In this document: positions 1 through 64,000 of the stretch, one piece after another
Numbering within the stretch: the first letter of the stretch is position 1
How the letters are laid out: every line of letters begins with the position of its first letter
Source: Mayamaea pseudoterrestris
Lineage: Eukaryota
Assembly (NCBI GenBank): GCA_027923505.1
Contig: BROI01000037.1
Span: forward strand, 124,001-188,000
DNA: 64,000 bases
Direction of reading: 5' to 3'
Made by a program: the position numbers and the translations under genes
Notes under the pieces: generated by a model
Databases searched by the model: none
The model's input: the letters and a program-made list of their open reading frames with translations, nothing else
Told to the model about the DNA's origin: nothing

Positions 1-1
1 C

Positions 2-502
2 AAGAAGACGAATGGCAAGCTCCGTCCGCGACCTGAGAATTGGCGGAGCATCCTGTTTGCCTGCATGGTTCTGTCCTCAAAGGTCTGGGACGACTTGAGC
101 ATGTGGAATGCTGATTTTTCGCAGACATGTCCCGCTGGTATTCGGTTTCCGCTGCAGAGAATTAACCAGCTAGAAATTGCTGTGCTGGGTTGCCTTGAGT
201 ACAATGTGAAGGTTAAGGCAGGCGAATATGCCAAGTACTATTTTTTGCTTCGCACGATGCTCATCAAGTCTGGGCTCGGTGGACATGATTTGGATTCGAT
301 GCTTCCCTTGGACGTTGAGGGTGCGAAGCGACTGCAACAAGTGAGTACGCAGTACCAAACGTCACACTTGCCGAAACCATCATCCTATCGCAGCAGGAGC
401 GTGGGCATGCTCTCAGCTTCAATGACATTGCTGTCTCCGGGACAAGGATTGGACGCTAAATCGTTTCCCAAAGCTGGCCTGGAGCAGCTTGTTAAGATGT
501 AG
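2..502 (+). CDS. Cyclin Y/P-type cyclin, 3' part (5' end outside window)
   Basis: Frame open from base 2: ...RPENWRSILFACMVLSSKVWDDLSMWNADF...INQLEIAVLGCLEYNVKV..EYAKYYFLLR, matching the cyclin-Y family cyclin box (NW+++...ASKVWDD..WN.DF; YAKYYF.LR). Confidence 0.85.
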   Translation, partial: KKTNGKLRPRPENWRSILFACMVLSSKVWDDLSMWNADFSQTCPAGIRFPLQRINQLEIAVLGCLEYNVKVKAGEYAKYYFLLRTMLIKSGLGGHDLDSMLPLDVEGAKRLQQVSTQYQTSHLPKPSSYRSRSVGMLSASMTLLSPGQGLDAKSFPKAGLEQLVKM

Positions 503-587
503 CTATTTTCGCACCTACACGTACGCGAATTTATAGTTAATTGCCGTTAAAAACAAAGTTTTGTTAGCTACAACTAGCTGGCTTATT

Positions 588-3290
588 TTACCAGAAAGTA
601 AGAAAATCAGCCGTTTCTCGCCAGGCACCTTTAACCATTTTCAGTGGACTCTTTAGTAGTTCATCGACCACCGACGGAGGCATTTCGGCTGGAACTTCCA
701 TCTCTGGTGCTACTGCACTAAAAATCAGCGGCGCAAATATGAGAATCACAGTTACCCACAAGAGAATGTGCGGTATCATGTCAGTAAGGGAAGGGAGACG
801 ACCAGTCTTGGGGTGAAAGGAGCTCCGAGCGTCGGTGCGCGCATCAAGCATGGCCTTGGTCTTGGCTGCCTCTGCAATTGCCATTGGTTGCTGGTCCTCG
901 TAGCGCAGCCGCATTGAAAGCCTCGATCCAAGCAGCTTGGCGAATATCATAATGGTAAGTAATGGATTGACGCCTGGTGACGATGGAAAGATGCTTGAAT
1001 CCATTACAAAGAGGTTGTCAACCTCCCAGCATTCGCCGTTGGTATCAACGACGCCATCAACCGGCGACGAGCTCATGCGACATGATCCAGTTTGATATGT
1101 CGACAGCATGGGTATATCATACGGCTTCATTCCCAGTTTGGGCAGCGACATTAAATACTTCTGGATGCGCGTATCGGTCGCCAAATGAATTACATCACGA
1201 GGACCATCATCGCCGCCAAGGACTAGTCCAGTGTCGCGAACATGACCTGTCACAATTTCCTTAGCACCAGCCGTGGCCAATAGCTTAATACTTCCCTGCA
1301 TAGCCTGCATTATGCTGACCTTGTCCGCCGCGCAAAGACTGTAGCGAACGATTGGAGTATGCCCATCAAGGCCGACTCGTACGCTCCCTTCACTAACGTC
1401 GCGCTGCTGAATCGCCAGCGGAAGAATGCGACGAAACTTGCGCATTCGCTCCTTATATTCGTAAGGAGTTGTCCACGGTAGTAGCATAGACAACAAACCA
1501 GGAAGCACGGGTTGACATAATATCGCAGCGCCATGACCATTATGTTTAAATCCCCGACCAAACTCGCGACAAACGACAGTCTGCGCCGCACCAAGGAACG
1601 AGTCGACTGGCGCATGCTCCATGAAACCAAAGACTGTCGTTGTTGGATGCAGCTTTAGATGCTTACCAATGTGTCGGTTCCGTAGCTTGGATTTTTGCAG
1701 CAAGCATGGAGTTTGCAGTGCACCCGCTCCCATGATGACGGCCCTTCTAGCAACAACAGTCAGCGATAACTGATTCGGTCCAAGTGTGCATTCGGCGCCA
1801 ATGGCTCTGGGCCGATCGGATGTTTTGGTGGACGGATTTGTTAAAATGCGATTGACTTTGCACTGGTCCAGCATGCGGACACCAAACTTGGCTGCCTCCT
1901 GCATGAACACTGAAAGGCTCGTCTTTTTACCAACCATGCCAGTGGAGTCAATTCTGCTGCTGCTGCCGCCTTCATGGCTGACATGCGACACTGGTTGCCA
2001 AGGATAGCCCAGTCGGTCACACGCCTGGAGCAACTTTAAGTTGGCAGAGTTGTGCGAAAGCGTGAGCTGGTGCGGCGTGACGACGCTTCGTTTGGCGGAG
2101 ATGCCAAGCTTGTGCGTGACAAAGTCCATGGCAGCAGTGTAGTCTTCCTGAAACTGTTGACCTTGCTTGTCAAGTAGTAAATTATTATTAATGCCGTTGC
2201 TATTGCTGCTGCTGATCCCTATTCCACTCTCGCTGATGCCCAAGGGCGAAGATCCGACAAAAATAGTTTGAAGCCACTCCTTCCATACTGATTCACTCAA
2301 CGGAAGGCAAGCACCGTAAGTAATACTGGATCCACCACCAAGAGCATTTCCAGCCAGTATAATTGGAGCGCACTCTTTAGTTCCCCCGAGTCGGGCTGCT
2401 CCTAGATACGAGTGTCGCAAGGAGTTGCCCTCCTCCGTCCACTGCAAATGATCGCTGCCAGTTGCATCAGAATGCATCACGGTTGCAGTATTATTAATGC
2501 TGCCATGATTCGAGCTGCTACTAGTACTACTTCCTTGCTCCAACACGAGTACTTGGTAACCAGCTTTGCTCAAAACACTCGCCGCCACGGCACTGGCAGG
2601 TCCGGATCCAACGATGAGCACATCGCAGTAGACCGTCACGTGATCCGGAGTCGCGTCTGCAGAAACGCTACTTGCCGGTGATGGAGTAATCTTGTCATTG
2701 TAGACAATGCTCGCATAGATGGAGTTGCTCGACGCCGACTGCCGATTGTTTGTCGATAATGACGGCTGATACTCCATGGCGGCAAAGTGCGGATTGATGG
2801 GCGGCAGCGCCGTTTTGCTCGCACCATGCTTGGCGTAGTATGTAAACGCCGTTCGCATAATCCATTGCTGCAGTAGTCGATGCAGTCTTTGATGTTGACT
2901 CCGCGTCGAATGCTGCAGCTGCGAAAGGAGCGCTGATTGCTCTGGAACGTTTAGATTGACAAAAGCCTTTTGGAAAGGTTTCATGAGCAGTAGGCTTGTT
3001 CCAAACTTTGATGATAGGAGCGTCAGTAGCGATTGAATAGAGAGTCGATCGGCTGTTGACAGTTCCAGTGCAAAGACTTGCAAGAGAGCTTGCTGAAAGA
3101 TGGCATCGGTTGCCAATCGACTTTCAAAGTACGTTTTGAATTCACGTGTTTGCGTCGATGCGTCATTTTCTCGCGGCGGGACTAGAAGAGGAGGCAGAAG
3201 ACCATCAATGATGCCATGGAGAGCTTGCGTTTGGGTTGCTGTGAACATGGAATCGATTGATGTTGGAGCAGAAGGAAATGGCAATCCCAT
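588..3290 (-). CDS. GMC oxidoreductase, long-chain fatty alcohol oxidase (FAO)-like, with C-terminal TM segment
   Basis: 900-aa ORF; DVLIVGSGPAS FAD loop, LAGNALGGGSSI, GAGALQTPCLL, IGKHLKLHP, GSCRM...GVVD..GECWEVDNLFVMDSSIFPS.PGVNPLLTI as in plant/fungal FAO; hydrophobic tail near the C-terminus. Confidence 0.85.
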   Translation of the reverse strand: MGLPFPSAPTSIDSMFTATQTQALHGIIDGLLPPLLVPPRENDASTQTREFKTYFESRLATDAIFQQALLQVFALELSTADRLSIQSLLTLLSSKFGTSLLLMKPFQKAFVNLNVPEQSALLSQLQHSTRSQHQRLHRLLQQWIMRTAFTYYAKHGASKTALPPINPHFAAMEYQPSLSTNNRQSASSNSIYASIVYNDKITPSPASSVSADATPDHVTVYCDVLIVGSGPASAVAASVLSKAGYQVLVLEQGSSTSSSSNHGSINNTATVMHSDATGSDHLQWTEEGNSLRHSYLGAARLGGTKECAPIILAGNALGGGSSITYGACLPLSESVWKEWLQTIFVGSSPLGISESGIGISSSNSNGINNNLLLDKQGQQFQEDYTAAMDFVTHKLGISAKRSVVTPHQLTLSHNSANLKLLQACDRLGYPWQPVSHVSHEGGSSSRIDSTGMVGKKTSLSVFMQEAAKFGVRMLDQCKVNRILTNPSTKTSDRPRAIGAECTLGPNQLSLTVVARRAVIMGAGALQTPCLLQKSKLRNRHIGKHLKLHPTTTVFGFMEHAPVDSFLGAAQTVVCREFGRGFKHNGHGAAILCQPVLPGLLSMLLPWTTPYEYKERMRKFRRILPLAIQQRDVSEGSVRVGLDGHTPIVRYSLCAADKVSIMQAMQGSIKLLATAGAKEIVTGHVRDTGLVLGGDDGPRDVIHLATDTRIQKYLMSLPKLGMKPYDIPMLSTYQTGSCRMSSSPVDGVVDTNGECWEVDNLFVMDSSIFPSSPGVNPLLTIMIFAKLLGSRLSMRLRYEDQQPMAIAEAAKTKAMLDARTDARSSFHPKTGRLPSLTDMIPHILLWVTVILIFAPLIFSAVAPEMEVPAEMPPSVVDELLKSPLKMVKGAWRETADFLTFW

Positions 3291-3891
3291 GGTGGAGGAG
3301 CCGCCAAAATGATAATTGTCGATCGGCGGCTGTCAAAATGACGCAATAACGTTGTGACATGTCATTGGTTTGCTTTCGGGTAGGCCTATTGTGTTCTATA
3401 GACATGGCAATTGCTAAGCATTTGTTACTCCTATTTGTAGCATCACATGATCAAGTCATACAGAGTGGATGTGCAGAATGAGTGGACCTTGGGTAAAGGT
3501 GAGGGATGATTGACGACTATTAATGATGGGTACCAAAAAAGCAGTTGTCACAGCTTCTTTTATCATCACTCAAACAAGGCATACCGATTTTACCGGTAGG
3601 TAGACTACATATCGTCGTTTCTATTTGTTACTGAGTAGCTCAAACCATATAGTGATATTAATAGGTCTACTGCATCAAATAATTCTCCCAGACTTAAACA
3701 GCGTGTGCCTGTCGGCGGACGCATTGAGAAAGAGACCCAGTCTCAATCTACTCCTACCCCGCTGCGTAACAACTTCAAATGATACCGATAAACAAGAATC
3801 ATGAGTGTAATAATGCCAATGAGCTTCGTTGAAAACTCCGCCGGCCAATGCTCATGAATTCTGTTGGAATTGATGTACTGCTCCATTGCTT

Positions 3892-4329
3892 CTACTGCAT
3901 CTTGATGCGGTTAATTTGCTCCTGTAATTGATGCAGTCGAATCTCTATTCGTCGCTTCTCAATGGTTGGCCGTGTTTGAGTGCTGAGCAAGGACGGATCG
4001 AGTGGTGTATATGGAGGAACCGAACCATGTTGCTGCTGCAGAAAGCAAAGATCCGCAATCTGGCCAGCGGAAAGACTCGCTAGTTCATCATTTTGTATCG
4101 ATTCAGAAGTTTGCTGTGACTGGAATTGCTCATAGTCATTCGTCGGTGCTTGTGCATGGTGTTGCGTCGACTCGGGGTGAAAATGAGGAGGATGTTCAGA
4201 CGACGAATGGTGCTGCTGCGTCTGCGGAAATTCCCAACTCACTTGTCCCAAACCAGCATGATAGTAATACATACGTCCAGATTCTCGGTCAATGGCTTGT
4301 TGCCAGCCTGAAGGTAGCTCAGTTCCCAT
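3892..4329 (-). CDS. Small WW-domain protein
   Basis: LPSGWQQAIDRESGRMYYYHAGLGQVSWEFP is a canonical WW domain. Confidence 0.8.
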   Translation of the reverse strand: MGTELPSGWQQAIDRESGRMYYYHAGLGQVSWEFPQTQQHHSSSEHPPHFHPESTQHHAQAPTNDYEQFQSQQTSESIQNDELASLSAGQIADLCFLQQQHGSVPPYTPLDPSLLSTQTRPTIEKRRIEIRLHQLQEQINRIKMQ

Positions 4330-4606
4330 GATGATGATGGTCGATGGTCGATGTGATTTGATGTTTGATGCGCTGGGCTGCGGTCGAGCCAGCTAAAGTC
4401 TTAGCGGCACTAAATTTTCATCTTAGCGGCACTCATCCTGGTGTCAGCTTTGATCGCGAACCCTTTTCGATTCGAGACGACGGCAGGCAGTTCCACGTCG
4501 AGCGCGCACGGATCTTTCCATTCCATCCGCCTCAACCAGTCTTTCTTACAATTCGCTTCCAGTAATTCAAAGCCTTTTTACATTTTTGTCATCAATCAGC
4601 AGTACC

Positions 4607-5239
4607 ATGCGCCTACCGAACCAAATTTCCGTTTGCATTTTACTCGCTGCTGCTGCAACATCCGTTGTCGCCTTTTCCGTCAACACCAATGGCAGCTCCT
4701 CGCGCGTCTTTGTCGCGACACCAACCACCACACTTCCCAAGCGCAAGGTTTCCGACTGCATGACGTCGCAGTCTCTGACGCTTCTCCGGCCGGACGACTC
4801 GGTCGACGAAGCCATGCGCATCTTGCTGCAGCGCAGCGTGAGTGGCGCTCCAGTCGTTGACGAACATCATGTTTTGGTCGGCATTGTCAGTAGTTTTGAC
4901 TTTCTCGACAAGGAAGCCTTTGAAGGTGCGGTGCTTCCGATGGAGGGCTCGCGCGATCAAATTGAAAAGTATGTGCACGCCGCCCAGCGCATTTGCGGAC
5001 AAACGGTTCGCGACGTGATGAGCGACGATGTCAAGACGTTGACGCCGGATGTTCCAATGCGAGTCGCTGCCGAAATCATGTCCAAGGAGAAGTTGCATCG
5101 ACTGCCGGTTGTGGATGAAAATAATCGAGTTGTTGGTATTTTGAGTGCGGCTGATGTCATGCATGATTTGTTGAATATTGTGCAGACCTTGCCGCACGGA
5201 AGGAACGAGGAGGAAAGCAGCCAACCAGTGAGTCCATAG
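4607..5239 (+). CDS. Tandem CBS-domain protein, probably plastid-targeted (CBSX-like)
   Basis: Signal peptide ending VVA-F plus S/T-rich transit region; two CBS repeats (VSDCMT..SGAPVVD..LVGIVS; VRDVMS..HRLPVVD..VVGILS). Confidence 0.85.
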   Translation: MRLPNQISVCILLAAAATSVVAFSVNTNGSSSRVFVATPTTTLPKRKVSDCMTSQSLTLLRPDDSVDEAMRILLQRSVSGAPVVDEHHVLVGIVSSFDFLDKEAFEGAVLPMEGSRDQIEKYVHAAQRICGQTVRDVMSDDVKTLTPDVPMRVAAEIMSKEKLHRLPVVDENNRVVGILSAADVMHDLLNIVQTLPHGRNEEESSQPVSP

Positions 5240-5498
5240 AGAACGAATTGAATTGAAAACTAGTTGTCACATATTATTGCTATGCAGTATTTGGTAAAGA
5301 TAGTACTTGGAAAAGTGAACCTGCTGAGGTCATGATCGTCGTAGGGACGAGCGGAGCGTTACTTGCCATCGACACTTAATACTTTGACCTCAGCTCGACA
5401 AAGCTTCATCAATCCAACGCAACATCCACTTAATAGCTAGGTATATGCTTTCCTGGTCATACTTTACAACTGTATAGGCAAAGCTGGTGTATATGTAA

Positions 5499-6816
5499 GG
5501 GGCGATGTTAGCGGACGGTGTTTCGTCGTTTCGTTGTTTCGTCGCACCACGAAACACCAAAGAACCCGGAAACTCGATGCTCGAAGCAACGAGACACCCA
5601 TTGCATCGTTGCTTCATTGCGCCATCGTTTGATCATCATATACACCACAATGGAGGTTGATCCCGCAGCCCAAATGTAACAGAAACAACTTGTATCAATA
5701 CAGAAGATATATTTGGAGTTTATTGCGCGTTTGGGTGCTCTATAAAGCCTTGAAAGGCAAAAGATCCACCTTCACACCAGACACCGCGAGGCGCCACGCA
5801 CACTGTCGAGCGCGTCAACGATAAGTCATGTTTCTACAGCATAGCACCTTCTGGTGCACCTTGTTGGCCTCCAAGGGCTACATAGTTGACCAAAATGTGT
5901 GCAAGGATAGCGCAATTGCACGCCGTTTGCGTTGTTCCAGAGAGGCCTGCATGCACCCTGCATGGTGCACGGCACAGTCGGCGCGGTCTACACGCTCACT
6001 CACACATTCCATCAAGCATCCTCCTTCCAAGCAGGCAGAAGCAAGTCAAATGCTCCTACCAATCAATAGCGCTTCTTTCCGCTGACAAGAACAAGCAAGA
6101 CTTGTCACATTCCGTGTGAGCTGCTTCAACATGCATGTGTCCCTTTTCCGTCATCCATCATGCATTCCGTCGCTTTGAAATCAACTCTTTGCATTGAAAG
6201 CAAGACTTTGTGAAATGCGTGGCACTCCCCGCTACATGTATGTTCTCTGCTGGATCATAGCTCTAGCGCTTGGGTAAAAAAATCTCAAGTTTTGGTGGCA
6301 AGTGGTCGTCTTGCCGACGTGGAGCTCATGGTCTCTTTGAACGAGTTTAGTAATGCAACAAGCTAATTCTGTAGATATTATTTAATGTATTGTAACTTAC
6401 ACCTGTTTATATTAACCAATGTGAAGATGGCAAGTGTCGTCAACTGACAACAATGGCGCAACAAAACGCGTCAACTTGTATGGCGTCTGCCACGGGAACA
6501 AGAAAGAATCAAGACGCCGGTCTTTCACTATACAATCCCGAGCAATATAGAGAAGCCACCTGTCGAATCAGAATGTTAATAGCTTCATCAAGAGGCAAGA
6601 TATGCACTGGTTTGTGCGGGACCATTCCATGTCGATTTGATCGTGGGTTTTCAGTCCCAGGAAATGATAGGCTTAATAACTGATGACGTGTAATGACGTT
6701 TTGGCATGAACCAATGAAACGACGAAACGCCCGCTAACTCCGCGGCGCGCGTTGTTTCAAACGATGAAACGATGAAACGCGCAAAACGACAAAACACCGC
6801 CCGCTAACATCGCGTC
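5499..6816. mobile_element. Non-autonomous TIR DNA transposon, PIF/Harbinger (Tourist-like) type
   Basis: Left end GGGGCGATGTTAGCGGACGGTGTTTCGTCGTTT (5499-) matches the reverse complement of the right end, GACGCGATGTTAGCGGGCGGTGTTTTGTCGTTT (-6816). Both ends are flanked by TAA (5496-5498, 6817-6819). Subterminal GAAAC-type repeats; no long ORF inside. Confidence 0.8.
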
Positions 6817-7338
6817 TAAGGTAGTGTGCTGTAGCACCATCATCAAGCACGACAATAAGGTGTCGTAGCGCGACTAAATCTTGCATTCCGTCGTGTCATT
6901 TTCTCGAGCCATCAAAACAGCGCTCTTGCCATGACCAAAACTTATTGAGCTTCAATGGTACGCCAATACATTTTCGTTGCAGAGCCTTGTTTGATCATTT
7001 TCTGTTTTGTACATGGCGTTCGTACGTCACACCCTCGGCCCTTGAGACAAAATGCTCGTATTAATAGCAGCCGATGCAACGATGCAATGCCAAATTTCTT
7101 CGCCTCATAATGATACGGAAGCTTGCTTTTCTTTGACTTTTGTTTACAGTAGCTGCAATATATATTTAAGTCAAGATGACTATCTAGGTCGCGGAGCTTC
7201 GACGGTGCCGTCTCCGTGACGCTTGCCATGCCAGCCATACTGCACACTTCTCTCACTGTTTATTTACTTTCGTCACTTTACCAAAACAGACGCTGCAGGC
7301 GTTTATCGTGTCAGATTCGATCACTATATTGCCTATTT

Positions 7339-9084
7339 ATGGCTACATTCGAATCAAACGGAGCGGCCGACTCTGGCTCATCTTCTGCTGACTATGTAAT
7401 CATCGGCGCTGGCCCTTCCTGCATGGGGTTACTGTACGGTTTACTATCCAATTACATAAAGAATGACTGCGTTCCATTCTCCATAACTGTTATTGACCCT
7501 GGAATTGGCAACGATAGCCTTGATCATGACAACGATCCTGTCCAACAACAGCCTCACCGCTGGTTTCGAGCGGCTCTTGATTGCGCCGGCTTAATTCACT
7601 CTGGAGTCGCCAACAACCATCGAATCATTGACGTTCCAATTGGTCACGGAAGAGGAGGCACGAGTCGCATTAATGCTACATTGTGCATTCCTCCGCGGAG
7701 ACAAGATTTTGAAGACTGGCCCGAGCCGTGGAAGACGAACATCATGTCATCGGTGCGGACGATTCAGCAGACACTCTACGACAACAATTCGCTCCATGTT
7801 CATACGTCAAGCTTGCATGAATCACAAGAGTTGCTACCAAATCCATACGTACCTACAAAGGTTGATCCGCTGCCTTGGCGAGAAACGTTGTATCCGTCCG
7901 TCGCATATGACATTCCCTGCACGGTTCATCCGTTGACACTTCAAAGACGCAACTACTACCAAGGACTCGTTGAGCCGCTTCTTTCAAAATATCCACATTT
8001 AGATCAATGTATCACATGGACGGCCGGTAAAGTTGACCGGCTGCTCTTTGAATACAAGAAAGTCATTGGAGTAGAATACGTGGAACCAACGTCTGGATTG
8101 CGGCGAATCCTTCACGCCCGAAAACAAGTCATTCTTGCGGCTGGAGCAATCGAGAGCCCGGCCTTGCTGTTATCATCCGGCGTAGGCTTGACGGACGATG
8201 TTGTTGGCAAGGTGCGCTTTTCCAATTATCCTGGTGGCATTGGCCGCAAGCTACGCGACCATGTCATGCTGCCGCGAGCCATTCTGACGAACCAAGTTGC
8301 CGGCGCGGTGCCGTCGCTCAACGGCGTTCAGTCGCTGCACCAACTAGTCGTTGGTGACGGGCTGTTTCAGGTTGCATTCATGGATTCAGTAGTGTTTAAG
8401 GACATTTTGCCGCAGCTGGTTGCCGGTTTGTTTCGATTCAAGATGCCGGCTGGAATTCGAGGTGAATTCTTGTTGACAAAGCTGTCAAGCTTAATGATCA
8501 ACTTAATCAAAGGTATTCTTGCCATACTGATTACTCTGCCGCCATTTGGCTATATTCTTCGCCGACATGTTTGTGTCGTTGCGACCTTCCATATGAACCC
8601 ATCGCCGGCTGGTCAAGTGCGGTTGAAACGAACGGCCGTGGCTCCAGCAGAGAAAAGAAGTTTTCGACGAAGCGACTATGAACTAGAGATTGACCTACAA
8701 TATGCAGCAAGTGAACAAAACATTGAAGCAATGATGAATGGTTGGATAGCGACCGATACAGTCTGTCCCAGTGGAGCTGAAGTTTTTCCTGGTCCACTTG
8801 TCCGGCACGTTGGCAAGAGTACAATGCATAGACTACGGTTCCAAACGTTTGCTCGGTCGGCATGCCTTCCATATTTTCATTGGTGCGGTACATGCGCCAT
8901 GCAGACGGAGAAGGGCGATGAGGATTGGGTGGTGGACTCACAGCTTTGGCTCAGAAACGTTAGCGGATTGAGGATTTGCGATGCATCTGTCTTTCCCACT
9001 GCCGTTTCTGCACCGACCGCTCTCACTTGCGCTGCCCTTGGATATGCTTGCGGCGCTCTTCTCTTGAATGACAGGAACAAGTGA
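7339..9084 (+). CDS. GMC oxidoreductase (choline dehydrogenase/pyridoxine oxidase-like fold)
   Basis: DYVIIGAGPS, GHGRGGTSRINA, VILAAGAIESPALLLSSGVG, IGRKLRDH, YFHWCGTCAM, VVDSQLWLRNVSGLRICDASVFP; likely ATG at 7339. Confidence 0.88.
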   Translation: MATFESNGAADSGSSSADYVIIGAGPSCMGLLYGLLSNYIKNDCVPFSITVIDPGIGNDSLDHDNDPVQQQPHRWFRAALDCAGLIHSGVANNHRIIDVPIGHGRGGTSRINATLCIPPRRQDFEDWPEPWKTNIMSSVRTIQQTLYDNNSLHVHTSSLHESQELLPNPYVPTKVDPLPWRETLYPSVAYDIPCTVHPLTLQRRNYYQGLVEPLLSKYPHLDQCITWTAGKVDRLLFEYKKVIGVEYVEPTSGLRRILHARKQVILAAGAIESPALLLSSGVGLTDDVVGKVRFSNYPGGIGRKLRDHVMLPRAILTNQVAGAVPSLNGVQSLHQLVVGDGLFQVAFMDSVVFKDILPQLVAGLFRFKMPAGIRGEFLLTKLSSLMINLIKGILAILITLPPFGYILRRHVCVVATFHMNPSPAGQVRLKRTAVAPAEKRSFRRSDYELEIDLQYAASEQNIEAMMNGWIATDTVCPSGAEVFPGPLVRHVGKSTMHRLRFQTFARSACLPYFHWCGTCAMQTEKGDEDWVVDSQLWLRNVSGLRICDASVFPTAVSAPTALTCAALGYACGALLLNDRNK

Positions 9085-10014
9085 CACAGCGTGTTAAGGT
9101 GTACTACATAATTGGGTCCTAAGCAGCGTCCTTACTGCTGTGACACGGTGGAGCGTCTGCTTGCGACGATCTAACCACCTGTCGTAATGAAGGTTTGCTT
9201 AAAAGGCGGAATGGAATGTCCAATCCCTTAATATCTTTAAATACTGCTGCATATATCGTTGGAAGCTGTACGGTATTCTTTACACCATACCGGTAGCCGT
9301 TTAAGATAAGTCTTGCGGCGAAATTTTTTGGAAGCTTGTAATGCATCATCATCCATCCTGTCTTTTGTACATGCATTGTCAATAAGCCAAAAATACATTG
9401 CTAGGCTAAGTCTGTTTAGTAATCGGGCGGTGTGGTGTGCCATGCCGATTTTGTCGATTCAAAAATTTGGCGAAACACCGGTGCGACAAGAGCTCAAGAC
9501 GTTGGAGTTCGACGAAACGACGACGAAACAACACACGGTCTCTGCTGAAGAGCAATGTACAATGCCATACCTTGTTAACTTTCTAATTCTAAAGTAGTCA
9601 CCTGAAAGAGTTGAGTCGAGAGTTTAAAAAACTGAGGCGAGGACTATTCTAGTGTGCGCGACCTTTCGAGCAGCGCTCATCGTCGAGCTACACCTTGCAC
9701 CCTTCAACGGTCAATCTCAACGGCACTATCAATAGACCCGGGTAGTTTGACGAGAGCCACGAAATTGCATCGAGCGTCACTATATTAGTAACGTGGTCGA
9801 CGATTCTCTTTCGCGCGTCTGCGTGCGTGCCGAGTAATCGGTGGCTTGCGAGCACTTGATCCATTTCTTTGTGTTGCGACGTTTTCATTTCAGACGCAGC
9901 TTGCATTAGAACCCTACTATATTCGACTACAGACCCACAAGTCGAGGTACGCCTTGACAGACGACGACTGATCTCATATCTTCCGGATCTCATATCTTCC
10001 GGTACTCGTATAAC

Positions 10015-11724
10015 ATGCCGGTCGCCGATGCTCCATCCGACGACTCGGACGACGAATACTGCCATCCTCAACCGATTCGCCTCGAATGCTTTGGCATTGA
10101 CTCGACAAGAATGCAGCAGAATGGAACGTTTCACGATGAATACAGTACTTCACGGCAAGTAAGTAGTCAATGGTCAGCATTTGCTGCTCTACGAAGCTGC
10201 TGCTCCGCCTTCAATCCGCTTCGCCTACTCGACGGCGCCTACGAAAATGTCTGCAAGCAGTGGCGAATCCTAGCCCTTGGACAGTTACTGTCCTTTTTGA
10301 ATGTTTCCAACGGAGCAGCTCAAGCGTCACTGTCACTTTCTTGTCATTTGTTTGCACCCTTGTTTACATTGGGACTGGTTTATTTTTGCTTGGCGCTTGG
10401 TTTAATTCCCATTTGGTGGAATCGACGGCGCCGTAGCAATGAGCAAACTGGTGATGGAGTTAGCAATCAGCATGGCGCACAAATGTCTGACGATCTTGGC
10501 AAGCATGATCCACCATCGACTCATGCATCCTTCTTTCGAATGGATTCCATTATGAGCAGTGCTTCGTCGCATGGCACTAGTCAGAGTCTGTTGGAACCAG
10601 CTTTTCAGTTTGATCCAAATCGAAATTACTCCTTGCTTGGCATTGTCCCATTGAGCGCTCCCGCGCTTGCCTATTTACCAATGGCCTGCTTGGACGTTTA
10701 TGCGCAATACTTCTTTTTGACTTCCTTGCGGTACACGACGCTCACATCCGTCACGTTGCTGGATTCCATTGCCATTCCGACGGCCATGCTGCTTTCGAGC
10801 GTCGTGCTTGCCCGCAAGTATCGATGCGCGCATTTTGTCGGAATCTTTTCATGCTTTGTCGGAATATTCATGGACGTGTTTCAAGACTACACGGCGGAAG
10901 ACGAAACTGGAACGGGCGGAGCCGACTTGCAGGATTATCCATTCAAGATTCGAGGCGATGTATTGGCAATCATGGGCGCCGTCTTGTTTGGTTGTCAGGA
11001 AGTGCTTGGAGAAGTGGCGGTGCGCAACTTGGGCGGCTCCAATGAATACTTGTCCATGCTGGGCTTTTGGGCATCCATGATCGCGTTTGGACAGTCCTAT
11101 ATTTCCGAAAAGGATCAAGTCACGCAGTTTTTTGCTGCCCATGATCAGCGGTACTGCGGCAAGGAGCAGGCGTGGATCTTGCTCGTGATGTATATTATTT
11201 CTAATACGTGCTACTATCATGGCGTGGCAAGATTTCTGCAGATTAGTGATGCGGCCTTTGTAAGTGCTGTAGGCTACGTCGTGGAGTGTAAAGGTCAGGA
11301 GTAAATATGATTTCTGACCTGTGTTTTACTACTTGTCCGTTGTCAGTTTAACTTGAGCTTATTGACAGGCTGTGTCTGGTCCGTTTTGTTTGGCGTATTG
11401 TTCCTGGACCGCGCTCCAAAGCCACTCTTTTACGTTGCTGTGTTCTTCATCATTGTGGGTGTCTTTACCTATGAAATGGCTTCGACGCCTGTCGTCGAAG
11501 ATGACGAAGGGCATGCATTGGAGAATGCCAAGTTTCGACGATGGAGAAAGAAGGCGATGCGTCTTCGATGCAGAATGCGACGGCGAAAGGGTACAGTGAA
11601 ACTGCCGCCTGATTCGGACGAGTCGGAAGACAGTGCTACGGAGGATGACTCGTCAGCTCAACGTTACCAACTAGATGCCAACCTAGACTCCCAGCAAGGA
11701 AGATCTGATCGAATAATCGTTTGA
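10015..11724 (+). CDS. SLC35F-family (DMT/EamA) transporter; intron 11260-11346
   Basis: LALGQLLSFL, DVYAQYF...LRYTTLTSVTLLDSIAIP, GDVLAIMGAVLFG, EYLSMLGFW; splicing GTAAGT...TGTCAG joins DAAF|FNLSLLTG, the conserved SLC35F motif. Confidence 0.88.
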
Positions 11725-11830
11725 GAAATTGAAAACTAAACGGCTTACTCTTATAATATATCATCATTACAATAATTAACACGTATTTGCTACTATAAAT
11801 TTGCTTGATTGACTGACCGTAACAATGTGC

Positions 11831-14800
11831 TCAGCTCTCCTTCGAATATTTTAAATACATGCTAGACGCGGTTGTTCGAGCAATCACCTTTTGCACTTCT
11901 GGCCGGCGCCGCTTGAACTCTTGGTGAATACGTTGCGAGAACAGAGACTGTTTCCACTTTGACCAATGTTGGCCCATCCACTGTCCTGGTGACGAGAGTC
12001 TTACTTCTTCCAAGACACCGTCAAACATCCATTGCAGCAAACTGACACGAGGTATAAGATAAGAATAGTAATAGCTTTCCGAAAATTGCTGTACCTTCGT
12101 CGCCCCAGTTTTCAAATGACGCTTCATTATTTGGCAATCTTGTGAAGACAACAAAGCTGTAAACCAATGTATAAACTGGGCAGGTAGACCTTTAGTGGCA
12201 GCTTCCGCTAAGCCGAATCGAGCCCGTGCAATGACGTGAATCGGATCGGCGTATCTCTTGCATACCCGGTGGTCAGCCAATATTTCATGTGCCCCATCGA
12301 GCATACGCTCCAAATGAGTGCCAAGGCCTACTCGCTGAACATAATCAATGTAAGACTTCGTTCTTGCAGCTTCGCGAATCGAAATGCCCCGGGCGACCGC
12401 GAAAAGAGATGTACAATTATCTCGTACGCGTCCCCAGACTGGCATCGAGATCGAACTGACTAGTTCAGCAACCTGTGCGCTTAACTCCGCAGCTGCATCA
12501 ATCATACCTGACGTCTCCCCATAAGCACGCCCAGCTTGCGTCGTGTAAGAATCTTTGGCAACTCCTTGCATAGGATACCGCTGCGTCTCCACTTTAACTT
12601 TGGGTGTGCCATCCGAAGTATCACCTTCGTTACACATTTCTTGAGCAGCATCGTCCCAGTCACCCGCGATTATGCCAACGCCAGGCAGCTCCTCTCCATG
12701 CGCGTCTACGGGTTCTGTCGTGTGATACTCGTCTAGCACACGTCGCTGTCGTGAAACTGTTTCATAGTTGAACGTCTCGTCCGGAGAAATATGTTCGTCG
12801 TGATCGTCCTCATCAGCATCTTCCCAGGAACCCCCATCGGCGTCCTCCGACTCCTCCGCAAGAGTCTCAGTGTCCACTGAAAGCTCGGCGTCTTCCAGCA
12901 CCAAATCTTCGAGCAGAAGATTTAATAAGTCACCCTCGTCAAGATATATTACATTCGCGCTCGAGTCAGATTCAACTTCCTTTGACGAATTAACACCTTG
13001 CTCGTTAAAGACATCATCTTCATCAAAAATGTAATCCTGCGACTCGTAGTAGCTTCCACGAAAATGTTCCACATCGTTCGACTCAACAGCCTCGTCTCCA
13101 AGCTTTTCGTCCACAATTTCATAATATTGCGGCATTAAGGGTACCATATCGAACAGACTCGGTTGTTTGTCGGTTACAGATTGCAATTGCGTTGCCACAC
13201 CCATGCTTTCGGGGTTTACCCTTGCTTCGGTTCCTTTTCTTTCGTCAACCAACGGCAAATGAAGTTGTTGCTCATCTTCATCATTGTCAATAAAAAGAAC
13301 CATAGCGTCGTCTTCTGTGGCTGCTGCTGCATTAACTTGTGGTATCCAATCGACTTGCAAAACAAGAGGTGCGGGATTCTTCATTTCACTTAACTCAGTC
13401 ATGGTGGACTTCTTGAGTGTGTTGCTTGTTGCGCTGTCTGTGGTAACAGAAGCAGCAGCAAATTGTTTGAGATCACCAGCGTCATGTTGTAACACTTGAT
13501 GCGACGGGGTGCCGTCATGCACTTCTTGCGTAGTCCCGTACCTCATTGAGATGCCGATTGCAACAGCGATAAGAGCGACAGTAATGCTCATCATCCTGCG
13601 GCGGCGCTTGAGTCGACGCTTTCGTTCTTCGTCGTCGTTATTTCCAAAGCCAAGAGCAACAACTGCAGATGAGTTCATATGCTTCTTGATGTACTGAGTA
13701 CTCATACATATTTGCTGGTCGGTTGCCAATAGTTCGTCATGTTCCGACGTCAAATTGCCGTTCCTGCTCCATCGAGAACTTCGACTTTGACCGCCACCTC
13801 GCTTGACCACTTGTTCAAAATCTTCCAGCTGACATTCCTTAGCTTCTTGACGGTAGACCCAGTCGGCCTTGGCCGTGCTTGCGGTCATACAAACCGGCAC
13901 GTCGGGATCAAACATGTGAATGACGTTACATTCGGCCAGCATGTTCTCCATTTGCTGCTTGCCATAGTATCGCGTAGCCAAGCGTAAAATCTTGCGAGGC
14001 GGAACCCGACGCATAATGTCTAACGCATCGTCAATCAATTCTTGAAAGGAGACTGTCGCCGGCGGCTCCATGAGAGAACTCAAATTGCTCGAAACACAGC
14101 TCGCTGCGACATCCTCGCGCGGGTAGCTGCTATTGTATCGCTGAATCTTGTGGTAGTCGTGATCCAGTCGCTCCACCAGCAGAATCTCTGCCTCTTCCGC
14201 CGTTCCACTCTCCATGGTTGAAACTGTTCCATCCTCGTCATTCTGCTCATCATCACTAACATAGCCATCACCTGGTCGGTATTTCCAACCAACAATGCTA
14301 CTATTCTTGGGAAGTCCCCGAAGCGTCTGATGCAGCAGCGAAAAGTCGCATTCGCAATCCAAAATTTCCGCTCGATTTGACGAATGAATCACCATGGCCA
14401 CGCTCACATAGACTGGAAGTAGCGAATGTCCAACCAAAAAGGCGTCAAAGAGTCGCTTGACCACCTGCGTGTCTCGAACCTCGTGGGCAAACCAGGTCAC
14501 AACCCACGACAAGGCGAAAAAGGGCTCCATGCCCGCCTCGTACAAGTGCTCGTGCACCTGCGGGTCCAATAGCGCAATCAATGGGAAAATGGTGCATCGC
14601 AGCACAGTTTGAAGGGCGGCAAAGTTGGTTTGGAGACAGTCGCGCAAGTGAAACTGACTGACTTGCAGCAACACAGCCGATGCGAGATTCGCATCTGGCG
14701 GTGGAGCCATGCTACTGAAGAGGGGCGAGGCAGGCGGCAGGCCAACTCCACTCACGCCTCCCAGTGCGCTGAGAAAAATGCAAGCGACATCATGGTAGCC

Positions 14801-15588
14801 TTGATAGTATCGGAGAGGCTGCGTCTTGAGCAATCTTGAAGATGTATTGGTCGCGTAGTAAGTCTTGGTCAAAGTCGCGTTGATGAGCAAGGCCAATCGT
14901 TGCTGCTTGCGGCGAATCAATCGAGCCACCTTGCGGTTGCGCTTGTGCTCCATTTGAATGCGCTGAAGACGCTGCGTACCCGTCAGCAAATGCCAGGTGC
15001 ATCTCAAAACATCCAATGAAATTTGATCGGCATCCAGACAGATACTCTGCGGAAGGAGTGGCTGGTTGTGATCCTCGTGCGGAGCATCGCTGCCAGTACT
15101 TGCGGTTGAATGGTCCGATGCGACTGAATTATTGTCGCTGTCACATTCTGGTTTAACAGGATTGGCATCAAATGACAGCGACTCCAAAGCTAAGGAGGCT
15201 CTTGCGGATGATGTATTAGTATTTGACTTTAAAGGAGGCCGAGGTGGAAGGCCTGCTAGGGCTGTTGCTGTGGTATTGTTGGTAACGACTGTTATCGATG
15301 ATGCACTTTCGCGACGAATGGGAGGCTCCGCCGCTGTCACTTGCTCAAAGAAGCATACATCATGAAGTCCGACGAGCTTGGGCCAGGCGCGTTTGCGAAG
15401 AGAGTCTATGCGAAAAACAGAAAATGAGGAACTGCATGGAAGAAGTACACAAGACACACTTTCGCAAACATACCATGTACCAAACCACCCTCCGACAGCG
15501 CTAGCTCGCGAAGCCGCCAAAGATCCACCACCTCCTCGTTAAGAACGGCTTCAATTTCCAGTGCCTTGTCTTCCAAAAAGTCCTCCAT
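11831..15588 (-). CDS. Rab-GAP TBC protein, TBC1D20/Gyp8-like, with TM and long acidic C-terminal extension; intron 15406-15473
   Basis: Exon 1 VDLWRLRELALSEGGLVH|DSLRKRAWPKLVG; QISLDVLRC, YYQGYHDVA, PFFALSWVVTWFAH, VVKRLFDAFL. Confidence 0.85.
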
Positions 15589-15867
15589 GGTTGCTTTTGC
15601 TTTTAACTTGCTTGCCCCTGGATGAATCGAATTGTGTCAGCTGCAACAGAAGGCCCGCGCGATGATTCATGGCGCGCTGCCTCCGAAGCTGCGAGAAAAG
15701 TAGCCTTACTTTGCTGCAGAGCCATTGGATCGCGCGCGTTTCGTGAGAAAGGCGATCATGGTGCGACATTTAAAAGAAACAGCTGCAACCGACCGCGCCA
15801 CCATGACCAAATTCCTCGAGGTGCCGGTCTCTCGTCCATCATCATACAAGCAACTACCATATACGGC

Positions 15868-17134
15868 ATGTCCCACTCACTCGTCCCCATTCGCGTTGAC
15901 GCTTGGTCCGCTGACAAGTCGACTCGAATCGTTGATACCTTTTTGCTAGATCCCGTGTGCTGGCCCATTCGCTCGAGTGAACCATCCGTGATGGTTGAAG
16001 AAAATACGCAATATTTAGCCGATACGATACTATTGGATGCCGATGTCATGGGAATGGGGCGAGCGGCGGCGAGTACTGGAGGTGACAGTGGTAGCAAATT
16101 TACGGGGCGATTGCAGCTATGGAACTTTTCGCTGCAGCAGCGACTCTGTGATCAGGTAATATTCTTAACTGTAACTGCGCTATGCGTGTTGCTTTTCTTG
16201 AGCCATGCGTCGCTTTGTAAGAACGTGACTAAGAAATACCAAGAAGTGTACGAGACTCATATATCTTTCATATTAACAGATTCGTGGACAACTATGGAGA
16301 GTTCTTATGAGTACCTCTGGGCCAAGACGCGAGTGGCAACAGCCGAAGCAACAACTTTCACTCGAGTCGAAACGGCACAGCGTACAGCAGCAGCAAACGA
16401 ACGGACAGGGAGACTCAGTGATTGGAAAAAGAACAAGCGAGGCTGCTGCAAGTGAGGATGATGGTCGTCCCTTAAAGCGAATGAAGCTAGAAAATGACGA
16501 AGCTCTGAATACTGAGAAGGCAGCCGCGTCGAACGATGCAATTACCTCGGATGTCAATACAATAGCCACAAAAACTGATTCAACGTCGCAAGCTGAAACG
16601 GCTCCATTTTCTATGACTGAAACTGAGGAGGTAACAAGCGCCGGCAACCCTGGATCAAATGCTTTACATTTTCAACCGTCGGCATCCACAGCTCCACCCC
16701 ACCAAGGTTCGACCCAACCGAGACCTTTAACAGTCGCCTCGCATCAGCAGTCTGCAGCGCGTGATCCCATTTACGGATCAAAAATGCCATTGGGCAATCT
16801 CATCCCCATTCGCATCCGGTTGACGGCTTTTGGTATTCGCATTCATGACGACTTTTATGTTGACCCGGTCCTTGACACGTCGCCTTTGGTGATTGCACAA
16901 TCTATTGCCAAGGATTTAAACTTGAGTGACGATTTGCTTATAGCGTTAGCCGTCGACATTTGCGAGCAAATACATGGCATGCAAATGAACCAGGAACCGA
17001 TACTGCCCGCGTACGACATGGAGCAAGGAGCTAAATCATCAACGGAGGGCAAAAATGTAACGGCTGCCTACAGGCTGGATCAAAAGGTCCACATTGCTAA
17101 CGTTGCGCACTTGGTGCATGACTACCGTGCATAA
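15868..17134 (+). CDS. SNF5/SMARCB1-repeat protein (SWI/SNF subunit-like); intron 16156-16279
   Basis: Two SNF5-type repeats: LVPIRVD...IVDTFLLDP...LCDQ|IRGQL (restored by splicing) and LIPIRIRL..FGIRIHDDF..D....SPLVIAQSIAKDLNL....IAL...ICEQI. Confidence 0.65.
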
Positions 17135-17369
17135 GACTTGTTCATCGTAAAGTGACGATCGCAACATACGGAGACCCTGAATGAACTTCGACTGCGTGAT
17201 GTCAGCACAACACTTGCTACAAACGGAGCACGCTTCCGATGTCTAATGCGACTACCGGTAGACTCCAGCTTATATGCAGAGATATGATTAAAAATGTGTA
17301 TGTATGTCGTTATTAATGCTCCTTTACGGGCTGCACTGCCTTCAACTTTTGAAACACCAACGCGTGATC

Positions 17370-18517
17370 CTACAGCAGTAGGTACACTAGCCCGAGCATG
17401 GCACTGACCGCACCCAGGCCCATTGTCAAAGCGGATGCCGCACTGCACTCTCCCTTCCATGGCTGATGTCCAGCTTCACAGCATCCCGGCAGATACACTG
17501 TCTTCGGTTCATAACCATTGCCCTTGCACGCTTCACAGATGGGATCCTTTTCTGGATCGCAGTAACTTGCGCAGTTTGGAAACTTTAGCACATCACAAAA
17601 ATTCTTTGGCGGCCAGTCTGGCTTGTTGCAGTCACCCATATTTTCCGGACAAGTGTGCAGCACGCAGTCAAACTCTCCCACAGGTAGCACCTTCTTTCCC
17701 GACGGATCCAAAAACGCTCCACTCGCCGGGACATTCTGCGCCAAAATGCGTTCCACATTCTCCGGCGGATCCATGTCGCGATCGGACGACGAGTAGTGAT
17801 CCCCTGCATCCGTGCCAGCGTCCCATGGATATGTGCGCAGCGTGAATCGATCCCAGTAGGTGCGATCGTATTCGTCGACCGTGTCAAACAGGTAGAAACC
17901 AGTGAACCAGTCGGGAGATGGGTCCATTCCGGCAATGGCGTTAATGTACGGATAGTCAAAGTTGACTTCAACGGGTGGGATGAAGACGTAGTTTTCGTCC
18001 CAATGGTCCTGATCAATGAAGAATGACTCGCCTTCAACAATCGTCTTGACAAGTTCACCGGCGGCTGTGACTTCATCTTGGAACTTGTCAGTGAATCTGT
18101 TCTCTGCAATGGTTTCAATACCAAGCGTTGTTGCTCTATTCTTCAGCCAAGGTCGGAACTGTTATTGAAAGATTAAAAAAAAGCACGACGATTAGTTGAC
18201 GTTTGCTCAATACACTTTTCGCCACGAGCTTGAACGATCACACGCACCTCCTTCACACCCGAGTACATTGTTATCGGACCCCACCGCGCGTTCGGCGGAT
18301 ACTCTTTGGGATGATGCATCTTGGTCCACATGTTGCGAAAGATGCAGTAGTACTTTGTGGTGTTGACGGATTGCCACCAAACGGAGCTGTCCGTGCTGTA
18401 CAAAAAGTCATAGATTTCCTCCGGAATGATCAAGTCATTTTCCACGACAATGTCGGCTCGAGTTCTTGCTGCTAGAGTGCAGAGGAGCACCAGCAGGATA
18501 TTATTGGCCATTATCAT
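17370..18517 (-). CDS. Secreted Spondin_N-domain protein with Cys-rich tail and probable GPI signal; intron 18159-18247
   Basis: Signal peptide; YYCIFRNMWTKMHHPKEYP..ARWGP; MDPSPDWFTG; YPWDAGTDAG (Spondin_N signatures); hydrophobic C-terminus preceded by SAASA. Confidence 0.85.
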
Positions 18518-19000
18518 CACACCTGCTTGTGGTTGACAGTGAATGGTTTGATGAAGTAGACAAGGAAAGGCATAGACAAGCTTGGTCGTGATCTACAACG
18601 GCACTGCACCATGGGTCACAAGTCACAACCGCGGGTCATCGATCTTGCATCTCGCAGCGCAGAATGCTTGCAGATGACGCATCGGTACTTGATGTTTGTA
18701 CCGGAGAGACAGCTGAATTGATGACGTGGGAAGAGGAAACCCCTTTGTCACTGTGTTCCAAAATGTACTTGGCCTCCCGCGTCAGCCGCGCCGAGTACGC
18801 ACGCGATGGATGAATGAACTGCAAGCCACCAAAAGCGACGGATCGTTTGACCAGCCGACGCATCATCTCTTCTTCCGTGTTTCTACGCCTGACTCTTTCG
18901 GACGACAAAAGTTTGCTTGCGAAAGAAGGGGACAAGCTATACAGCAGTCTAGAAGGTACTACATTGCACTTGTAATTTCCCCCTGCCGCCTTGGACCACC

Positions 19001-20947
19001 ATGTGTTTGAAACCCGATACCCACAAGGAGGCGCTTCAAGCTGCCGTCCCTCCAGCACAGAAAATCCCCGAAGCCATCACTCCCACTCATTCGCACGAAC
19101 GCAACACGTCCTACGATATTTGGTTGTTTCTGGGAGTCGCTCTCTTTCAGAAATGGACTCCTGTTTGGCCCATCTATGCCATTTACGCCATGCGCTTCTT
19201 GTCGACGCATGTGCTTCTCTCCTTGCATTGGATGTTTGTCGACAAGGACAACTACACGCACAAGCTCACCAAGAAGCAGCTACTCCGTGAGCGAGGCGAC
19301 TATTTGACGGCCTACTACTTGCACATGTACGTGCAGATTGCACTGCAGCTTGTCTTTCCAAGCATGTTTTTCAACGACAGCTCCATCATTCCAAGGTGCA
19401 TGATGGAAGCCTTTGCCATGCACGTCTTGTTCGTCGAGCCAGTCTACTACATGGTCCATCGCTGGTTGCATGTTCCTTCGCAAATGAAGTCCATGCATGG
19501 CTTTCACCACTTGAGTATACAAACGCTGCCAACGACAAGCATGGTACAAAACTTTCACGAGCACATTGTCTACGTGGCAACCTTTGGACCGGCCTTTTTC
19601 GTGCCCTTTCTCGTCATGGGGCGTCAGCATTGGGTCGCCATTGGAGCCTACTTGGTCTTTTTCGACATTGTCAACCAGTTTGGACACATGAACATTATCA
19701 TTCGCAACAAGCTATGGACGAGCAAGTACTCGCCAATCAAGTATTTGCTGTACACGCCCGAGTTTCATCTTGGACATCATGCCTACTTTAACGCCAATTA
19801 TGCTCTCTTCATGCCCATTTGGGACTACTTGGGTGGAACGGCACGCGAGTATCGCAAAAAGGATCCAGCAATGTTACCGAAGAGTCAGCAGGACTTTTGC
19901 TTCATCGGACACAATGGTGGTCTCAGTCATTTGCTGACTATACCAGAGCTTTGCATCTACAAAATCTACGACGACTACAAAGTCTACCTACCGCTTCGCC
20001 TTGAAATACTCTTGGTGCACGCCGTCTGTCTGGTGACTCGCCTCTTTCGCAATTTCTACTACTGCTCGCGCTTTTGCGTCGCCAATGAGCGCATAGCCCG
20101 CATCATTGTCCTGCTGCGGACGCCGTATGACTACATTACGCCGAGTCGCTATGCCGGCATTAACGAAGAGATTGTAAAAGGCATGCGTGAGCAGCACCAA
20201 AACTATGGAACACGCTACTTTGGTCTTGGTAATCTGAATAAGATGAAGCAACTGAACGACGGTGGCATTGATATTGTCAACATGGTCAAGAACGACCCCT
20301 ATCTTTGCGACAAGAAAATCCGCGTTTGGACGGGAGATACCATGACGGTGGCGTCCGTGTACCATCAGATTGCCGATATTCCAAACCTCACCGAGTTCTA
20401 TTACATTGGTGCAGGCGGTAAAGTGGGAACTGCCGTGTGCGAGCTGCTCGTCAAGAATTATCCGCATCTAAAGATCAAAATATTCTCACGGACACCGCAA
20501 CTTAAACACCCCAACATTAGCTACTCGACTGATCTCAGCGAAATGAAAGACTTTAAGGTTGTCCTTGTCGGCAAGATTTTGTCTGGCAAAATGTACGCCA
20601 AGGCATTGCTTCCTCACCGAGAGGTCAAGACACGCTTCATTCTAGATTACACCGTACCGGCGCTACCCATTGACTGTCTTAACAAGCGGCCTGAAAACAT
20701 CCAGCACATTCGCGTGGGCTTGCTGCAATGTACGAGTGGCAATTTTCTTCGTGGCCATTATGATTTTTGCATGAGCCACGACGAGAACCACATAGTGCCA
20801 TGTCACTTTGGCTGCCTTATCAACACGGTTGAGGGTCGAGAGACAGACGAGGTTGGAGACATTGATCAAAGCCAAGTCCAGCGCATGTGGAAGCTAACGC
20901 TTGCGCGGGGTTTTGAAAATATCAAGATCGACTACAGCTACGATTGA
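19001..20947 (+). CDS. CER1/CER3 (WAX2)-like protein: fatty-acid-hydroxylase His-box domain plus WAX2 C-terminal domain
   Basis: His boxes YYMVHRWLH, HGFHH, YTPEFHLGHH; NYALFMPIWDYLGGT; LGNLNKMKQLNDGG; RVWTGDTMTVA; IGAGGKVG; VPCHFG. All are collinear with plant CER1/CER3. Confidence 0.9.
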   Translation: MCLKPDTHKEALQAAVPPAQKIPEAITPTHSHERNTSYDIWLFLGVALFQKWTPVWPIYAIYAMRFLSTHVLLSLHWMFVDKDNYTHKLTKKQLLRERGDYLTAYYLHMYVQIALQLVFPSMFFNDSSIIPRCMMEAFAMHVLFVEPVYYMVHRWLHVPSQMKSMHGFHHLSIQTLPTTSMVQNFHEHIVYVATFGPAFFVPFLVMGRQHWVAIGAYLVFFDIVNQFGHMNIIIRNKLWTSKYSPIKYLLYTPEFHLGHHAYFNANYALFMPIWDYLGGTAREYRKKDPAMLPKSQQDFCFIGHNGGLSHLLTIPELCIYKIYDDYKVYLPLRLEILLVHAVCLVTRLFRNFYYCSRFCVANERIARIIVLLRTPYDYITPSRYAGINEEIVKGMREQHQNYGTRYFGLGNLNKMKQLNDGGIDIVNMVKNDPYLCDKKIRVWTGDTMTVASVYHQIADIPNLTEFYYIGAGGKVGTAVCELLVKNYPHLKIKIFSRTPQLKHPNISYSTDLSEMKDFKVVLVGKILSGKMYAKALLPHREVKTRFILDYTVPALPIDCLNKRPENIQHIRVGLLQCTSGNFLRGHYDFCMSHDENHIVPCHFGCLINTVEGRETDEVGDIDQSQVQRMWKLTLARGFENIKIDYSYD

Positions 20948-21571
20948 ACGAGTTGCTCACCGCTACTAGTGCAACGAAAATGAAGGGGGCCCAGACGAAT
21001 TCGCCGCCCCGAACAGAGATCTTAAATATCTCTGACCTAAAACTGTGTACCCTTACATATAATATAGCTTAAGTCAGCATCAACTTCCTCTCATTCCCTG
21101 CCCATATTATTGCCTCGCTTGATCGACGTCGGATAGGCGTACTTGTAGTATTAATACTTATACCGTGGCATCTTGAACCTGTTCTGTTCGCACGCAACTG
21201 TACTATGCCCTTTCTGTCCCCAAGTTTCATCTCTCGTCAACAACGCCGCTTGTCTCATGCGGCAGAGCGAGATAATGTGTTGCCGGGATGAACGTCGGAC
21301 CAGCGCCACATGCTGTATTAAAAGTAGGAGGCGAGTACGAACATAATAGCAATGACCAGGTCTGTGATCGCCCACCGGCCATCGCGTTACCGTCCCATAC
21401 TTCGTGATGACAATGCTTATGATATTTTATAGAAAAGCATGATTAATTGTCTGCTCAAATAACAAACATTATTTATGATAAAAGTATGAATGTCGACGCT
21501 GCTTTCCATCGACCACTTGTTGTTGGGTCGCGGTACATATATCGGAATAGAATGGTAAGTGATCGATGCGA

Positions 21572-22999
21572 TCACCTTTGCGTTATGAAATCCGTCGCTG
21601 TTGCTCCCGCTGCTGGTAGGGTTGTTGATGGGTCATCAAGTCGCATGTGTTTTCGATTGCAGGCACGTTCACACTCGTGCAAATCTTGCTTTCGCAGCAA
21701 TGCTTGCGTGCACTCCAGTAGACATCCAACCGCGGATACAATTCTTGGACCAAAAGTTTCTGTGCACATGTGCAAACCATCAAAAAAGATATTGTTGATA
21801 GGACATATGTCCGTGTCGTTAAAATTTGTTGTGCTCTGAATTGGGTGCTCGAGGCAGTTGGTGGCGATTGGTCGCGGCCACGGCAGTGGATCGTTTGGAA
21901 TAAGGTCCGCGACAAAGTCAGACCGAGTTGTATCGTAACCAAGGTTGCGAGCGTTCATCATACCAACCTGTGTTATTAGCGTCCCTAACTCGAGTAGTGT
22001 GACGCTAATGGGCATGGCCAATTCTGCATCGATCGTGCGATTTAATTGCCAATCGCTTACGAATGACCGTATCCGACGATTTGCCGCCATCATATCGGTT
22101 GTATCCTCATATTCTTTGACGAGCGGAAGATCCATGAATACAATCGTCTTGACGCCGAAGACCAAGTAAGCTAGCTCGACTGTCTCTTGGAGTGACTCGC
22201 GGGTAATTTCGTTAGGTTGAATCCATATCTGGGGGACGCGAAATATCATGACATCGAACGATCCCAGTGGTGGCAAGCGCATAGAACTGTCTGTTGGAGT
22301 ATTTTCGGTTGTGACATTTGCGCTATTGACGACACTGCTTAGCCATGAAAAGTTTTTCATGCGTTCCGCCATTTCTAGTCGCCAGCCGCCACCTGCCGCC
22401 GGTGGAAGTTTGGCAGTGAGACCGAATTGCTGGAGCATGCCAGTAATGCGCCAGCCTGCAATGGTTCCACCGCCTCGAGCTGGCGAGAGAGTGTTGACAT
22501 CGCGTAAGCACCCTGGCCCGGTGCATCCCAGAATGGCGCGATCATTGGCGGTCAACAACGATTGTGAAGTTGTTAGATCGGTATCATTAATGGATCCAAA
22601 GGCGACACTCTGAAAGAGCACGGAGAGCTGAATTCCTAGCGAGTCGCCCATAACAATTATGTTCATGTTCGTCGCCAGGCGAGGAGTATATGCAGACTTT
22701 AGAGCTTCCTGCAAGTCTGAAGGGAATGGAAGTCGTTGCTCGTCGCCACATCTATACTCCTCCAATGGATTAGCTTGATAGTACAGCTGTTCCGGTGGAT
22801 TCGGAGTCAGTTCTACATGAAAGTACTTGCTCGCGTGCTGTGCTTGTTCCTCATTATCGTCGACAGCTAAAGTCCTTGGCTTGGAGGAGAGATCGTTTTC
22901 AGCTTGGAAATCCGGGAATGACGTAAACGACAGCAAATGGGTTGTCGATAGAGCCAGCACCGCAAGAGCAAAGCTCCGGATAGAGATCACCCACAACAT
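21572..22999 (-). CDS. Type II membrane SGNH/PC-esterase (TBL-like O-acyltransferase/esterase)
   Basis: N-terminal TM; IIVMGDSLG (GDS motif) and C-terminal FFDGLHMC (DxxH). Confidence 0.65.
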   Translation of the reverse strand: MLWVISIRSFALAVLALSTTHLLSFTSFPDFQAENDLSSKPRTLAVDDNEEQAQHASKYFHVELTPNPPEQLYYQANPLEEYRCGDEQRLPFPSDLQEALKSAYTPRLATNMNIIVMGDSLGIQLSVLFQSVAFGSINDTDLTTSQSLLTANDRAILGCTGPGCLRDVNTLSPARGGGTIAGWRITGMLQQFGLTAKLPPAAGGGWRLEMAERMKNFSWLSSVVNSANVTTENTPTDSSMRLPPLGSFDVMIFRVPQIWIQPNEITRESLQETVELAYLVFGVKTIVFMDLPLVKEYEDTTDMMAANRRIRSFVSDWQLNRTIDAELAMPISVTLLELGTLITQVGMMNARNLGYDTTRSDFVADLIPNDPLPWPRPIATNCLEHPIQSTTNFNDTDICPINNIFFDGLHMCTETFGPRIVSAVGCLLECTQALLRKQDLHECERACNRKHMRLDDPSTTLPAAGATATDFITQR

Positions 23000-23393
23000 T
23001 TTCTTGTCGTGGATAACTGTATCGTCGAATGCTACAAAGTGTGACTTGACTTGAGAAACAATGCATGGGAGGAGAACTGGTTCATTTGATCACTGACGAG
23101 GTCAAGTCTCGCAAGTGAAATTTACATGTAATTACTTTTCATGAGGACATACGATAAGGCACGACCAGAGGGTTAATTATCGCTTTCCCAAAGAACAGCT
23201 CGATTCGTCAGATAGGGTGTCAAAAGAACAGCTCGGAGTCGATCATGGCGCAGTTGCGCTTCACCATTGTGATATGTGAGTCGTACCGGTATTGACAGCA
23301 TGTCGCTGCGGGACGAAAAGACGAATCAATGCGCATTGCATGCATATATCGTTCCTTGGCTGCTCGACTTGTCTCTGTTGCGGGGGAACGACA

Positions 23394-25001
23394 ATGATCC
23401 CCAGACGATTATTTTCGGGGAGAGAAGTGACGACAAGGTCAATTTGTCATTGGTCCAAAGCGCTTTGCGCGTCGCAATCGCGACAATGGTCCACCATCAC
23501 TGCACTCGACAAGCATGCGCACATGATGCAGTCAGCGCGAGCAAAAGCAAATTTTTTACGTCGGTGTATTGTGACAGAGATGGACAAGAAAGTGGCTGAG
23601 GGAATGCTGCGTGAAGATTTTGCGCAGAAGGCTGTTGCCAGGAGACTGCAACGCCTGCAAAAAGCTTTGGAGGATTACGACAACCAACATTTCATTCAAT
23701 TATTGGAGGAACGAGCAGAAAGCGAGCACCACAGATTGCGGTCGACGGAGCAATCGAAGTCGAAACACGAAGTAAAATCTGTGAATGCACGAGACAAAGA
23801 ATCAAAGTCGTTGTGCAGTTTAAATGTGCACGACGCCTCTTTGTCATCATGCACCACCCCACGACCGACGATTCCACGCGGATTGTATATTTACGGACCA
23901 GTTGGAACAGGCAAGTCCATGCTCATGAATTTGTTCTTCGCCAGTGCGACTAGTGTTACCAAGAAGCGGCGCTATCATTTTCACGAGTTCATGTGCATGG
24001 TGCACCAGCGCATCCATTCGTTGAAGCACGATTCGTTACGAAAGGACGAGCGCAACTTTACCATTGACACTGCCATTCAAAACAATCCAGTATACCAAGT
24101 TGGCATTCAAATGTCGCGTGAAATATCCTTATTGTGTCTTGATGAGTTCCAAGTCACGGATATTGCAGACGCCTTGATGTTACGAATGCTCTTTTCCGTC
24201 CTTTGGGCCAGAGGAACCGTAGTAGTAGCCACCTCGAATCGGCCTCCACGCGATTTGTATCAAGGCGGTATAAATTTTGGATACTTTGAGCCTTTCATTG
24301 GGCTTTTGGAGAAGCATTGCATTGTTTGTTCAATGGAAAGTGACGTTGATTACCGACGACTTGGTTTGAAAGGTGACGAAAGTTCGTTTATCTACCTGTC
24401 GCAAAATGAAATACACCATAAGCAGGAACAAGTAAATCATGCCATAAACGACATGGTGACAATCTGTCGAGCCGACGCAAACGTTGTGTACGATATGGAG
24501 TTTCCACTAGGGCACAATCGGTGCCTCATCGTTCCGGACGCCGACGACAGAGGCAAGGTCGCTCGGTTCGATTTCAAGACGCTCTGCCAGACTGAACTTG
24601 GTGCGGCCGACTTTCGGAAACTTGCGCAGGCTTTTGATGTGGTTGTGATTGAGCAGATTCCAGTACTGACGCTTGCTAATCATGATGCAGCAAGACGATT
24701 TATTACACTCATTGACGAGATGTATGAGCATCAGACTGGGCTAATTTGCTCGGCAGCTGCGCCGACACCCGATTCTTTGTTTGTCTACTCTTTTTCCGAC
24801 ACGTCCAGCGCAGAGAATGGTAGTGACGATGAAGTCAGTACGCCCGAAGGATGGATTGATCAAGCCACTCGCGGCGGACAAGCGGTCGGTGCACTGGCAA
24901 GCGTACGAGAGTTAGGCTTTGCGTTTCAACGAGCAGCTAGTCGAATGCAAGAAATGACATCGCAAGCATGGTGGACAAATACAGTCAGATATACCAATTA
25001 G
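23394..25001 (+). CDS. AFG1: AFG1/LACE1 (ZapE-like) mitochondrial ATPase
   Basis: PRGLYIYGPVGTGKSMLM, RYHFHEFM, LLCLDEFQVTDIADA, ATSNRPP, ARRFITLIDEMYE, FAFQRAASRMQEM. Confidence 0.93.
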   Translation: MIPRRLFSGREVTTRSICHWSKALCASQSRQWSTITALDKHAHMMQSARAKANFLRRCIVTEMDKKVAEGMLREDFAQKAVARRLQRLQKALEDYDNQHFIQLLEERAESEHHRLRSTEQSKSKHEVKSVNARDKESKSLCSLNVHDASLSSCTTPRPTIPRGLYIYGPVGTGKSMLMNLFFASATSVTKKRRYHFHEFMCMVHQRIHSLKHDSLRKDERNFTIDTAIQNNPVYQVGIQMSREISLLCLDEFQVTDIADALMLRMLFSVLWARGTVVVATSNRPPRDLYQGGINFGYFEPFIGLLEKHCIVCSMESDVDYRRLGLKGDESSFIYLSQNEIHHKQEQVNHAINDMVTICRADANVVYDMEFPLGHNRCLIVPDADDRGKVARFDFKTLCQTELGAADFRKLAQAFDVVVIEQIPVLTLANHDAARRFITLIDEMYEHQTGLICSAAAPTPDSLFVYSFSDTSSAENGSDDEVSTPEGWIDQATRGGQAVGALASVRELGFAFQRAASRMQEMTSQAWWTNTVRYTN

Positions 25002-25724
25002 TACAGAAGTATATTCGACCAACACATATGTACAATTACGATTAGCTACATTTTACATCAACTGTCGAATCATTGCTTCTCAGACTCATTATTTAAATTC
25101 CGCACCCAGGAAAATTTTGCGGCGGACTTGAATGCTTGTTTGTTCACTCTTTCTTTCTATGCATACCGATAGGGTCTGTACTGATCAACTACTCTTTCTA
25201 TGCTCGTCCCTGTCCTTGCTAATTGGGAATTTCTTTGAATTGTGCGCTAGTAGCAATATAGATTTATTTGTCGACGTGACTATGCCAAAGCGCTCGCGGA
25301 TCAATATTCTACTAGTGCGACAAGTAGAGAGCATGAGGCTCCTCCACGTGCCATTCACTCCATTCATACTTGAATTTAGACGGCAATTTGCCTCGTATAA
25401 CTTGTCCGCAATGTTGTGAATGAGTCTCGCGAGGCCGATCGCCAAAAGAGATCGCACCGGTACTCCAGGGGTGCGTATTTCCACGAACGTTTCACCATGG
25501 AAACGACGTACATATTATGACGGCATCCACGCTAGTCATACAGCTGAATCTGTCTCGCGGTGAAAGCACAGCTCACTCTATCCGGCTATAGTTGAATCTG
25601 ATCACTTTCGAGTCGCTCAGCTGCAATTGTATTCCACTTATCAACCTCTTCGCACATCAAGCAACAAGCAATCGATCATTGCTTCATCGCGGTTTTGCCA
25701 ATTAAGCAACAAAAGTCATCAAAC

Positions 25725-27889
25725 ATGTCAACCAACAAAAAGAGTAAGACTAGCATGGGCGAAATTCAACGTCAAAAGAGTCCAGCCGAGTTTTTCGCCG
25801 AGAATCAAGCCATTGCCGGTTTTGACAATTTCGGCAAGGCCCTCTACACGTCCGTGCGCGAGCTGGTGGAGAATGGGTTGGACGCGTGCGAATCCATTGG
25901 CGAGCTTCCAAACATTTCCTTGCATATCACAGAATATACGCAGCAGGAATTTAACAAAATTGCCGGAATTGGAGATTCGCCGCGAAAGAATCAGCGAGAT
26001 ACGGAACTTTTTGAGACCAAGGCATCGAAGAGTCGCAGCAAAAAGAGTCTCGATGCAGCAGATGAACTTGAGTTTCAGGCAGACGGAGTCGGCAAAGAAG
26101 ATGATGAAAAGGCGAAAAAGAAGCCGCGGCGAGGAGCAGATGCCTACTTCCAGTTGACGGTCCGCGACTCTGGCTGCGGCATGGCCCACGACGCCATTCC
26201 CAATCTCTTTGGTCGCGTCCTTTCAGGCAGCAAGTACGGCGTGCGGCAAACCCGAGGCAAGTTTGGTTTGGGCGCAAAAATGGCCTTGATTTGGGCCCGG
26301 AAGAGTTCAGGGCAACCAATTCGCATAAGGACGGCGCACCGGCCGAATGGAGGCAAGCCATCATCGTATGTGAGTTCATGCGTGCTTGACATTGACATTT
26401 ACAAAAATGAACCCAAAATTATTGAACATAGCAAAAAGACAAATACACAAAGTTGGACTGGAACGGAAGTGTCGATTCTCATTGCTGGAAACTGGACCAC
26501 GTACAAGTCACGAATAGTTCAATATTTTCAACAGCTTGCCATTATTACTCCGTACGCAAATTTGACCATGGTTTATGACAATCACTCGGACCCCAAGCGC
26601 TCGATGAGGCTTCAATATGATCGCAGATCCGAACAAATGCCTGAACCGGCCAAGGAAGTCAAGCATCATCCAAGCTCGGTAAACAATCTGGTTGTGCAGC
26701 AATTAGTTCGCTTTACCAAAACCAAGACGCTAATCAAGTTCTTGACCACGGAACTATCCTGTGTTAGTCCATCCATAGCGAAGCGCTTGATTGATGAACT
26801 GGGAAAAGACTATGATCAAGACATGCATCCGAACGAGTTGACTGATAAGCAGGTGACAAGGCTGGTGCAGTTGCTACGACAAGTCCAGCTCTTTAGACCA
26901 CCGGATGGATCCTGCCTCAGTCCACTGGGCGAGTACAATTTGAGTTTAGGCATTCAAAAGGTGCTTGAACCGGATCTGATTGCGACGGCGCGCGACAAGG
27001 TGAGTGTGACAGATTGTGTGGCTGATGAAGCAACTGTCTGTGGCTAAATTTATTCGCTAACACACTATCGTGCATGCACTGCAAATCTTAGCCCTCCGCA
27101 TTTGAAGGGCATCCATTCATCATCGAAGCAGCTGTTAGCTTGGGCGGAAAGGATGCCAAGGAAGGCATTTCCGTTGTTCGTTTTGCAAATCGCATTCCAC
27201 TTTTGTTTGAGGGCGGCGCTGACGTTTCGTCGCGGGTTGCCACGTCCAAAATCCGATGGGCGAACTACAAAGTTGATCACAAGAGGGACAAGATTGGAGT
27301 TTTCGTGAGCATTGTGTCAACCAAGATTCCTTTTAAAGGAACGTCCAAAGAATACATTGGCGATGATGCCACAGAAATACAGCTGTCCGTCAAGCGCGCA
27401 ATTCAGTCATGTTGCCAGCAGCTGCGCGTGCGGCTAGCAAAGCGGAATGCTTTAAAGGATGCCAAGGAGAGGAAGAATCGTTTGACAAAGTACGTTCCGG
27501 ATATTGGGCGCTCACTGTTTGGTATTCTGGATCAGATGAAGACGCGACATGCGGAAACAAATCTTCTACCTCCATCACCAACGAAACGATTACGGGTTGA
27601 TCCAACGGCCGCAGCGCACATGATTCGCTCTTTACAAAAGGGTGATGTGACGGAAGCGGTCATTAAAGCGAGACTGGAAGCTGCCATTGACAATCACATT
27701 GAAACGGAGGAGACTGTGGCAGCTGCGGCGGCAAATGGAAACATCGACAAGCACCTAGAAGGCGTTCCAATCTTCATTGTGCCACTTTACAATCTAGATG
27801 ACTCCAAAAATGATATCGTCGGCTCGCTGTTCACCTTTCGCCCGCTGTGTCCCATTCGCGTTGTTGCAATGAATACGGCGAGTAATTGA
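25725..27889 (+). CDS. TOP6B: DNA topoisomerase VI subunit B; intron 27000-27091
   Basis: SPAEFFAENQAIAGFDN, RELVENGLDA, DSGCGM, QTRGKFGLGAK, EVKHHP; spliced ..RDK|PSAFEGHPF; RFANRIPLLFEGGADV, STKIPFKGTSKEYI. Confidence 0.95.
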
Positions 27890-28185
27890 TTTTGGAGAGA
27901 ACGCCATGAATGTTCGTGTCACCAGACGAATTCTCTGCGTGTGTCGTATAACACTTAATCTACAGCGCTCGCATTCATCACTAGTATGTGGTAATGATAT
28001 GGACGTGCCTTGAAAGAAAGTGATTTGTAAGACCGTCTCGCGATTATCTTTTTTTAAGGTGGCTACTTGTACTTAAGCGTAAGCATCAGCAACGTGCCTA
28101 CGCAATGGTAATGTAAGCCAGAGGATTCCAAGCTACTTTCAGATATGGTAAAAATGACTCAGTTTTGCTGCTACATTTCTGCAAA

Positions 28186-28680
28186 TTAATTGCATGGTGC
28201 GATACATCGACACGCTGTCTGCTGTCTGGGTCGGTCATCATGCATTTCTCCCCAAAGTCTGGCAAGCCCCTGCAGCAGCCCATCTTTCGCCAAAGCATCG
28301 ACCGAAACGTGGCTTTCATCATCGTAATTACTTTCTCTTCGTTTGCTGCTCTGTTTGACAGGTGCTTTTCCGTTCGACGTCACTTCGTTTCTGGCTGCAG
28401 AAGTATCATGACAACTGGCACCATCTGATGAAACGTGTTGTTCATCGCCCGAGCAGCAGCTCGTCGGACTCATCAGCATTGAACAGCCATGGTCTTCAGC
28501 GTACTCTTGCTGACATTGTTCCGATACTTCATTGTCGTCGCTTGCATCATTGGCTAATTGTGCAGCAGCATCCTTTGGCGACTGCCTTGTGCCTGCTGCA
28601 GCAATTGCAGCCAAATGTTGCTGCTCCCGATGCTGCTTCCAAAAGCGATAGCCGACAATTCCAACCGGTACAAGAAACAT
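28186..28680 (-). CDS. Hypothetical small protein with N-terminal hydrophobic segment (a short upstream exon is possible)
   Basis: 164-aa ORF with TM-like start followed by basic residues; no recognisable domain. Confidence 0.4.
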   Translation of the reverse strand: MFLVPVGIVGYRFWKQHREQQHLAAIAAAGTRQSPKDAAAQLANDASDDNEVSEQCQQEYAEDHGCSMLMSPTSCCSGDEQHVSSDGASCHDTSAARNEVTSNGKAPVKQSSKRRESNYDDESHVSVDALAKDGLLQGLARLWGEMHDDRPRQQTACRCIAPCN

Positions 28681-29011
28681 GATTAACTAGTCAAGCTGAG
28701 TAATAGTGTTACCAGATTGTAGAGTAAAGTCTCTTGGCATGATGAGTCTCGACATCATGTTTGTGTTAGATCGCGTGGATTTTGTGTCGGAGGGAGCGTT
28801 GAAACGTCAACGAGCGTGCCGGGCCTAGCCCCCGGGGGTGACCCCTTCAGCAGACGAATGAACGACGCGACGAATTGCACCACACAAATCACCATGGCAA
28901 TCCACTGTTCGAACATTCCAGATCAGCCTTCGCAATCAATTCTGAAAGAAATCAAATTACATAACAACGCAAAAGTTTGTCAGCTCTTGAACATTCCGCT
29001 CTACCAGTATC

Positions 29012-30253
29012 ATGTCGAGCAGCCGCACCTTTCTCCGTGTCCGTCGCCAGCGATCCGCCGCTTCGGCCGACGCCATTTACCTACAAAACATTCAGACGAA
29101 TGGAGGAATTGAATTGAACAAAATTGGAAACAATAGAGTTGCCGTTTGGAGAAAAATCGATGAAGCGGAGCACGAGCGCGAGAATTCGCGCAAACGAAAC
29201 TACCGCGTGCTCGATGCCGTGCTGGAAGATGACTATGTTTCTGCCGTCGCGACAGACAATGACATACTTCTTGACAGCATGAATTATTCCGCCAGGAAGC
29301 GACGAAAACTGACTCTGCTGCCATGCATGACGATTAGCAACTTTGTGACGCGCAAGTCCCAGTCGCCGCGCAAGCAACTTGCGATTCGCATTCTTCACCC
29401 GACGGAACGACTGGTGGACGACTCACTGCAGCAAGTCTTTCAAGGCGTCACGTCTGCATTGGAACACTATCGACTAATTACACAAGATTCCAGACTGGCA
29501 AACGAAGCAACGAAATGGCTCGCTTGGCGAAACAGTAGCGGCAGTTTGCTGCATGCGTGTGCGCTTTGGAACGAACATGACATTTTGCACGACGTGCTGC
29601 GCACGCTACTGCGGGACTCGAATACGCAATCAGCAGCAGCAGCAAATACTTGTCATGCCGCGTATGCTAGTATGATATTGGACAGTCTCGATGCCGATGG
29701 CCGCTCGCCGTATCAACTGGCGCAACTCTCTGGCCATGCGCAAGTTTGCGAACTGCTGGAGGCTTACGGAGCCGGCGACTATTTGGTCGACTTGTATGCG
29801 CTAGACGACGAGGAAATGGTGGACGCAAATAAGCACTTTTTGGAACATGACGCAAGTGCGAACGAATTTAGTGCAGCAACAGATGTCCCGTACATTTCCT
29901 GCGATTTACATGGCGGCGTTGGCTACTGGGACGATCACGGTCAATTAATCTTGGAGCATGCTCCACCTAAAACGGCGAGCAGCGAATCGCTTCACGATGA
30001 AGAAAGCGTCGACTCGAACCACGAAGATTGGGAGGGAAATGACTATCCGGACTACGAATTCGACAATGATTATGATCATGGAGAAAACAGCGAAGGCGCT
30101 GACAATGAGTACTTGACGGACATTGTTCAAAACGACGAAGACACTCAACAATTTGGCTCTTATGCGGCAGTCATGGATCCGTCGGGGGACTTTGACGCGG
30201 CATATGGAATTTATGGGCAGGGTGATACGGAGGAATATGACAATGAAGTGTAA
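29012..30253 (+). CDS. Iwr1/SLC7A6OS(DMS4)-like RNA polymerase II import factor with internal ankyrin-like repeats
   Basis: N-terminal FLRVRRQR; GDYLVDLY; acidic DEESVDSNHEDWEGNDYPD (Iwr1 'DSN.E....NDYPD'); ankyrin-like SLLHACALWN and DADGRSPYQLAQLSGHAQVCELLEAYGA. Confidence 0.65.
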   Translation: MSSSRTFLRVRRQRSAASADAIYLQNIQTNGGIELNKIGNNRVAVWRKIDEAEHERENSRKRNYRVLDAVLEDDYVSAVATDNDILLDSMNYSARKRRKLTLLPCMTISNFVTRKSQSPRKQLAIRILHPTERLVDDSLQQVFQGVTSALEHYRLITQDSRLANEATKWLAWRNSSGSLLHACALWNEHDILHDVLRTLLRDSNTQSAAAANTCHAAYASMILDSLDADGRSPYQLAQLSGHAQVCELLEAYGAGDYLVDLYALDDEEMVDANKHFLEHDASANEFSAATDVPYISCDLHGGVGYWDDHGQLILEHAPPKTASSESLHDEESVDSNHEDWEGNDYPDYEFDNDYDHGENSEGADNEYLTDIVQNDEDTQQFGSYAAVMDPSGDFDAAYGIYGQGDTEEYDNEV

Positions 30254-30712
30254 CATTTGACCTTGCAACCTACACTTGATCTCTCTTCAGATGCATCAAA
30301 TTCATAACTTTTTGCTTGCTTTCGAGCTTCCATATCAATATTACATTCGCCAGCCTAATAAATAAGATTTGTACTGTAGTTATTTGGTTTGAAATTATTT
30401 GTTACAGTAATTGATTTTGTTCATCGAAAATCACAGTCAAGACAGTGAAAGCTAGACATAACTGCTGCGACATCACCAGCAGGAACGCATGATAGTCACC
30501 ATGACGAAAAGGGCCAGAGGCGTGACGGCTTGTCTGAATCAGTACCAAACTCTTCGGACCTTGGTTAACGTAATCATTCATGACTTGTGAATTTAAAAGT
30601 TGTTTGTTGACTTTGAGTCCTTGACTCGCTCTAGCCCCCACGTACAACCGCTCATTTGGTACATCAAAGATACACGACGCAGCAACTAACAGTAACAATC
30701 TCCACTTAAATC

Positions 30713-31792
30713 ATGCAAGCCGCTCTGTACCATGAGTTCAACGGCCCCATTGGCATAGAAACAGTCGACATACCTTCCGTACCAGTGGACGGCGTCTTGC
30801 TGCAGGTCAGGGCAACGGGCGTTTGCCGGAGCGACTGGCACGGATGGAAGGGACACGATGCCGACGTTCGTAAGCATGGCTTACCCTTTTGTCCCGGACA
30901 TGAAGTGAGCGGCATTGTTGCCAAAGTTGGAAGAGACTGTAGAAAATTTAAAGTAGGCGATCGCGTTGCAGTGCCATTCATTTTGAGCTGCGGATCCTGC
31001 GAATATTGCGACGAACATCGACCGACGGTATGCATTCACCAGGAGCAACCAGGATTCACGCGCCACGGAAGCTTCGCCGAGTACTTGGCACTGCCGCGCG
31101 CCGATCGCAACTTGCGCCTACTGCCTTGGAACGTTTCCTTCGTGCAAGCTGCCGCGCTGGGATGTCGCTTCACGACGGCGCATCGCGCCGTCATGCAGCA
31201 GGGTAAATGCAACACCAATACGAGCAGCGTTTGCATCTTTGGTGGCGGTGGACTTGGGTTGAGTTGCGTCATGGTGGCGGCTGCCATGAATGTGACACAA
31301 ATAATTGCCGTCGATGTAAGTCAAGCTGCACTCACCAAGTCCATGGAGCTGGGAGCGACGCATACCGTCTTGGCTGACGACGGAGTCATTGATGAAATCA
31401 TGCGAATGACAAACCATCAAGGCGCACCATTGACCATTGACGCTGCCGGGTTTGCAAGCACCTGCGAAAGTGCCATTCTCTGCACCCGGCGAGGTGGTCG
31501 AATGGTGCAAGTCGGACTGCCAATTGGACATGCACCGCCACAAATTCCCATGGGTTTGGTCGTTGGTCGCGAAATAGAAATTGTCGGCTCTCACGGAGCG
31601 TCAGCCGACACGGTGGGTGAACTGCTACAGCTGGTGGCTTCTGGCAAGCTTGATCCGAGTCGCGTTGTCGAGCGTCAAGTTAGTTTGGAGGAAGGGATTC
31701 AAGTGCTGCAAAGCATGGACAAGGCGAGCCCACTCGGCATGACGATGATTACATCGTTTACTTGTGAAAGGAGCAACACTAGTCGACTATGA
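30713..31792 (+). CDS. Zn-dependent (MDR) alcohol dehydrogenase
   Basis: GVCRSDWH, PGHEVSG, structural Zn CGSCEYC.......C, LGCRFTTA, FGGGGLG. Confidence 0.93.
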   Translation: MQAALYHEFNGPIGIETVDIPSVPVDGVLLQVRATGVCRSDWHGWKGHDADVRKHGLPFCPGHEVSGIVAKVGRDCRKFKVGDRVAVPFILSCGSCEYCDEHRPTVCIHQEQPGFTRHGSFAEYLALPRADRNLRLLPWNVSFVQAAALGCRFTTAHRAVMQQGKCNTNTSSVCIFGGGGLGLSCVMVAAAMNVTQIIAVDVSQAALTKSMELGATHTVLADDGVIDEIMRMTNHQGAPLTIDAAGFASTCESAILCTRRGGRMVQVGLPIGHAPPQIPMGLVVGREIEIVGSHGASADTVGELLQLVASGKLDPSRVVERQVSLEEGIQVLQSMDKASPLGMTMITSFTCERSNTSRL

Positions 31793-32487
31793 AATGCAGC
31801 TGGGCTGTGAGTTTGTGAGTTGATAATATTGGGCTTCGCATGGGCATACGCCGTGGCCACATGAATACAACCGAGGTCGCTGCATGGCCAAACCCATGCT
31901 TATCAAGCAGCAATTTCGATGACGTCTCTTAGCCATCATACTGATCCCGCTTGCTATCGGAGTGCGCGAGGAGATGAAATTTGCTGGAGCGGGCGCCAAT
32001 GTTCCAGTGTCTGGTGCACTTGTTGGGTTGTTATGGTAACGTTCCAGGACTTATACTGTATTGAAAAGTCTACGACTTTGCGAATATAAACGCTCACTTG
32101 CTTCACTCGCATCTTGGTTTGCTAGCTTAATTAATAGTAAAGACAGTGCCATAAGTTCTATATGGAAGGCTTCGTAGCAGAGCTGATGTGTCATAAGCAA
32201 CCTCCGTGCAGTAGTGGTTGGTGTTGGCAGCCGTAACCTGAAGGGAGCATCCACGATGATGCCTTTGTACTACGTTTCACCCTCGTCCAAAGATATCAGA
32301 GGCAGCATCGCATGATCTTAATACGTACGGCAACAGGCACGCTGTTTTGTTGTTTCTGCGACAACATGTCTCCAGTGTCACGAGGACAGACGTCATCAAC
32401 TTGTCACTACCATGGCAAAGTACCTTTGCAATATCAGCAGTCAATCAGTAAACTATCCGAACCGAGCAAGGGTCTCCCTAGCGATTT

Positions 32488-33534
32488 CTATCTATCAGTT
32501 TTCTGGCAGCAGCCATTAGGGCAAAGGTGCGCGAGGTTTGCCTTGTTGTTCCTCCTCCTCTTGGTCGATACAGACCCATCCTCTAACAATAGCTGCTTGG
32601 TTCGGTTCGCCGGCAAAACAACGAGCGCGTCCGCTAGATGCTTCCATTCAGTCGTTGCCAAGCTTGGAAAGAACTCGAGGCCAGTGACTCGCTCCAAGTC
32701 AGTCCATTGGACCAAGTAATCCGACAGTTGATTGCTCGTATCGGCCTTGTCATTCACATTGTTTGGAACAACAAAACACGCATACTTGACAATGGTTTCT
32801 TCGTCATTCTCATTATGTATAACAACGACAATTTTGAAAAAGTGCGTTGGAACTGCCACCAAATTGGGCGGAGCTCCAATGGCTAAATACTGATACTCGA
32901 ACAATTTTTCGTGCACCATTCGATGCGGCAACCAAATGGGCCCTGTGACAACATAGGTTGTTGTATTATCGTCATATGTCGATGACGATCGAGCGACCTG
33001 TCGCGTCCAAGACTCTAGCTGCGCCCAAATCTTGCGGTTGATCTCGTGGTGCTGGGGCGAAATGTTGGCAAGGTTGTACGTGTCGAGTCGTTCCTTGGCG
33101 TCACCAAAATCGGCAGCGGGCGCCAAGTGACCCCGATCATAGCCAGAGTTGTGGTAGGAGCTGTTTCTTGATCGAAAGTGTTCCGGCAAGGCTTGCTCCT
33201 CGTAAAAATGGTGGCGCTTGCGACCGCCTGACTTGTCGTCGTCATTAATTTGAAGTCGTTCCATGACATAGACTGGGTTGCGAGTACGAACGTCAAAGGC
33301 AATTTCCAAGTTTGGATTGGGTCGAAATATTCGAATAGGAGACACGGGCGATAGACGAGAAAGTGGTTCTTTATGATCCTTTAACTGATCTGGTATCGTT
33401 TTTGTACTTCCAAAGAGCCAAGAATTATCTGCTCGCGTCATGTCGCGTTCCTCCTCAGACGTAAAAATTGCGAGGCCTGAAGCTCCAATGACAGACAGCA
33501 AAACTTTCTCATGTTTTATCAATCTGCGAAACAT
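32488..33534 (-). CDS. Endonuclease G / NUC1 mitochondrial non-specific nuclease
   Basis: GYDRGHLAPAAD, TYNLANISPQ...NRKIWAQLE, YVVTGPIWLP, VAVPTHFFK, LERVTGLEFF. Confidence 0.92.
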   Translation of the reverse strand: MFRRLIKHEKVLLSVIGASGLAIFTSEEERDMTRADNSWLFGSTKTIPDQLKDHKEPLSRLSPVSPIRIFRPNPNLEIAFDVRTRNPVYVMERLQINDDDKSGGRKRHHFYEEQALPEHFRSRNSSYHNSGYDRGHLAPAADFGDAKERLDTYNLANISPQHHEINRKIWAQLESWTRQVARSSSTYDDNTTTYVVTGPIWLPHRMVHEKLFEYQYLAIGAPPNLVAVPTHFFKIVVVIHNENDEETIVKYACFVVPNNVNDKADTSNQLSDYLVQWTDLERVTGLEFFPSLATTEWKHLADALVVLPANRTKQLLLEDGSVSTKRRRNNKANLAHLCPNGCCQKTDR

Positions 33535-34214
33535 GTCTTTTGATGCATCAGGGCTAATGCATTGTATGCCAATGCATGGAGCTGCCAGCTGCGAAATTTG
33601 TGATGGCGACGGTGAACTGATGCACCAACCACTGCGACATAGCATCACGTGTTCTGTTAGTTTTTGAAGCCATCGCAGATTACCGTATTGGGTCTGCAAT
33701 TAAACAATTTTCGACTGTTAGTTTATGCGCACATGCGCTTTTCCAGCCCTTCACAGTAAGTACTGTATTCCTTACTTGGTCGTGGGCACACTCGTAGAAG
33801 TCTGTCGGCAAGCTCTCACTTCGGCTGCCGCCGGTTGTTTTATCTTTCAATGCAAAGTGGTATCGAGGACTGACAAAACTGACATACTGGTGATACTCGA
33901 CAATACTGGCGCGTCCTTGCCGTTAGTTTCGTACAACATCGAACTCAACTCTTTAAGATGTTTTCACCACCAACACGCATACCTTTCAATAAAGGACGAG
34001 CATTATTGGTGCAATTAAGTCTCCAACAGCGCTAGCATTGTCTTTCCGACTGAGCATCGAAAGCATTCCTGTATGCATCTAAGAAATTAGCTAGCGCTGG
34101 AGCAATCAGGTCCATGTAGATGGTTGCATCGCTCGCTGGTTAGAACGACAGTTAGACTGTCGGAAATCGATTTCACATCAGCTCACGTTAATCGCAACAT
34201 AATTGCAAGCGACA

Positions 34215-35462
34215 TCATAGCCTCGTTCTGCCCGGGCGCAACAAGACCCCGGCATCGTTCAATAGAATTTGGGCTTCACCCTCTCCAACCTGACTCACAA
34301 AACCAGCTACCCAACTCTGTATTCCATCGTACGTCCCTCCAAGCACCTTGCCCGCCGTCTTGCGCCACACCTTTTCGCGCGACTTGCCCTTGACAGCTTT
34401 TCGAGCATCCGCTCGGAATGTATAGGACTCCCAACTGCCCAGATAGTGGTAGATACCAATGGGCATGGTGTCACATGCTATCCATGCCGATGGACAAGCG
34501 TTGGCGGGTCGGTGGGCATTCATGCCGCCGAATAAATCATCCACAGCCAAACGGGAAACATCGATCATGCTCTTGCCCAAGCCATTGTTTTGATCCGTGG
34601 GATACGCTCGGTAGCGCCATCGTAACGTGTCAAAGCGAGTGGCATTGATGAAAGCAGGAACATGGTGCTTCTTCAAGACTACGTCTTGCTCCGCCGGTGC
34701 ACTTTCAACCGCACTGAACAACGCTCGACCGACCGTCACGCACGGTCCATTCTGAAAATAGTCGTACCAAGCAGCTGGATACAGAGACGTGTCGCGGAGT
34801 TCAGTGTTCGTGCTCGTCAGTTCCTTCAACGCCTTCCAAACACTCTCCGGCTCTTTCATCAAATACCTTTCACGCAGTAAGCCTGCATTCGCCCCGCTCA
34901 GAGTCAGAAACTCGTCAATGTCCACAAAGGACGTCCAGCTTTGCTTCAGCGCTTGCAGTTGCCGAATGCAGGCTCCGTAAAACTGCTGCTGTCTCAAGTT
35001 GTGCTTGAACAGACGCTGATCCTCCCTGTCGCTTTCTAACACAGTAAAGTTGCGATCAGCAAAGTCGTCATCCTTCCATTCTAGTATGGTCATGCGAGTT
35101 TTCCATTTTTGTAGTATTTGAGACGGCGAAGTTTGCGATCGTGGATCCGAAGTGACAATCAAAACGCGAAGCTTCAACGCAAAGTAATGGTAGGCAATCC
35201 ACTCGGAGAGGCGATGATTGTCGTCCATGACCAATAAACAGGCGGAGAATGTTTCATCGTCGTCATTGGAAATCTCGTTTCCTTTCTCAGTAGTCTCTTT
35301 GATTGATATCTCAGCAGGCTTTTGCAGAAACGTTTCGACGAAATCGGTGAAGCGAACGTCGTTGTCGGTGATGGATGTGCCGAACAACAGTGACACGTAT
35401 CGAAGCACCGGAATGATGGAAAGCAGAAATGTTATGGCGAGTATAAATCGCGTCGATGGCAT
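34215..35462 (-). CDS. Type II membrane glycosyltransferase (GT92/GT2-like)
   Basis: N-terminal TM; SACLLVMDDNHRLSEWIAYHY; WTSFVDIDEF (DxD); YHYLGSWE. Confidence 0.75.
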   Translation of the reverse strand: MPSTRFILAITFLLSIIPVLRYVSLLFGTSITDNDVRFTDFVETFLQKPAEISIKETTEKGNEISNDDDETFSACLLVMDDNHRLSEWIAYHYFALKLRVLIVTSDPRSQTSPSQILQKWKTRMTILEWKDDDFADRNFTVLESDREDQRLFKHNLRQQQFYGACIRQLQALKQSWTSFVDIDEFLTLSGANAGLLRERYLMKEPESVWKALKELTSTNTELRDTSLYPAAWYDYFQNGPCVTVGRALFSAVESAPAEQDVVLKKHHVPAFINATRFDTLRWRYRAYPTDQNNGLGKSMIDVSRLAVDDLFGGMNAHRPANACPSAWIACDTMPIGIYHYLGSWESYTFRADARKAVKGKSREKVWRKTAGKVLGGTYDGIQSWVAGFVSQVGEGEAQILLNDAGVLLRPGRTRL

Positions 35463-35919
35463 GAGATTCGGTCCTTGTTACAGTATCATCATGGTAAATA
35501 GGCTGTGGAGTAGTTTGGTCATGGAAATAATGACATCGGATCGCGCGACGCATCAGCGTGACCGAATCCCTTATCCAGAACCACTGTGACGAATGGATTC
35601 ATCGCCAAACCGTGACTGTGTCACACCATCACTTCGACCGTTGAGCACGAAAATCCAATGCGGCATCCGAGTCGTCCGTTATTCGAGGGTGGTCGATTAC
35701 GGTTGCTTTTGCTTTCAAACTTCTTCTGCAACCAGCTGAAGCCTGTTCCGTCAACTCCATCGTGCTTGTATAGCAAGAGAAGAAAAAGCGGTTCTGAACG
35801 CGGCAGCTTGCTTTTGCAGTAGTATTACTGTTCGCCGACTCGCAAAAACTCGGACTTTTTGGCAGTTACTCCGACTCTTGTACAGCAATAGCCATACACT
35901 AAGCATTTTGAACTACAAT

Positions 35920-38368
35920 ATGAACCCATCTGGCATGCGCATAGAAGAAAAGAAGAGCGCCGACGCTTCCGTCTTGAGCTACAATAACGATGAACGATCA
36001 CTCTCAAGCTACAAGTCGACGCAAAGCAGCCGATCGTCCGTCTTGCAACGAGCCCGAGAATATAATCGAAGAATCGACGAGCAAAACAAGCGACGCAGCA
36101 AGTCGTTGGAGCGGAGTGCAAGTACCTCAGAAGCGGATAGCTATGTGAGTGGAATGTCTGGAAATAACAGGCGGTCCGTTTCGGCTGGGCGGCAAGTGAT
36201 TCCAACGAGCCGAGTGAGTACGAGGGAGCGCGCCATGGCCAGCGTTCGCAAGGAGACAACGGCGACTAGCCATGTAAGTCCAGTCAAGAATACGAACAAG
36301 ATTGAAGCAGCTCGACGCATGTATATTGACGACGATTCCTGTGGGACGAGTGATGGTCCGAGTCCACGAGCCAAGGCAGCATCTACTCGCCCCACCGCCG
36401 TGGTACCACCTGCTGCGCGAACCGTCATGGAGCCGTACAATCGTACGAGCACGCCAACGACAGCAACGACGACGAGCAGTAGTAGTCCGAAACCGCCGCA
36501 ATCGTATCAGCAGCCGTCTCCAATACGTCAGCATCAAGCTGTAGCATCTCCCATCCAGCAGCCGGTTTCGCAGCCTCGTGGCGGCAACAACAACATTACC
36601 CCGACCAATACTCGTCCAAGGGCAAACATGACTCGCAACACGACGACCTCCTCGAGTCGGACCCTTCCCATTACTAACTTGACCTCAAATGCTTCGCCAG
36701 GTAGTCAATCAACGCGGAGTCGGCAGTCGCGATACTCGGATCAGCAGTCACCCAATGCACAGCCGCACCAACAAGCAAAAGAGCAGCACCAGCCCGCACA
36801 AGAAGCCAACGCGGCTGACAATCCCAATGGCGTGTCACCTGAACTATTGGTAGACGCACTTGCCGGACACGAGGACGGACTTTTGGCCATTGCCGAGCGC
36901 CTCATGGAGTCTTACGATGGCGGCTACGATGTCATGGGTGAAGCTATCATTGACGCCTTTGCCGACGTTCAGCGCTTGTTTCAGCATGTTGTGGAAGCGG
37001 CGCACATGGAAGGCGCCGCTTTTGAAGCGACGCGGCGAGAGGAAGAAGTGAATGAACTAAAGAAACAATTAGCGAGTAGCAACATTGTTGGACAAGATGG
37101 CGTTGGGGAATATGGCATGCCGAGCAAGACGGCAAATAGTCCAGGATCGCAGCGATTGGATGAGTTTGTTGATCAAGATGTGAAGGATATGTTGACGGAA
37201 GCGATTCGCAAGGGAACCCAGCTGCGCGATGCGAATAAACATCGCGAATGTTTGGACTTGTACGAGCGGGCTTGCATTAATGCATCATCATTATTGCCAG
37301 TAGATTCGGACAATCGCGGGCGCTTGCACATGAGCATGTCGCGAGCCGAATCGTTGAGTCCAGATCGGGCATGCGCCATTTTGAGATATACCATGGACGA
37401 CGTGTTGCGATCTGGTTTAAAACCTACAAAGTCACCTATGCCGGATCTGTCCAAGCGATCAGATTTGGTGTTGAATCGCCCGACCAACTCCATGGTCAGC
37501 AACGGTGGTCATTATGCGGGTGCTTTACAGAGCGCTGACGAGGCTTTGAACAGTTTGATTGAGGAAATGAAGGAGATCTTGAGTGCGCCGGTGTATGAAG
37601 ATACGCCTCTGCAGCACGTTGCTCAACGCTTTTGGGTGGCTTTGCACGATGCGCAGAAGCTGCAGCACCGCAACGAGGATCGCTTGGAGCAGCAGCTGGC
37701 AAAGCTCAAGGGAGAATTTCTATTGGCCAAGTCGGTGAGTACTTGCATGGACAGTTGATGGTCTCTCCATGTGCTGTTAGTCGATGCCTTTTCTTTACTC
37801 ATTTACATTTTATATCATTAATTAATTTCAGGAATGGGAGGAGAAGTTGAGTAAAGCTAACGAACAGACGGAACTTTATAAGAGCAAGGTTGACAAACTA
37901 CGAAAGGATGCTATGAAGGGCGAAAAATACATGGATCAAGCGAGGCAATTTGCTGCTCGTTTAAATGATAGTGACATGGACATGTCAACAATCTATGGGT
38001 CAGTAAAGTCTGGCACGTCAGGACGGGCGAATTCGGTTGCTTCGCTCGGCAGCGGTTTGGCGCAGCAAGCCAAGACGATTGTCAACTCGGTGAACAGTAG
38101 TTTCAATTGCGCCAATCTGAACGAACGATCCGGTCAGAACGCGCATGACCTTAATGGCGACGATGCCTTGGATATTCCGTTTGATCGGTCGCGATCTATG
38201 GAGCGAACATCGGATACAACTGGAACGAGTGAGCGATCAAGGACGCCGGCCCAGACTAGAACACCAGGAACAAAGGACCGCTCTCGAACGCCAGTGGCAA
38301 CAAGGACGCCGGCAACTTCCAAAGCGTATCAGGACTATTCAAGGTCACCGCAACGAATTGATGTCTAA
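35920..38368 (+). CDS. Hypothetical protein: low-complexity N-terminus, helical/coiled-coil core; intron 37735-37831
   Basis: 626-aa and 173-aa ORFs joined in frame by GTGAGT...TTTCAG (LLAKS|EWEEKL). Confidence 0.7.
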
Positions 38369-38417
38369 GGGAAGCAATATATATATTATAACTTGAACAT
38401 AGGGTAGAATAATATGG

Positions 38418-39562
38418 TTAAAATTCAAGCATGCCCTGCCGTGTGATTACTTGCTCCGCTTCGACGCAAAAGAAATGTGCCCTCATATATCTGCGTCATA
38501 ATGGAAGAATAAGTTGCAGATATAGAGACGACTGTTCAAGCTGCAAACGCGTGCCACCAGATGACTATAACAAACGTTTACTCGCACATACCTCATGACA
38601 CCGACTGGAATCAAGAATCCAAACAAGTTCACCGACCAGTATAGCATGTTCAAACAAGCCAGTATTCGACTAAACGCACCCATTGGCGTTGCACTCGACG
38701 TGCTCCACTGCCACACGTAGCCAATCCGCAACACGTTGAATAGTACACTGGTCAGTATTCGCAAAGGCAGCGGCGCCAAAACGACGCGACCTCCAAGACT
38801 CGACTCCATGACGGCTTGCAGCGACAGAAAGAACAGTGGTCGCGCCGCCAGCGACGCAGTCGCGTACCGCTTTCCGACGGTGCATTGCGCCACGACGGCC
38901 AAGGGTGCCACCAGTCCCAGTAGCACACCGGCGCGCAACCAACGGTCGTACCAGACGGAGTAGGCGAGTGAAAAGCCGAGGGGATTGCTGAGCATGTGCG
39001 GAACATGTCCTTGCGGAGGAAGCGCTGGCAGTCTTGGAGCTCCAGACGTTGTTTGAGGTTGCTGGCTCAAGCGATGCAGGAGGCAAAGGTATCCAGTCAA
39101 ACACGCCGCTAGCAACGCGTCGAGTGGTTTCAAAAATGGCACGAGACAGAGGGCCAGCAGCGCTGGCGTCTTTTCCACTGATGCCGTCTGTGATGCCATG
39201 GGAGATGCACTGCCTTGCACGTGACCAGCTTGCGACTGCGCTCGAGCCGCTGCCCGTCGAAGAATCATTGACAATGGCCTTTTCCAGGATCTTGACGCAA
39301 CCACCTCCATGTCATTCGTTTGCCTCAAGACTGCCTCAACGTACGGAGGTAGTTGATTGTTGGGAAAGGAGTTGGCGAGCTGCACAACGTCATTGTTGGA
39401 TGGTGGCCATATCTCGGCGCCTCGACCGTACGCCGCAAGAGCATGATGACAACGGTGATGACGTTGGTGTTGTGTCGAGGATTGATGAGTAGTCGAAGTT
39501 GATTGAATGAAAAAGGCGCTGGATGACGTGATTAGCAGCGCTGCTATGAGAGAAGCATGCAT
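38418..39562 (-). CDS. Plastid-targeted multi-pass membrane protein of unknown function; intron 38491-38591
   Basis: Signal peptide ending SSA-FF, transit-like region, several TM segments; splicing gives the C-terminus ..GVMRYMRAHFFCVEAEQV...EF*. Confidence 0.7.
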
Positions 39563-39826
39563 GGTAGACAATGTACGATGCTTAAAGGTCGTTTGAGCAA
39601 CCGGTACAATTAGCAAATAGTATCGTCAAAAAATTGACGACGGAAGAATGACATCACACCATGGTGGCGCGACGGCGCGGGGACGAATCAAGCCATTGTG
39701 AAAAGAGAAAAGGACGACAGTTACTGTCACTGTGAGTGTGTCACTGTCTGTCAAAGAGTGGAAACTCCTTTTCATTGTCAGACATTTTGCAAAACTACTA
39801 TCGTATGTACTACTATACTGCATCTA

Positions 39827-41260
39827 TCATCCAGTGAGCCATGCTTCATCCCGCTTCTTCTTCCACGACCTTGTCGTCCGTGTATTGGTGCTACGCTCCG
39901 ATACTTCCGTCCAACTGTTCAAATGCCGGGTTGTCGGATGCAAGCCAGCCTCCGTCATGTTGCGCAAGGCATTCACCGCGGCAACCCAATCATTAGTTGA
40001 AACGGCACCGTGCACCAGCAAGCTATAGCATGCCTTGTCCTTGGCCAATACATCGTACACGTTAAAGGTTCTAGGCTCGCCGGGTGATGATTCCGGACCA
40101 GTTGATCGATCGGCGAGATGTCTGTTCAACAAGGCGGATGCTTCCGTCGCCAGACCGAGTGATTGGTAAGCTGCCGCGAGGGGGTTCCAATGTCGCGCCG
40201 CCAGTTGTAAATGAGGATGCGTACTTTGTAAGCTTAGTAGTATACTTTTCACTTGATCCAAAGGAGCCCGAGGGCCGTTCAAGTCGTCATGTTCGCGCCC
40301 CTGTCGAGCTGCACGTACAGCGGCGCGAATCAATGAGAGAACCATGCTATCGGTAACGTGAATCGCAGTCGCTCGTTTGTTTAAACGCCGTGAACCACCA
40401 CACTTTGTCTCGTGCCTTTCAACAGTCGTGAATATAGCAAGAGCTGGCTCCCAAAGACAAAGCTTGGCGCAGGCAAGCAAGGCACCTTCGTGATGAATAT
40501 TCTTGGGTGGAATCTTGGACAGTGTCGGCGTTGCGCTGTTGGACATTGTCATTGTCTGATTCGTCAGGTCCGACATGCTGCGTTTGCGGAATACATCATC
40601 GTGCTGCATACGATCATACGTTCGAAGCGCATATTTCCAAAGACTGGGCTTGTTTCGCTTGCGCACGTTTCTCCAAATGAGCGACGCGTAGCCTTGACTA
40701 TTCATGACTGGCGACTGCGTTCGAAAGTCGGGGTTGCGATCGGAAATGCCCGGCGTCGGTCGCCATTTGGCAGCTGCAGTCGTCCAAAAGTTGGCGTTGC
40801 CTAATGCTGGAGTTGATGGTGTTGGCAAGGCTATTGTAGCGTCGTCCGGTGTCGTTGGTCCATCCTGCTGCCACAGCATGAGCGATCTGGCCATTTTGAA
40901 GATCATTTCCGTTCCACCTGGTAGTGTTTGCATCAATGGTTGTTCCGGCAAGTCCATGGCTTTCAAGGCTTGCTCCTGCTTGCGTTGATTCGTTCTTCCT
41001 TCCGACACTTTTCGGAGTCGTCGTTTCTGCGAGTTGCTCAATGAGTTGACTGCTGTGGCGGGTCTTTTGCTGAACGAGTTATTTTCGGAAGATGGATGTT
41101 GGGGTCGTCTGGATGAAGACGCAGCCAGGTGAAAGCCTCTGCTTCGTGACGAATAATGTTTCGTTGTGCATCGTGATTGGAACGATGACACGTTTTCCAT
41201 TCGAGTCGTCGCCAAAGTCACGGCAAAGAGACATTGCGTCCATGTACATTTCCTCATGAT
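39827..41260 (-). CDS. Organelle-targeted helical-repeat (PPR-like) protein
   Basis: Signal-like N-terminus (VSS-F); PPR-like units HHEGALLACAKLCLWEPALAIF, HWNPLAAAYQSLG...EASALL, CYSLLVHGAVSTNDWVAAVNALRNMTEAGLHP. Confidence 0.65.
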   Translation of the reverse strand: MMRKCTWTQCLFAVTLATTRMENVSSFQSRCTTKHYSSRSRGFHLAASSSRRPQHPSSENNSFSKRPATAVNSLSNSQKRRLRKVSEGRTNQRKQEQALKAMDLPEQPLMQTLPGGTEMIFKMARSLMLWQQDGPTTPDDATIALPTPSTPALGNANFWTTAAAKWRPTPGISDRNPDFRTQSPVMNSQGYASLIWRNVRKRNKPSLWKYALRTYDRMQHDDVFRKRSMSDLTNQTMTMSNSATPTLSKIPPKNIHHEGALLACAKLCLWEPALAIFTTVERHETKCGGSRRLNKRATAIHVTDSMVLSLIRAAVRAARQGREHDDLNGPRAPLDQVKSILLSLQSTHPHLQLAARHWNPLAAAYQSLGLATEASALLNRHLADRSTGPESSPGEPRTFNVYDVLAKDKACYSLLVHGAVSTNDWVAAVNALRNMTEAGLHPTTRHLNSWTEVSERSTNTRTTRSWKKKRDEAWLTG

Positions 41261-41655
41261 CACAAGAAAATCCTTGTCATCGTGGCTATACAGTTAAATT
41301 CATGAAAGAAAAGCGAGCATAGGCCGTTATGAAACGTAGATTACGATTGCGACCTCCATGGTCGCGCACTCGTCGAAGCGGAGAAACTTTGCTATGTCAC
41401 ACCACGACTGACGTTGCAGGAATGAGTCAGAGACTGACGTCAGCTCTATTCAGTCGCGCTTTACCTTCAAGTGCGGCAGAAACCTGCGCACGCGCCACGC
41501 GAGGCAGACGTCTCTTGCCTTCATCGCAGAAGCAACGAGAAGGTTTGTTTCTCCACCTCCTGCATCAGAAATCCGTCAATCGTACACATTCGTAGTATTT
41601 ATAGACCGATTGTTATACATATTAATCCGAGAGCGCTTTTACAGGCACTCGTACA

Positions 41656-43101
41656 ATGACGCTACCAATCACAAGCACAGCTGCAACGAGGTTACTACAC
41701 AGCCGGCGGCGAAGCTCCTTGGCTTCGGTCGTCCTTGTGACTACCTTGGTTTCGGTGACACTCTCACTCCGATCAAGTCACGCTCTGCAGCCAAACTCAT
41801 TCCAGACAAGCACCTCCAAGCAAGTCTCCTTGATTAACAATCCTCAAGTTGGCTCATCTTCGCAACAAGACTTTTCCTTCGCGCCGCTTCCGACTCCCTT
41901 GGCATCTCCACCAACGCCGCTCCTGCAGCAGCAGAATTTGGCGGCGGCAACATCAAATAGCCTTGAAACGCCTCCATCCGAGTATGACTTGTCGGTGGGC
42001 CGCGCTCTTGACGCTCTTCGAAAGGACTATCCCGACATACTATGCCGACCACCAGATTATTCCATTTACGCGGACAACATTGAAGTCATTGACCCATCCG
42101 GCGTGACGCTGCATGGACTGGTAACATATCGCAACTCGTTTCGGTTACTGCAAGCGTTGATCAAGGTGGTGTACTGCCCGTCGCGCAGCGGCTTGACCTT
42201 TCGTCTGTGCTACGACAAGGCGCGCCGCAACATTCGCGTGCACTGGAACGCGCACGTATTGCCGCGGTTCTCCTTTAACAAGGCGCGGCAGCAACTATAT
42301 GTGGATGGTATTTCAGTATATGAGCTTGATCAAGAGACTGGTGAAATTGTGCAGCATCGTATTGAACATATTTTGATCAATAATGAGCCAGTCTTGCCAA
42401 AGGAGGGAGTCTTTGCGGCGTTGGAGCAGCAGCATACCATGTCGGTGCCAAGCTTTAGTCAGCAAGTGCCGGCGATTGCTGGAGGAAGCACGAATGGAAA
42501 AATGCAACGACAGAATAGTGGAAACATGGTGACGGAGTTTCGACCCTGGGATCAGCGAAGGACGGTGCCATCGTCATCATTGTTCATGATGGTCCAAGGC
42601 CAAGGAGGAGACGCTTCTTCCTCGTCGGCCGCACTATCAAATTCTTCACCAGTGACAGATTTCCCAGACCTTGACTGGAAGGCGCTGGAAGCGAAAAACA
42701 AGTCGCGCAAAAAGTTTGGACTGCAGCCAGTCACGCCGGAGGAATTTATGAAGCTACAAACCGAAGTCGCCGACCTTGCGCAGGAGCAACTGGAACGACA
42801 ACAGCAACTGCTGCAGCAACAGGCGCAAGCAAAGCTTTCGGAACCAAAGCCAAATTTTTTGCAGCAACTGTTTGGACAAGCGTTGAAGGATACCTGCGAA
42901 ACAAACTACGACTGCGAGCGGCCCATGGTTTGCTGTGACTTTGGCATTACGAAAAAGTGCTGCTCGTCGGGAATGCGTGTGGTGGATGGCCCGCCGCAGT
43001 ATGCGACTGTGCCAGTGCCACAGGGGATTGACGATGAATATGGTTATCCGCCAGGGCGTGGCCCGGCCGGCGATGGCGCTGGGAACGAGCGATTGTGGTA
43101 G
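41656..43101 (+). CDS. DUF2358 (SnoaL/NTF2-like) protein, probably plastid-targeted, with Cys-rich C-terminal module
   Basis: LRKDYPDI...PDYSIYADNIEVIDPS...GL..Y; IRVHW; VDGISVYELD...G.IVQHRIE; C-terminal CETNYDCERPMVCCDFGITKKCC. Confidence 0.75.
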   Translation: MTLPITSTAATRLLHSRRRSSLASVVLVTTLVSVTLSLRSSHALQPNSFQTSTSKQVSLINNPQVGSSSQQDFSFAPLPTPLASPPTPLLQQQNLAAATSNSLETPPSEYDLSVGRALDALRKDYPDILCRPPDYSIYADNIEVIDPSGVTLHGLVTYRNSFRLLQALIKVVYCPSRSGLTFRLCYDKARRNIRVHWNAHVLPRFSFNKARQQLYVDGISVYELDQETGEIVQHRIEHILINNEPVLPKEGVFAALEQQHTMSVPSFSQQVPAIAGGSTNGKMQRQNSGNMVTEFRPWDQRRTVPSSSLFMMVQGQGGDASSSSAALSNSSPVTDFPDLDWKALEAKNKSRKKFGLQPVTPEEFMKLQTEVADLAQEQLERQQQLLQQQAQAKLSEPKPNFLQQLFGQALKDTCETNYDCERPMVCCDFGITKKCCSSGMRVVDGPPQYATVPVPQGIDDEYGYPPGRGPAGDGAGNERLW

Positions 43102-43430
43102 TTGATTACCACTGGTATCAACGAGAAACTGATACCTGCGGTTTATCGACGATAAGGACGATTATGAGTAGCCAAGACTGCGGTCTTTGCACTGAGTGGC
43201 GAGCAATGAGTCTGCAGACTCCACTCGTCGCTCATCTTTGCACATAATGCATTGGAGTTTTCCGAGAGGCAACCATGACGCTACAACGCCCCGTCTTGCA
43301 TGATAAAAATAGATGCATGTATACAATTTATGAAATATTTGTAGATAGTGGCTATGGTAGGAAACATATTGAGAGCTGCTGAGTGCAGTGCTTTCGAGAT
43401 TAAAAGCAAACATGGAGTTGCCTGCATATA

Positions 43431-44391
43431 CTTATAGTTGACGTGACATAGTTTTTGTCCGACCGTTTCTTGACAATCTTCGAATTTCATCGCCAAAGTG
43501 ATGCGACCTTTCTCGACGAGGATCTTATTCTAGTTGCATACGTTTCCTATATTCTACAATTCCATCATGGTGACAACGCGCAACCAAGAGAAGCACGATG
43601 AGGCCGAGCCGCCGTCTAATAAGAACGAGGAGTCGTCAACTGAGCCGTCAACGTTGAAACGGGACAAGGACGAGGCGCCAAACGCCGACAAGAATCTTAG
43701 CGCAAATCAGAGTTCTCACACCGACCATACGTCCAAGCAGAAACGAGACGAGTCGGGCGACGACGAGGGTCGCGAAGACATCAAGCAAGGCGCTGCGAAG
43801 CGAGAAAGCTCCACATCGCCCACTGCAGGCGACAATTCGGACGACAACGACGATAAGGATTCCGACGCTGAAATTACCATTAATCGTGCTCCCGTTCTGA
43901 CGCTATGGGTATCTGTCGTGGCGGAGCGCCTTGGTTACAGTCGCGATGAAGCTTATTCGTACGGACGCTGGGTGGCGAGCACACTGGCTGCGTCCAAGGG
44001 TAGGTCGCTGGGCATTGTTCGTCCCAGCAAGAAGAAAAAGACTGACGCGGAGGGTCGTCGCGAGGGACGTGAAATGGATGCCGACCACATTATGGTGTTT
44101 GGTCAAATGAAGGTACCAGTCAAGGATGTGAATGGCAAGCTCTTGGCGGTCAAGCAAGGCAAGACGATTAATCCAGAGACGGTTCGTCGCTACTTTCACA
44201 ACAAGTTTGGCGACAATTTGGATCATGCGCACGACGCCATGATGAAACTTGCCGAAAGCTTGGAGGCGGACGACTTGCGCAACCGCGCCTACGAATTCTA
44301 CGAGCAGTTTCGTCCCGAATGGCATGGCTGGGGTCGTAAGGGAACTCTTGATTTGGACGAAATTGAACACATGGCCGAAGAAGATGAATAA
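43431..44391 (+). repeat. Segmental duplication unit A (paralogue of 49588-50547)
   Basis: Starts CTTATAGTTGACGTGACATAG at both 43431 and 49588; similarity ends at the stop codon. Confidence 0.9.
43567..44391 (+). CDS. Conserved hypothetical protein ('NRAPVLTLW' family), copy 1
   Basis: Intact ORF with charged disordered N-terminus and globular C-terminal domain (INRAPVLTLW...SKGRSLGI...YEFYEQFRPEWHGWGRKG.LDL). Confidence 0.75.
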   Translation: MVTTRNQEKHDEAEPPSNKNEESSTEPSTLKRDKDEAPNADKNLSANQSSHTDHTSKQKRDESGDDEGREDIKQGAAKRESSTSPTAGDNSDDNDDKDSDAEITINRAPVLTLWVSVVAERLGYSRDEAYSYGRWVASTLAASKGRSLGIVRPSKKKKTDAEGRREGREMDADHIMVFGQMKVPVKDVNGKLLAVKQGKTINPETVRRYFHNKFGDNLDHAHDAMMKLAESLEADDLRNRAYEFYEQFRPEWHGWGRKGTLDLDEIEHMAEEDE

Positions 44392-44787
44392 TTGGTTACC
44401 TACGGCAAGTTGCGGGGGGCAAACTTGTATGCAAGGCATAATTGACGAAAGAGTACAAGAGATTCAATAGCAAGCTCATATGTTCCATTAATCAACAATG
44501 TACTTTACTTTGAGGATACCAGGCTAGCCCGAGACAGCGACACCAGTTGCTCAGTCAGCAGCTTGCTATTGTAGACAGCTGGTAAAGATCCCAATGCAGG
44601 ACATTGAAGGCGCCAAGGCTGCAGTATTTCTAGTGATTACATCCACACTCATTCCTCCGCTGTTGTTAATTACAATTGTATCGTTCATGCTGTTGACAAC
44701 CGGTAGGCATGGCTAGGGTAGCTAACTTTGCGTGCCGATGGCCATCGCATGAACCGAATGGCGTCTTATCGGTTCTCAAAATCCGGG

Positions 44788-46256
44788 ATTGCGAAAGTTC
44801 GTTCTTCTGTGGGATCAAACTCGGTCCAGAATGACGATACAGAGAATCTAAACATACCATCGTCTACGTCTATCATTCAAGAATGCAAAGGTGCGAAATT
44901 GCAACATAACTTTTAATTTTGGTCATGCTGGGACGATTCTTGCAAACTCACTCAAATCATCTCGATAGAAACACCACAACAACTTTGGCCACAGCTGTAA
45001 TACCAGGCTATTGGCTCGTCCATTGCATCAAGTATATATTAAATGGTATATTGCGCCTGTTTCAGCCAAAAGCATGCATGTTTAGGACGTCGCGTCGACG
45101 ATTGAAGATGTTACCAGTTTGCACCTCGTTCAAACAAAGGCGACTCACTCACTCAATTTTGGTCCCGCGGCAAATGTTCCAACGGAATCATATTCCCTGC
45201 TTTCTTGTGGTTCTCATGACATCTTGCTGGTTGCAATGCAACGCCTCCTTGGTCCCGCAAATCCAGCGCAAAAATGGCGATGCCATGAAAATCGATCAAA
45301 AAACCCGGAGACCAAGGAACCGCGCTTTTTCGCATGGGATGCGGCACGACTCAGCCAATCCAATCCCGTGACCACCCTCTCAGGGGTTAGCGTAAGAGCG
45401 GGGGTTCCCCCCGCAAATTGCGAAAGTTCGTTCTTCTGTGGGATCAAACTCGGTCCAGAATGACGATACAGAGAATCTAAACATACCATCGTCTACGTCT
45501 ATCATTCAAGAATGCAAAGGTGCGAAATTGCAACATAACTTTTAATTTTGGTCATGCTGGGACGATTCTTGCAAACTCACTCAAATCATCTCGATAGAAA
45601 CACCACAACAACTTTGGCCACAGCTGTAATACCAGGCTATTGGCTCGTCCATTGCATCAAGTATATATTAAATGGTATATTGCGCCTGTTTCAGCCAAAA
45701 GCATGCATGTTTAGGACGTCGCGTCGACGATTGAAGATGTTACCAGTTTGCACCTCGTTCAAACAAAGGCGACTCACTCACTCAATTTTGGTCCCGCGGC
45801 AAATGTTCCAACGGAATCATATTCCCTGCTTTCTTGTGGTTCTCATGACATCTTGCTGGTTGCAATGCAACGCCTCCTTGGTCCCGCAAATCCAGCGCAA
45901 AAATGGCGATGCCATGAAAATCGATCAAAAAACCCGGAGACCAAGGAACCGCGCTTTTTCGCATGGGATGCGGCACGACTCAGCCAATCCAATCCCGTGA
46001 CCACCCTCTCAGGGGTTAGCGTAAGAGCGGGGGTTCCCCCCGCAATAAGGAATTTAGAGAATTCATGACATCTTGCTGGTTGCAATGCAACGCCTCCTTG
46101 GTCCCGCAAATCCAGCGCAAAAATGGCGATGCCATGAAAATCGATCAAAAAACCCGGAGACTAAGGAACCGCGCTTTTTCGCATGGGATGCGGCACGACT
46201 CAGCCAATCCAATCCCGTGACCACCCTCTCAGGGGTTAGCGTAAGAGCGGGGGTTC
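44788..46256. repeat. Head-to-tail tandem repeat: two 629-bp copies (44788-45416, 45417-46045) plus a ~194-bp partial third copy (46063-46256)
   Basis: Identical ORF translations at 44919 and 45548 (offset 629). The full units end in the hairpin GCGGGGG-TTC-CCCCCGC; the third copy covers only the 3' part, with one visible mismatch. Confidence 0.92.
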
Positions 46257-46352
46257 TGAAGTACCTATCGTAGGATGATATGTAAATGGAAATTATGGTG
46301 GTATTTTAAAGACTGCAATTGAAGATTGCCTCCATGGCGAGCCATCGCTCTT

Positions 46353-48164
46353 TTACTGGCGAGGCATAGCAGGTGTTGCAGACACCGTTGGAGATTCGGC
46401 GGGGGGTACACTTGGTCGCTCAGCAATTGGTGACTGGTTAGATGGCACCCTTGGAGAGTCCGCCGCGGGCGTACCGAGTGGGGTGATAAAGTCAGCTGGG
46501 ACGTCGACGTTGTTCATGGATGCAAAGATTGCTGCTAGGCGTTTGATTTCTTCCGTGTGCGACGAGACTATAGGATCCACAGGGGCGGATGGTCGCGGAT
46601 TTTGTAGAAGATGGAGCAGGTCCTTGATCAGTGCGGAGACTATGTCGTTGGTAGACGGTGTAGGCATGACGACTTGGGATGGAAACCAAGCGAGAGTGTC
46701 GGCAATACGTTCAGTGTCTGTTTCAGTGGCATAGACTCGGTAGCAGCGGTAGTGCTCCATTGCTGGTCCAAGGTAATAGCCATCAACTCCGTGTGGCGAC
46801 TGGGACTGGCGCTTATCTGCTTTCTCATGAATGATGACTCGCGTTCCTGGTGGTGCCATTGGTGTTCGATTAAAATCAAAAGCACCATGCAGCTGGGCAT
46901 ACGCTGAAAGTTTTGGATTGATTCTGGATGTGCAAAGCAGATTAAGTGTGATGACAGCCTGCGGGAGGAGGCGGTCCCAGTGTCGGAGTGGAAACTTTGG
47001 ATCGGTGCCACAGAGGATGGCAACAAAGTGGTTTGTCCATGTGCGAATGGCACGCTCTGCGGCATTGCGACGGTGATTGTATGGAGGAACCAATTGAAAA
47101 TCAATGTCTTGCTCGCGCATAAAGTCCTTGAGTGCTTTGCAGGCTTCATTGTCCAAGCGTTGGAGCTGTGGCTTGAGTCCTCGAGAGCATAGTAGTTCAT
47201 GGATCTTTTTGTACGCCGCAACAATGCTGGCGCCTGTCTTATTCTTCAAAGGTTCGACGAGAATCGCATTGCTGTCTTCATCATAGACGACTAGCATGCT
47301 TGTGTTTCCTGAGCTGGAGACTTGCATGAAACGCCCTGTGAGATCCGAATGCACTTTTCCGGTGGCTTCTTTGACGCTTGCCCAAATGCGGTGCTCGCGT
47401 TGCGCCGGTGGATCTGATTGAGTTGGGTACATATCTGCTTCAATGTCAGCTGCAGTGTCGACGACATGATTTGCAACATGCTTTTTTGTAGAGCGAACAT
47501 TTTTTCTGGTCTGATCAAGGTGTCCTTTTGCACTTGCTGTGGATCGCGGTGGATGAGCTCGTACTTGCTGGGAGGTGACACTGGGGAACGTGGTAAGATG
47601 CCCATTATCCAGTGCTTTGCACAAGGTGGAAACTGTTGGAGATCCCATGGTGGCGCTGAGGTAGGCCACGCGGTCAGCGACTGTGTGAGGCTGATACATG
47701 GAGAGTGCATAGTTTGTGCTTGTTGGTAGGTGCTGGTTCATGTTGCATGACCAAAGTTTTGTGTCACTGTCTCGTGTCCCTGCGAGTATGATTTGGTCGC
47801 CTTTGGAGACTGTGACTGTTGTTGCTGTGAACTCTGCGGTGCAGCCATCGTCGCATAGTGTGCCAATGGAGAGTAGAGACATTGCCATGTCTGGGAAAAC
47901 ATGCGCCTGGCGTGCAGCGGGCGAGCATCCTGGTAGATCTAGGAGTACTGTGTGCGTGGACTGCATGGTGGTGCCATTGGGGACTGTGACGGTGATTCCT
48001 GGTGAAGCTGGCTGCTTGTTTGAGTACGGGAGCATGGATGTGATGTAATGGCCGGTGCATCCGGTGTCGGCGATTGCTTTACAGTGTATAGGCGGGGAGG
48101 AGACATCAAGTTCATTTAACCACTGTTTATTAGTTGAACTATTAGCTGATGCCGTCCCTCCATC
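46353..48164 (-). CDS. Copia pol (protease-integrase), 3'-truncated
   Basis: The frame is open from the codon after the gag TAG (48164) through the 560-aa ORF; it stops in the Pro-rich post-integrase linker. Confidence 0.85.
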   Translation of the reverse strand, partial: DGGTASANSSTNKQWLNELDVSSPPIHCKAIADTGCTGHYITSMLPYSNKQPASPGITVTVPNGTTMQSTHTVLLDLPGCSPAARQAHVFPDMAMSLLSIGTLCDDGCTAEFTATTVTVSKGDQIILAGTRDSDTKLWSCNMNQHLPTSTNYALSMYQPHTVADRVAYLSATMGSPTVSTLCKALDNGHLTTFPSVTSQQVRAHPPRSTASAKGHLDQTRKNVRSTKKHVANHVVDTAADIEADMYPTQSDPPAQREHRIWASVKEATGKVHSDLTGRFMQVSSSGNTSMLVVYDEDSNAILVEPLKNKTGASIVAAYKKIHELLCSRGLKPQLQRLDNEACKALKDFMREQDIDFQLVPPYNHRRNAAERAIRTWTNHFVAILCGTDPKFPLRHWDRLLPQAVITLNLLCTSRINPKLSAYAQLHGAFDFNRTPMAPPGTRVIIHEKADKRQSQSPHGVDGYYLGPAMEHYRCYRVYATETDTERIADTLAWFPSQVVMPTPSTNDIVSALIKDLLHLLQNPRPSAPVDPIVSSHTEEIKRLAAIFASMNNVDVPADFITPLGTPAADSPRVPSNQSPIAERPSVPPAESPTVSATPAMPRQ

Positions 48165-49081
48165 CTATTCCTGCGTGGAGCGGTTGCCGTTGTTGCGGTA
48201 GGTGAGGTTTCCTTCCTTGCCATTCATCTTGTTCGCCCAAGTGGCCGCAACTTGATGTCCTTCCTTTTGGTGAGTGCACTGTGCTGTCCATGCCCGCAGC
48301 ATGCGTCCAGCAATACTTCTTGACGCGAGGAACTTGATTGTTATGCGTGTTCGTTGTGCTTGATCGGCGTCGTTGGCTTGCGCAAAGAGCAGCATGCCGC
48401 TAATGTTTCTGGAGAGAACTCTGACAGTACTCGCTTTGACTTTCTTGGACATGGTTTGCTTGGCTAAGCCCCGCGCACCGCCGCCTCTTGTTGCGGCGGA
48501 GTCGACTACAGATTTTGCCGTGCTTTGATGCCGCGGATGTGCTTATGTGGTCGAGTGAGGCTCGGCCGGCCGTTGCGAGGCTGCGGGGCATTCAATGTAT
48601 TTGTCCACTGGGCATCACCAAATGCATTTGCTTCAAGACTCGATGAGTCTTTCGCGTCACTATGTGTTTGAGAGTGGAGAACAGACACTGTATGTCGGGC
48701 AGTTTCTGGCATGCATTCCATGATCATGGCCTTGGTGGACGAAGCCACTTTGCGGTCTAGGTTGAAACGTGCAACTTGAATGGCAAGCTGGCGAGTTGCT
48801 TCTTTGATGACTGCTGCCGGCGCATTGTTGGGCAGGCCAAGGTCATTATCGGGGAAGTCTTGTGCAACATATGGGTCTCCAGGCGAGAGGTTGTCATATT
48901 CTGCTTGAGTGTAGCAATGGTGACTGTGTCCCATCAAGCCGTTACCAAAGTCGGATTCGATTGATTGAAGGTTGGTTCGAAGTTGGTTTTTGAAGACTTG
49001 ACACTCCTCATACGTGATGGTTCCTGTCGTTCCCATGGGGGAAAACTTTGTATGCGGGTAAAGGGGCTTGGAGTCGGCCAT
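48165..49081 (-). pseudogene. Copia gag, frameshifted/deleted
   Basis: N-terminal part 48506-49081 (LRTNLQSI..DFGNGLMGH); C-terminal knuckle split across frames (KKYCWTH / CTHQKEGHQVAATWANKMNG), ending in TAG at 48165-48167. Confidence 0.75.
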
Positions 49082-49263
49082 GGTGTTGCTTTATTGATGG
49101 AAGCTTGGTGCTCAGGCAGAGCTTGTTGCTTGGTTGGTCGATTCGACAGCAGGTGTCGAGAGAATGCCGGGTGGAGCAAGTGTTGGAGAGCCTGGATGGA
49201 TCGCTTGCTTGGTTTGTTCGGTCTTGGCAATCTCTGCTAATGCTAAGTTGCGCAGTACTCAAT

Positions 49264-49587
49264 TGTTAGTAGTGAATGATTGTTTAGATTGCTGGTTATG
49301 CTATTGTATTGAGAGGTCAATGGCATGGAGGCAACGTAGAAGACGAGATTGCCAAGTTGTGAGCTGTTGGAGGGGATGTCGCATGCGACTCGGATGGAGC
49401 TCGAGATCCATCCCTCGCCGACTCGCCAACTGGAGGCAACGGGATTGATATAGATACGGCTTGTAGGAATTAGCCATATAACATATAGAGAGGTTGGCAT
49501 GCCGGCGCTGTTACTTAGGTAACGTGCGCGCCGGCCGGCCTTGAGGTTCTTCCTTGGGAATCGGATTGAAGCTCGGAGAGATCAACA
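49264..49587 (-). repeat. Putative 5' LTR (324 bp)
   Basis: Bounded by TGTT...AACA; its outer end abuts exactly the start of duplication unit B; lies upstream of gag. Only one copy is in the window, so the inner boundary is inferred. Confidence 0.65.
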
Positions 49588-50547
49588 CTTATAGTTGACG
49601 TGACATAGTTGTTGTCCGATCGTTTCTTGACAATCTTCGAATTTCATCGCCAAAGTGATGCAACCTTTCTCGACGAGGATCTTATTCTAGTTGCATACGT
49701 TTCATCTTTATTATACAATTCCATCATGGTGACAACGCGCAACCAAGAGAAGCACGATGAGGCTGAGCCGCCTTCCAATAAGAATGAGGAGTCGTCAACT
49801 GAGCCGTCAACGTTGAAACGGGATAAGGACGAGGCGGTAAACGCCGACAAGAAACTTGGCGCAAATCGGAGTTCTCATAGCGACCATACTTCCAAGCAAA
49901 ACCGAGACGAGTCGGGCGACGACGAGGGTCGCGAAGACATCAAGCAAGGCGCTGCGAAGCGAGAAAGCTCCACATCCCCCACTGCTGGCCACGATTCGGA
50001 CGACAACGAAAAGGATTCCGACGCTGAAATTTCCATCAATCGTGCTCCCGTGCTGACGCTATGGGTTTCTGTTGTGGCGGAGCGCCTTGGTTACAGTCGT
50101 GATGAAGCTTATTCATACGGACGCTGGGTGGCAAGCACACTGGCTGCGTCCAAGGGCAGGGCGCTGGGCATTGTTCGTCCCAGCAAGAAGAAAAAGACTG
50201 ACGCGGAGGGTCGTCGCGAGGGACGTGAAATGGATGCCGACCACATTATGGTGTTTGGGCAAATGAAGATACCCGTCAAGGATGTGAATGGCAAGCTCTT
50301 GGCGGTCAAGCAAGGCAAGACTATTAATCCAGAGACGGTTCGTCGCTACTTTCACAACAAGTTTGGCGACAATTTGGATCATGCGCACGACGCCATGATG
50401 AAACTTGCCGAAAGCATGGAGGCAGACGACTTGCGCAACCGTGCCTACGAATTCTACGAGCAGTTTCGTCCCGAATGGCATGGCTGGGGTCGCAAGGGAA
50501 CTCTTGATTTGGACGAAATTGAACACTTGGCCGAAGAGGATGAATAG
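49588..50547 (+). repeat. Segmental duplication unit B (paralogue of 43431-44391)
   Basis: High nucleotide similarity to unit A with scattered substitutions and small indels. Confidence 0.9.
49726..50547 (+). CDS. Conserved hypothetical protein ('NRAPVLTLW' family), copy 2
   Basis: Intact ORF, near-identical protein to 43567-44391. Confidence 0.75.
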   Translation: MVTTRNQEKHDEAEPPSNKNEESSTEPSTLKRDKDEAVNADKKLGANRSSHSDHTSKQNRDESGDDEGREDIKQGAAKRESSTSPTAGHDSDDNEKDSDAEISINRAPVLTLWVSVVAERLGYSRDEAYSYGRWVASTLAASKGRALGIVRPSKKKKTDAEGRREGREMDADHIMVFGQMKIPVKDVNGKLLAVKQGKTINPETVRRYFHNKFGDNLDHAHDAMMKLAESMEADDLRNRAYEFYEQFRPEWHGWGRKGTLDLDEIEHLAEEDE

Positions 50548-50724
50548 GTAATGTAGATGAGTAAATCAATATGGATTGTATGCATATTTCCGCCTCGACT
50601 TTTCTTTGGCGACATACACTCATTTGCAAGCGCGTTGGCGCTACTCGTACAATTCGTTTCAATCAGATAGCTAAATTGGTGATGGTGGGACAGCCAAAAG
50701 CCGTTCATCGCCAGCATCTCCATC

Positions 50725-51988
50725 ATGCAGCCTTCATCATCTTCATCCACGGGTCTGTTTGCATTATACAGTCGCAAACAGCAGGTTTCAAGCAAGCACA
50801 CTACAGCAATGATTGACCCTCAAGACTTGGATTATGCACTCGAAACGGTTCAGCGCGGCTTTCAGCAAGGCTTGGAACGGTCTGACGTGTATGCCATGAT
50901 TGCTGGAACGGCTGCCTTTTCGTCAACACTTGCACTTTCAACCTACGTGATGCAGCAGGTATTGCGCATTTCCACGGCAACCAATCGACCAATACCAAGT
51001 CTTTCTGGAGTGGCGAGTGTTTGTTTGGCATCGGTGGCGAGTCATCATGCAGCCATTGCGACGAATGAATACGTGGTGCAAGGTAAACTTCCCACCTTGT
51101 TTGACATTAGGCGACGCCAACGAGATACAATCTTGGATACTTCCTTTCGACGAAAGAACAATGATTTCCTCGATTTACACTTTGTTCAGATTCCGCTTCA
51201 CACGCTACGCATTTGCTGCCTGGGTCTATTGACTTTTAAGCTTTTGGGCGGACGCTTCTGGTCCGTCGCACCAAGTAGCTATGTTCACCATGGATCATTC
51301 GCGAGGCCACGGGTCTTTAGCCTCAAGGCAACTTCGGTATATGCCACCGAGACGCAACGATTGGCGCTGCAACGCATGGGACGTCTCGCGGGTTGTCATA
51401 CCTGTGGGACGCGCATGCTCTTCCAGCGACCAAGGTTTAACGGCGATGTGAGTCCGTTGCGAGAAACTTGATTGACTTTGTTTCTCGAACGATTCTCTCA
51501 TTCGTCTAGTTTCTCGATCATTGTGACTCTATTTGTCTTTGCAGCACATGCCTCCTCTACTCGTGGCCAATGAGCTGAACCGAATCTGGTACCGAAAACT
51601 GTTTCGAATGAAAGTCAAATTTCGTTTCTTTCCACAGTGCATTGACTGCTCCAATACGCAAGGCGGCATCATGTCGCAAGCGAGAGCAGTGCTGGACAAG
51701 CAACCCAAGAATCTATTGCAGCGCAAAGTCTTTCAGGGAACAGACATGATGAAGCTGCCAATCTTACACAGTAAGAACTTTTACCATGGCTTGCAGCCGC
51801 GCATTAGTCACTTGACGGGGACTGTTCTTGGCGGCTTCGCCGTGCTAAACAGCAGTGAAGCGGATATAGCGAATGGAAATCGAAATCGGTACGAACGATT
51901 GCACAAGCAACTCTCGAGCTGGTGCAAAAATGTACGAAACAATGACATGGTTGTCAAATTGGTCTCGTCCCTGCAACGACCAAAATGA
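50725..51988 (+). CDS. Membrane protein with HNH-like zinc nuclease module; intron 51448-51544
   Basis: Hydrophobic N-terminal helices; MGRLAGCHTCG...GD|HMPP...FFPQCIDCSNTQG, where splicing GTGAGT...TGCAG recreates the DHxPP motif. Confidence 0.6.
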
Positions 51989-52089
51989 AAAAATTGATAT
52001 AGACATAGATTGTGCCATAGAATTACCTAGTAAACATGCTTACAGTATAAGAATGTTTTATACAACTTCTGTAAAGGTGTTAAATGAAT

Positions 52090-53327
52090 CTATACCCATT
52101 CGCGAGGGTGCCTGCATGCATCAATCAAGTCGGCTTCCGGTGAACCTGGTTCTGGGTGAAAGTCGTACTCCCATCGGGCCGTTTCCGGCAAGCTCATTAG
52201 AATGGATTCGATGCGGCCGCCAGTCTTGAGTCCAAAAATGGTTCCTCGGTCGTAGACTAGGTTGAATTCTACGTAGCGACCCCGTCGCATCAATTGCCAT
52301 TGCTTCTGCTGCTCAGTGAATGGGTCATTCATGTGCTTCTGAATAATAGGACCATATGCTGGAACAACCGAATTCAATGCCTCTTCGGCAAAAGCAAAGA
52401 TCTTTTCCGGATCACGGTCGTTCAAGTCGTCAAAAAAGATTCCACCAAGTCCACGAGTCTCGTTGCGGTGCGTTATGGCAAAGTAGCGATCGGCCCATGC
52501 CTTGAACTCTGGGTAGAATTTGGAATCGTGCTTGTCGCAGACTTCCTTGTAGGTTCCATGAAAATGCTTCATGTCTTCTTCATTAACATAGGCGGGCGTA
52601 ATGTCGGTACCTCCTCCAAACCACCAAACGCCACCATCCGTCTCAAAGTAGCGATAGTTAAAATGCATTGTCGGGCAGAATGGATTCTTGGGATGCATCA
52701 CGCAAGATAGGCCGCACGCAAAGAATGGAACCTTTTCGCCAGGTGCCATGCCCTTGGCGCGATTCACGCCTCGCTCCGTCGCTGCCTGCAACGCTTCGGG
52801 AGGCATGCTTCCATATACAACCGACAAGTTGACACCAGCCTTTTCCCAAACCTTGCCGTCCTTGAGGACGCGCGACATGCCACCGCCGCCTGATGGACGT
52901 GTCCAGCAATCCTCCTGGAACTCTGCCCCTCCATCAATCTCCTGAATTGCCTTGGTAATGGCGATCTGTCCTTGGCGAAGCATCTTTTCCATCTTGCTGC
53001 GCATGGGATAATTTCCCTCGGGGCCGTCGCCTGGTTTGACGAGGGTCTCGGGAACCGAGTCAATCTTGTCGACCGTCCAGCCAAGATGGACGGGTGGCTT
53101 GTCCGTCGCAGCTTCTGTCTTGGCTTCCGTGGTGGAGAAACTGCCATGGTAAATGCGAAAGAAATGTGAGATAGGCTGTATTAAATGAAAGATAAACAGC
53201 TAGACGTCTTATTCGCTGCTTTTACTTGCACTTACAGTTCTCCTCCTCGAATGCCGAATCGAGACCGGGGCGCAAAAGCCGAGCATGATGTTGATGCCAC
53301 GGCAACGGCGGCAAGGAAGATTCTCAT
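52090..53327 (-). CDS. hemF: Oxygen-dependent coproporphyrinogen III oxidase, plastid-targeted; intron 53141-53235
   Basis: [20 protein letters not shown] bipartite signal; [71 protein letters not shown]. Confidence 0.96.
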
Positions 53328-53656
53328 ACTGCGATCGCAAGGCAGAAGCTATGAGAAATATATTGGATCTGATCAACAAAACGTCCACGTAAGCTTTAAA
53401 TGATTCTATTCCCAAATGCGAAGCAAGTGGAAAGGACAAGAGTATCGTCGCGATGATCCAAGTGATGAAGGAGGAGAAAAACGTGCAAATAATGTTGTGG
53501 ATCATCGAAGCTTCAACCGGGACTGAACGTCACGACTGCGACATGAATGTATCACAGGTCGTACCGGTTCTCATTGTGGCTCGCAAACGCTCGCGACGAC
53601 CACCATGGCCGCAAAAAAACCAGCAACATCCGTACTGTAAACATTTCCATAAGAGG

Positions 53657-56560
53657 ATGCCTCGTAGGAGACAACGCAGCAGTAATGAGCTTTTAATTAG
53701 CTCTTATAATCGCCCTCGTCGAGGAGAAGCTGCAGCAGCAAGCAGCCTTGAGGATACCGATGACGATGATGATTCACACGTCTCTGACGCCGCAGCGTCA
53801 CCTGCCAACGTTGCGTTTGCTTGTCCGCACTGCAGCAAAACGTTCAAGCAGGAGCATGGTCTCAATTATCATGTTTCCAATTTTGTATGTCGGGGTGAAT
53901 TGAAACCAAAATCCGCATCCTTGACAAAGCAACGAAAGCTTTCTGCGAAGAAAAAATTAGAAAGCGACAATAACAACGAGGACGAAGCTAGCAATGACGA
54001 GCAACAAGTGGGCGGTTCGGACAATGAGAGCTCTAGCGACAAGGAAAGTTCCGACGAAAGCAATCGCAAGCGACCCGCGCGCAAGACTCGTGCTCGTGCG
54101 GTGGTTAGGAAGCGAACCAAAATTGTCAGGACATATCGCGAGGATGAATCAAGTGATTCCATTAGTGATAACGAGGCGGGAGATGATGACGAAGACGAAA
54201 ATGTGTTGTCAGTCAAGAAGGAGGTGGTTGAGGCAAGCAATACTGATAATGATGATGTCAATGGAGACGTCGACTCGGATTCGCTCCCATCCACAAGTAA
54301 GCGCAGACGTACCCCCGCCAAAGTGTCGTCACAGATTAATCTCCCCGACGACTTAAAATGTCCCCATTGCTCCAAAACCTTCAAGGTTGCCACTGGATAT
54401 CTATATCACGTTAACAACTTTGTTTGTCGCCAAGAACTGCGACCAGGTGGGCCTGTTCGCAAGGGCAAGCGCAAGGCGTCCGAACTTGCTAGCAATGACA
54501 GCAGCAGCAAATCGGATTTTAAAAGGATCCGCGGCAACCTAAGTTCTCGCACATGTCCAAAGTGCAAGCGGGTCTTTACAAGCACGCTGGGGTGCAAGTA
54601 TCATGTTGAAAAGAATGTGTGCACATCTACTGCGCGCAAAGCTGCTAGCAACGCCAACAATATTCCCCTCTCAACCCTGCAGCCTGGTCTCTTTTTTGTC
54701 ACCAAGTATGGAGTTGTAAAGGTGGTGGCTGACAATCGAGCTGTTCCGACTGCTGTCTACAGCAAGGATTATAAGCAAGAGTCCAAGAAATATTCGAATA
54801 CTCGAGCACAGTATGAAAAGCGTTTGCAGAATTTAAAATTAGCGAATACGATCCAGCATTTGGCAAAGCGAGCGAAGCTGACGGAACTGTACACAGCCCG
54901 AGAAGTGACACAGGAAGCTGTGTTCGAGACCAGCATTGGAGTAAAACATCCGATGATTTTCAAAAATAGCGGTGATTACCCACCGGCGATGGTTGTTCCT
55001 TCACGTCCACCAAATCCGTCGGAGCCGGAGGGTAGCTTTCCGGATCGGATTGTCGAGTGCGTCGTCATTCCTGATACTCGCACTCGTTTTCATGGTGACG
55101 ATGATGAGGATCTAATCCATGTGCATCCGTCGGGAAACGTTGGATGCAAAATGTTTCTGCAGCGGCGGTTACTAAACACTCCATTTAATGAGAATCAGTC
55201 TCTATTTTGCTGCCATCATTGCGGTCAAGAGTTTGCCTCCAAACCTGGAGCTAAGTATCATCTGCAGTCGGAAGTGTGCATCATTAAATCTAGGAATGCC
55301 GCGGAATCATTTAAGCATACAATGGAGTCTCTTGTCGATTCGCAAATGTGCACTGATTCTGACGAGTCCAATTCGGTTGGTCATCGAACAGCTAAGCTAG
55401 CATTAGCTTTTCCTAACATGCGCGCTTCCGGTTCAATGTTGCGTGACGCACCTGCGCCGACTCGAATTTTTACACGCAAGAAGGAGAAGTTGATCACAAA
55501 CGTATCCGTATATCCGCAAGTATATTTGGCCTTGGGCTTTCGCTTTTTGGCGCGCTCAGCTGTACCGGTCAAGCAGAGCACAATTAGCGCGTTCAAGAAA
55601 CGCACCAAGCCTCGCAAGGCAGAGCAAATCTCTGTCGATGAAGATGCAGATGATGATGTGATGGCTACTGTAGTTCTCTCAAGTGATGTACCACCTGTTG
55701 GGGCAAAGCGTTCGAAATCAAATTTGCGGAAGCCGACACCGGAAGAAGCAATGAACCCGAGGCTTGTTTTGGCTGATTTGGAGAAGCAGCTGATGTTCGA
55801 ACAAGCAAAACAGCTTGGGTCCGTATATGAATTTGTTTTCAAGTCACTCAAATTTAAAAAAGAGAAAGTAAAGCGGCGCAAGAGAGGTCGAAAAAAGGAG
55901 GCAGCCAACTTCCATGAGACGTTGAATGTCCCTCCAAAGACTGGATCGGATGAGACGCCACAATTGTCCAAGGCAAAGCCAGCCGGGTCTCTCAAGGCAA
56001 TCCAAGCGCCCCACAATCATCGCTTGCTTTCAATCGACACTGGCGTACTCGCTGTGGAAGTCGACGCAGGGAGATACCCAAGCATGAAGCGCAACAAGCC
56101 AGATCAAGAACACCATACGAGTTGCTATTTATGCAAGTCCAACGCCGAAGTTGCCCCCTTGATGGAATGTCAGTTTTGCGCTCGCAGTGTACATTGGGAA
56201 TGTATGCTCTCGCGCTACATTGTACAGGAGCCGGATACTGATTTCATGTGCAGCGAGTGCATTAACTACATTCACCATCGTCGAAAACGAGCTGAAAAAC
56301 GTAAACTCGAGAAGCTGGGACTTTTGGAGCAAGCGGAAGAAATGAGTGATCCTGCGCTATTGACAAGCGTTGTTCCTGGGCGCGAGTACGATTGTCTGCT
56401 AGCACAGGGACATCGAGTGGCAGAGCTGAGTGAACTGCTGGAGGATACGCGGAGACGCTTGTCGCAAACATTGAGCGTTGCGCAGTTGGATGAGATGAGG
56501 TTTGCGTCAATTGAATCCGCAGAGCGCGAAGCTCAAATTGTACCGATGGCGTGGGATTAG
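53657..56560 (+). CDS. Multi-C2H2/C2HC zinc finger plus PHD finger nuclear protein
   Basis: CPHCSKTF....GLNYH....VC and three similar fingers; C-terminal PHD CYLC...LMECQFCARSVHWECM...FMCSEC; acidic and NLS-like tracts. Confidence 0.85.
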   Translation: MPRRRQRSSNELLISSYNRPRRGEAAAASSLEDTDDDDDSHVSDAAASPANVAFACPHCSKTFKQEHGLNYHVSNFVCRGELKPKSASLTKQRKLSAKKKLESDNNNEDEASNDEQQVGGSDNESSSDKESSDESNRKRPARKTRARAVVRKRTKIVRTYREDESSDSISDNEAGDDDEDENVLSVKKEVVEASNTDNDDVNGDVDSDSLPSTSKRRRTPAKVSSQINLPDDLKCPHCSKTFKVATGYLYHVNNFVCRQELRPGGPVRKGKRKASELASNDSSSKSDFKRIRGNLSSRTCPKCKRVFTSTLGCKYHVEKNVCTSTARKAASNANNIPLSTLQPGLFFVTKYGVVKVVADNRAVPTAVYSKDYKQESKKYSNTRAQYEKRLQNLKLANTIQHLAKRAKLTELYTAREVTQEAVFETSIGVKHPMIFKNSGDYPPAMVVPSRPPNPSEPEGSFPDRIVECVVIPDTRTRFHGDDDEDLIHVHPSGNVGCKMFLQRRLLNTPFNENQSLFCCHHCGQEFASKPGAKYHLQSEVCIIKSRNAAESFKHTMESLVDSQMCTDSDESNSVGHRTAKLALAFPNMRASGSMLRDAPAPTRIFTRKKEKLITNVSVYPQVYLALGFRFLARSAVPVKQSTISAFKKRTKPRKAEQISVDEDADDDVMATVVLSSDVPPVGAKRSKSNLRKPTPEEAMNPRLVLADLEKQLMFEQAKQLGSVYEFVFKSLKFKKEKVKRRKRGRKKEAANFHETLNVPPKTGSDETPQLSKAKPAGSLKAIQAPHNHRLLSIDTGVLAVEVDAGRYPSMKRNKPDQEHHTSCYLCKSNAEVAPLMECQFCARSVHWECMLSRYIVQEPDTDFMCSECINYIHHRRKRAEKRKLEKLGLLEQAEEMSDPALLTSVVPGREYDCLLAQGHRVAELSELLEDTRRRLSQTLSVAQLDEMRFASIESAEREAQIVPMAWD

Positions 56561-56680
56561 TAATTAAAAAATGTATGTTTTGCAGTATGTTCTACCCAGG
56601 AGAACAATTTTTTTTAAGAAAGTATAGTGGACTATAATATTTTGCCGCACTAAAGCACTATACGGCACCTCGCATTCCAC

Positions 56681-57679
56681 TCACGAATCTCGATACTCGG
56701 GCAGCAGCCGCACCAAACTTGCATTGTCCTCAAAGGCTTCCGCCATGCACAAGTCGAGAAGAAATTCAACGTGGCGCGGATGATGCCAAGGTCCATCGGT
56801 GATGTCACTTGGTGCTTTAACACCAGCAGAGTCATTCGCCAAGTTGCTCGAGTCATCAATGTTTAGTAAACGAACCTGCAGATACTGATCCTCCTCCTTG
56901 TCGTGAGTCGCTAAACGATGAATCAACTCCAATACCAACTCGTGGAACGGCACAATGCTAGGTGAAAATGCGTCATGCTCGGGAGAGTCAAGATGTTGTC
57001 GCAGCAACCGTTCGTTAAACGTTGGAGCTGGAGGCGGGGGATTGAGCTGGTGCTTGTCAATGACACTGCAGATATGAATCAGATCATTTCGAAGTTGTTC
57101 GTGCTCTACAGCATGCGCGTTTGGACCGTCAATCAATGGCTCCTTCAACGTTTCTTCCTCCTGCTCGACACGCGACGCTTCCAGCTGCTCCTTTAGCTCT
57201 TGGAGTTCCTGCAGTTGGTATTCCAAACGATGCAGTCGTTTCATCTCTCGCTCAAGTTCCTTGACAGTCAGTTCGCTGGTTTCCAGCGAATCATGATAGC
57301 TATGCACCAGCTCGCGATCAAGCTCCCGCATAATCTCGTCGTCAACGCAATTGGCACTTTGATGACTAGATTGTGATTGCTGCAGCAGCTTTTGACGCAT
57401 TCTTTCAATGCCAATCTTCCATTCGCTGTGAGGAGACGTTTGCATCAAGTGTGCTTCCGCTTGAAACATGCAATTGAGAAAAGAGTTATCAAAGCTACTC
57501 TGAGCTTCATTTACTTCATTTGATTGACATGACATTGGCGCATTAGAAGTCGTTGCAGTGTTCGACAGAAGAAGCGACTGCAAGTGCTTCCATCGCCGGT
57601 CATTTTCAGCGACTAGATTTATTAGCTCTTTCCTTTGATTCTCCTCTTTCGTTCTGCTGCTCTCGTGCTGATTGATCAT
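56681..57679 (-). CDS. Coiled-coil protein with CENP-K-like C-terminus
   Basis: Long coiled coil; C-terminus ELVLELIHRL...DQYLQV...WHHPRHVEFLLDLCMAEAFEDNASLVRLL resembles the CENP-K head (L..L......PY......wP.YVE.LLR..IA..HP.D...IRL). Confidence 0.55.
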   Translation of the reverse strand: MINQHESSRTKEENQRKELINLVAENDRRWKHLQSLLLSNTATTSNAPMSCQSNEVNEAQSSFDNSFLNCMFQAEAHLMQTSPHSEWKIGIERMRQKLLQQSQSSHQSANCVDDEIMRELDRELVHSYHDSLETSELTVKELEREMKRLHRLEYQLQELQELKEQLEASRVEQEEETLKEPLIDGPNAHAVEHEQLRNDLIHICSVIDKHQLNPPPPAPTFNERLLRQHLDSPEHDAFSPSIVPFHELVLELIHRLATHDKEEDQYLQVRLLNIDDSSNLANDSAGVKAPSDITDGPWHHPRHVEFLLDLCMAEAFEDNASLVRLLPEYRDS

Positions 57680-57882
57680 AATGATATGAATGTAGAGTTG
57701 GATCTTTCTTTGTGCATGATCGCTTCGATTTTGACGGTGATGGGCCTTCAAAGTATGTCGCAGCGGTTTTGATGCAAACTCCCATGCATTCGTGTGTGCC
57801 ACGTGGCCCCAGAACACGAACACGTTTTATCTCCGACCACCAACAAAATTGGCAGTCCCAGTCTCACATTATCATTTTGACC

Positions 57883-59706
57883 ATGGCCACCGCCATTGCC
57901 CTACCCCCGTCGCAAAATGTGCAGTCAATCGACTCGTACGAACAACAAGAAGAAGAAGATTGCGAGAGTTTGGAGACAGACGTAATCGTTGGGGCTGATG
58001 AGAATAACGAAGAAATGATGGAATCGATCGAAAGCAGCACCTCTTTTGCTGCTGCTGCTGCTGACACCACCACTACTACATCTATGGAGGACGCTGCTTC
58101 AGACGTTGCAATGTTGGACTCCGCGAACGATGACGCAAAAATCACAAAATTGACTGATTCCTACGCTGGCATTGAAAATTTGGGCAATACCTGCTACATG
58201 GCAGCCTCCCTCCAGTTGCTCGCCAGTCTGCAAGACTCGTTCGTCGAAGGCGTTCGTCAAACACAACGAGACAACGAATCGAATGGCGGCAGCAGCAAAC
58301 TACTGCATAGCTTCGTCAGTGTCATGGATCGCTTAAAGCAGGAAACGACGGTTCATATTGACGAATTCAAAGCCATGGTCGACGAGCAGTCGCCCCTCTT
58401 TTGTGGCTACGACCAACAGGATGCGCACGAGTTCATTACGACCCTGCTGGATTTGATTGACAATGAATGCAAAACGAAGATAACCACAAAAGAAACTGAA
58501 GCAGATAAGCAAATTGTTATGTCCGAACAAAAAGTGCAAGCCATTGTCGAACCAATGGACGAGGAACCAGATGAACAAAATGACATGCACTCGGTCAATG
58601 ACGTTGCAAATTTGTTACTGTCGAGCGATTGGTCGGACGAATCAGCCACGAAACGTTTGCGGACCGAAAAAGCGGAGGAAGTGGAGTTGGCGCAAAAAGA
58701 TGAAACGTACTGCAGCCCGTTTCCGCGGGTTCCTTCCGTCCCGTTTTCGTCACTCGATAATGATGGGATTAGTCAATTGATTTACGGGACGGCACAACAA
58801 GACTTTTTGGCAGCTTCCTTACACAATCAGACTCCTTCTTCGACACCAGCAAGTCCGCAGCAACCAAGATGCAAGCTTGTGGGAGGGCGCATGAATACCG
58901 AGGGTGTCGTGTGGAAGCCGTTGCATGCGGATGCTTCCGACCATTGCGACCAATCGTCGGATACGCCGAACCGAGTACAGCATGCGCTTCAGCACAACAT
59001 GGAGGAGCAACACCATGACACCCGCAGCTCTCAGACTGACACTACCACCACTACTGACGCAACATCTACAGCTGCATCGCCTGTCGATGACAACTTCGTC
59101 ATGACTTGTCGCATTCAGCTAACTTGCGACTCGTGCAAGTACACGCGCTTGCACAATGAAACGTACTCGCACTTGTCGCTTGAGATTGGTTGTGAAGGTA
59201 GCAGCATTGAGGACGGACTCCGCCGCTTCTTTGCGCCCGAAAAGCTCGAGTGCAAATGCGAAAAGTGCTTCGCCGACAGTGCCACGCGGAGCCTCGTGGC
59301 GACGACACTACCGAAATGCCTGCTGTTGCACTTGAAGCGATTCATTGTGGAAGTCAATCACGACTATTCATCTATATCATACCGGAAGAACCGATCAAAC
59401 GTTGCTTTTGAGGATGCACTGTCCTTTCAAGATGATTCCTTTCTGAGCGAGTACCTCGACGATAATTGCGACGGCGTCGATGAGGCACAATTATCTACAG
59501 AGTACAAGCTACGCAGCGTGATTAATCACATTGGATCGTCGGCTAGTTGCGGTCACTATACGGCTGATTGCAAGAGACTGGACCGGCACGCCGGAGATCT
59601 TGCCTGGTACCGGTTTAATGACGACCATGTCCGTGGCATATCGTCCACGACGGCCTTGGAGGAATCGCAGAGAACAGCCTATTTGCTACTGTATGAAACA
59701 GCATAA
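57883..59706 (+). CDS. Ubiquitin-specific protease (peptidase C19)
   Basis: GIENLGNTCYM (Cys box), QQDAHEF, CDSC/CEKC, LLLHLKRF, YKLRSVINHIGSSASCGHY, WYRFNDD. Confidence 0.95.
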   Translation: MATAIALPPSQNVQSIDSYEQQEEEDCESLETDVIVGADENNEEMMESIESSTSFAAAAADTTTTTSMEDAASDVAMLDSANDDAKITKLTDSYAGIENLGNTCYMAASLQLLASLQDSFVEGVRQTQRDNESNGGSSKLLHSFVSVMDRLKQETTVHIDEFKAMVDEQSPLFCGYDQQDAHEFITTLLDLIDNECKTKITTKETEADKQIVMSEQKVQAIVEPMDEEPDEQNDMHSVNDVANLLLSSDWSDESATKRLRTEKAEEVELAQKDETYCSPFPRVPSVPFSSLDNDGISQLIYGTAQQDFLAASLHNQTPSSTPASPQQPRCKLVGGRMNTEGVVWKPLHADASDHCDQSSDTPNRVQHALQHNMEEQHHDTRSSQTDTTTTTDATSTAASPVDDNFVMTCRIQLTCDSCKYTRLHNETYSHLSLEIGCEGSSIEDGLRRFFAPEKLECKCEKCFADSATRSLVATTLPKCLLLHLKRFIVEVNHDYSSISYRKNRSNVAFEDALSFQDDSFLSEYLDDNCDGVDEAQLSTEYKLRSVINHIGSSASCGHYTADCKRLDRHAGDLAWYRFNDDHVRGISSTTALEESQRTAYLLLYETA

Positions 59707-59975
59707 ATAACATAGTCGTCTTAGTTATAATAAAGTCAAAGCAAAAGCGGGATGACCGGGTTGCGACTGCGACTTTTACATATGTACCGATAACGTGCTT
59801 GCGCCGGGATGTACCCTTAGCGGTTAGTAATGCGGCTACGTCTACTTCCTTATTTCTGCAGCAGCATTCGCCTCTGCACTAGATAACTTGGTATAGATGC
59901 TAATTGTGTTATATGGCTGTCTCGAGAAGTCTTGTCTACCTACTGTAGGCGTCGCGGCAGCAAATCAGAGTCGCA

Positions 59976-61817
59976 ATGGTGTCGCATGGTGTCGCACCAC
60001 AACCCACCCCGCGCCAGCAACCAAGCAAATCCACAAACAAAAACAAGAATCGGATCGCAACTGCAACAACCACCATGTCGACTGCAACTTCCTTTTCGTT
60101 TGGAGATTTTGTCCAGATTGCTCATGACTGCACTCATTCCCAAGCTGGACAGCGAGGTTACGTGGCGAACGAGCCGCGACGCGACGGAAGCATCGAAGTG
60201 TACGTGGACTCCTACCAAGGCAGTATTCCGACGCTGAAACCGTTGGCTTGCCACAAGGTTCCAATCAATCTGCTAAACCTTATTCGGAAATCGGATGATT
60301 CAGTACTTGTACGAGTTTGTGATTATGCTTCCGGCGAGTTTCCTCGCCTCGGCGTGGTTTCGTCCGACCCGGTAACGCGTGCAAGTGGAGGCAGCGACGA
60401 ATCACCTTACGACAAGTTGCCGCGACCTCCAGCCCAAGACTTGCCGGGACCTCACTCTGGAGACTGCAGATTCAACAATCAAAGGACGGAGACCATCTAT
60501 TGTCAAATTTACGCAGGAAAGTTTGTCTTGGAAGTCTCGCACACGTTCATCAATTTGACAAGCAACTATCAAATCAACGCCAGGCTTGCAGCCAAGGGCA
60601 CACCAAACTACTGCTTCATAGTCAGTGTTGAGTCCGACGAAGACCATCCAAAGGCCGAAAACGGCTTGCTAAAGGTCGGCATGCTGCTCTTTTACACCGA
60701 TCCAAACAATATCGGAATGGCCGGCGCCTCCTTTCAGTGGCTGGAGGAATTTTTTCTCACGGACGACCAGCAGCATCACTTGGCGTGGCGCGTGTTGCAT
60801 CTCTATCTGCGAGTCTTTGGAAATGATAACGTAGGATTGCGTAGCATGACGACCCAGTTTCTCAAGGTCGTGGACGTTTGTCGAGGCAATGGATGGTGGA
60901 AGGAAATGTTGGATGCATCGATATTGTGGTCGGACTATGTGCAGCATACGAGGCAGCCTGATGAATGTCAAGTTCAGTACTTTGGTAAGATTTGTGAAGC
61001 TTTGCAGATGAACAATCGTTTTCGGGAGGCGGCGGAACTATACGGGCAGCTAGCTAGTGATTATGGCAGCAAACTAGCCGACAAACGACAGCTTGTTGAA
61101 GCGTACATGAACCAAGGCGGCTCGTACAAGCGATGCGCCAATTTCGATGATGCTGAAGTTGCCTTGTTGAATGGATTTCGGGCACTCTTCACGTCATTTA
61201 ACCTTAACAACGCATTCACCCTCAGTCCTGCGGTGAACATCACTTTCTACGGCTTGCTGGCGCGGCATATATCCGAGTGCTACCAGTTTCGACTTGACAA
61301 TCCGGATAACTCTGAAGTAGCATTTGCGAATGAAACTTTGGTTTTGTTGCTAAGCATGTCGCAACTTGCAGGCTGTTCGATTCCGGCTTTGGACCGAGTT
61401 CCGGCAGACAAGATTGTCAAGAGTCAATTCAACGCCAAGGGAGCGGCGCGAAAGGCACTCGCGGCAGCTTTCAAGACGGACACTGTCGATGAATTTTACC
61501 AAGTACTTCGTAGTTGGAAACAGCCTGGCGCGTCTGTAGAAGTGACGGCTACAAACAAATTTAAGCAGGGTCGGGATTACACGACGGCCAAGGGCATTAA
61601 GCATGGTTCACGTGACGAGATCCGAGCCGGCGTTCGCACGGACTCCTGCTTGCCGAAGCGAAAGTGCTACTATCCAAACTGTCCGGAGGGTTACATGGCC
61701 GTGGAAAAATTGAGTCAATGCTCCAAGTGCAAAATAGCCCAGTACTGTTCGCGCGATTGTCAAGCTGCGCACTGGAAGGAGCACAAGCTATTGTGCACGG
61801 CGGCACGGCAAGGATGA
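59976..61817 (+). CDS. MYND zinc finger protein with TPR-like helices
   Basis: C-terminal CYYPNC...LSQCSKCKIAQYCSRDCQAAHWKEHKLLC; start may be 60075. Confidence 0.85.
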   Translation: MVSHGVAPQPTPRQQPSKSTNKNKNRIATATTTMSTATSFSFGDFVQIAHDCTHSQAGQRGYVANEPRRDGSIEVYVDSYQGSIPTLKPLACHKVPINLLNLIRKSDDSVLVRVCDYASGEFPRLGVVSSDPVTRASGGSDESPYDKLPRPPAQDLPGPHSGDCRFNNQRTETIYCQIYAGKFVLEVSHTFINLTSNYQINARLAAKGTPNYCFIVSVESDEDHPKAENGLLKVGMLLFYTDPNNIGMAGASFQWLEEFFLTDDQQHHLAWRVLHLYLRVFGNDNVGLRSMTTQFLKVVDVCRGNGWWKEMLDASILWSDYVQHTRQPDECQVQYFGKICEALQMNNRFREAAELYGQLASDYGSKLADKRQLVEAYMNQGGSYKRCANFDDAEVALLNGFRALFTSFNLNNAFTLSPAVNITFYGLLARHISECYQFRLDNPDNSEVAFANETLVLLLSMSQLAGCSIPALDRVPADKIVKSQFNAKGAARKALAAAFKTDTVDEFYQVLRSWKQPGASVEVTATNKFKQGRDYTTAKGIKHGSRDEIRAGVRTDSCLPKRKCYYPNCPEGYMAVEKLSQCSKCKIAQYCSRDCQAAHWKEHKLLCTAARQG

Positions 61818-61959
61818 GCAAACGAGAGATAGTCAATTAACATCATTAGTAGCGTGTTGGATACCAAACACCCGGTATTCATGCAGCTTTCCCTAGTAGT
61901 TTCCGTAGCAGAAGGCTTCACACTTTCAGCTGCTCCTGAGATATGGAATAAAATGTACT

Positions 61960-63096
61960 TTATCTATCGTTGCCGCAGTCATATAAACTATTGAGTCGCT
62001 GTAGCACGCCACCAAACATGTTCTCATCTAGTTCATGCACAAGATGTAACAAGGAGTCTCGGGTTGTTGGGTCGTGACTGCTCGCATGTCCTCCTGCATT
62101 GACTTCCGGTTGCTGAGGAATTGTATAATACTCGTGACCACCTGGATATAAAAAGTCCATCGTTTGTCCAAATATATTGAGCTGTTTACTGGCGTTGGTG
62201 ATGTCCTCAAAGCAGACTAATAGCGTTCTGTCCACGGGGTCCACCTGTCTGCGTTGCTCCAATTCCACGAGATATCCCTCAATGGATAAGTAATACGCTC
62301 GCAAGGCCACGTGGATGTAGACGCGCATGCCCACATCCGCGTCTTCATCTGCTAAATAGTGACACATTGATCGATTAAGGCCAGGCGGATAGGCAAATTG
62401 AATATCACGTGTGTACCTTTCCCAATCCATGTTTCGTTGACGCTTCTCTGGCACGGGTTCGCCGTAGGCGCTGAGCCAACACTCATGTCCCGACTGGTGA
62501 TACAAGTAGCCGGATACAATAGCATCAAACATGTTGCGGAGAAGGACAACTTGCCGGTAGTCCTTTAGTGATGTACTGTTTGCCTTGGGCATCCTTTTAG
62601 GAGTGATATGAGTGCTCGTAATATTTGGGGCAAAGGAACCGTAAAGCTTTTCGGACAAGATAAACCCGAATTTGTGGTTACGTCTGGGATTGTGAAGCAG
62701 TTTGAATGAGGCTCAATAGCTTCCTTTTTAGTACATGGATCTGGCAATTGGCACTTACAAAATTTGGCGTTGGCAGCAATTTCGATCCATGTGAAAGCAG
62801 GAACAATTCTCGTCTATTACCATTACCAATGGAGCCAGCTCCTCACTATGACTCTCTACAAATATATCTCGGTTAGTATTTAGAAGGACTATCAGCGTGA
62901 CAGCCGTCGTTCCAAAAAATAACAACCATGACAAAGAGGTGCGTGGCTGAAACATTGAATTTTGAAAAATTGGAATTGTTTGCTGGGAATGCTCATCACT
63001 TGATTCACAGTCAAGTAAACAATGCTCATCCAAGCCTTCATTGTCATCAGTATTATCAAAAATTTGCTCGTCTGCATAGAGTTCTTTCATTGCCAT
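61960..63096 (-). CDS. Type II membrane sulfotransferase-like protein; intron ~62684-62758
   Basis: TM in exon 1; GTAAGT...CCCAG splice gives QIL-RNHKFG (PAPS 5'-loop-like); VVLLRNMFDAIVSGYLYH (3'-PB-like); LLVCFEDI; GHASS. Confidence 0.55.
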
Positions 63097-63470
63097 GTTA
63101 AGTTTAATTTTTTTCCAGTCTCATCCACACCATCATCACGAGTCGCAGTCTCTGTTGCCGATACCGGTAAGGATTTGGCGACTGATGACATGCGTTGGTA
63201 AAAGCGCTACCGGCGCGCTTTCAAACGCCTTCAACGGTTTGAACGTTTTGTTGCAGGTATGAAAAAAAATGTCTATTCACGACAAAGTACTATAGCCCGT
63301 AAATATATCAGTCGTGCGCAACGCGGCGGACAGACTTGTTCTGCGAAACAACCATCCGACCGAACCATGAGCAACTTCGTATGCGTCATTTGCAGCAAGA
63401 TCAGCGGAAGAGCATCAAAAGCTTTAGAGACGATAGTAGATCTCTAAACATATAAAAATCTTGTGAAAGA

Positions 63471-64000
63471 ATGGAAGCAAGAACACGAACGCCAATCGGG
63501 CCTCTCATCGTCAAATCTGCCTCCATGATCGTCGCAGCTGGGTGCGCTTGGTACTTCTACCAACGTAAAGGTTCCATTTGCTACAACCAGTCGCGCCAAA
63601 GGCGCAAACAAAATCATCAAGAAGATTCCATCACGTCGGCTTACGAATCACTGATTGGAGACACGCCCATGATTGAGCTGCAGCACTTGTCGCGCTTGCT
63701 CAAGCGACGAATATTCGTCAAACTGGAACACTTGAATCCAGGAGGGACGGGCAAGGATCGAGCCGCCCGCAGCATGATTTTGGCAGCGGAACGACAAGGT
63801 GCCTTGCCGGTATATGAAGCGAGTCATGAACTGGACGATGTGTCTGGCACGAGGTTTTGCATATCAACAACTGTGACGAGCACGGCAGCGCGTTGTAATC
63901 CATTGCAAGGCGACAATCAACCTGAAACGAGTAATGTAATAAATGCGTCTATCAGTATTAAAGATGCTTCATCAGTTTTCATGGACAAAACTATGGACGC
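63471..64000 (+). CDS. Cysteine synthase-like PLP enzyme with N-terminal TM (runs off window end)
   Basis: Own translation from ATG 63471: ...YESLIGDTPMIELQHLSRLLKRRIFVKLEHLNPGGTGKDRAARSMILAAERQGAL. Confidence 0.85.
   Translation, partial: MEARTRTPIGPLIVKSASMIVAAGCAWYFYQRKGSICYNQSRQRRKQNHQEDSITSAYESLIGDTPMIELQHLSRLLKRRIFVKLEHLNPGGTGKDRAARSMILAAERQGALPVYEASHELDDVSGTRFCISTTVTSTAARCNPLQGDNQPETSNVINASISIKDASSVFMDKTMD

Follow-up and report, generated by a model that had tools for sequence, protein, structure and literature searches.

The 64,000-nucleotide stretch of Mayamaea pseudoterrestris DNA analysed here (the window) carries a complete single-exon coding sequence on the + strand at 19001..20947, which the ORF listing and its translation give as 648 aa plus stop (P0001, referred to as the window protein). 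The reading frame runs from ATG to stop, and the nearest in-frame stop on its 5' side lies at 18950. The start is common to the diatom relatives, with an N-terminal MC in 18 of the 21 rows of the diatom alignment. No intron interrupts the ORF, as seen from its end-to-end alignment, at 96–100% cover, with most of the best 120 of 230 relatives, and the aligned relatives include transcript-derived MMETSP proteins. Translation of the exact sub-ranges agrees with the first-pass annotation, which had described an intronless 648-aa ORF with the motifs HRWLH, HGFHH, HLGHH, GAGGKVG, and PCHFG. The observation is far beyond chance. Among the ORF variants listed from near-identical public contigs, 30 of 35 are synonymous, where chance would give 21%. 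These contigs come from four runs of one study; no joints were seen in them, and no piece spans the gene.

The genome had been described as diatom-like, and all named close relatives among the matches listed are diatoms. The neighbouring genes encode an SLC35F transporter, a RabGAP-TBC protein, an AFG1 ATPase and a Topo VI B-like protein. No lipid context was found among the genes adjoining the ORF.

Two domains and their predicted active sites

Residues 139–280 (19415..19840, + strand) match the fatty acid hydroxylase-type di-iron membrane domain of Pfam (PF04116; E 1.5e-18, 67.9 bits with a cut-off of 31). Three His boxes, all on the + strand, align with those of CER1 and CER3. Box 1 is HRWLH (H153 and H157, HX3H; 19457..19471), box 2 is HGFHH (H166, H169, and H170, HX2HH; 19496..19510), which aligns with HSHHH/HSLHH, and box 3 is HLGHH (H256, H259, and H260, HX2HH; 19766..19780), which aligns with HSLHH. 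All eight His residues are invariant in the 21 rows of the diatom alignment, and the set is complete in 58 of the 59 rows of the superfamily alignment. As judged from profile and alignment, the window protein is a member of the fatty acid hydroxylase superfamily with the full eight histidines. The structure model is poor in this part (pLDDT 35–50 around the His boxes), and long helices are seen in the low-confidence model at residues 39–51, 56–79, 91–118, 127–156, 185–206, and 211–228. With a 19-residue hydropathy scan at 1.4, one segment of the N-terminal domain passes, near residue 197, and the remaining matches are at 336–340 in the C-terminal half. Enzymes of the PF04116 superfamily carry out many different reactions, and decarbonylation by the window protein is therefore not guaranteed by this domain.

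Residues 298–645 (19892..20935, + strand) make up a predicted two-lobed domain of the acyl-ACP reductase (AAR)-like type (WAX2/CER1-like_C), as indicated by the model, a fold match and BLASTP. Here the pLDDT of the model is mostly 85–95. The domain covers the whole fold of cyanobacterial AAR (PDB 6jzq, 6jzu, 6jzy, and 6jzz): VIA-align matched the model to the entire AAR chain (1–341) at Z 22.1–22.2 and an rmsd of 3.7–4.0 Å, with 305–313 of 341–344 residues aligned at 15% identity, and the next unrelated fold followed at Z 11. Foldseek gave E values of 1e-8 to 4e-7 for the model. The likeness to AAR is visible only by fold search, since searches of solved structures by sequence (with the protein, a 21-row profile and a stand-alone C-domain relative) yielded neither AAR nor CER structures. 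AAR is a Cys-dependent, NADPH-using enzyme whose aldehyde goes to a di-iron deformylating enzyme (ADO), and the window protein is likened to it by its predicted fold. Unlike the window protein, AAR is soluble and exists apart from its di-iron partner, which is ferritin-like and not of the membrane hydroxylase type. The same two-lobed fold, with a conserved Cys beside the nicotinamide, is found in the terminal amidation domain (TAD) of CarI (PDB 9e4s–9e56), but this is a bacterial NRPS/PKS off-loading domain, described as NAD-specific and catalysing an amidation (10.1101/2024.10.28.620694).

The first-pass annotation had called this region the C-terminal half of a WAX2 protein. Residues 301–648 align by BLASTP with CER3 (E 3e-14) and with a stand-alone CER1-like_C protein (E 3e-25), whereas the Pfam family CER1-like_C (PF12076) scores 19.6 bits, below its threshold of 28.3, and over residues 597–639 only. 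By these alignments the C-terminal half is homologous to the C-terminal domain of CER3 despite the sub-threshold score. PF12076 is also found in the precomputed matches of only 17 relatives among the best 120 of 230. A search of NCBIfam with the window protein gave one irrelevant match only (16.5 bits with a cut-off of 274).

The putative dinucleotide-binding glycine loop GAGGKVG (G470–G476; 20408..20428, + strand) aligns with GATSKLG of CER3. G470, A471, G473, K474, and G476 are invariant in all 21 diatom rows. S496, at the end of the strand after the loop, is likewise invariant, and the next position holds R, S or K and nothing acidic. In AtCER3 the same loop was hit by the A461N/T462L mutation (PMC13326499); the loop of the window protein aligns at this A461/T462 NADPH site and has A-G there, not A-T.

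The second reductase motif, PCHFG (20798..20812, + strand), contains the putative acyl-accepting Cys601 (codon 20801–20803) and aligns with ACHAG of CER3. Cys601 falls on the ACHAG Cys of Xanthoceras CER3 (C583) and of canonical CER1/3, and its equivalence to C587 of AtCER3 is taken from the position in a 632-aa orthologue and not from the Arabidopsis sequence. Cys601 and the AAR residue Cys294, which forms the acyl-enzyme in the AAR mechanism (preprint 10.1101/2024.10.28.620694), are each 47 residues from the C-terminus (6jzz, 341-residue chain), with a superposition that is known by ranges only. The column holds Cys in 20 of the 21 diatom rows, the exception being P0101, which has a scrambled C-terminus. 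In the superfamily alignment it holds Cys in 53 of 59 rows, that is, all 48 algal/bryophyte-type sequences and all five CER3 but none of the six CER1. This is the pattern expected if the Cys marks reductase activity.

Both BLASTP and the superfamily alignment thus bear out the earlier pairing of PCHFG with the Cys motif of CER3 and of GAGGKVG with its NADPH-site loop. The split of functions in land plants that had been stated alongside also agrees with the superfamily alignment: in angiosperm CER1 the Cys is replaced by W or S and the glycine loop is degenerate, whereas the window protein, which is colinear with land-plant CER1 and has the same tripartite His boxes, keeps both. Land-plant CER3 shares the aligning Cys and NADPH loop with the window protein but has a separate CER1 as its partner and is reported not to need its own His motifs (PMC13326499).

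A divergent diatom clade beside canonical CER1/3

With BLASTP the window protein forms single colinear alignments with CER3 (E 4e-34, 26% identity) and CER1 (E 3e-33), and it aligns with canonical algal-type CER1/3 at E 3e-43 (≈27% identity). All of these alignments span both domains, from about residue 140 to 640. In a search with a protein language model the best three clusters among 30 hits were all CER1/aldehyde-oxygenase (scores 0.96–0.97). Many of the relatives carry the JGI label 'sterol desaturase/sphingolipid hydroxylase (fatty acid hydroxylase superfamily)'.

The characterised algal CER1/3 (OtCER1/3 of Ostreococcus tauri and four others) are, like the window protein, single chains with an eight-His domain followed by a WAX2-type domain; they share its domain order, align over the full length and have the same proposed chemistry. 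The differences lie in the glycine loop (GA[GNT]GK[VI]G in the window-type proteins, GATSKLG in algal CER1/3), in box 2 (HGFHH and HSHHH, respectively) and in the N-terminal extension, which is conserved within the window clade and differs from that of algal CER1/3.

In the tree the window protein belongs to a separate deep clade (100% SH-aLRT on both sides) whose stem measures 1.39 changes per site, and the tested enzymes all fall in another clade. Sequences from Pyramimonas, Tetraselmis, Guillardia, Hemiselmis, streptophyte algae and diatoms, but none from Ostreococcus, stood for the canonical clade. On this placement the window protein and the characterised algal CER1/3 are not orthologous. 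The CER1/3-type label of the first-pass annotation therefore holds in the sense of full-length, colinear homology to CER1, CER3, and CER1/3, but not in the sense of membership of the characterised clade. Because identity to characterised relatives is only 25–27%, and because the protein lies outside the tested clade on so long a stem, any transfer of function to it is long-range.

The window clade is conserved in both centric and pennate diatoms, and both motif sets are kept in 14 of its 15 rows. In the environmental paralogue P0122, boxes 1 and 2 are gone and box 3 has lost its first His, while the reductase motifs are kept. Phaeodactylum, Thalassiosira, Fragilariopsis and Pseudo-nitzschia were not among the names found in the best 120 of 230 relatives.

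Canonical CER1/3 are also borne by diatoms. The proteins of Nitzschia sp. Nitz4 (P0336) and Cylindrotheca closterium (P0462), together with that of the cryptophyte Guillardia theta (P0481), are 50–62% identical to named bryophyte and Guillardia proteins among the matches listed. They score 199 bits on PF12076 and, unlike the window protein with its same architecture, fall in the canonical clade. Bacillariaceae diatoms carry canonical CER1/3 in addition to the window-type clade. Monophyly of all diatom sequences was rejected (log-likelihood difference 415, p-AU 2.5e-45), in a test for which the group had been chosen with the tree already in view.

Holding all CER-type N-domains together against 17 single-domain hydroxylases improved the log-likelihood by 16.4 units over the free tree (p-AU 0.825). 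Without this constraint, support was 41 for the N-domain backbone among the window clade, the canonical CER N-domains and the single-domain hydroxylases. The test favours a single origin of the fusion between hydroxylase and WAX2 domains, and a grouping of the protein with sterol desaturases, which had been considered from the outset, was not what it returned.

Proposed function and competing readings

C21:6 and other polyunsaturated alkenes have been known from diatoms for more than 50 years (PMC4483651 and PMC13326499, citing Blumer, 1970; Lee and Loeblich, 1971), and in the literature searched we found no named enzyme for them. The route to C21:6 in brown algae has likewise been left without an assigned enzyme (PMC13521276). 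As had been stated at the outset, bifunctional CER1/3 exist in some green algae, and the enzyme makes C21:6 in Ostreococcus (Baca-Porcel et al., 2026; PMC13326499). Hydrocarbon formation by OtCER1/3 and AtCER3 was shown there, by mutation, to depend on the His motifs, the Cys and the NADPH loop. Fatty acid photodecarboxylase, described as present in most algae, can also turn DHA into C21:6. A review mentions in one sentence that two-domain homologues are present in diatoms (PMC13510223); beyond that sentence we found no published test or placement of a diatom CER1/3-like protein, and none of six diatom or stramenopile terms looked for occurs in the spreadsheet supplement of Baca-Porcel et al. 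(PMC13326499).

The best reading is that the gene encodes a membrane enzyme which appears to be built like algal CER1/3 and to come from a distinct clade, much more divergent and found widely in diatoms. We consider it somewhat better than an even chance that this candidate is a single-chain acyl-thioester reductase and aldehyde decarbonylase making Cn-1 hydrocarbons, possibly the C21:6 alkene of diatoms. An acyl thioester of long or very long chain, most likely an acyl-CoA at the ER, would be loaded onto Cys601, and NADPH would reduce the acyl-enzyme to a fatty aldehyde by a ping-pong mechanism like that of acyl-ACP reductase. The aldehyde would then pass to the di-iron domain in the same polypeptide (or in a homodimer), where C1 would be removed to leave a Cn-1 alkane or alkene, with electrons probably from cytochrome b5. 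The products may be polyunsaturated alkenes such as all-cis-3,6,9,12,15,18-heneicosahexaene (C21:6) from docosahexaenoyl-CoA. This product is plausible because the 3,6,9,12,15,18 isomer is the one reported from diatoms (PMC4483651) and the same alkene is made by Ostreococcus CER1/3, being lost in OtCER1/3 knockouts (PMC13326499). For the desiccation or wax-layer role that had been suggested as well, no support was found.

The reductase could instead be fused to a di-iron domain for another oxidative step, such as hydroxylation, desaturation or 1-alkene formation, with an aldehyde-derived lipid (an alcohol, hydroxy-aldehyde or other oxidised product) in place of a Cn-1 hydrocarbon. We regard this as unlikely, though it is the likeliest of the alternatives. 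The breadth of reactions in the fatty acid hydroxylase superfamily leaves room for it, as do the great distance of the window clade from tested decarbonylases and the support of 41 for the free N-domain backbone. The better likelihood of the tree with CER-type N-domains together argues against it, and so do the domain order and junction, which are the same as in CER1/3. The eight His and the reductase motifs are moreover kept together across the clade, as in the enzymes that need both for hydrocarbons (PMC13326499).

It is rather improbable that the window protein is not self-sufficient and acts only in a heteromer, whose other member would be a specialised paralogue or a canonical CER1/3, as seen for plant CER1 with CER3. 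Plant CER1 and CER3 do form a complex and OtCER1/3 dimerises, yet all five algal CER1/3 tested yielded hydrocarbons alone (PMC13326499). The loss of His boxes 1 and 2 from P0122, with its reductase motifs kept, and the presence of canonical CER1/3 in some diatoms would suit such a division of labour, whereas the window protein and 14 of the 15 clade rows have both motif sets.

A catabolic direction is very unlikely. Here the di-iron domain would free a fatty aldehyde by a cleavage like that of alkylglycerol monooxygenase, and the Cys/NADP domain would oxidise the aldehyde to an acyl thioester. What speaks for it is general knowledge: alkylglycerol monooxygenase is an enzyme of the fatty acid hydroxylase family that yields aldehydes, and the chemistry by which a Cys would help to oxidise an aldehyde to a thioester is feasible. 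Against it, a reductase is the closest solved fold, and the characterised relatives with the fused architecture, as described in PMC13326499, all work reductively to form hydrocarbons.

An ordinary sterol desaturase or sphingolipid hydroxylase is hardly credible: the JGI names on many relatives suggest it and PF04116 is the only family to pass its Pfam threshold, but that name covers residues 139–280 only, the other 350 residues are a conserved acyl-ACP-reductase-like domain homologous to the C-terminal domain of CER3, and the N-domain data favour a grouping with CER N-domains. A single-domain identity of this kind is contradicted by the fused reductase-like domain of ∼350 residues.

A wider reading may be put forward, tentatively and as something we rather doubt. 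The window clade, and not canonical CER1/3 or photodecarboxylase, would be the long-missing enzyme of the dominant C21:6 and related polyunsaturated alkenes of diatoms. Marine algae would have in it a second, ancient line of single-chain hydrocarbon synthases, in which splitting towards reductase-only proteins of the P0122 type would have begun independently of land plants.

As a conserved diatom gene with both predicted active sites, the window-type gene is a directly testable candidate for the alkenes of diatoms. The family could also supply new single-gene hydrocarbon synthases for engineering. The window-type gene also shows that the CER1/3 superfamily has a greater age and diversity in marine algae than the picture of a green lineage plus cryptophytes suggests.

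Gene model, variation and surroundings of P0001

The open reading frame for P0001 (648 aa) runs from an ATG at window 19001 to 20947 on the forward strand (ORF listing and standard-code translation), with the nearest upstream in-frame stop at 18950. The gene model is complete and requires no intron. All five motifs reported for this ORF in the first-pass annotation were found by translation at exact sub-ranges on the same strand: the His boxes HRWLH (19457–19471), HGFHH (19496–19510) and HLGHH (19766–19780), which have the classic HX3H/HX2HH/HX2HH spacing, the glycine loop GAGGKVG (20408–20428) and the Cys motif PCHFG (20798–20812).

The best 120 of 230 database proteins (E ≤ 0.001) are 53–100% identical to P0001 across 92–100% of the query, and the matches listed include transcript-derived MMETSP proteins. 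In a 21-row diatom alignment the relatives share the start position (Met-Cys in 18 of the 21), and all eight His residues, G470, A471, G473, K474 and G476 are invariant. The C601 column contains Cys in 20/21 rows, the exception being P0101, which has a scrambled C-terminus. After the Met-Cys start (window 19001–19006) there is a conserved motif, THS..ER.T.YD (residues ~29–39), without counterpart in canonical CER1/3, i.e., the clade with the tested enzymes. Start and motif together could be a lipidation or regulatory N-terminus.

Contigs from four coded public runs (one study) span most of the gene with 95–100% identity. Among the 40 differences listed of 57, 35 fall in the ORF, and 30 of these are synonymous and 5 nonsynonymous, against a random expectation of 21% synonymous. 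This excess and the complete, conserved ORF show a genuine, intact gene that is under purifying selection. Within the ORF the listed differences are substitutions and three single-base omissions (19521, 19548, and 19895), the latter only in low-depth contigs of run X3. Small indels are seen just upstream of the start codon (window 18880–18994) in near-identical public contigs, e.g., three bases inserted behind 18994.

The surrounding ORFs are ordinary nuclear genes, with an SLC35F-type transporter, a RabGAP-TBC protein, an AFG1-like ATPase and a Topo VI B-like ATPase in window 10015–17134 and 23340–30253. The overlapping ORFs 15622–16455 and 16307–17134 are without family and could together represent a single gene that has an intron or a frame change. 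The convergent neighbor (21572–22999, reverse strand, 475 aa) matched no Pfam family even at E 5; by eye, its translation has a GDSLG stretch and DGLH further on, reminiscent of SGNH/GDSL hydrolases.

Homology and predicted fold of the two domains

P0001 gave single colinear BLASTP alignments over both domains with the CER3 of Xanthoceras (P0169; 26% identity, E 4e-34), the CER1 of Selaginella (P0165; 25%, E 3e-33) and a canonical CER1/3-type protein of Nitzschia sp. Nitz4 (P0336; 27%, E 3e-43). In BLASTP, its C-terminal half (residues 301–648) matches CER3 at E 3e-14 with loop and Cys aligned, and the same residues match the stand-alone protein P0252, itself a confident CER1-like_C match (77.9 bits), at E 3e-25. 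Pfam assigns residues 139–280 to the fatty acid hydroxylase family (67.9 bits, cut-off 31); of CER1-like_C, only a piece at residues 597–639 was matched, below threshold (19.6 bits vs. a cut-off of 28.3). The best 3 of 30 matches in a protein-language-model look-up were all CER1/aldehyde-oxygenase clusters (score 0.96–0.97).

Motifs were tabulated from a 59-row superfamily alignment. The full eight-His set is present in 58/59 rows and the Cys in 53/59: 15/15 in the diatom clade, 6/6 in close unnamed relatives, 13/13 in other algal proteins, 14/14 in canonical algal and bryophyte proteins and 5/5 in CER3, with W or S in all six CER1 rows. The glycine loop of the diatom clade reads GA[GNT]GK[VI]G in 14 of 15 rows and GGNGKIG in P0121, whereas it is GATSKLG in canonical proteins and CER3 and degenerate in angiosperm CER1. 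This distribution agrees with the published genetics: in the available text of PMC13326499, mutating the His motifs, the Cys (AtCER3 C587) or the NADPH loop (AtCER3 A461/T462) abolishes hydrocarbon or aldehyde formation, and algal CER1/3 requires both motif sets. Our reference CER3 was the 632-aa Xanthoceras protein, not that of Arabidopsis, and the aligned residues there are C583 and A455/T456. The proposed correspondence of the P0001 Cys and Rossmann loop to the CER3 site was borne out, as PCHFG and GAGGKVG align with the CER3 Cys and NADPH loop in both BLASTP and the 59-row alignment.

The AlphaFold2 model of P0001, for which the 21-row alignment served as input, is of low quality in the N-terminal half, with pLDDT 35–50 around the His boxes, and reaches a good 85–95 from about residue 330 on. 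With this predicted structure as Foldseek query against the PDB, the top match was the terminal amidation domain (TAD) of carmabin (E 3e-10), followed by cyanobacterial acyl-ACP reductase (AAR; E 1e-8 to 4e-7); generic Rossmann dehydrogenases came only at E > 1e-4. VIA-align gave a clearer result: model residues 298–645 span the whole AAR chain 1–341 (Z 22.1–22.2, rmsd 3.7–4.0 Å, 305–313 residues aligned), against Z 20 for the TAD and Z 11 for the next unrelated fold. No CER1 or CER3 entries were among the Foldseek or VIA-align matches to structures, nor in the sequence searches.

The strand that follows the glycine loop ends in an invariant S496; the next residue is R, S, or K and in no case acidic. 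By Rossmann-fold rules such a context fits NADPH, and the cofactor site thus appears compatible with it. In AAR the acyl chain moves to Cys294, and NADPH then reduces the acyl-enzyme to free aldehyde (preprint 10.1101/2024.10.28.620694, available text). Counted by position alone, C601 in the 648-residue P0001 and C294 in the 341-residue AAR chain (6jzz) both lie 47 residues from the C-terminus.

Two diatom families and the origin of the fusion

A maximum likelihood tree was built from 59 rows and 625 columns (IQ-TREE quick, LG+C20, SH-aLRT support only); it carries a long-branch warning and its fine order is unsure. P0001 falls inside a 15-row diatom clade (support 99), nested in a 21-row group with support 100 and a stem of 1.39 changes per site. 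The remaining 38 rows include the 26-row canonical clade (support 99) of prasinophytes, cryptophytes, Bacillariaceae proteins, streptophyte algae, bryophytes, CER1 and CER3, as well as an Amorphochlora pair, an Aureococcus clade and two long-branch singletons. Joining all 17 diatom rows, a group defined after seeing the tree, cost 415 log-likelihood units (p-AU 2.5e-45). The first-pass reading of a CER1/3-type enzyme stands for the CER3-type motifs and homology, but going by this tree P0001 is not an orthologue of the tested CER1/3 enzymes.

A search seeded with Selaginella CER1 led to the diatom protein P0336 (43% identity), and P0336 in turn to canonical CER1/3 in Nitzschia sp. Nitz4 (P0336 itself), Cylindrotheca closterium and Nitzschia sp. 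RCC80 (further handles P0462/P0461 and P0509). These Bacillariaceae proteins share 62% identity with that of Guillardia theta and 50–56% with the bryophyte proteins named among the matches. In the tree they nest among green-algal and cryptophyte proteins, and the PF12076 score of P0336 is 199 bits. With diatom monophyly rejected, two families separated by a deep split therefore exist within diatoms as a group.

The clade of P0001 includes centric (Chaetoceros tenuissimus, Odontella aurita, Pseudictyota dubia, Trieres chinensis, Ditylum brightwellii) and pennate diatoms (Seminavis robusta, Epithemia clementina, two Entomoneis species, Gedaniella sp.). Among 1.84 billion representatives, the family profile matched 575 proteins at E ≤ 0.001, of which 71 reach E ≤ 1e-30. 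The closest outgroups are unnamed marine proteins of 552–647 aa (P0123, P0124, P0126–P0129) in which the His boxes and the Cys are kept and the loop is of the GGTGKIG type, and the clade therefore extends beyond diatoms. An environmental diatom-clade paralogue, P0122 (715 aa; a single sequence on a 3.7-kb contig), lacks the first two His boxes and the leading His of the third and retains GAGGKVG, PCHFG and a well-conserved C-terminal half; judged by these motifs, it is a CER3-like specialization outside land plants.

For the origin of the fusion, 25 two-domain rows trimmed to their first 330 residues were combined with 23 short hydroxylase-type matches, six of which turned out to be CER-type fragments. 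The free N-domain tree did not resolve the backbone (support 41). Constraining the 31 CER-type N-domains together against the 17 true single-domain rows improved the log-likelihood by 16.4 units over this quick tree (p-AU 0.825), and the data thus favor, but do not prove, one origin for the fused architecture. The grouping with sterol desaturases considered in the first-pass annotation was not found in this constraint test.

Proposed function and its relation to published work

Most parsimoniously, P0001 is a putative single-chain two-step hydrocarbon synthase, a function that we wholly infer. Cys601 would be loaded with an acyl thioester, the AAR-like domain would use NADPH to reduce it to the aldehyde, and the di-iron membrane domain would remove C1. 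The first 38 residues are hydrophilic, with no signal-peptide-like hydrophobic stretch, which makes import into the plastid less likely and favors an ER-type membrane, as proposed for CER1/3; P0001 is probably located there. Against this assignment of function, hydroxylase-type domains perform many chemistries, and the distance from P0001 to the tested enzymes is large.

Hydrocarbon synthases of this type reportedly need electrons delivered by cytochrome b5. A CER1/3-type relative in Amorphochlora amoebiformis (P0147, 764 aa) has a C-terminal cytochrome b5 fusion (PF00173, 55.8 bits), which fits this need and would place the electron donor in the same chain.

As far as the available texts go, diatom heneicosahexaene (C21:6) is the 3,6,9,12,15,18 isomer (PMC4483651), the same that Ostreococcus tauri loses on knockout of OtCER1/3 (PMC13326499) and unlike the delta-1 isomer of brown algae, for which a CER1/3 homologue was not found (PMC13521276). 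Fatty acid photodecarboxylase, too, can convert DHA to C21:6; at least one diatom, Thalassiosira pseudonana, is without it according to the accessible part of a preprint (10.1101/2020.06.23.166330).

In its available text, PMC13326499 covers green algae and two cryptophytes and mentions diatoms once, for their alkenes; diatom terms are absent from its spreadsheet supplement. One sentence in the available part of a review (PMC13510223), citing Chaudhary et al., places two-domain homologues in diatoms and could mean either family. In our literature searches, no paper came up that characterizes a diatom CER1/3-like protein functionally or phylogenetically. P0001 adds a divergent new variant to a known kind of enzyme, whose presence in diatoms has at least been touched on in print. 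With its function resting on inference, it offers a clean candidate, open to testing, for a long-standing question.
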